DNA from: a virus
Taxonomy: Duplodnaviria; Heunggongvirae; Uroviricota; Caudoviricetes
Length of the DNA: 13,230 nucleotides
Virus record (IMG/VR): IMGVR_UViG_2695420589_000016
Strand: one strand, 5' to 3'
Shown: positions 1 through 13,230 of the stretch, one piece after another
How positions within the stretch are numbered: position 1 is the first letter of the stretch
How the letters are laid out: each line of letters opens with the position of its first letter
Translations under genes and position numbers: made by a program
The notes under the pieces: model-generated
Told to the model about the DNA's origin: nothing
Databases searched by the model: none
Seen by the model: the letters and a program-made list of their open reading frames with translations, nothing else

Positions 1-261
1 TTAATTCTGAGGTAAAGGCAAGCTCATCTGATTGTTTCCCCTGTGTGAAGCTGGCAGATCATGCCACGGGATATCTTCTGAAGAGTGAACGCCGGAGGCG
101 TGTTTTGATGTGAATTTATGGAAAGCTTCCAGTGTTGAGAAGCATACGCCGCATTCCAGATTGTTACACTGGTAATACTTTTGCCGCACGGTGTTTGAAT
201 CATTTTCCGGACGACTGGTGCGGATACGGGCAGATGCGCCACAAAGCGGACAACGGAACAT
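1..261 (-). CDS. ogr: Ogr/Delta-family zinc-finger late-gene transcriptional activator
   Basis: 86-aa ORF, ATG at 261-259, TAA at 3-1. SD GGGAGG (minus strand of 267-272) lies 5 nt upstream. N-terminus MFRCPLCG...YYQCNNLECG gives C4-x2-C7-x24-C32-x4-C37, the four-cysteine zinc finger of P2 Ogr / 186 Delta. Lies downstream of gpD on the same strand, as ogr does in P2. Confidence 0.85.
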   Translation of the reverse strand: MFRCPLCGASARIRTSRPENDSNTVRQKYYQCNNLECGVCFSTLEAFHKFTSKHASGVHSSEDIPWHDLPASHRGNNQMSLPLPQN

Positions 262-291
262 AGCGACCTCCCTTAACGTAGTGCAGGGGCT

Positions 292-320
292 ATTCTAAGT
301 TGTTCTGGCTCATACTCCAA
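292..320 (-). promoter_or_regulatory. Candidate sigma70 promoter for ogr (-35 TTGGAG, 17-nt spacer, -10 TAGAAT on the minus strand)
   Basis: Minus-strand hexamers read from plus 315-320 (ctccaa) and 292-297 (attcta). The -10 matches TATAAT at 5/6, the -35 is weak (3/6). Position is about 30 nt upstream of the ogr start. Motif match only. Confidence 0.2.
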
Positions 321-369
321 CAGCCAGTCCGTTTCGAGCGAAAAGCGGTGATTTAACTCTTGAAGAAAT

Positions 370-397
370 AGGCTTTGATACGATTTATCCAAAGCCT
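370..397 (-). terminator. Possible intrinsic terminator downstream of gene X (8-bp stem AGGCTTTG/CAAAGCCT, 12-nt loop)
   Basis: Perfect inverted repeat 370-377 / 390-397. On the minus strand it is followed by a moderately U-rich stretch (AUUUCUUCA). It lies between the gene X stop (505) and the ogr start (261). Weak, because the stem is AT-rich. Confidence 0.25.
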
Positions 398-504
398 GTA
401 AAAGATTGGAATGTTTTTTATCCTGTCATCTATTTTGGGAAAAGATCAGGAAATAGTTATGCACTTATAGATTTACTATAGCATTGTATTATTTGAGTAC
501 ACCC

Positions 505-2007
505 TCATGTTTTGATTTGTGCGCTAATAGAACTTTTCTGTCTTTTCTTCTGCTCTTGAATGTATGTCTGCACCATTTCTGTTATGGTTGAAAATGCACT
601 ATGTTCTTCTATAGTTATTTTTAATTTAAATGTTTTAATGACCGGATTGGTAAGGTTATTTGCATCAACTCTCACCTCAATTGCACCATTCACTTTCTTT
701 GGTTTGTTGGCTGTATATACGAACAACGGGAATATTTCTTCTTTGACTTGATGACGCCACTCTTCGCATTCCAGCGATACAACTTGAACTGGCTCATTTC
801 TCTTTTCTTTATAATAAAAATCGTTTTTATCCCTTTCTGTTGGAGTAAGAGATAACAAAGGACCAATTTCTTTTGAAATTATACTGGATAGCGGTGTTTC
901 CAAAGCTCCCCCAGCGTAAGGCATTCTTTCTGTTACGCCACATACACTACGCCATTTTCCTTTGGGGGCGGTAGGGGCTGAAGGTAGGTCAATCCTTTTG
1001 CTTTCAGTCAGCTCTTCCATTATCTCCCAATTAAATCCACACAGACGAAAATCTCCTTTTGCTGTAAATGTTACCACAGCACGTTCAGCGATAGTATAAC
1101 CTGTGTTTTGTAATAAAAACGACAGCGGGTAATTTATTGCCTTCGGATTAATATGAGTATGACAGTTTTTCAGTATTTCTTCACACTGCTTTTTCCAAAG
1201 TGGATAATGTTTTTCTTTATAAAGAGAAATATCATCTGCTGATACAGGGAAATACTCCTGTTGACTAAATGACTTGATGATTTTTTCTAGTGATTGTGGG
1301 GTAGTTTGTTCATTGTCAAAGTTTGTAACCAATGGGAATGCATCCGTTAGTTGACAAAGCAAATTATCAACTTCATATTCAGATAAAGCTGTATAATAAG
1401 GAAGTACAATATTTAATTGCTCGTCATCGGCTACTTTAATGCTGAAATCGGGCATAGACTGAGTGAATTGCTTCAGCTTAGCTTCCAGCAATTTAATTTG
1501 TTTATCCTTTTCATCTGGCTCAGCAGGAAGCAACCATGAAGAAGGCACTTTATAGCAGATTATATTATGTTTTATTGCTGAAAAACGTGGACCGCTATCA
1601 TTGGTAATGATTGCCACCTCCGAATCTGGATCGTCAGCGCAATACCCTGCCGCAATACCAACAAAACGATCGTCGGCCTCCTGATAATCCAATTGTTCAG
1701 ATAACTGTTCACATGGTTTCAGGCTTAGATCCATGGTAAGAAAAACTCGCGGCGAGCGTTCACGAATAACAAGAGTCATGTCAGTTGAATCAACTACTTG
1801 ATTAAATAGGCTAGCAGCCTTCCTTGCTTTTTTGGATAGGCGGGAATTACCTTGCCCTTTCTGGCGGTCAATCTCTTGCTGAATGGGCCTTGTAATAATG
1901 ATACATACTTCATCACAAGCAGTAATCTCGGAAAAATTTACCTGCGTCAAGTCCTTGCATTGTAGAAAAATGTTTGAGTCTGGGAATAAATACAGCTTTT
2001 TGTTCAT
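505..2007 (-). CDS. Hypothetical 500-aa protein with PIN-like N-terminal nuclease domain and uncharacterised C-terminal region; candidate prophage-encoded defence/abortive-infection protein
   Basis: Long uninterrupted ORF, ATG at 2007-2005, TGA at 507-505. SD GAGG lies 5 nt upstream (minus-strand TTGAGGTTTGAATG). Residues 1-155 show a PIN-like pattern of conserved acidic residues: D10 in LYLFPDSNIFLQ, E/D in IQQEIDRQ, an acidic cluster in YCADDPDSEV, and T-x-D in VAIITNDSG. A K/E-rich predicted helical stretch sits around residues 165-180. The C-terminal ~320 aa contain nothing I can assign. Confidence 0.8.
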   Translation of the reverse strand: MNKKLYLFPDSNIFLQCKDLTQVNFSEITACDEVCIIITRPIQQEIDRQKGQGNSRLSKKARKAASLFNQVVDSTDMTLVIRERSPRVFLTMDLSLKPCEQLSEQLDYQEADDRFVGIAAGYCADDPDSEVAIITNDSGPRFSAIKHNIICYKVPSSWLLPAEPDEKDKQIKLLEAKLKQFTQSMPDFSIKVADDEQLNIVLPYYTALSEYEVDNLLCQLTDAFPLVTNFDNEQTTPQSLEKIIKSFSQQEYFPVSADDISLYKEKHYPLWKKQCEEILKNCHTHINPKAINYPLSFLLQNTGYTIAERAVVTFTAKGDFRLCGFNWEIMEELTESKRIDLPSAPTAPKGKWRSVCGVTERMPYAGGALETPLSSIISKEIGPLLSLTPTERDKNDFYYKEKRNEPVQVVSLECEEWRHQVKEEIFPLFVYTANKPKKVNGAIEVRVDANNLTNPVIKTFKLKITIEEHSAFSTITEMVQTYIQEQKKRQKSSISAQIKT

Positions 2008-2042
2008 TCAAACCTCAACTATGTCAATGGTGTTAGATTAAT

Positions 2043-2070
2043 ATAATAATAGTTATCAATTGGTTATCAA
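2043..2070 (-). promoter_or_regulatory. Candidate sigma70 promoter for gene X (-35 TTGATA, 16-nt spacer, -10 TATTAT) overlapping a TTGATAA-N4-TTGATAA direct repeat
   Basis: Minus-strand hexamers read from plus 2065-2070 and 2043-2048, both 5/6 to consensus, placing a transcription start about 30 nt upstream of the ATG at 2007. The heptamer TTATCAA occurs twice on the plus strand (2053-2059 and 2064-2070), separated by TTGG. Confidence 0.3.
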
Positions 2071-2232
2071 AGCATGATTCTTACCACCCCTGATGTCAGG
2101 TAGGAAAACACCATATGTTTCTGCTCTGTTTTTCCTTAGAAATAGGCATCCTTGCTGGAACAAAGCGAGCAGCTATATTGACTCTATGTTGTGAGTGTGT
2201 TGATCCGTTCTGAGTTAATACATTTAAGTTGC

Positions 2233-3342
2233 TCACTCTGTTTCTGCTATCCATTCCGGGATTTTTGCCTCAAGCTCAAGCTGCGTGGTAAAGCCGCTGT
2301 TATCAATGGTGTGCTCGGCTTTTGCAATAATCCAGTCCTGATTATCAATCTCGCTTTTAAATCCTGTTACCGTGCCATGCATTTCGGGGTAGAGTTCTGC
2401 ACGTCCATGCGCCAGTGTGATGGAGAATGATGCGGCTCCGCGTTGTAGCTGCTGCCACTTTGCCGCCGCTGCACGTCTTGCTGCCTGCTCGTTCTGATAA
2501 GTTTTGCGTAACACAAACACGTTGCCTTCCGCACCTTCCATATAGTCGCCTTCCCGGCTGCTGCTTTTCTCCTTTTTTGGTTTTGACGGTTTGCGGCGTT
2601 TCACGCTGACTTTTTTCTTTTTCCCGTAATTAAGATCAAGCCAGTAAGCGCGTACCCCCGTATACGCTTCGCGGTCAGCAATGCGGAACTGATGGCGATC
2701 GCCGCTGCTGCGTGTGATGGCGAACGAGGGCAACGGCTGGCCCTGTGCGTTCACGCCACCACCGGGCATGATGAATAACAGATTACCGCTTTTTACCGTG
2801 GTGATTGCGCCCAGCATTTCCGCCATGCGCGTAAGGAAGGACATGTCGCTTTCTTCGGTCTGGTCGGCGTGGTCGATTTCGATATCCATCAGCATTTCGC
2901 TGATTTGCGGTTTCAGACCATACCGATGAGCGATGGCGGATACCACACGCTCAACGGTCACATCATGCCAGGACACCTCACGTTTAACGTTAAATTCAGC
3001 CCGAAAATCTGCGCTTCTGGCTGAAACAGTCAGCCTGTCCGGCGGTCCTTCGTGAGCGATTTCATCAACAATGTAAGTGCCTTTTTCTGTCAGCGGTTCT
3101 CCCTTCCAGCCAATGAGAACCGTCAGGCGCGCGCCCCGTGGCGGTAGCTGCAACTGACCATCCGCATCATCCAGCGTGATGGTGAGCTGGTCCGCCTCAA
3201 ATCCCCGGTTGTCGGTCAGTGACAGGCTCATCAGGCGCTCTGCCACGCCTGACAGCGTTTTACCCTCCGCGAGAATATCAAAATCCGGCATTTTCACGGG
3301 GTCTGTGCCCTGACTGAGCAATTGCATGGTGGTGTCGGTCAT
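2233..3342 (-). CDS. D: Phage late control gene D protein (gpD, tail/baseplate hub)
   Basis: The ORF is open from 3474, but I place the start at the ATG at 3342-3340 (MTDTTMQLL...) because it has a strong SD GGGAGGG 6-7 nt upstream, whereas the ATG at 3474 has none and would sit 25 nt from the divergent FI start. Size (369 aa) and position next to ogr fit gpD. Family assignment is from recollection of gpD-like proteins, not a search. Confidence 0.7.
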   Translation of the reverse strand: MTDTTMQLLSQGTDPVKMPDFDILAEGKTLSGVAERLMSLSLTDNRGFEADQLTITLDDADGQLQLPPRGARLTVLIGWKGEPLTEKGTYIVDEIAHEGPPDRLTVSARSADFRAEFNVKREVSWHDVTVERVVSAIAHRYGLKPQISEMLMDIEIDHADQTEESDMSFLTRMAEMLGAITTVKSGNLLFIMPGGGVNAQGQPLPSFAITRSSGDRHQFRIADREAYTGVRAYWLDLNYGKKKKVSVKRRKPSKPKKEKSSSREGDYMEGAEGNVFVLRKTYQNEQAARRAAAAKWQQLQRGAASFSITLAHGRAELYPEMHGTVTGFKSEIDNQDWIIAKAEHTIDNSGFTTQLELEAKIPEWIAETE

Positions 3343-3499
3343 CTGCTCCCTCCCTGTGTGGCATGGTCGCATGTGCGTGCGGAGGGGGTTACTGCTTTTT
3401 GTTGTCGCCGTGGCGGGAGAATGGCGCAGGGGTGAGATTACGCGCGTGGTGGGTGATGATTGTTGCCGAATCATTTAACGGATACAAGGGGTTGAAGCT

Positions 3500-4684
3500 A
3501 TGAGTGAAACTCGTTTTCATGGTGCCCGTGTTACGGAAAATACCGACCTGGTAACAGCGATTAACGATGTTGATTCCAGCGTTATCGGTATCGTGGCAAC
3601 GGCGGATGATGCGGACGCGGAGCTGTTCCCGCTGAACAAGCCCACACTGCTGCCCCGCGTCAATGACGTGCTGGGAAAATGCGGAACAACGGGGACGCTT
3701 TATCGTGCGCTTAAGGCCATCGCAGACCAGGTGAGCACAAAGGTGATCGTCGTTCGCGTGGCTGAACACAAAGAAGAAGACGGAAAAACGCAGGATCAAC
3801 TGGTTATCGGTGGTTCTGAATCTGACGGCAGCTATACGGGGATGTATGCGCTGCTTGTTGCAGAGCAGGATGAAAGCATCGGATACCGTCCGCGTATTCT
3901 GGCCGCGCCGGAGCTGGACACGGAGGCGGTGACAAAATCCCTGTGCGTGATTGCGGGTAAACTGCGCGCGTTTGTGTATGCCTCATGTCATGACTGTAAC
4001 ACGATGGCTGAGGCAATTACCTACCGCCAGAAATTCAACGAACGTGAGGTGATGCTCTTATGGCCGGACTTCATCGCCTACAACCCGAAAAGTGGCAAAA
4101 ACGAAACGTTCCCCGCGCCTGCCTATGCGTGCGGCCTTCGTGCGTACATTGACCATGAGCAGGGCTGGCACAAATCGCTGTCCAACGTTCCGGTTAAAAA
4201 TGTGCTGGGGATGTCCAGGCATGTGTTCTGGTCGTTGCAGGCCGAAGACAGTGATGCCAACAGCCTCAACAACAAAGAAATCACGACCATTATTCGTCGC
4301 AACGGGTTCCGCTTCTGGGGCAACCGCACACCGGAAACGAACGCCTACATCTTTGAGGTGTATACCCGAACCGCACAGGTGCTGGCTGATTCAATTGCGG
4401 AAGCGCAGTTTGAAACCATCGACAGTCCACTGACGCCTGCGAACGTGAAGGATGTTATCGGTGCCATCAGGGCAAAACTGGATTCACTGGTTACTGCCGG
4501 GAAACTGATTGGGGCGTCGTGCTGGTATGACGTGGTGGATAACGGCACCACGAATTTACGTCAGGGGCGCGTGCGTATTCGCTACAAATATACGCCTGTT
4601 CCCCCGCTGGAAGACATGGAGCTTTACCAGTCGTTTACTGATGAATTCTTTGGTCCCGCATTTGCGGTGCTGGGAGGTGCCTGA
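3500..4684 (+). CDS. FI: Contractile tail sheath protein (gpFI)
   Basis: 394-aa ORF, ATG at 3500, AAGGGG upstream. Size and sequence character match myovirus tail sheath (P2 FI is about 396 aa). Its stop overlaps the FII start (ATGA at 4682-4686). Confidence 0.9.
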   Translation: MSETRFHGARVTENTDLVTAINDVDSSVIGIVATADDADAELFPLNKPTLLPRVNDVLGKCGTTGTLYRALKAIADQVSTKVIVVRVAEHKEEDGKTQDQLVIGGSESDGSYTGMYALLVAEQDESIGYRPRILAAPELDTEAVTKSLCVIAGKLRAFVYASCHDCNTMAEAITYRQKFNEREVMLLWPDFIAYNPKSGKNETFPAPAYACGLRAYIDHEQGWHKSLSNVPVKNVLGMSRHVFWSLQAEDSDANSLNNKEITTIIRRNGFRFWGNRTPETNAYIFEVYTRTAQVLADSIAEAQFETIDSPLTPANVKDVIGAIRAKLDSLVTAGKLIGASCWYDVVDNGTTNLRQGRVRIRYKYTPVPPLEDMELYQSFTDEFFGPAFAVLGGA

Positions 4685-5196
4685 TGGCTGTACCAAAACA
4701 TCTTCGCTTTTTTACGCTGTTTGTGGATGGTGAAAACGAAGTGGGTAAGGTGACGTCCGTCACTCTGCCTAAGCTGACGCGCAAAACCGACAGCTACCGG
4801 GGTGGTGGCATGATGGGAGCGGTAAGTATTGATCTCGGCCTGGATGACTCCGCGCTTGATGCGAGCTTTGTCATGGGGGGCGCAGTTCGTGAGCTGTTCC
4901 TTAAGTATGGCGGCACGATTGACGGTACGCTGCTGCGTTTTGCGGGTGAATACTACACCGACGCTGAAAGCGACCTGTATGAAGTCGAAATGCGCGGACG
5001 TGTGACGGAAATTGATATGGGGGAAGCCAAACAGGGCGAAGCCACATCACACACTTACGCCATTAAAAACACCTACTACAAGCTGAGTGTTAACGATCGC
5101 CCGTTGTGGGAGATTGACCTGCTGAACTTCATTTACCGGAAGGACGGCAGGGACATTGTGCCCGATCGCATCCGTTCCGCGCTCGGGCTTGGCTGA
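4684..5196 (+). CDS. FII: Tail tube protein (gpFII)
   Basis: 170-aa ORF translationally coupled to FI. Size and position match the P2 tail tube protein (about 172 aa). Confidence 0.9.
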   Translation: MAVPKHLRFFTLFVDGENEVGKVTSVTLPKLTRKTDSYRGGGMMGAVSIDLGLDDSALDASFVMGGAVRELFLKYGGTIDGTLLRFAGEYYTDAESDLYEVEMRGRVTEIDMGEAKQGEATSHTYAIKNTYYKLSVNDRPLWEIDLLNFIYRKDGRDIVPDRIRSALGLG

Positions 5197-5250
5197 TAAG
5201 TAATATGCAGGCGGCGCAGTGCGTCGCCTCTGACTGAAAGGAGTTTCCTG

Positions 5251-5616
5251 ATGAAAGAGACGAAAAACATCGATACCGAAAACACGGTCGTTGCTGACAC
5301 TGTGAAAGAAACCAGTGAGCGTGGCGTAAAACTTACCCAACCAATTGAGCGAGGCGGCGAAAAAATCACGTATGTGGAGATCACCGGGGCTATTGAGCAG
5401 GCTGGATCTCTGCGAGATTTGTCGCTGTCTGATGTGCTGAATTTGAAAGCGGAATCCATGTTTACGCTGCTGTCACGCGTGACATCACCGCGACTGGATG
5501 AAGTGACGATCAAAAAAATGGCATCCCGTGACTTTATTCAGTTATGTGTGGTTGCCGTAAATTTTTTGAGCGGTGCGGACTCTGGCGAGAAGAACGAACA
5601 GGCGACGGAAGCCTGA
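5251..5616 (+). CDS. E: Tail assembly chaperone gpE (zero-frame product)
   Basis: 121-aa ORF, ATG at 5251 preceded by AAGGAG. Sits between the tube and tape-measure genes, the conserved position of the tail chaperone, and contains the slippery heptamer near its 3' end. Confidence 0.8.
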   Translation: MKETKNIDTENTVVADTVKETSERGVKLTQPIERGGEKITYVEITGAIEQAGSLRDLSLSDVLNLKAESMFTLLSRVTSPRLDEVTIKKMASRDFIQLCVVAVNFLSGADSGEKNEQATEA

Positions 5617-5780
5617 TCACGGTTGTGTGCTTTGAGCACATAGAAGACTTTGTGGCGGATATTGCCGCCATTTTTAACTGGTCGCCCGCCGAAATCTTCA
5701 TGATGACGCCCGGCGAAGTGGTTAGCTGGCGTGAGCGGGCGGCACTTCGCAGCGGGAATGCAGACAATGAAGACTCTTGA
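5251..5780 (+). CDS. E': Tail assembly chaperone E+E' (-1 frameshift fusion product)
   Basis: The E frame up to the slippery site at 5562-5568 joined to the -1 frame ORF ending at 5780. This conserved two-frame chaperone arrangement precedes the tape-measure gene in P2 and most long-tailed phages. Confidence 0.65.
5562..5568 (+). other. Programmed -1 ribosomal frameshift slippery heptamer T_TTT_TTG (E to E')
   Basis: The heptamer is in the X_XXY_YYZ register relative to the E frame (codons AAT TTT TTG = N F L). The -1 frame is open from here to the TGA at 5778-5780. Confidence 0.7.
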
Positions 5781-8718
5781 TATCCGGGTCGCTTNNNNNN
5801 NNNNNNNNNNNNNNNNNNNNNNNNNNNNNNNNNNNNNNNNNNNNNNNNNNNNNNNNNNNNNNNNNNNNNNNNNNNNNNNNNNCCGCCTGATGGGGCAGTT
5901 TGGTGACTCCATCCAGCGAACGCAGGGGGCGATCAAAAATCTCGAGCGTCAGGCGCGTTCATTTGAGCGCGCCCGTGACGCTGTCAGTAAAGCGGATGCG
6001 GGCATCGTGAAAGCACGACGCCAGCTTAACGCCCTTAATCAGTTACAACGCACGGGTACAGTGCTCAGCGAAAAACAACAAAAGCTGATGCAGCAGTTAA
6101 GCACCCGGCTTGAACGCCTGAATGAATCGCGCACACGGGAAATTCAGAAAATGCGGGAACTTGGCGGAGAGCTGAAACGCCACGGCATTTCCCTGACAGG
6201 CAGCGATAACACCATCCAGCAGGCCATCAGACGCACCGGACAATACAACAACCAGCTTGAACGCGAACGGCGGGCGCTTGCGCGTGTAACGCAGGCGCGT
6301 GAGCGGTATTCACGCGCGCAGGAAACAGCGGGAAAACTGAAAACAGGTGGTGCGCTGGCAACAGGTGCGGCGGCAGCGGGCGGCTATGCTGCCGGGCGTT
6401 TTTTGCAGCCCGCTATCGGGTTCGGGAAAGAGATGTCCCGTGTTCAGGCACTGACGCGAATCGATAAAAACAGCCCGCAGTTTAAGGCGCTGCGTGAGCA
6501 GGCGTTAAAACTTGGCTCTGAAACGCAGTTCACCGCAGGCGATGCCGCCAGTGGACAGGCATTTCTTGCAATGGCTGGTTTCACACCGCAGGCCATTCAG
6601 GCTGCGCTTCCCGGCGTGCTGAGCATGGCAACGGCTGGCGGTATGGACCTCGGCGAGACGGCGGATATTGGTTCCAATATCCTGACGCAGTTCGGCCTCT
6701 CTGCTGACCAGATGGACCGGGTCGGTGACACACTTACCGCAGCGTTTACCCGTACCAACACTGACCTTCGCGCACTGGGCGAAACCATGAAATATGCAGG
6801 TCCGGTGGCGGGTAAGCTGGGAATATCGCTGGAGCAGGCCGCAGCGATGGCGGGCGTGCTGGCGAAGATGGGTATCAGGGGGAGTGATGCAGGTACAGCG
6901 TTGCGTAAAAGCCTGGCCAATCTGTCATCACCGCCAAAGGCAGCGGCAGAAGCACTGAAAGAGCTGGGGGTGTCAGTTGCTGACGCCAAAGGCAAAATGC
7001 GCCCGATGGAGAATGTGCTGGCCGATCTCTATAAAGCCACCCGCAAATACGGGGAGGTTGACCGGGTATCGTTCTTTAAGGACATTGCCGGAGAAGAGGC
7101 TTTCACATCATTTATGGGCCTCGTTGATGCGGCAGGTGACGGCNNNNNNNNNNNNNNNNNNNNNNNNNNNNNNNNNNNNNNNNNNNNNNNNNNNNNNNNN
7201 NNNNNNNNNNNNNNNNNNNNNNNNNNNNNNNNNNNNNNNNNNNNNNNNNNNNNNNNNNNNNNNNNNNNNNNNNNNNNNNNNNNNNNNNNNNNNNNNNNNN
7301 NNNNNNNNNNNNNNNNNNNNNNNNNNNNNNNNNNNNNNNNNNNNNNNNNNNNNNNNNNNNNNNNNNNNNNNNNNNNNNNNNNNNNNNNNNNNNNNNNNNN
7401 NNNNNNNNNNNNNNNNNNNNNNNNNNNNNNNNNNNNNNNNNNNNNNNNNNNNNNNNNNNNNNNNNNNNNNNNNNNNNNNNNNNNNNNNNNNNNNNNNNNN
7501 NNNNNNNNNNNNNNNNNNNNNNNNNNGGGAAGCTGGCTACGTTGCGTCTCGGTTTTTCTCTCCTGACCGAATCAATGAATGTTGTCAGGGTTCTGCCTGC
7601 ATTATGGGGAATNNNNNNNNNNNNNNNNNNNNNNNNNNNNNNNAATGGTGACGGGTTCCGTTTCTTTACTTGGTGGCGCTATCGGGGCGCTGTTCAGTCC
7701 GGTTAGTCTTATCGTGGCTGCGCTTGCCGGAGCTGCCGTTCTTATCTGGAAATACTGGGATCCCATCAGGGCATTTTTTGCCGGGGTGTTCAGCGGGATT
7801 ATGGAAAGGCTGACCCCGTTGCGCGAAACCTTTGAACGGTTTGGCCCTGTTTTTGATGTCGTGCGCGATGGGATTATTCAGGTCTTTAACTGGTTTAAAT
7901 CGCTGCTGTCACCGATGGAGTCCAGCAAGGAAACGCTGGATAAATGTGCCAGTGCTGGCGAGATATTCGGTAACGTTCTTGGCGGTGCGTTACAACTTGT
8001 TCTGACACCTGCAAAAATGCTACTGGATACGCTGGCGTGGATACTTGAAAAACTTGGCGTCCTTCCGGATGAAGCGGAAAGGGCGCGCAAGAAAATCGAA
8101 GACGCACAGCGTGCGGCCATTCTTCAGGACAAGGTTGCCTTGCTTCAGGGGAACCTGGCGAAAATCAATCCGCCGAAGCCTGTGGAAAATGGCAATGGCA
8201 CCGGAGGTGATAAACCCAAAGACAACAAACCGCTCACAGACAGCAATACCGGGACGCTACGCAGACTCAGCAAAATTGCTGATAACACAGGTAAGCTGGT
8301 TGATGAGACGAAAAAACGCATTGGCCCCGGCGATATTGTCTTTAAGAACCTGCCCCGCGCACTTGCTGTTCGTGGGGAGTGGCAGGAGCGGAAGATTGCG
8401 CAGGTCAGTAAGCCTGCCCCCGCAATTAATATCACACCCGTGGTCCCGGCTCCGCTGCCTCCGGCGCTGGTCCCTGTTGTTGCGGCCAGCTCCCGCCCGG
8501 TGGCGGAGGCCATACGCTCTCCAGTGGCATCAGTTCCTGTAACTTCCCGTAACCGGGAGCCTGTTGCCTCCGGATTTGGTGGTGAAATTCATGTTCATCT
8601 GCATAACGTTGTTACGCAGAATCCCCGCGAACTGGCGAAACTGGTCGGTGAAATGGTCAGGGCAGAAATGGAACGGCGCGCCCGTGCCGGGCGTGGCAGT
8701 TTTTACGATAAAGATTGA
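5767..8718 (+). CDS. T: Tail tape measure protein (gpT), interrupted by three N-runs; length and continuity uncertain
   Basis: ATG at 5767 (MKTLDIRVA) overlaps the E' stop. The N-terminal part is coiled-coil-like; the central part has the Gly/Ala-rich tape-measure core (GGALATGAAAAGGYAAG..., AGGMDLGETADIGSNILTQFGLS..., GIRGSDAGTALRKSL...). The C-terminal part runs 7645-8718 (MVTGSVSLLGGAIGALFSP...) with TGA at 8716-8718. N-runs at 5795-5882, 7144-7526 and 7613-7643 fall inside the gene. Confidence 0.75.
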
Positions 8719-8730
8719 GGAGTCATGGCC

Positions 8731-9219
8731 ATGATGATGATCTACGGCATGTTTGTTTTTGAGCTGCGTACATTGCCGCATCAGCAGTTACAGCAAAACA
8801 AAAGCTGGCGGCATGTGAAAAATGAACGCGTTAACCGTTCGGCAAGCTGGCAGTATATCGGTGCAGGTGATGAGCGCATCGTTCTTTCTGGTGTGCTTTA
8901 TCCTGAAATTACAGGTGGCGAAGTGTCGCTGTCGCTGCTGACCACGCAGGCGTATACAGGACGACCCTGGCCTCTGATTGATGGCGTCGGGCAGATTTAC
9001 GGCATGTATGTCCTGACCGAAACGAATACGACCCGCTCCGAGTTTGATCGCTACGGTAAGGCGAAAAAGATAGAATTTTCACTGACTCTTGAACGCTGTG
9101 ATGAGGATTTGCGGGAGCGCCTGCAATCCTCATCGTTCAGCGATATGCTGTCCGGCTTCAAAGATAAGGTAACATCATCCCTTAACAGCGCGGCCAGTTC
9201 AGTTAAAGGGTTGTTCTGA
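8731..9219 (+). CDS. U: Tail protein gpU
   Basis: The ORF is open from the ATG at 8725, but SD GAGGAG (8717-8722) is only 2 nt from it, so I prefer the ATG at 8731 or 8734 (MMMIYGMFVFELRTLPHQQ...). About 160 aa, directly after T, as for P2 gpU (about 159 aa). Confidence 0.8.
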   Translation: MMMIYGMFVFELRTLPHQQLQQNKSWRHVKNERVNRSASWQYIGAGDERIVLSGVLYPEITGGEVSLSLLTTQAYTGRPWPLIDGVGQIYGMYVLTETNTTRSEFDRYGKAKKIEFSLTLERCDEDLRERLQSSSFSDMLSGFKDKVTSSLNSAASSVKGLF

Positions 9220-9230
9220 TTTAACACAAA

Positions 9231-9267
9231 AACCGCTAATGGTCAGATTAGCGGTTATTTTGTTTCC
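9231..9267. terminator. Bidirectional rho-independent terminator between gpU and the invertase gene
   Basis: Perfect 10-bp inverted repeat AACCGCTAAT (9231-9240) / ATTAGCGGTT (9247-9256) with a 6-nt loop, flanked by an A-run upstream (9224-9230) and a T-rich run downstream (9257-9267). It lies between convergent genes. Confidence 0.55.
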
Positions 9268-10096
9268 TGACTCTTCTCTATTGTTCCGATTGATTCTCCT
9301 GCGGGGTGGTAACGATAAATCGTCGATATACCAATGCCGTAAATTATTGCCAGTTGTTTTCTGTCGTGCCCGTTTTTGATCAGCCTTGCTATTTGCTCAT
9401 GCTGTTCTTTTGTCAGCTTCGGTCGACGTCCGCCTGTGCGCCCCCGTGCGCGTGCTGCCGCCAGTCCGGCCAGTGTACGTTCAACAATTAATTCACGTTC
9501 CATTTCAGCCAGGGCACCCATCACGTGGAAGAAAAAACGCCCCATTGGAGAAGATGTATCTATGCTGTCGGTCAGACTGCGAAAATTAATTCCTCGCTCC
9601 CGTAGTTCCCCGACGAGAGAAATCAGATGTTTCATGCTTCGCCCGAGGCGATCCAGTTTCCNNNNNNNNNNNNNNNNNNNNNNNNNNNNNNNNNNNNNNN
9701 NNNNNNNNNNNNNNNNNNNNNNNNNNNNNNNNNNNNNNNNNNNNNNNNNNNNNNNNNNNNNNNNNNNNNNNNNNNNNNNNNNNNNNNNNNNNNNNNNNNN
9801 NNNNNNNNNNNNNNNNNNNNNNNNNNNNNNNNNNNNNNNNNNNNNNNNNNNNNNNNNNNNNNNNNNNNNNNNNNNNNNNNNNNNNNNNNNNNNNNNNNNN
9901 NNNNNNNNNNNNNNNNNNNNNNNNNNNNNNNNNNNNNNNNNNNNNNNNNNNNNNNNNNNNNNNNNNNNNNNNNCCTGTCCTTGTTCCGCTTAATTTATCT
10001 TCAAATATTTGTTCATATCCTGCACAAACAAGAGCGTTTCGTTGCAGGTCTGTATTCTGGTCATTTGTTGANNNNNNNNNNNNNNNNNNNNNNNNN
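9255..10096 (-). CDS. Serine DNA invertase, Gin/Cin/Pin/Hin family (internal region masked by N-run; start inside N-run, approximate)
   Basis: C-terminal part 9255-9661 reads (W)[62 protein letters not shown]...GRRPKLT... and the N-terminal fragment 9974-10069 reads [32 protein letters not shown]. Both closely resemble phage Mu Gin and e14 Pin as I recall them, including the catalytic-serine region VSTNDQ. The start codon is predicted about 8 codons upstream of the visible fragment, inside N-run 10072-10194. Confidence 0.85.
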
Positions 10097-10194
10097 NNNN
10101 NNNNNNNNNNNNNNNNNNNNNNNNNNNNNNNNNNNNNNNNNNNNNNNNNNNNNNNNNNNNNNNNNNNNNNNNNNNNNNNNNNNNNNNNNNNNNN

Positions 10195-10211
10195 ACCTCG
10201 GTTTACGAGAA
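10195..10211. other. Partial invertase crossover site (gix/hix-like), left half lost in N-run
   Basis: ACC-TC-GGTTTACGAGAA at the first unmasked bases after the N-run. It matches the recalled gix core ...AAACC-TC-GGTTTACAGGAA at 10 of 12 positions in the right half-site, and sits next to the invertase 5' end, as gixR does next to gin in Mu. Confidence 0.45.
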
Positions 10212-10970
10212 CTCGGCACAAGCGGGGAGAAAATACCGTTACTCAGTACAGCGAATACCTGGACTAATCGACAAACATTCAGCGGTGGCCTTTCTGGTGA
10301 ACTATCCGGCAATGCTTCTACAGCTGCAAAATTAAAAACTGCCAGGAAAATAAGCAATGTGGCTTTTGATGGTTCCTCCGATATCACATTAAAAGCAAGT
10401 CATGTTGGTGCGTTTGCCTTAGGGAAAACAGGAAGCACCGTTGCGAATGATAAAGCAGTTGGATGGAACTGGAGTAGCGGAGCCTATAACGCAACTATTA
10501 GTGGTGCATCAACGTTAATTATTCATTTTTATATGGGAGAAGGAAGTTGTCCTGCAGCTCAGTTTCGGATTAATTATAAAAATGGCGGTATTTTTTATCG
10601 TTCAGCCCGTGATGGTTATGGTTTTGAAGCCGACTGGTCCGAATTTTACACCACCAGAAAACCTTCAGCAGGAGATGTTGGTGCACTGCCGTTATCTGGT
10701 GGTCAACTGAATGGTGCACTGGGTATCGGAACATCCAGTGCTCTTGGCGGTAATTCGATTGTATTGGGTGATAATGACACGGGCTTTAAACAAAAAGGCG
10801 ATGGTAATCTGGATGTTTATGCTAATAACGTCCATGTTATGCGCTTTGTCTCCGGAAGCATTCAAAGTAATAAAACCATAAATATTACGGGACGTGTTAA
10901 TCCCTCGGATTACGGTAACTTTGATTCCCGCTATGTGAGAGATGTCAGACTTGGCACACGAGTTGTTTAG
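10197..10970 (+). CDS. Alternative tail-fibre C-terminal variable segment (Sv'-like), no own start codon, ended by an in-frame TAG
   Basis: The frame is open from the crossover site and encodes ...TANTWTNRQTFSGGLSGELSGNAS...[23 protein letters not shown]. The GNFDSRYV(R/K)DVRLG motif is shared with the intact fibre segment on the minus strand (12214-13230). Expression would require inversion to fuse it to the constant part of the fibre gene. Confidence 0.6.
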   Translation, partial: LGLRELGTSGEKIPLLSTANTWTNRQTFSGGLSGELSGNASTAAKLKTARKISNVAFDGSSDITLKASHVGAFALGKTGSTVANDKAVGWNWSSGAYNATISGASTLIIHFYMGEGSCPAAQFRINYKNGGIFYRSARDGYGFEADWSEFYTTRKPSAGDVGALPLSGGQLNGALGIGTSSALGGNSIVLGDNDTGFKQKGDGNLDVYANNVHVMRFVSGSIQSNKTINITGRVNPSDYGNFDSRYVRDVRLGTRVV

Positions 10971-11120
10971 ACCATGAAGAAAGGCGTGATGTATGAAAAA
11001 TCAGGCCATGTAATCACGGGGCTTGGTATTATCGGTGAAGTCGATGGTGATGATCCGGCAGTATTCAGACCAATACAAAAGTTAATTAACGGAACATGGT
11101 ATAACGTATCGCAGGTATAA
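10971..11120 (+). pseudogene. In-frame continuation of the Sv' fibre segment after the TAG, encoding the conserved fibre C-terminus (49 codons)
   Basis: Same frame as 10197-10970. Encodes [49 protein letters not shown], colinear with the C-terminus of the minus-strand copy (...[43 protein letters not shown]). Its TAA at 11118-11120 is 2 nt before the tfa' start, mirroring the coupling of the other copy. Confidence 0.55.
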
Positions 11121-11122
11121 TC

Positions 11123-11656
11123 ATGCAGCATTTAAAAAACATTGTCGCAGGTAATCCAAAAACCGTTGAACAATACCAGCTAACAAAGAATTTTGATGTT
11201 ATCTGGTTATGGTCCGAAGATGGAAAAAATTGGCATGAGGAATTAAAAAACTTTCAGGAGGATACAATAAAACTGGCTTACACAGTTGAGGGAATAATTA
11301 TTGCTATAGACAAGGATGTATCAGCAATTAATCCAGAAGGTTTAAGTGTCGTTGAGTTGCCTGATATTACAGCAAATCGCCGGGCTGATATTTCGGGCAA
11401 CTGGATGTTCAAAGATGGTGCGGTGATAAAGCGAACTTATACCGAGGAAGAGCAAAGGCAACAAGCGGAAAATGAAAAGCAGAGCCTGCTGCAGCTCGTC
11501 AGGGATAAAACCCAGCTGTGGGACTCTCAGCTACAGCTGGGCATCATTTCCGATGAGAATAAACAAAAATTAACCGAGTGGATGCTCTATGCGCAGAAGG
11601 TTGAATCCACAGACACCTCCAGCCTGCCAGTAACGTTTCCCGAACAACCAGAATGA
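11123..11656 (+). CDS. tfa: Tail fibre assembly protein (Tfa, chaperone for the Sv' fibre segment)
   Basis: 177-aa ORF, ATG at 11123. N-terminus [20 protein letters not shown]... and ...[34 protein letters not shown]... are typical of the Mu U / P2 G / E. coli TfaE family and paralogous to the minus-strand tfa. Confidence 0.85.
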
Positions 11657-11661
11657 AACAA

Positions 11662-11689
11662 GGCCCGATATCGGGCCTTAATTTTTACT
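11662..11689. terminator. Bidirectional terminator between the convergent tfa genes (perfect 16-nt palindrome GGCCCGATATCGGGCC plus T-run)
   Basis: The palindrome at 11662-11677 is followed by TTAATTTTTA on the plus strand and by a U-rich stretch on the minus strand. It sits between the tfa' stop (11654-11656) and the tfa stop (11685-11687). Confidence 0.55.
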
Positions 11690-12212
11690 CAGGCTTTTGT
11701 GGCCATTCTGGCTTTGCCGTATCCACACGGCTGACCAGAACACTGTAGCGTTCCCATGCTTCCAGTCGTGTGCGTTCCTCGTCTGTTGCCATATTCAGCC
11801 TGACAGCGCGTTCCAGCGGCTGGATGACTGATTCAGCTTCGGAAAGCAATGCGGCCTTTTGTGATTCGGCCTGTTGTTGCTGTTCGTCAGCCGTATAAAT
11901 CCGTTTAACCACAGCTCCGTCCTTAAACATCCACTTACCGGAATCATCAGCACGACGATTAGCTGTAATATCAGGAACCTCAACGACGCTATAACCTTCA
12001 GGGTTAAGCGTGGAGGCATCTTTGGTGATGGCGACAATAATATTATTTGCATCGTAAACAATCTTTATTGTGTCTGGCTGAAAGTTCTTCACTTCCTCAT
12101 ACCAGTTTTTTCCGTCCTCAGAGTAAAGCCAGATGACTCCGTGCTTCTTTGTTAACTCATACTGCTCCACTGTTTTAGCATTACCTGCTTTTATGTTCTT
12201 TAAGTGCATCAT
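11685..12212 (-). CDS. tfa: Tail fibre assembly protein (Tfa, chaperone for the currently expressed fibre segment)
   Basis: The ORF is open from 12245, but the homologous start [20 protein letters not shown]... is the ATG at 12212-12210, 1 nt after the fibre stop codon (12216-12214). The sequence parallels the plus-strand Tfa throughout (...[33 protein letters not shown]...). Confidence 0.85.
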
Positions 12213-12213
12213 A

Positions 12214-13230
12214 TTAAATACTCGCCACATTATACCAAGTGCCATTTATATACTTTTGCACTGGCCTGTAATGAACGCCTGCAATATTATCGGCAGAGTT
12301 TTTTCCGGTATCCTGTACGTTAATCCCCGTCAGTACATAGCCTGACGGGCACTGAAAATTCCATGTTTGCCAGTTGTTCACTCCATAATATTGCTGTGAA
12401 CCAAGTCGAACATCTTTCACATATCTGGAATCAAAATTGCCATAGTTGCCGGGAATAACTTGCGAGCCGCAAAGCCAGTTCCCGTTATTATCCATGTACG
12501 CCTGACCATCGGTGCCATTGGCTGTCCTTGAGTTATTAATCATGTAGATGCCAAATTGCTTATTTCCCAGACCGCCAATCATAAATTTGCGGTCGGCATG
12601 GTCCTGACGGAGCAAAGCCTGAGCACCATCAGTGGATACCGCATTACGTCCCAAAATAACATTCTGGTCACGCATATGAATCCACATGCCGGTACTACTG
12701 TTAATTGCAAAACGGTTTGCAAATATATCCCCTGTAACATCAAGACCATGCCCCATGCTTATCCGGCCAGTTCTGAGATTAAGCGTAAAGGGGCGTAGTG
12801 GCCCTATATTACCATTTTCCCCTTCATTCTCTCGTGTAGGGATGATATGCAGGCATTCTTCAGAACGACGAAAAATGGCACCAAAAGATGAATTAAATAT
12901 CCTCAGTGCATTGACTGTCGATATTTTCACTTCACTGCTGAAAAGGGCTTCAACAAGAACAGACAAAGCATTCCATTTAAGATTCATCAGGTCTTTAGGC
13001 CGGGTGCCAATGATGCGGTGTCTCCATTTGAAATATTCATTGCCGTTGTTGCCTGTTTCAAACCACATGTAGGAATCGGTGTCTGCATCCGAATTATTTT
13101 TAAACCCAATCTTTGCCCAGTCAGTATTTCGAATCCAGGCAAGGATTGAGTCGTTTTCAAAAGTAAGTCCACCGGACAACGTATCGCCATTTTTTTGCAC
13201 GGCGTTACCAGCCTTGTTTACCGTTTCCTG
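12214..13230 (-). CDS. Tail fibre protein, C-terminal receptor-binding portion (gene continues past the window end)
   Basis: The frame is open from the window end ([26 protein letters not shown]...) to TAA at 12216-12214. It carries the [14 protein letters not shown] motif and the C-terminus ...[19 protein letters not shown]. The ORF tool's M at 13200 is a GTG inside the open frame, not the true start. Confidence 0.8.

Follow-up and report, generated by a model that had tools for sequence, protein, structure and literature searches.

What is the function of the 500-residue cargo protein that a P2-like prophage of Escherichia coli O111 encodes between its genes D and ogr? The window analysed here, a stretch of 13,230 nucleotides, carries the late-gene activator gene ogr at positions 1–261 and the gene of gpD, the late control and tail protein D, at 2233–3342; both are on the minus strand and form the conserved flanks of the locus. 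Between them, on the same strand, the coding sequence of the cargo protein occupies positions 505–2007 and starts with ATG. Its product, in which a PIN domain is followed by a beta-sandwich, is RefSeq WP_001035742.1 ("PIN domain-containing protein"). Given the local composition, the probability of 500 open codons arising by chance is about 3e-16. A Shine-Dalgarno sequence, GAGG (2013–2016, minus strand), is found 5 nt upstream of the ATG and is kept in a Rahnella homologue. An initial annotation had described a 1.5-kb frame with a good Shine-Dalgarno sequence, located between gpD and ogr, and both the frame and its position are borne out. The gene had also been assigned to an AT-rich stretch. 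The contrast in composition does exist, with 38.3% GC in the cargo frame and 37.9% in the insert at 303–2221 versus 53.8% in gpD and 54.1% in FI, and with a GC3 of 32% versus 59% for the phage backbone; the 32–37% GC counted by hand was slightly low.

The N-terminal part of the protein, residues 1–160 (1528–2007, minus strand), corresponds to a PIN_4 nuclease domain, as judged from Pfam, residue conservation, AF2 secondary structure and Foldseek. The Pfam PIN_4 profile (PF13638) matches residues 10–151 with an E-value of 4.5e-8 and 33.9 bits, above the gathering cut-off of 21.9, in line with the proposal that the first 155 residues or so are PIN-like; the profile also matches distant members of the family. 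In the AF2 model, residues 1–160 adopt the beta-alpha-beta pattern and the topology of PIN domains, a three-layer alpha/beta/alpha fold, with a pLDDT above 90 (86 for the whole model). The best PDB matches of Foldseek are the PIN domains of SMG6 (2hww), Nmd4 (8rdd), DIS3 (6d6q_K) and AF0591, with 1o4w among the top hits, so that structure prediction also leads to a PIN fold. Across 44 sequences, the catalytic-type residues D10, E45, D112 and D137 show little or no variation. The complete tetrad is retained by 155 of the 165 representatives, the exceptions being eight gene calls truncated at the N-terminus and two substituted sequences. This pattern indicates strict purifying selection on the four metal-binding acidic residues across the family. 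Among the four PIN motifs initially picked out, LYLFPDSNIFLQ (D10), IQQEIDRQ (E45, D47) and VAIITNDSG (D137) stand, whereas YCADDPDSEV (residues 122–131) falls in a variable loop; D112/D113 in EADDRF provide the third acidic position that is conserved.

Because of the PIN_4 match, the four acidic residues and the structural match to SMG6, Nmd4, DIS3 and AF0591, the chemistry of the N-terminal domain is likely to be that of a metal-dependent endoribonuclease. To our knowledge, RNA is the substrate of every PIN_4 or VapC-group enzyme characterised so far, and a Mg2+/Mn2+-dependent endoribonuclease may be inferred on this basis. PIN_4 has been grouped with SMG6 and PhoH2 in the VapC-like RNase group (PMC5499597). 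The cargo protein shares with these nucleases the profile, the acidic residues and the structure, but it has no PhoH ATPase, no eukaryotic nonsense-mediated decay (NMD) context and no VapB antitoxin, and it carries an additional module of 340 residues. In particular, the C-terminal P-loop ATPase of PhoH2, a PIN_4-PhoH fusion, does not occur in the cargo protein, which has no Pfam match beyond PIN_4.

The additional module, residues 161–500 (508–1527, minus strand), is predicted to consist of a coiled helix, a small alpha/beta subdomain, a long helix, a beta-sandwich containing a disordered loop (357–388), and a C-terminal helix. It is restricted to the family and defines it. Ten of its positions are 100% invariant: Y263, W271, N301, G303, P345, P348, C414, R418, H419 and N451. 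Conservation among 165 divergent representatives thus points to strong purifying selection on two separate residue sets, one in the PIN domain and one in the C-terminal module. The initial annotation could place no motif in the last 350 residues or so, and the searches agree: residues 161–500 have no match in Pfam, the PDB or PADLOC. A scan of 14 divergent C-terminal modules gave no consistent Pfam match at E≤5, PDB sequences searched with a profile contained no significant match, and PHROGs yielded nothing useful, the sole match being a weak one to a PHROG of unknown function (residues 442–488, E=0.0027). With a pTM of 0.55 for the full-length AF2 model, the relative orientation of the PIN domain and the C-terminal module is uncertain. 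The role of "sensing domain" that had been proposed for this module can only be inferred, since its beta-sandwich fold is generic.

Two further observations concern the C-terminal module. The residues C275, H283, C414 and H419 occur together in 149 of 165 sequences, C275 and H283 being replaceable; the idea of a candidate CHCH zinc site may be put forward. A search for the module fused to other effectors returned a single outlier, P0060 (745 aa), which combines an O-antigen-ligase-like membrane N-terminus with a truncated C-terminal module; this has the marks of a chimera or of a miscalled frame from a metagenome and was set aside.

How did this gene come to lie between D and ogr? By comparison with the empty junction of an ST131 prophage, the insert measures 1.9 kb (303–2221); where the site is empty, 40 bp separate D from ogr. 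Of 27 related E. coli prophages sampled at even steps, 18 have the two genes adjacent and 9 hold other content at the junction: GmrSD-HNH, DUF3800, a SEC-C protein, an alpha/beta hydrolase, a weak HEPN match, three unknowns and IS30. The gene is therefore not a conserved occupant of this position. The cassette is present in 59 of 5,426 complete E. coli genomes, or in 57–59 of the roughly 1,457 that have related prophages. All 59 copies, mostly from O111, are at least 99% identical and have an intact frame. The E. coli cassette is one near-clonal acquisition; therefore, no gene turnover is visible from E. coli alone.

In a Rahnella P2-like prophage, the cassette is located at the S-V junction with 78% nucleotide identity, non-coding flanks included. 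Alignment with this copy delimits a mobile cassette of about 1.8 kb (325–2149, minus strand), made of about 140 bp of 5′ flank, the coding sequence and about 180 bp of 3′ flank. Since cassette and flanks occupy a different junction in Rahnella, horizontal acquisition, as the initial annotation had supposed, is directly shown. Other homologues occupy the old/tin hotspot (gpA-gpQ) and the Z/fun hotspot (G-FI) or adjoin int in a 186-like prophage, so that relatives occupy five different P2/186 cargo junctions in all; one homologue resides within an integrative and conjugative element (ICE; integrase plus T4SS) and another lies beside a Gabija-like AAA_15/21 and UvrD pair. A profile search with the C-terminal module retrieved 1,555 clusters at 50% identity from at least 10 phyla, nearly all of about 500 residues and of the same architecture. 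A tblastn search of 50,697 deposited phage genomes gave no match. These comparisons indicate that the gene is a foreign AT-rich cassette moved among P2-family junctions and other mobile elements. The gene is a self-contained accessory cargo, or "moron", of the P2-like prophage. The gpA-gpQ and Z/fun loci are described cargo hotspots of P2-like phages (Rousset 2022, PMC9122126; PMC13586616; bioRxiv 2024.10.15.618418); these three texts do not name the D-ogr junction as a hotspot, and the word "ogr" is absent from them. The P2 genes old, tin and Z/fun are likewise low-GC, variably present single genes between core genes, but none of Old, Tin and Fun is related to the cargo protein.

This distribution bears on two interpretations in which the gene has no part in immunity. 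In the first, the protein would be an RNase serving the prophage itself, in the processing of host or phage transcripts, in late-gene control or in the maintenance of lysogeny. Such a role would fit with the co-orientation of the gene with the flanking late genes D and ogr, and phages do include PIN_4-PhoH2 proteins (PMC5499597). However, most prophages that are otherwise nearly identical lack the gene; moreover, it occurs at five unrelated P2-family positions and also outside phages, in an ICE, in restriction-modification operons and, in many phyla, in chromosomes. We regard a prophage-serving RNase as very unlikely. In the second interpretation, the gene would be a decaying or inert passenger with no current function. 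AT-rich DNA can be silenced by H-NS, which may apply to this gene, and its clonality in E. coli could be read in the same way. Against this, the frame is intact in 59 of 59 genomes and both residue sets appear strongly constrained among the 165 divergent representatives, which makes an inert passenger barely credible.

We consider it fairly probable that the gene encodes a single-protein anti-phage, or anti-mobile-element, defence factor acting through abortive infection, and it is the genomic association that argues for this function. In such a mechanism, the C-terminal module would keep the PIN domain, a Mg2+/Mn2+-dependent endoribonuclease, inactive in the uninfected lysogen. The module would recognise an infection cue, such as a phage protein, a nucleic acid or a perturbed host complex, and the invariant residues Y263, W271, N301, C414, R418, H419 and N451 may form the surface that reads this cue. 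Once activated, the nuclease would cleave RNA (tRNA, rRNA or mRNA) and thereby arrest translation; the infecting phage would be aborted and the host population of the prophage protected.

There is a precedent for single-protein PIN defence in E. coli. Two PIN-domain defence systems, DS-3 and DS-5, have been validated by DefensePredictor (PMC13092281). DS-3 is a single protein of 340 residues with a split PIN domain and no antitoxin, the catalytic mutants of which lose defence, and DS-5 is a PIN_12 protein requiring a second gene (PMC13092281). The proposed logic of the cargo protein is that of DS-3, namely a single PIN protein without antitoxin, encoded by an E. coli accessory gene. The possibility that the cargo protein is one of these published systems was considered and dismissed, both being unrelated to it in sequence (BLASTP E>1). 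Neither WP_001035742.1 nor its peptide strings are found in the part of the DefensePredictor supplement available as text (PMC13092281). The search of PADLOC-DB v2.0.0 returned 0 families at E≤10 and NCBIfam nothing useful; together with the negative results from PHROGs and from the deposited phage genomes, this weighs against a defensive role. The initial statement that the protein belongs to no named defence family is thus upheld for PADLOC v2 and with regard to DS-3 and DS-5. Of the outcomes that would have told against the initial proposal, those open to computation all turned out in its favour: the predicted fold is that of a PIN domain, the protein matches no structural or regulatory phage protein, and the gene is not a fixed part of this junction.

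PIN toxins also function in addiction, which counts against a defensive role. The VapC group and PIN_4 are classically toxins of toxin-antitoxin systems (PMC5499597). It may therefore be imagined that the cargo protein is a long VapC-like RNase with its antitoxin built into the same chain, in the form of the fused C-terminal module, and that it penalises loss of the prophage or island, with no anti-phage role. The gene is always carried by mobile or variable DNA and co-occurs with VapBC, AbiEii and MNT modules, as would be expected of such a toxin. Yet a lone stable polypeptide cannot cause post-segregational killing without a labile partner. A VapBC toxin has about 130–150 residues and an adjacent co-transcribed antitoxin; the cargo protein shares its PIN fold and residues but is 3–4 times longer, at 500 residues, with no antitoxin next to it. 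No conserved neighbouring frame or RNA was found: the 10 annotated contexts all have different neighbours and share no partner gene, intergenic gaps flanking relatives are as short as 36–44 bp, an Rfam search of the cassette flanks identified no RNA and no convincing conserved small frame occurs in them. Moreover, the gene hops among hotspots that otherwise hold defence genes, and DS-3 is a validated single-protein PIN system that is defensive without antitoxin (PMC13092281). Hence, an addiction toxin appears improbable.

The neighbourhoods of relatives suggest another possibility, in which the nuclease is tied to restriction. Type I restriction-modification genes are found nearby in 21 of 60 species-level loci, about 18 of which have the order hsdM-hsdS-[gene]-...-hsdR; 103 flanking frames of relatives include 9–10 HsdS and 5–6 HsdR, as well as AbiEii, MNT, Fic/PDC-S04, ThsB-TIR and WYL proteins. 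The cargo protein could then be a guard nuclease that monitors the type I enzyme or anti-restriction proteins and fires its RNase once restriction has been neutralised; copies in enterobacterial prophages would guard a resident system of the host in trans. PrrC and RloC are latent RNases of the abortive-infection type, and the gene of PrrC lies between hsdS and hsdR in the EcoprrI locus, the position also held by many family members. In about one third of the species-level loci, the gene is located between hsdS and hsdR and shares their strand, in some cases with gaps of only 4–50 nt, and the association holds across a deep subclade. PARIS, which resides in P2/P4 hotspots and has the anti-restriction protein Ocr as its trigger, offers a further precedent. 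On the other hand, the O111 copy and all enterobacterial relatives have no adjacent hsd genes, whereas about 18 of 60 relatives are embedded between hsdS and hsdR. The embedded members belong to one large deep subclade and therefore are not independent observations. Type I operons often gather unrelated toxin-antitoxin and Abi genes, as at locus L006, which also has three VapC genes. Finally, PrrC combines an ABC-ATPase-like N-domain with a distinct nuclease, and neither PrrC nor RloC resembles the cargo protein in domains or sequence. We regard a PrrC-like guard as unlikely.

A broader evolutionary scenario, rather doubtful at present, may also be considered. The family would be a widespread immune nuclease, so far absent from the catalogues, which arose within type I restriction systems as their second line, in an ancestral hsdM-hsdS-[PIN]-hsdR arrangement. 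Its invariant C-terminal site would sense the condition of the restriction complex or else bind phage anti-restriction proteins, RNA being cleaved when restriction is disarmed; the result would resemble the PrrC guard while sharing none of its components. The enterobacterial clade on P2-like prophages, with the O111 gene among its members, would represent an emancipated version.

If the cargo protein is a defence factor, the catalogue of immune nucleases would gain a large, phylogenetically broad single-protein family, with a 340-residue regulatory module that belongs to no Pfam family and bears a second site of absolute conservation. The D-ogr junction would become a further cargo site of P2-like phages, mostly occupied by unannotated single genes, and the recurrent hsdS-hsdR placement would link restriction systems to a back-up RNase in a testable manner. 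How susceptible O111 STEC strains are to phages, Stx-converting phages and those used in therapy among them, may also be shaped by the gene. Should it have no defensive role, the locus is still a clean case of one cassette hopping among five junctions of one phage family.

Some minor features of the cassette and its borders may be added. Two small frames were considered as hidden antitoxins and rejected: a 39-codon TTG frame (273–392, minus strand), which spans the cassette boundary and has no Shine-Dalgarno sequence, and a 52-residue frame (2096–2254), which extends partly beyond the conserved cassette. Upstream of the gene, TTGATA-16-TATTAT (2043–2070, minus strand), with 10 of 12 consensus matches, is a candidate sigma-70-like promoter within the cassette, at the level of consensus, as such sites are no more frequent in the region than in shuffled sequences. 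Downstream, a hairpin (GGCTTTG...CAAAGCC) followed by a T-rich run (362–397, minus strand) is a candidate terminator with a fold z-score of only -1.2; it belongs to the 3′ flank, which is 84% identical to that of Rahnella. Both candidates lie within the flanks conserved in Rahnella.

The ORF at 505-2007 on the minus strand (1,503 nt, 500 aa) is flanked by ogr (1-261, minus strand) and gpD (2233-3342, minus strand). A Shine-Dalgarno-type GAGG is found 5 nt ahead of its ATG, and the chance of 500 open codons at the local composition is about 3e-16. The GC content is 38.3% for the ORF and 37.9% for the whole insert, compared with 53.8% for gpD and 54.1% for FI; GC3 is 32% versus 59% in the flanking genes. 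The initial annotation had recognized both the ORF and the AT-rich stretch; its GC estimate (32-37%) was slightly too low. The neighbouring D reading frame (369 codons) is intact in the window and annotated at full length in ST131; in O111 genomes, RefSeq/PGAP gives instead a 266-aa 'contractile injection system protein, VgrG/Pvc8 family' and a partial hypothetical protein.

Relative to the empty site, the insert corresponds to 303-2221. Its flanks were found in 1,457 of 5,426 complete E. coli genomes, the entire stretch in only 57. The cassette alone occurs in 59 of these 5,426 genomes, mostly O111 STEC, and all 59 copies are at least 99% identical, intact and single-copy. Among 27 related prophages sampled at even steps, D and ogr are adjacent (about 40 bp apart) in 18 and separated by a different insert in nine: GmrSD_N-HNH, DUF3800, a SEC-C-motif protein, an alpha/beta hydrolase, a weak HEPN match, three unclassified genes, two of them apparently identical, and IS30. 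The D-ogr junction may be a source of candidate defence genes that has yet to be explored; neither ogr nor this junction is mentioned in the papers on P2 hotspots consulted (Rousset 2022, PMC9122126; PMC13586616; bioRxiv 2024.10.15.618418). The alternative cargos (loci L009-L011 and L018-L021) are single genes, mostly without a PADLOC match. The HEPN match is a sub-threshold HEPN_RiboL-PSP, and two other cargos have no Pfam match. Directly past ogr, just outside window position 1 (19670-19810 in prophage locus L001, 1-110 in L008-L011), every related E. coli prophage inspected carries a Hok/Gef family toxin gene, at the prophage end beside ihfA. It makes a second small gene of cargo or stabilisation type, on the att-proximal side.

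A homologue with 73% amino-acid identity sits between gpS and gpV of a P2-like prophage of Rahnella. The similarity (78% nucleotide identity over window 325-2149) takes in about 140 bp 5′ of the CDS and about 180 bp 3′ of it. The shared stretch is a discrete cassette, inserted at two different junctions. Its 3′ non-coding flank (325-504) is 84% identical between E. coli and Rahnella, versus 78% for the coding region; it contains a hairpin and a T-run, with a fold z-score of only -1.2, and an Rfam search of this flank gave no match. Other relatives occupy the gpA-gpQ hotspot (in Enterobacter, beside an AAA_21 ATPase, and in an IMG/VR contig), the G-FI (Z/fun) hotspot, a site beside int of a 186-like prophage, a prophage edge, an integrase and T4SS element, a site beside a Gabija-like AAA_15/21 and UvrD pair, and chromosomal islands with VapC or transposases. 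A few family members are on plasmids. No neighbour gene is common to the different contexts compared. The gene is a foreign, mobile, single-gene cassette without a partner gene, residing where defence genes accumulate. An RNase serving the phage itself is highly unlikely, considering the patchy presence of the gene and the non-phage contexts of its relatives. That the cassette would be an inert passenger is scarcely credible in view of the purifying selection acting on it.

The N-terminal part (residues 1-160) is assigned to Pfam PIN_4 (PF13638; residues 10-151, 33.9 bits for a cut-off of 21.9). In the AlphaFold2 model of the full-length protein (input alignment of 44 sequences, mean pLDDT 86), these residues adopt the PIN-type beta-alpha-beta order, and their closest counterparts in the PDB are the PIN domains of SMG6 (2hww), Nmd4, DIS3 and AF0591. 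D10, E45, D112 and D137 occupy the PIN metal-ligand positions and show conservation across the alignment. Of 165 full-length representatives, 155 retain the complete DEDD pattern; eight of the ten exceptions are gene calls cut at the N-terminus and only two carry substitutions. By all sequence and fold criteria examined, the protein is a PIN_4 member, with an intact PIN active site. Among the motifs proposed in the initial annotation, YCADDPDSEV was misplaced, being a variable loop (122-131), and it is EADDRF that supplies the conserved third acidic position (D112/D113); apart from this and the GC estimate, the description was correct. PIN_4 belongs to the VapC-like group alongside SMG6 and PhoH2, and the characterised members listed for this group are RNA nucleases (Matelska et al., PMC5499597).

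Modelled separately, the C-terminal module (residues 161-500; pLDDT 86, pTM 0.75) shows, in order, a coiled helix, a small alpha/beta unit, a long helix, a beta-sandwich with a disordered loop, and a terminal helix. Searching BFVD with this module returned nothing specific; a Pfam scan of 14 divergent modules and a search of PDB sequences using the full-length family profile gave no significant match. Ten residues spanning 263-451 (window about 655-1221) are identical in 165 of 165 representatives: Y263, W271, N301, G303, P345, P348, C414, R418, H419 and N451. The module would therefore have a functional site of its own, set in a binding-type fold and constrained as tightly as the nuclease site. 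C275, H283, C414 and H419, which read CHCH in 149 of 165 representatives, may form a metal or ligand site.

A profile of this module alone, run against 1.84 billion cluster representatives, matched 1,555 proteins at E<=1e-3, of which 725 reach E<=1e-30. Almost all of these proteins have a length of about 500 aa, with the module beginning near residue 160, and PIN_4 is also present in the longer matches that were checked. The architecture is therefore a fixed two-part one, and the module is no promiscuous sensor domain. A 745-aa outlier, considered as a case of the module on a different effector, was set aside as the sole exception, since it appears chimeric. An addiction toxin carrying a fused regulator may also be envisaged, but is unlikely. 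A species-level genome scan found members in Alpha-, Beta-, Gamma- and Deltaproteobacteria, Chloroflexota (many Dehalococcoidia), Planctomycetota, Acidobacteriota, Gemmatimonadota, Verrucomicrobiota, Latescibacterota and others.

In 53 species-level loci, the 103 ORFs directly beside the gene include 9-10 HsdS and 5-6 HsdR; AbiEii, MNT nucleotidyltransferases, Fic/PDC-S04, ThsB-TIR and WYL proteins also occur. A tblastn search using the Hsd proteins from a single locus as queries detected type I genes in 21 of 60 loci. In about 18 loci, hsdM, hsdS, the family gene, sometimes other inserts, and hsdR follow one another on one strand, at times separated by only a few nucleotides. In a neighbour-joining tree, the R-M-linked members form one large, deeply branching subclade; their cases therefore do not count as independent, but the linkage has outlasted a long divergence. 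The window protein falls in an enterobacterial clade made up entirely of mobile-element cargo. A guard of R-M in the manner of PrrC, to which the hsdS-hsdR position of the relatives would point, is without support for the prophage copies and seems doubtful. In about 20 loci (L024-L077), the embedding R-M systems are one conserved lineage (HsdM 73-84% and HsdR 68-85% identical to those of the type I locus L006) in hosts of different phyla, which suggests that the operon moves horizontally as a unit, embedded genes included. One Dehalococcoidia contig carries two divergent family copies 56 kb apart (L046 and L048), one inside a type I R-M operon and the other outside.

PIN effectors in defence are established, and candidates of this kind are now predicted in their thousands. 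The reading we consider probable is that the PIN domain would be a latent endoribonuclease, restrained by the C-terminal module, which would recognise an infection cue; upon activation, cellular or phage RNA would be cut and the infection aborted. The prophage-defence interpretation of the initial annotation is supported as a candidate. A precedent is DS-3, a validated single-protein PIN defence in E. coli that works without an antitoxin and depends on its catalytic residues (PMC13092281); both DS-3 and DS-5, another validated PIN system, are unrelated in sequence to the window protein. The latter is not a VapBC toxin, PhoH2 or PrrC/RloC, and is in none of the PADLOC v2 families. It fits the already known class of prophage-borne single-protein nuclease defence. 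Neither the family nor its C-terminal module nor the D-ogr cargo site appears to have been described in PADLOC v2 or the literature searched, an earlier prediction elsewhere being possible. With its breadth, its invariant second site and its repeated occurrence inside type I operons, the family is a good target for experiments.

Finally, the FI-FII-E-T-U tail block (3500-9219, plus strand) is inverted with respect to D/ogr (1-3342, minus strand) and to the canonical P2 order, so that D and FI are divergent, about 157 bp apart. O111 strain 11128 and a metagenomic P2-like prophage (L014) share this arrangement. According to a preprint, an invertase in the Z/fun hotspot often comes with inverted adjacent genes. 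N runs (about 5800-5940, 7100-7610 and 9640-10200) break the tape-measure, invertase and tail-fibre genes. Of the Hin/Gin-type invertase, a fragment is present (9255-9635, minus strand; N-masked beyond), and after it come two divergent paralogous cassettes of tail-fibre C-terminus and tail-fibre assembly genes (about 10200-11656, plus strand, versus 11685-13200, minus strand). With its inverted repeats of 64-186 nt (71-75% complementary), the 9255-13230 region looks like a Mu G-segment-like host-range switch.

Follow-up and report, generated by a model that had tools for sequence, protein, structure and literature searches.

How does a P2-like prophage come to carry its tail genes from FI to U on the strand opposite to D, and how could the short spacer left between the two divergent starts serve both of them? 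In the record of phage P2 (NC_001895), FI, FII, E, E', T, U, D and ogr are all co-directional and follow H and G, in agreement with the preliminary description of this locus; D is the last gene of the F operon and ogr continues in the same direction. In the DNA analysed here, by contrast, the operon ends at U and D is reversed. This stretch, referred to throughout as the window, comprises 13,230 nt and is the tail end of a P88-like (Xuanwuvirus, Peduoviridae) prophage of Escherichia coli. The tail genes of the P2 F operon are homologous to those of the window, with identities of 48% for D, 45% for FI, 44% for FII and 47% for U.

Gene content and orientation of the window

Pfam scans gave gene identities throughout the window, and the features of its tail module and flanks are as follows.

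1-261, minus strand: ogr, Ogr/Delta zinc-finger late activator (PF04606, E 5e-14, above the curated cut-off)
505-2007, minus strand: PIN-domain cargo gene between D and ogr, 500 aa (PF13638, E 4.5e-8)
2233-3342, minus strand: D, tail/baseplate hub, 369 aa (PF05954; the open reading frame spans 2233-3474)
3500-4684, plus strand: FI, tail sheath (Pfam sheath domains; 97% identical to the P88 sheath)
4684-5196, plus strand: FII, tail tube (PF04985, E 2e-46)
5251-5780, plus strand: E and E' tail chaperone pair (E at 5251-5616; the E' frame ends at 5780)
5767-8718, plus strand: T, tape measure (PF10145, E 6e-58; ATG at 5767; interrupted by N-runs at 5795-5882, 7144-7526 and 7613-7643)
8725-9219, plus strand: U, tail protein (PF06995, E 8e-39)
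9231-9256, both strands: two-way intrinsic terminator between U and the invertase (10-bp stem, T runs on either strand)
9255-10071, minus strand: DNA invertase of the Gin/Pin type, serving the tail-fibre segment (Resolvase and HTH_7 domains; readable open reading frame 9255-9635)

The product of ogr is 99% identical to an unannotated ogr reading frame that adjoins D in P88. The E/E' pair was assigned by position and length, as in the annotations of P88 and of E. coli FDAARGOS_943, the latter of which names a GpE family protein. Although the open reading frame of D extends further upstream, its start at 3342 is correct because a strong Shine-Dalgarno sequence (GGGAGGGAG) lies 5' of this ATG on the minus strand and because the 369-aa product that begins there matches the main 369-aa NCBI cluster (6,052 member sequences) at 99% identity over its full length. 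The start of FI at 3500 agrees with the P88 annotation, and the two starts together therefore define a spacer of 157 bp at 3343-3499, across which D and FI are divergent. At the other end of the block, U and the invertase converge on the terminator at 9231-9256.

Five N-runs (5795-5882, 7144-7526, 7613-7643, 9662-9973 and 10072-10194; 937 N in total) interrupt the window, and they fall in the tape-measure gene, the invertase and the region upstream of the invertase. Their lengths in T and in the invertase differ from those of the matching stretches of P88. At first sight an in-frame stop seems to divide the tape measure, a single open reading frame of 935 aa in P88, into two parts (5731-7566 and 7579-8718), and a 313-bp insertion seems to cut the invertase short (126 aa vs 195 aa in P88); both readings were rejected, as the breaks coincide with N-runs. 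The invertase is broken by the run at 9662-9973, on either flank of which it aligns to the P88 invertase, and its start is hidden by the run at 10072-10194. Neither the D/FI nor the U/invertase junction touches an N-run, and both lie in uninterrupted sequence. The preliminary description is thus borne out on the divergent starts and the length of the spacer between them, on the convergence of U and the invertase over a terminator, and on the contiguity of both junctions.

The inverted block among relatives

The closest described relative is Escherichia phage P88, the type of the genus Xuanwuvirus in the Peduoviridae. It matches the window at 95% identity over 70% of the window's length and has the same gene order and orientation, in a comparison limited to the 13-kb window and not extending to the whole genome. 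The P88 annotation places the baseplate genes, the fibre genes and D on one strand and the genes from sheath to U on the other, with the invertase adjoining U. In two complete E. coli chromosomes, FDAARGOS_943 and E2855, D and FI likewise point away from each other and U points towards the fibre module, and the GenBank annotation of Salmonella phage SEN5 (Senquatrovirus; D 62.5% identical) displays the inverted layout. The window has the arrangement of P88 and SEN4/SEN5, in which the U-T-E-FII-FI genes, on one strand, stand between the fibre module and the pair of D and ogr, on the opposite strand; it differs from these phages in the variable segments of its fibres.

Among 5,426 complete E. 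coli genomes, a query spanning the D/FI junction (3100-3750, 651 bp) had an unbroken match over 80% or more of its length in 1,355, with nearly every match at 95-99% identity. By the same coverage criterion the U/invertase junction was contiguous in 621 of the 5,426, and other genomes had a different gene after U. We also surveyed 80 loci with D homologues, one genome per species, on which the proteins of the window were placed by tblastn. The sample divides without overlap: all 60 loci with a D 58-98% identical to that of the window have FI, FII, T and U on the strand opposite D, with an extrapolated distance of about 120-195 bp between the starts of FI and D and with ogr after D, whereas all 20 loci with a D 48-53% identical have the P2 order with U and D co-directional, as does P2 itself. 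The gap in D identity between the two layouts runs from 53% to 58%, and the identities of FI and U divide the 80 loci in the same way. The inverted loci come from Salmonella, Edwardsiella, Symbiopectobacterium, Serratia, Erwinia, Pantoea, Enterobacter, Kosakonia, Brenneria, Pectobacterium, Klebsiella, Raoultella, Xenorhabdus, Photorhabdus, Providencia, Morganella, Hafnia and Yersinia, and from one Aeromonas metagenome-assembled genome. A homologue of the fibre-assembly genes was recognisable near the 3' end of U in 27 of 57 clade loci and was convergent with U in 25 of those 27; the convergent U junction is documented for these 25 loci and for the annotated records, not for every locus. The inverted FI-FII-E-T-U block is the fixed gene order of a large and common group of P2-related prophages of the Enterobacterales, comprising the P88-like elements and their relatives.

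Two records in this comparison call for separate remark. Locus L005 (NZ_JBQPOM010000071.1), which carries the name 'Vagococcus sp. WN89Y' and hence a Firmicutes label, contains, on a contig of 226 kb, a prophage tail region with 95-98% protein identity to this P88-like element of the E. coli/Salmonella type; assembly contamination or mislabelling is likely. Aeromonas phage phiO18P (NC_009542) was considered as a published example of the inverted block and rejected, since its order is a different one in which all these genes are co-directional, the sheath and tube genes lying upstream of the lysis genes and the tape-measure gene downstream. It belongs to another genus of Peduoviridae with a third gene order, and the canonical P2 synteny is therefore not universal in that family.

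Could the orientation of the block nevertheless be an artefact, or a transient state? A scaffolding error that turned the FI-U block round would be compatible with the five N-runs, which mark the source sequence as unfinished or masked, but these gaps are at neither junction, both of which are read through in uninterrupted sequence, and the D/FI junction is contiguous in the 1,355 complete E. coli genomes and in the isolated phages P88 and SEN5. The chance of a contig-level misassembly is vanishingly small on this evidence, and we regard it as excluded. A recent, strain-specific inversion, or repeated flipping of the 5.7-kb segment by the neighbouring Gin/Pin-type enzyme, is suggested by the position of the invertase gene, which directly adjoins the U end of the block; it is nonetheless very improbable. 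A search of the window found no inverted-repeat crossover sites flanking the FI-U block, with no inverted repeat pairing the region at 3343-3499 with that at 9220-9300, and the sole strong inverted repeats in the window are inside the tail-fibre segment, at 10896-12459. The fibre region does resemble the segments served by Gin, Pin and Cin (the G segment of Mu and the C segment of P1/P7), having two assembly genes and two variable fibre ends in inverted arrangement, but the FI-U block is unlike them in lacking flanking inverted repeats and in occurring in a single orientation in all relatives. An invertible segment should be found in both orientations among close relatives; here there was one orientation in 60 of 60 clade loci and in the 1,355 E. 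coli genomes. The P2 orientation occurs in none of the relatives with a D at least 58% identical, many of which have no match to the invertase, and E2855 keeps the inverted orientation although an acetyltransferase gene replaces its invertase gene.

What had been described as an unusual departure from P2 synteny is consequently the norm of the family, seen in P88, SEN5, FDAARGOS_943, E2855, the 1,355 E. coli genomes and all 60 loci of the survey; the comparison with related prophages that the preliminary description had proposed as a check thus yields the inverted layout at every locus where D is at least 58% identical. Among the three explanations offered there, an ancestral arrangement of the lineage stands and misassembly falls, and 'inversion' is valid solely for an old, fixed evolutionary event relative to P2.

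The inverted gene order is already public in annotated records, even though we found no statement on the inverted block in the papers on P88, SEN4/5 and Citrobacter phiSM or in two on tailocins. For the annotation and quality control of prophages, it follows that a P2-like prophage with FI-U opposite D should not be flagged as rearranged or misassembled, this being the normal state of a lineage that one complete E. coli genome in four carries. The orientation of the block is moreover an easily scored character, and a clean clade marker, that divides two deep groups of P2-like elements.

The D/FI spacer as a predicted two-way promoter

Given a fixed divergent junction, the preliminary description had reasoned that the spacer must carry divergent late promoters, and the geometry conserved among relatives supports this in the form of predicted promoters. 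In the window the elements in question are these.

3343-3499: D/FI spacer, 157 bp, proposed two-way late promoter region (from comparative data)
about 3354-3356, minus strand: predicted leftward transcription start (D), from the geometry of -10 and box
3363-3368, minus strand: predicted -10 hexamer of the D promoter, GACCAT, preceded by the extended -10 TGC; 43 nt from the box centre
3403-3420: Ogr-type activator box TGTCGCCGTGGCGGGAGA, TGT-N12-AGA, centre at 3411.5; aligns with the boxes of relatives
3432-3437, plus strand: -35-like GTGAGA of the FI promoter, 17 nt before the -10; GCGTGA is conserved in relatives
3455-3460, plus strand: predicted -10 hexamer of the FI promoter, GATGAT; 43 nt from the box centre
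about 3467-3469, plus strand: predicted rightward transcription start (FI), from the geometry of -10 and box

The two predicted starts are about 111 bp apart, each some 55-56 nt from the centre of the box, and the predicted leader of D is short, at about 12-14 nt. The box lies 88 nt from the ATG of FI and matches TGT-N12-ACA at five of six positions, its right half being the non-consensus AGA. As the preliminary description had noted, the spacer contains no exact TGT-N12-ACA; the sole copy in the window is at 12395-12412 in the fibre region, where 3.0 would be expected in the window by chance. A five-of-six match within 157 bp is itself close to chance level (by a rough estimate about 1.3 are expected on both strands), and the significance of the box comes only from the comparative data. 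A simple sigma-70 scan found no promoter in the D/FI spacer, as would be expected of activator-dependent promoters.

For that comparison, 58 distinct spacers of the inverted clade were stacked without gaps on their best TGT-N12-ACA-like site, and a hexamer was counted as -10-like if its second base was A, its sixth T, and three or more of the six agreed with TATAAT. The box position holds an exact TGT-N12-ACA in 35 of the 58 and TGT-N12-AGA in 19, and its centre lies roughly in mid-spacer, 74-88 nt from the ATG of FI and about 62-80 nt from that of D. In 97% of the 58 spacers a -10-like hexamer begins exactly 43 nt from the box centre on the FI side; the D-side hexamer, on the opposite strand, begins at 43 nt in 84% of them and at 44 nt in a further 12% (96% together), and none of the other offsets exceeds about 20% of spacers. 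The distance of the D-side hexamer is fixed to the box and variable to the ATG of D. A GCGTGA motif is also conserved in the stacked spacers, at +18 to +24 from the box centre, and there is no second conserved TGT-N12-ACA-like box among them. These spacers are related by descent and their conservation is in part inheritance, but in a thinned set of 30 that are less than 80% identical the figures are 93% for the FI side and 77% plus 20% for the D side. Loci of P2 order served as a control: the FI-side hexamer was present in 13 of 17, whereas the mirror position, corresponding to the D side, had one in 2 of 17, which marks the D-side element as a peculiarity of the inverted clade.

The absence of an exact Ogr site had been presented as a difficulty for promoters in the spacer, and on the sequence comparison it largely disappears: the TGT-N12-AGA at 3403-3420 is probably the lineage's own variant of the Ogr box and not a defect, being homologous to exact boxes in 35 of 58 relatives. 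The AGA half-site would thus be normal for the lineage: the P/O spacer of P88 has the same variant, there read as TCT-N12-ACA (TGT-N12-AGA on the complementary strand) and flanked by mirrored hexamers.

The design suggested by these data has an experimentally mapped precedent in P2. In the P2 record one feature, at 3057-3087, is labelled 'activator binding site; pO, pP promoters', and the start of the P operon is given as 3016 and that of the O operon as 3127, so that the starts are 111 bp apart and 55.5 nt either side of the centre of the box, TGT-N12-CCA; the -10 hexamers, TAGCCT and GAAACT, each start 43 nt from that centre. The D/FI spacer resembles this arrangement in having one dyad box between back-to-back late operons with the -10s 43 nt to either side, and in its length, 157 bp as compared with 154 bp for the P/O spacer of P88 and 173 bp for that of P2. 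It differs in that the junction is between D and FI and not between P and O, there being no such junction in P2, where D comes after U; in that its right half-site is AGA, whereas the pF and pP/pO boxes of P2 are TGT-N12-CCA, neither of them having ACA; and in that its starts are predicted, whereas those of P2 are mapped. The FI side also compares well with the pF promoter of P2, the start of which is mapped in the record: the FI ATG follows the pF box by about 82 nt, against 88 nt here, and the -10 of pF is about 43-44 nt from the box centre. What the relatives of P2 order lack, unlike the clade of the window, is a -10 hexamer on the mirror side of the pF box.

Our favoured interpretation, which we consider probable, is that the permanently inverted FI-U block of this P88-like prophage is served by a two-way, Ogr-dependent late promoter in the 157-bp spacer, with one box shared between the two directions. 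The single dyad-symmetric box at 3403-3420 would activate transcription both ways from about 55.5 nt upstream of each of two mirror-image starts, the rightward one near 3467 (-10 GATGAT, 3455-3460) producing the FI-FII-E-T-U transcript and the leftward one near 3356 (-10 GACCAT, 3368-3363) that of D. The cognate activator would be the Ogr-family protein encoded at 1-261; late promoters of the P2 type require Ogr together with the alpha subunit of RNA polymerase. In contrast to gene order, which can be read directly, promoter activity, dependence on Ogr and the start sites are predictions from the conserved geometry. Sharing a box would keep D co-regulated with the tail genes despite its having left the F operon, and the predicted promoter would explain that co-regulation.

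The most serious competitor accepts the layout as the norm of the lineage but gives D a promoter independent of the shared box, either constitutive or with an activator site of its own that has escaped recognition. The D-side hexamer of the window, GACCAT, is indeed weak (three of six matches to TATAAT). An extended -10 TG, which could confer some activator-independent activity, is found on the D side in 32 of 58 spacers and on the FI side in 0 of 58. Upstream of the D-side hexamer there is in addition a conserved alternating (CG)n tract with no assigned role, present in 45 of 58 spacers; the corresponding FI-side position has such a tract in 5 of 58. It has the form CACGCGCGCG or CATGCGCGCGCG on the plus strand of relatives and is better conserved in, for example, the spacers of loci L008-L036; the window has a degenerate copy at 3369-3382 (gcatgtgcgtgcgg), directly upstream of its D-side -10. 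A tract that resembles it, CCCGCGCGCG, abuts the P-side -10 in the P/O spacer of P88. The hexamer and tract might accordingly have another function, for instance as a binding site for a repressor or as part of the mRNA leader. We think it unlikely that D is independently transcribed, and likewise that the D-side elements have such another function. The hexamer is locked at 43 or 44 nt from the box while its distance to the D ATG varies, the geometry equals that of the mapped pP/pO pair, the stacked spacers have no second conserved TGT-N12-ACA-like box, and D is a virion tail protein, needed when the products of FI-U are needed.

For the origin of the shared-box promoter, the most economical history, on grounds of parsimony only, is one old inversion event that broke the sequence a little upstream of the pF box and between U and D. 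The inversion would have placed the symmetric pF box beside D, after which a -10 with an extended TG could have evolved on the D side, and it would be older than the divergence of the Xuanwuvirus-, Senquatrovirus- and Xenorhabdus/Photorhabdus-type elements. More tentatively, and with less confidence than we attach to the two-way promoter itself, one may suppose that this ancient inversion led to the co-option of the pF box as a two-way promoter, that it has become a fixed marker of a deep clade of Peduoviridae, and that the CG tract was perhaps added as a control element. So understood, the marker might extend over Xuanwuvirus, Senquatrovirus, the Klebsiella Kp48xx phages and the P2-like prophage or tail loci of Pantoea, Pectobacterium, Xenorhabdus and Photorhabdus, a scope that we put forward with the same reserve. 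Lying beside an extended -10, the CG tract could act as a sensor of supercoiling between the divergent promoters.

The promoter design is already known from the pP/pO pair of P2. What this analysis adds, besides the orientation as a clade marker, is the recognition of the D/FI spacer as a candidate second instance of it. It would be a second natural example of a two-way late promoter with a shared box, and its many sequence variants would allow tests of how two RNA polymerases are served by a single Ogr site. If the proposed history is true, it would also be a documented case of a one-way activator-dependent promoter made two-way by rearrangement of the genome.

Variable slots, tail-fibre segment and a possible attachment site

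Outside the tail module, the window differs from P88 in the PIN-domain cargo gene between D and ogr. The stretch at 302-2224 is missing from P88, in which ogr abuts D, and a sigma-70-like promoter (TTGATA-16-TATTAT) lies at 2070-2043, just upstream of the gene. The cargo gene was found in 59 of the 5,426 E. coli genomes, in all at 99% identity or more and at 99.9% in the best match listed, compared with 1,355 for the prophage junction. Its protein has no match in PADLOC or NCBIfam. D and ogr are likewise separated by about 1.4-1.5 kb of additional sequence in loci L005 and L044, and the interval has the appearance of a variable slot for cargo, perhaps defence genes.

The junction between U and the fibre genes (9220-9660) is a second variable slot. 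It holds the invertase gene in the window and in P88, and a serine O-acetyltransferase gene in place of the invertase after U in E. coli E2855 (L087:20323-21096); in O157:H7 strains similarity ends right after U.

Beyond the invertase, the window at 10195-13230 is an invertible tail-fibre segment of the Mu-G / P1-C type with two variable fibre C-termini, and it includes the following features.

11123-11656, plus strand: fibre-assembly gene 1
11659-11680: two-way terminator between the fibre-assembly genes
11685-12245, minus strand: fibre-assembly gene 2

The segment is 84-92% identical to SfMu, Mu, D108, P7 and D6, and its inverted repeats are 64-186 nt long and 71-75% complementary. On the ogr side, E2855 (L087:10303-11500) has the prophage terminus, consisting of ogr and then a Hok/Gef toxin gene, directly downstream of ihfA, which suggests that the attachment site of the P88-like prophage adjoins ihfA. 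In P88 a hok/gef-like gene is likewise found beyond ogr.

Follow-up and report, generated by a model that had tools for sequence, protein, structure and literature searches.

As host-range switches, invertible tail-fibre segments of the phage Mu G/gin family have been textbook matter since the 1980s, and the Fis enhancer that goes with them sits inside the 5' end of gin or hin. Tominaga, Ikemizu & Enomoto are said to have published the B segment-pinB system of Shigella, together with its exact crossover sites, in 1991. PMC3241671 cites that report (GenBank D00660; Tominaga, Ikemizu & Enomoto 1991, J Bacteriol 173:4079) and gives the bixL and bixR site sequences in its Table 3. The e14 P-pin, P1 C-cin and p15B Min systems resemble the locus described here in their Din-family invertases, the same 26-bp site design and the switching of tail-fibre tips, but differ from it in a core of AA instead of GA and in other half-sites and cassettes.

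The stretch of DNA that we analysed (the window: 13,230 nt, IMG/VR record IMGVR_UViG_2695420589_000016) is a gapped scaffold whose N-runs are scaffold gaps. With high confidence we read the region as a Din-family (Gin/Hin/Cin/Pin/PinB) inversion module that belongs to the B segment-pinB type of Shigella/E. coli and forms part of a P88-like prophage's tail module, and the segment is very probably an orthologue of the Mu G segment-gin. Judged by its sequence, the carrier is a P88-like (Xuanwuvirus, P2 family, Peduoviridae) prophage of Shigella/E. coli; S. boydii CP026836 has the same prophage, and similar sequence is present in 1953 of 5426 complete E. coli genomes (about a third). The system is already known, a host-range switch in which fibre tips are swapped by a Gin/PinB invertase; an earlier interpretation made without database searches (hereafter the sequence-only reading) had rightly called it a Gin-type invertible tail-fibre switch beside its invertase. 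The features are as follows.

9255-10071, minus strand: Gin/PinB-type serine DNA invertase gene, partly masked by N-runs
9974-10071, no strand assigned: putative Fis-dependent recombinational enhancer stretch in the invertase 5' coding region
10186-10211, plus strand: invertase-proximal 26-bp crossover site, [TTATCTAAA]ACC TC GGTTTACGAGAA, visible from 10195
10197-11120, plus strand: Sv'A silent variable fibre-tip cassette (from ORF and translation; Pfam gp37_C)
10968-10970, plus strand: nonsense codon TAG in the Sv'A frame, where the intact copy has CAG (from alignments)
11123-11656, plus strand: tfaA, tail-fibre assembly chaperone for Sv'A, 177 aa (Pfam Caudo_TAP, E 4.8e-34)
11660-11679, no strand assigned: bidirectional terminator hairpin between the convergent chaperone genes, a perfect palindrome AAGGCCCGATATCGGGCCTT
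11685-12212, minus strand: tfaB, chaperone for SvB, 175 aa, homologous to Mu U (Pfam Caudo_TAP, E 2.5e-37)
12214-13224, minus strand: SvB variable fibre tip, homologue of Mu Sv, frame open to the window end
13225-13230, plus strand: start (TTCCTG, 6 nt) of the fibre-proximal 26-bp crossover site, the remaining 20 nt lying past the window

The mirror arrangement proposed before, fibre and tfa on the minus strand facing tfa' and Sv' on the plus strand, is borne out by the ORFs and by three pairs of inverted arms: 11294-11479/11856-12041 (186 nt, 71%), 11123-11281/12054-12212 (159 nt, 72%) and 11066-11107/12227-12268. Each tfa gene starts, as had been noticed, 1-2 nt after its fibre stop, with a 2-nt spacer on the plus strand (TAA 11118-11120, tfaA ATG 11123) and a 1-nt spacer on the minus strand (TAA 12214-12216, tfaB ATG 12210-12212), and terminator-like matches on both strands lie between them at 11660-11679. 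As in Mu G and Shigella B, both fibre frames open at the crossover sites: Sv'A is without a start codon, and the minus-strand frame was correctly described as still open at the window end, namely to 13230. The SGGL motif that the sequence-only reading put at 13168-13176 is present, although these coordinates are only close, the LSGGL codons occupying 13166-13180. In the orientation of the scaffold SvB would be joined to a P2-H-like constant fibre part past the window, given that two relatives (L011, L001) carry the same SvB sequence fused in frame to a P2-H-like N-terminus.

Of the invertase gene, the window shows the C-terminal 135 codons (9255-9661) and codons from about 9 to 41 (9974-10071), while the middle and the start codon fall inside N-runs of untrue length. 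The former piece is 100% identical to two prophages (L018, L020) in which the gene has 588 nt and encodes 195 aa, and the latter is 97-100% identical to relatives' copies of the 195-aa gene; the Gin-like invertase placed next to the fibre cassettes by the sequence-only reading is therefore there, both visible pieces belonging to it. The relatives' full protein is a small serine recombinase with an N-terminal resolvase domain (Pfam Resolvase, 1.3e-50) and a C-terminal helix-turn-helix (HTH_7, 1.6e-13), and it is nearly identical to Gin (PDB 4m6f/3uj3, E about 1e-101; a single difference in the first 103 residues). The codon of the catalytic Ser lies at 10069-10071 in the window, where minus-strand codons 10071-10057 read S-T-N-D-Q of the YVRVSTxDQ motif and the preceding codons are masked. 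Between 9974-10071 and nt 25-121 of Mu gin, 96 of 97 nt are identical, and the counterpart of this stretch in Mu gin is what we take to be the Fis-dependent enhancer region.

As for the crossover sites, 17 of 26 nt of the first and 6 of 26 nt of the second are visible in the window. The first 9 nt of the invertase-proximal site are masked by N, its central dinucleotide TC is at 10198-10199, and ACCTCGGTTTACGAGAA at 10195-10211 (17 nt) is an exact match to a Mu/bix-type core and inner half-site. A gix-like core had been seen at 10195-10206, where the Sv' frame opens, and the frame does open there, at 10197 on the edge of the N-run. Scanning for the site with three mismatches allowed gave two matches against 0.04 expected, a number reached in none of 200 shuffles. 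The full site, TTATCTAAAACCTCGGTTTACGAGAA, is read in L002 and L004, where the sequence alongside agrees with the window at 99-100%, and its outer half is that of the published bixR. For the partner site, the search past the window end that the sequence-only reading had called for succeeds in relatives (L011, and likewise L001, L015, L018) whose sequence agrees in full with the final 187 nt of the window; they read ...GTTTCCTG and continue TAAACCGAGGTATTCGATAA. This continuation places the partner at window positions 13225-13250, its first 6 nt inside the window and hence closer than had been estimated. It is TTCCTGTAAACC GA GGTATTCGATAA (read in L011, L001 and L002) and equals the published bixL exactly. 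An exact-pattern scan with the last 88 nt of the window hit 7 IMG/VR contigs, none of them the window itself, and no genome contigs. Beyond 13230 the source would continue TAAACCGAGG followed by the outer half-site, and TTCCTGTAAACCGAGGTATTCGATAA is expected within 13225-13260. A nearby GTTTACC (13216-13222), left uncalled before, was rejected as a site core, as it is coding sequence 3-9 nt before the true site. The two cores are GA/TC and inverted with respect to each other (the first site read in L002/L004, the second in L011/L001), and across 19 loci the outer halves are constant, TTATCTAAAACC on the invertase side and TTATCGAATACC on the fibre side, which are those of bixR and bixL in GenBank D00660.

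Because the sites lie inside coding sequence (IEYLGLQE), their conservation could be driven by the protein, and one might see in the locus a static pair of convergent, duplicated fibre and chaperone genes in which the gix-like motif is mere conserved coding sequence and site-specific inversion does not occur. We consider this highly improbable, since near-identical prophages are polymorphic for orientation with breakpoints exactly at the sites, which contradicts it directly. In three pairs (L036/L034, L029/L033, L024/L001) flanks and segment are each 99.7-99.98% identical and the segment is inverted, the breakpoints falling within a 26-32-bp overlap at the sites. Both orientations thus occur in 99.9%-identical prophages, and they also do so among prophages with identical tfaB, whose exact protein is encoded in P88-like prophages L029-L038. 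Prophages 100% identical to window positions 1-9661 have SvB in the opposite orientation, and four (L015, L018, L020, L024) are 100% identical to the tail genes of the window yet have SvB next to the invertase, with a recombinant site, TTCCTGTAAACCGAGGTTTTAGATAA, at the invertase-proximal junction. Such recombinant combinations of half-sites, the adjacent invertase nearly identical to Gin and the inversion of the B segment, which PMC3241671 cites as published, argue against a static pair as well. L015, itself a scaffold with a single-N join at 3141, was dropped as direct proof of inversion; from it only the invertase-proximal junction was used, and proof was taken from complete genomes and ungapped contigs.

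Going by its homologues and the literature on the family, the 195-aa serine invertase would bind the two inverted 26-bp sites (10186-10211 and 13225 to about 13250) and, assisted by Fis on the enhancer within the 5' end of its own gene, would cut both at the central 2 bp, and strand rotation and religation would flip a segment of about 3.06 kb. The constant 5' part of the fibre gene (about 340 codons) and its late promoter would remain outside, so that each orientation would fuse a different C-terminal receptor-binding tip to the constant part, with the chaperone gene of that tip directly downstream. Inversion in the source strain itself is what we infer from these relatives and homologues.

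Compared with the described systems, the window shares with Mu G-gin the order Sc, site, Sv-U, U'-S'v, site, invertase, with sites that differ by 2 nt each from those of Mu. Nucleotide identity to Mu Sv/U is 80-88% for SvB/tfaB (about 81% for tfaB), and P88-like relatives (L001/L016) match the whole Mu segment at about 89% over 3 kb. Unlike in Mu, the constant fibre part and the virion module are P2-like, and the invertase lies between two convergent operons, that of the fibre and that of sheath, tube and tape measure. This is the gene order of Escherichia phage P88 and Citrobacter phage phiSM (ogr, D, FI, FII, E, T, U, invertase, Sv'-tfa / tfa-H, I, J, W, V); P88 (Xuanwuvirus) is colinear with the window at 95.0% nt identity over 70% of it and has its invertase annotated, but it is without the 500-aa PIN-domain gene present in the window at 505-2007, and its two cassettes are the canonical Mu-like pair, each with an inner half-site of CAGGAA. 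For the cargo protein with the PIN domain PADLOC returned no match, and the P88 host-range paper does not mention inversion. Min-type multi-cassette arrays were seen in three P88-like relatives (L019, L022, L023) and are absent from the window.

The likeness to Shigella B-pinB takes in the exact bixL, the bixR outer half in relatives, the Gin-like invertase, a segment of about 3.1 kb and the matching SvB/tfaB half. In the B segment (D00660), however, both cassettes are like Mu Sv-U/S'v-U' and both inner half-sites are TTCCTGTAAACC, a combination not found in the window: Sv'A and tfaA are not like Mu S'v/U' (Sv'A matches Mu S'v over 280 nt only, at 79%), Sv'A carries a TAG, and the inner half-site is GGTTTACGAGAA rather than GGTTTACAGGAA, that of Sv'A being TTCTCGTAAACC. 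As Sv'A and its half-site depart from the B segment in this way, the window holds a cassette variant, or a chimera, of it.

The TAG bears on what the switch could achieve. It lies 50 codons before the end of Sv'A, the last 49 residues including the conserved C-terminus are lost with it, and it is the cause of the listed ORF ending at 10970, a codon that the sequence-only reading overlooked. Its claim that the element can switch between two fibre specificities is unsupported as put, since the change from CAG to TAG removes the conserved end of Sv'A. The second specificity is therefore probably dead, and in this copy only the SvB orientation would give a full-length fibre. Sv'A is 100% identical to copies in lambdoid remnants (L003-L008), and in one further locus (L017) it forms an in-frame fusion with a lambdoid side tail fibre and is expressed.

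A pseudogene tip could also mean that the switch is decaying and effectively frozen, with the architecture of an invertible segment but no longer changing host range in this lineage, its genome being of the IS-ridden Shigella type with an IS perhaps hidden in the gap at 10072-10194. Besides the TAG at 10968-10970, this is suggested by prophages L018 and L020, identical over 1-9661, in which an IS3-family element sits in the invertase-proximal outer half-site (TTATCTAAAAC[IS]AACCTCGG), by a second IS in the other chaperone gene of L018, and by the gap-free piece of the window starting 1 nt from that IS junction position. Against it, L034 and L036 share both IS insertions but differ in segment orientation, so inversion went on after the IS had inserted; moreover, L015 and L024 agree with the tail genes at 100% and are free of the IS, and intact cassettes are not needed for inversion itself. 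To our minds a frozen switch is thus a tentative reading, which we would sooner doubt than adopt.

Whether the two cassettes belong together is a separate matter. The sequence-only reading took invertase, Sv' cassette and minus-strand fibre to be a single verified element, an assumption that is unsupported as put, the pieces of this gapped scaffold matching two different loci. Positions 1-9661 and 11808-13230 are 100% identical to P88-like prophages (L018/L020 and L015/L018, respectively), whereas 9974-10071 and 10195-11656 are 100% identical to a lambdoid locus (L003-L008) of the same Shigella genomes, and L004 (lambdoid remnant) and L018 (P88-like prophage) share one chromosome. SNPs follow the lambdoid alleles to 11602, the prophage at 11657-11712, the lambdoid ones again at 11784 and 11787 and the prophage from 11808, a fine mosaic (11603-11808) with three allele switches within 200 nt. 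Since the invertase 5' piece and the silent cassette match the lambdoid remnant in full and are followed by this mosaic, the pairing of cassettes may be an assembly chimera. In such a case the source would be a Shigella-type genome like CP032523.1 with two inversion loci, one in a P88-like prophage whose invertase is intact and one in a lambdoid remnant that holds Sv'A(TAG), tfaA and an invertase stub of 60 codons; the scaffolder or assembler would have left the prophage via shared repeats into the lambdoid cassette and come back, the real partner of SvB in the prophage would be a Mu-S'v-like cassette, and the orientation shown would be arbitrary.

To the window switch being partly such a chimera we give an even chance. 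The N-runs are not true to length (312 against a real 60 within the invertase, 383 against 318, 88 against 43 and 31 against about 0), contig 1 ends 9-10 nt into a repeat common to the two invertase copies, and the gap-free piece 10195-13230 runs from the 12-bp common core of one site to the first core base of the other, as is expected where an assembler meets alternative continuations at both sites. Among complete E. coli genomes none covers at least 80% of 9200-13230 and the tfaA/tfaB pair never exceeds 97%, nor was a genome found with this pairing. A 200-nt pattern over the mosaic junction (11596-11795) had no match in viral contigs or metagenome contigs. On the other side, no gap interrupts 10195-13230, paralogous fibre cassettes commonly undergo gene conversion, and natural mosaics of this sort exist, as in L002, a P88-like prophage in a chromosome-level E. 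coli assembly, whose inner half-site is CGAGAA and which has the first 490 nt of Sv'A at 99% identity. Site recombination between the two prophages, by way of a large chromosomal inversion, was rejected as the origin of the mosaic because its switch points lie in the invertase gene and at 11603-11808 and not at the sites.

Beyond correct annotation the importance of the locus is small, the carrier group (P88/Xuanwuvirus) having already been sequenced and its DNA invertase annotated. It does illustrate that short-read assemblies break up where they meet the crossover sites and paralogous cassettes of invertible loci, that orientation and cassette pairing in gapped scaffolds are not to be trusted, and that nonsense mutations need to be looked for in a silent cassette before one speaks of two specificities. 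A bolder option, possible in our view though we do not lean towards it, is a genuine recombinant: a P2-family prophage would have taken one half of the segment and the 5' end of the invertase gene from a lambdoid remnant on the same chromosome, importing a tip with an amber codon, with IS-bearing Shigella relatives still inverting despite an IS in the half-site. If true, unrelated prophages in one cell would be using Din-type switch modules as a common platform for exchange.

The window covers the tail module of a P88-type prophage (P2 family, genus Xuanwuvirus); phage P88 itself matches it at 95% identity over 70% in sequence comparison, shares its gene order and carries an annotated DNA invertase.

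Features of the window (coordinates, strand where given, feature)
1-261, minus, ogr
505-2007, minus, PIN-domain cargo gene, 500 aa, N-terminal PIN_4 domain
2233-3474, minus, gpD
3500-4684, sheath
4684-5196, tube
between tube and tape measure, E/E'
5731-8718, tape measure, interrupted by N-runs
8725-9219, gpU, followed by the region of the finding
9255-9661 and 9974-10071 (visible parts), minus, Gin-type invertase
10197 to terminal TAA at 11118-11120, plus, Sv'A fibre-tip frame without start codon
11123-11656, plus, chaperone gene tfaA (Caudo_TAP)
11660-11679, perfect hairpin between tfaA and tfaB
11685-12212, minus, chaperone gene tfaB, convergent to tfaA
TAA at 12214-12216, frame open to 13230, minus, SvB fibre tip

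P88 and one related locus (L019) have nothing in the slot between ogr and gpD, and another (L025) has a different gene there, of 381 aa; the slot therefore resembles a variable cargo hotspot, possibly with a role in defence; a PADLOC search with the 500-aa PIN-domain protein gave no match. gpU and the invertase gene converge on a hairpin at 9231-9256 (10-bp stem, T-runs on both sides) that is likely to be a bidirectional terminator.

The sequence-only reading, which called a Gin-type invertible tail-fibre switch, was correct about this well-known element. The Gin-like invertase it had placed beside the fibre region is 195 aa long in relatives 100% identical to the window over 1-9661, where it has Resolvase and HTH_7 domains and matches the Mu Gin crystal-structure sequence at E about 1e-101, with 1 difference in the first 103 residues; its active-site codons (Ser-Thr-Asn-Asp-Gln) are readable in the window at 10071-10057 on the minus strand. 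Window 9974-10071, identical at 96 of 97 positions to the matching part of the Mu gin 5' end, we take to be the counterpart of the part that holds the Fis enhancer. The gix-like motif proposed at 10195 held up as well: 10195-10211, where the second N-run in this region ends, reads ACC TC GGTTTACGAGAA and agrees at every position with the core and inner half-site of the Mu/bix type; a scan for the site pattern allowing 3 mismatches returned 2 matches, where chance alone would give 0.04. As had also been read, Sv'A opens at this motif as a start-less frame, the two tip-chaperone pairs mirror each other (tfaA starts 2 nt past the Sv'A TAA, the tfaB ATG lies 1 nt past the SvB stop) and SvB is still open at the window end. 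The partner site had been expected just past that end; relatives do have an inverted 26-bp partner there, but it already begins inside. Three aligned relatives, among them a locus (L011) 100% identical to the last 187 nt of the window, read ...CCGTTTCCTG / TAAACCGAGGTATTCGATAACGGC across the window end, which places the start of the partner, TTCCTGTAAACC GA GGTATTCGATAA, at 13225, its 6 nt there being the window's last 6. It codes for I-E-Y-L-G-L-Q-E, at about residues 335-342 of a fibre whose N-terminus is P2-H-like. The GA/TC cores of the two sites are inverted relative to each other, and the invertible segment, from the site at 10186-10211 to the partner, spans ~3,065 bp.

Prophages with identical tfaB occur in two segment states. 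In one (L030, L033, L034, L035, L038, L001) the constant part plus SvB forms a 678-aa fibre and the other tip lies silent beside the invertase; in the other (L029, L031, L032, L036, L037, L024) SvB is a silent 328-codon ORF beside the invertase and the fibre has 656 aa. When L036/L034, L029/L033 and L024/L001 are compared pairwise, flanks align with flanks and segment with segment at 99.7-99.98% identity, the segment is inverted, and the breakpoints fall within a 26-32-bp overlap at the sites. SvB lies opposite to its orientation in the window in L018 and L020 (100% identical over 1-9661) and in L015 and L024 (100% identical over 2082/2085-9661), the latter two with the predicted recombinant site TTCCTGTAAACCGAGGTTTTAGATAA. 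Judged from these alignments, natural inversion products occur among the relatives. In the Shigella relatives that are identical over 1-9661 (L018, at 11160-12450, and L020), an IS3-family element with a 3-bp duplication interrupts the invertase-proximal site in its outer half (TTATCTAAAAC-IS-AACCTCGG), and the gap at 10072-10194 could hide the same insertion; the Shigella-type loci L030, L034 and L036 have the element too. Since L034 and L036 share it, as well as another IS within the segment (in the chaperone gene), and differ in orientation, the damaged site apparently still recombined, working with ~8/12 outer half-site bases preserved.

Comparison with relatives shows the N-runs to be scaffold gaps, not length-true masks, and ORFs and distances across them, including the apparent split of the tape measure and an apparent 280-codon invertase, to be artefacts.

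N-runs of the window and corresponding lengths in relatives (L018, 100% identical; L004, a lambdoid remnant copy)
5795-5882, 88 N, 43 nt in L018
7144-7526, 383 N, 318 nt in L018
7613-7643, 31 N, about 0 nt in L018
9662-9973, 312 N, 60 nt in L018
10072-10194, 123 N, 87 nt in L004

For stretches 9974-10071 and 10195-11656, the 100% match is a lambdoid prophage remnant beside trp (L003-L008) rather than the prophage; this remnant carries an invertase stub of 60 codons and a site pair of its own, and in CP032523.1 it shares one chromosome with the P88-like prophage. Within 11603-11808 the window's alleles alternate between lambdoid and prophage three times, contig 1 ends 9-10 nt into a repeat common to both invertase copies, and the gap-free piece 10195-13230 runs from the 12-bp common core at one site to the first core base at the other. 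Together, this suggests that the assembler met paralogous cassettes, mixed orientations, or both, and we consider the odds about even that the cassette pairing and orientation displayed are an artefact; a natural mosaic is also plausible. A chromosome-level E. coli P88-like prophage (L002) shares the CGAGAA inner half-site and, at 99% identity, the first 490 nt of Sv'A. The locus breaks another assembly, L015 (IMGVR_UViG_2693429557_000008), in which a single N at 3141 leads from the middle of the fibre constant part into the middle of a chaperone gene and the contig starts exactly at a crossover site. An invertible fibre segment of this kind is also present in the lambdoid remnant (e.g. L004 8827-12005), which, owning only an invertase stub, would depend on invertase in trans, e.g. 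from the P88-like prophage of CP032523.1.

Where two switchable fibre specificities had been proposed, the window departs from expectation: Sv'A has an in-frame TAG at 10968-10970, at which an intact annotated fibre with the same cassette fused (L017) has CAG. Through it the tip loses its final 49 residues and, among them, the C-terminal ...RP(I/V)QK.INGTWYN... motif common to all these tips, so the second specificity is probably non-functional in a non-suppressing host. The same TAG is found in Sv'A of the lambdoid copies L003-L008.

In Gin/Hin inversion, invertase dimers at two sites and Fis at an enhancer assemble on supercoiled DNA. While anatomy, Gin near-identity, bix-site identity and natural inversion products come from the present data, the mechanistic steps we infer from what is established for Gin/Hin: dimers at both sites and Fis at the enhancer in the invertase gene 5' end would assemble on supercoiled DNA, and Ser-mediated cleavage of both strands at the central dinucleotide, followed by a 180-degree rotation and religation, would turn the segment round. 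Expression, downstream of the late operon, would then be confined to the tip joined to the constant fibre part and to the chaperone of that tip.

The system is already known, in a known phage group, and the blemishes specific to this copy are the nonsense codon and the doubtful scaffold. For GenBank D00660 (Shigella B segment; Tominaga et al. 1991), Table 3 of PMC3241671 gives PinB sites that are exactly both sites of P88 and of the prophages L001, L024, L029 and L033. One carrier, CP026836, is Shigella boydii. Six further P88-like loci with identical gpU (L019, L022, L023, L025-L027; ~11190-15900) lack the Mu-type segment; a 199-aa invertase stands there instead, and after it come 4-6 short 'Collar'-domain fibre-tip ORFs whose order and orientation vary by strain; the sites between these tips are identical or near-identical to p15B Min sites (e.g. 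TTCCCCCAAACC AA GGTAATCAAGAA), and the loci are a multiple-inversion, shufflon-like form of the switch. Whole segment plus invertase of the B-type prophages share ~89% nucleotide identity with Mu G-gin, and Mu Sv/U are 80-88% identical to SvB/tfaB of the window. Tominaga and colleagues reportedly found B-pinB highly homologous to G-gin, the constant fibre part excepted, as would fit a P2-type fibre that has received a Mu-type cassette.

Follow-up and report, generated by a model that had tools for sequence, protein, structure and literature searches.

A nonsense codon in one alternative arm of an invertible tail fiber segment carried by Shigella sonnei prophages

An In-frame Stop in a Tail Fiber Segment

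The window (the whole stretch of 13,230 nt analyzed here) carries a variable tail fiber arm whose reading frame is interrupted by an amber codon and then continues. The question raised by this locus is whether the stop is an error of the record, a codon with which the fiber still works, or a lesion that disabled the arm. An earlier note, made from the letters alone, had proposed a nonsense mutation and left the choice between decay of the unused orientation and a sequencing error. Our analysis indicates that the stop is very probably an inherited nonsense mutation in one alternative arm of a Gin/Pin-type invertible fiber segment, that is, a case of pseudogenization and not a regulatory device.

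The tail module of the window is P2-like. It contains gpD on the - strand, sheath FI, tube FII, E/E', a tape measure gene broken by Ns and gpU, followed by a serine invertase of the Gin/Pin family on the - strand. The invertase is present in two pieces. Its C-terminal two-thirds (9255 to 9661, - strand) belong to the P2-like prophage type, give Pfam matches to Resolvase and HTH_7 on 9255-9635, and are 100% identical to the corresponding sequence of the relatives L046, L047, L049, L051, and L052. The N-terminal piece (9974 to 10071, - strand) is a 98-nt island between N runs and is the allele of the lambdoid context, 100% identical to a truncated invertase fragment that lies beside the TAG arm in other loci and 96.9% identical to the P2 invertase. 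Both the start of the invertase and the left half of the crossover site fall within the N run at 10072 to 10194. Further N runs occupy 5795-5882, 7144-7526, 7613-7643, and 9662-9973.

Two opposed cassettes follow, one of arm and tfa' on the + strand (10195-11656) and one of tfa and arm on the - strand (11685-13230). The + strand arm, Sv', extends to the stop (10195 to 10967), is of the type found in a lambdoid prophage of S. sonnei, and matches Pfam gp37_C with E=1.3e-7. Its beginning lies in the left crossover site, at the core; the 17 nt visible at 10195-10211, ACCTCGGTTTACGAGAA, correspond to the core plus the right half of a gix-like site, and the rest is hidden by Ns. The gene tfa' (11123 to 11656, + strand) encodes the intact 177-aa assembly protein of the TAG arm (Pfam Caudo_TAP, E=4.8e-34), and the exact protein was found in 4765 index blocks. 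The spacer between the two convergent tfa genes (11657 to 11684) contains a GC-rich hairpin, AAGGCCCGATATCGGGCCTT, a putative, probably bidirectional terminator. On the - strand, tfa (11685 to 12212; 175 aa from MMHLK; Caudo_TAP, E=3e-37) is of the P2-like prophage type. The exact 175-aa protein is encoded by all of the P2-like prophages L045-L052, and the 186-aa version of the open reading frame was not on record in an exact-protein look-up. The PF02413 (Caudo_TAP) scores of the two tfa genes were 117.8 and 128.1 bits against a cut-off of 22.1 bits. The other variable arm, of the P2 type (12214 to 13230, - strand), is intact to its stop codon at 12214-12216 and runs to the end of the window, where the last 6 nt (13225-13230; CAGGAA on the - strand) are the visible part of the right crossover site.

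These features, an adjacent serine recombinase, opposed fiber plus tfa cassettes and the occurrence of the TAG segment in both orientations (18 OFF and 2 ON among the loci described below), are those of a Gin/Pin/Cin-type switch, as far as they are visible. The earlier description of a fiber switch was thus right in kind, but the junctions between constant and variable parts (Sc/Sv) are hidden by the N run at 10072-10194 and by the window end, and the constant part of the fiber lies outside the window.

The gix site has the sequence TTATCCAAAACCTCGGTTTACAGGAA. In the relatives of the window segment the full crossover sites are TTATCTAAAACCTCGGTTTACGAGAA and TTCCTGTAAACCGAGGTATTCGATAA, and TTATCGAATACCTCGGT... 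was also read. With the Mu G (S/U and S'/U' with Gin), P1 C (Cin), and e14 P (Pin) segments, the locus shares two opposed cassettes of a variable fiber C terminus and tfa, 26-bp inverted crossover sites with a ACCTCGGT core (complete in the relatives, visible in part in the window), an adjacent serine invertase, both orientations in nature, and a tip homologous to that of Mu S (PDB 5YVQ and 8JU3). It differs from them in the nonsense codon of one arm, in its host prophage, which is lambdoid (stf) and defective, and in the local invertase of S. sonnei, which is only 60 aa long, so that inversion must rely on an invertase encoded elsewhere.

The Codons behind the Stop

The fiber frame on the + strand reads ...DVRLGTRVV and meets TAG at 10968-10970, as had been described. 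Behind the stop the same frame remains open for 49 sense codons (10971-11117) and is closed by TAA at 11118-11120. The stranded stretch (10971 to 11120, + strand, TAA included) is a conserved C-terminal tip module with the motif SGHVITG, and its internal ATG at 10974 opens a sub-ORF of 48 aa whose product is annotated in S. sonnei. The ATG of tfa' at 11123 follows the TAA after a spacer of 2 nt. The two genes are therefore closely coupled, as the earlier note had held, but the TAA and the ATG do not overlap.

The probability that a frame stays open by chance for 49 codons behind a stop is about 0.095. However, the stranded residues are identical at 49 of 49 positions to the C terminus of the intact alleles of Escherichia coli NCTC86 and OZ040035, which shows that the colinearity is not due to chance. 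The proposed colinearity with the C terminus of the minus-strand fiber was likewise confirmed. The two share the span from the motif DSRYV(R/K)DVRLG to INGTWYNV, with SGYVLTG in the minus-strand fiber where the stranded codons have SGHVITG.

The Codon in Intact Relatives

The codon was compared in orthologous fiber genes, a check that the earlier note had suggested. In E. coli NCTC86, OZ040035, and four other complete E. coli genomes the fiber gene is uninterrupted, with 99% identity to the window over the arm plus tfa'. NCTC86 and OZ040035, both aligned to the window, have CAG at the site of the stop and encode the same downstream peptide. Their lambdoid stf-tfa invertible segments also have the same neighbors, one gene for a truncated recombinase and one for a SAM-dependent methyltransferase. 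They differ from the window in CAG instead of TAG, in an extra Thr codon and in 7-8 further substitutions, and the fiber of OZ040035 is annotated as a continuous protein of 934 aa.

More distant fibers gave the same result. The C-terminal module is shared by gpH/gpG of the P2-like Yersinia phage L-413C and by the Mu-like Yersinia phage vB_YpM_5, both functional phages with an uninterrupted fiber gene; the stretch of L-413C examined has no invertible segment. Nucleotide identity to the window is 85% for L-413C (arm plus tfa') and 93% for vB_YpM_5 (tip plus tfa'). Gln occupies the mutated position in L-413C gpH and in vB_YpM_5, and the peptide downstream of it is closely similar in both. The sharing of the stop by a functional phage, which would have spoken against a lesion, was thus not observed in either of them.

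In a degenerate pattern scan of IMG/VR (31 contigs), counted together with three other fetched loci, CAG was found 28 times and TAG 6 times. The tip is present in 161 of 5426 complete E. coli genomes, and in none of the 5426 are the 91 nt that surround the stop matched exactly; the best matches are 1 base off. Apart from TAG, the alignment of the window arm with NCTC86 and OZ040035 revealed only the 7-8 substitutions and the in-frame deletion of the Thr codon, and TAG is the sole disabling change in the arm.

Because the intact alleles combine CAG with the same 49 downstream residues, the lesion is, as read from these alignments, a single C-to-T transition at base 10968 that converts CAG (Gln) into TAG. 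The proposal of a nonsense mutation in the alternative fiber therefore held, with CAG as the codon in every intact relative examined.

Distribution of the TAG Allele

The absence of TAG from all 5426 complete E. coli genomes scanned, together with the nature of the window as a gapped draft scaffold whose base quality is open to doubt, could suggest a base error of sequencing or assembly in one record with CAG as the true codon. The distribution of the allele leaves this reading with practically no probability. Six IMG/VR contigs from different source genomes carry TAG and match the window without a single difference between 10195 and ~11600. Twenty long chromosomal loci, assembled independently and fetched via the 48-aa ORF and via tfa', all carry TAG and are identical to the window at 1462 of 1462 positions over the arm and tfa' (10195-11656). 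This gives 26 TAG loci beyond the window. Moreover, at least 1000 contigs, most of them under the name Shigella sonnei, have exactly the 48-aa ORF that the stop leaves behind as an annotated product, and it was found in 2201 index blocks. Since the same TAG stands in identical flanks in 26 other loci, a sequencing error, the second choice offered by the earlier note, was rejected. TAG is an inherited allele that is reproducible across independent assemblies.

The assignment to S. sonnei follows the database labels of the 48-aa product and is not a phylogeny. One label reads "putative tail fiber protein (GpH) [Shigella sonnei]", and another is the UniRef entry A0A0I5G696_SHISO. The pattern around the stop had no match among the genome contigs of GTDB species representatives, and these representatives are therefore without the TAG allele.

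Public annotation already lists the leftover ORF as a "tail fiber" fragment of 48 aa. What the comparison provides is a quick check of an in-frame stop from a single window against population data, by which an error was excluded and a lineage-wide allele was shown. S. sonnei is a clonal pathogen in which the expansion of IS elements and the decay of genes are well known. The biological weight of the lesion is small; it adds a further pseudogene to those of a cryptic prophage in this species.

The Host Prophage and Its Inversion

In all 20 chromosomal loci the segment sits in a lambdoid prophage adjoining trpA. Preserved copies show the genes J, lom and stf, then the invertible segment, and behind it an invertase stub of 60 aa and a SAM methyltransferase. 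As a phage it is defective, with J broken into two ORFs, with insertions of IS1 and of the IS3 family, and with only 60 aa left of the invertase. In several genomes (L035-L037, L039, L041, and L044) the constant part of stf was removed by an IS, so that neither arm is expressible there.

The TAG arm is in the OFF position, adjoining the invertase stub, in 18 of the 20 loci. It is ON in the remaining two, L042 (CP044151.1) and L063 (CP026802.1), where it is joined in frame to stf (...AVIEYLGLRELGTSG...), giving a predicted product of 875 aa that ends at TAG and is followed by the 48-aa ORF. ON and OFF loci differ by an exchange of half-sites that falls precisely on the ACCTCGGT core, which identifies a genuine site-specific inversion. 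Full inverted sites with half-site exchange were seen in L038 compared with L042 and in L045 compared with L046. The explanation by decay of the unused orientation was correct as to decay but too narrow, since the whole prophage has decayed and 2 of the 20 loci have the TAG arm in the position for expression.

Intact invertases of 195 aa are encoded by the P2-like prophages of the relatives L045-L052. One of these prophages shares its chromosome with an ON locus (L049 and L042 are both from CP044151.1). With only a stub encoded locally, the inversion would depend on an invertase that acts in trans, from another prophage. The persistence of precise flipping in S. sonnei with only a stub of the local invertase is a mildly interesting point on the side.

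A precedent for such trans-action is the e14 P segment of E. coli K-12, which is inverted by PinQ, giving StfE2, a block of phage adsorption and an anti-T2 effect (PMC12529663). The two cases would share the inversion of a fiber segment of a cryptic prophage by the invertase of another prophage. They differ in the outcome, a new chimeric protein with a demonstrated effect in e14 and a mere truncation of one arm here.

This precedent bears on the possibility that the truncated arm was kept because the host uses the switch of the cryptic prophage, the truncation being tolerated or even useful. Precise inversion despite the 60-aa stub points to an invertase acting in trans, as PinQ does on e14, and an intact 195-aa enzyme is available in the P2-like prophage of CP044151.1. 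However, no sign of selection was seen, the copies being identical through clonality, and in the genomes that lost the constant part of stf to an IS neither arm can be expressed. We consider host use highly improbable and continue with pseudogenization as the preferred explanation.

Consequences of the Truncation

The part of the fiber that is lost was located by a phmmer search of the PDB with the arm in which Gln was restored. The arm matched Mu S/S' (8JU3) with E=8.3e-55, and arm residues 230-305 matched residues 424-502 of the 504 residues of Mu S (5YVQ) with E=5.1e-16. TAG is residue 258 of the arm, and the lost part corresponds to about the last 50 residues of Mu S, with the stranded codons aligned to Mu S residues ~450-502 (5YVQ). 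The Pfam family PF06820 (Phage_fiber_C) touches the tip weakly (E=0.017; 15.9 bits, under the cut-off of 25 bits).

In Mu, Tfa stays on the distal part of the fiber and ensures assembly and trimerization, as stated in a passage of PMC9608196 that cites the 5YVQ work. In the P2-like phage P88, the host range is set by a stretch of 31 residues (716-746) near the C terminus (PMC5285337), which for the present arm is no more than a lead. The paper on the receptor-binding protein of L-413C contained no truncation data. Since the truncation removes a module like the tip of Mu S, and Tfa binds the distal fiber according to that passage of PMC9608196, loss of function is predicted, in that the truncated fiber would be unable to fold or to recognize a receptor.

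The course of events was very probably as follows. In one of the segment's two arms for the fiber C terminus, a C-to-T transition turned the Gln codon CAG into amber, and S. sonnei carries the resulting allele in the defective lambdoid prophage beside the trp operon. Whenever this arm comes to lie behind the constant part, Stf would end 50 residues early, at 875 aa, and would lack the conserved distal tip module. The lost tip is the equivalent of the C-terminal end of Mu S, the distal region to which the chaperone Tfa binds in driving trimerization. The remaining 49 codons are intact only because a clonal lineage acquired the lesion recently.

A fiber that still works despite the stop was considered as an alternative, either through suppression or natural read-through with Gln or through reinitiation at the ATG at 10974, which would yield a split fiber, the 48-aa tip peptide joining the truncated shaft non-covalently. 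A suppressor of the glnV (supE) type would insert exactly the wild-type Gln, and the change from CAG to TAG is of the class that supE turns back to wild type. Suppressors are rare in natural isolates, however. No tRNA gene, and hence no suppressor tRNA, was found within the 13,230-nt window, and the stop is present in no functional phage compared (L-413C and vB_YpM_5). Reinitiation would be permitted by the spacing of stop, ACC and ATG, but the ATG at 10974 is no new feature. It encodes a Met that the intact protein conserves, within the motif TM(K/Q)KG shared by all relatives. The Shine-Dalgarno sequence ahead of it is very weak, with a calculated anti-Shine-Dalgarno pairing of -2.5 kcal/mol compared with -7.1 for the sheath gene and -11.5 for the tube gene. 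The value for tfa' is also low (-3.9 kcal/mol), so that a weak Shine-Dalgarno sequence is not decisive in this operon.

The integrity of the 49 codons and of tfa' could also be taken as a sign of function, as could the continued flipping of the segment with the arm ON in 2 of 20 genomes. The intact codons are, however, explained by a recent lesion in a clonal lineage (1462/1462 identical positions), and the prophage is otherwise defective, with a split J and IS insertions, so that there is no particle for the fiber to serve. A working fiber therefore has very little probability in our assessment. The same low probability applies to the ON strains in particular, in which the 48-aa tip, the 875-aa shaft and Tfa' would have to form a fiber in two pieces or the truncated Stf would need a function for the host. 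The 48-aa leftover ORF, with its poor ribosome-binding site, is most likely not a functional gene.

Assembly of the Window

The earlier note had named the minus-strand fiber as the intact partner of the TAG arm. It is intact, but it belongs to the other prophage type, and the pairing of the two is probably an artifact of assembly. The tail genes of the window are 100% identical to those of a P2-like prophage in the same S. sonnei chromosomes (L045-L052). In this prophage type the native Sv' arm and tfa' are different sequences, with 81% identity for tfa' over 11128-11526. The contig from 10195 to 13230 is composite. It is of the lambdoid type up to 11656 and of the P2 type from 11657, with lambdoid alleles again at 11784 and 11787, the only positions at which its P2-type side differs from L045-L052 (99.9% identity). 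The switch lies in a stretch of 54 nt (11603 to 11656, + strand) that is identical in the two segment types, the last mismatch to the P2 type being at 11602 and the first mismatch to the lambdoid type at 11657.

The N runs were also considered as masks that preserve length. The four runs between 5795 and 9973 measured 88, 383, 31, and 312 nt, compared with 43, 318, -3, and 60 nt in identical relatives. Masking was rejected because these lengths are off by +45, +65, +34, and +252 nt against sequences of 100% identity. Since the gap lengths disagree with real sequence, the N runs are scaffold gaps.

From these sequence comparisons, the pairing of the TAG arm with the P2-type minus-strand fiber is probably a chimera of two co-resident prophages, generated when a short-read scaffold crossed from one to the other via a shared repeat. 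It is also conceivable, though rather doubtful, that the arrangement is real and that a patch of ~1.7 kb, from the N terminus of the invertase to the end of tfa' and with TAG included, was transferred by gene conversion from the lambdoid to the P2-like prophage. In that case the P2-like switch would truly alternate between the TAG arm and the P2-type arm. Both prophages reside in one chromosome, they share ~500 nt at 97-100% identity around the tfa'/tfa junction as well as the N terminus of the invertase, and both breakpoints lie within homologous sequence. Against gene conversion, the mismatch of the N runs with real lengths marks the window as a scaffold, and its contig 10195-13230 is bounded by crossover sites, as for an invertible segment assembled alone. 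The switch via only 54 identical bases, with the subsequent alternation of P2, lambdoid (11784 and 11787) and P2 alleles, is a pattern that bubble-popping typically leaves where a repeat has been collapsed. Furthermore, the hybrid context was found in none of the long contigs read that carry either tfa, and the junction was absent from the IMG/VR viral contigs in a junction scan. Exchange between the prophages mediated by an invertase was rejected as the source of the hybrid, as neither breakpoint is at a crossover site.

Because the window is gapped and probably mixes segments of two prophages, it permits no inference on the fiber with which the switch alternates. The verdict on TAG is the same for a chimera and for gene conversion.

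A scaffold with a similar mis-join of the two prophages, which likewise speaks against gene conversion, is L031. It would at first sight demonstrate expression of the TAG arm from a P2-like H gene and was rejected as such proof, because its single-N joins at 5233 and 10309 exactly bound its lambdoid-type block, identifying it as a scaffold chimera.

Inversion of the trp-proximal fibre segment

Both orientations of the trp-proximal fibre segment of Shigella sonnei were seen among the 20 chromosomal loci that carry the segment with the amber codon (10968-10970) beside trpA. The half-site exchange between L038 and the ON-orientation locus L042 (CP044151.1) was exact, with crossover sites at 9222 and ~12137. 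The invertase adjoining the segment is only a 60-aa stub, and its presence beside a segment found in both orientations indicates inversion in trans. The trans-acting enzyme is probably the intact 195-aa invertase of a P2-like prophage on the same chromosome. In the IMG/VR contig L022, sequence of the constant N-terminal fibre part (Sc) was found at both segment ends (1-178 and 3090-3838), joined in the + orientation to the arm with the amber codon and in the − orientation to the other arm. This double Sc is expected if the culture that was sequenced supplied reads of both orientations.

A class I SAM-dependent methyltransferase of 222 aa (6416-7084 in L001/L002, 8109-8777 in L035) and small fragments of the tail fibre assembly gene tfa were always present together with the invertase stub by this type of segment, in both Escherichia coli and S. 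sonnei. The methyltransferase may be cargo carried at the end of the prophage.

The P2-like prophage and damage to its switch in three genomes

The P2-like prophage has the gene order ...I H G / segment / invertase / U T E FII FI / D ogr, which was identical in all eight relatives (L045-L052). In these and in the window (2233-9219), the FI-FII-E-T-U block and the invertase are inverted relative to H-G and D, and the order thus differs from that of P2. Directly past gpD, at the prophage edge, is an ORF of 500 aa (505-2007, − strand) whose N-terminal part matches the PIN_4 domain (E = 4.5e-8); it was also found in L045 and L052. In three complete S. sonnei genomes (L047, L049, L051; L049 from the same chromosome as L042), IS3-family elements lie between the invertase and the segment of the P2-like prophage and also within the P2-type tfa', which is cut to 137 aa. 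These insertions show that the second fibre switch of these three genomes is damaged as well. The IS borders are an expected break point of a short-read contig (window equivalent ~11528).

Assembly of the window

Five N runs interrupt the window (5795-5882, 7144-7526, 7613-7643, 9662-9973 and 10072-10194). Complete genomes contain the P2-like prophage at 100% identity, and against this real sequence the lengths of the first four are at odds (88 versus 43, 383 versus 318, 31 versus an overlap of 3, and 312 versus 60 nt), which marks the window as a gapped scaffold. A single tape measure gene of 935 aa is split in the window into ORFs 5731-7566 and 7579-8718.

The contig with the segment (10195-13230) is a mosaic, of lambdoid-prophage type to 11656 and P2-like beyond. 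The switch falls within 11603-11656, and the P2-like part is broken by two lambdoid alleles, at 11784 and 11787. The mosaic looks like a collapsed-repeat assembly that crossed between two co-resident prophages; genuine gene conversion between them would be a less likely source of the same pattern.

Scaffold L031 was considered as evidence of a P2-borne arm with the amber codon and was rejected. Its single-N joins (5233 and 10309) fall exactly on the two edges of a lambdoid-type block that comprises the methyltransferase, the invertase stub, the segment and shared Sc and has P2-like contigs on either side; L031 is thus a chimeric scaffold.
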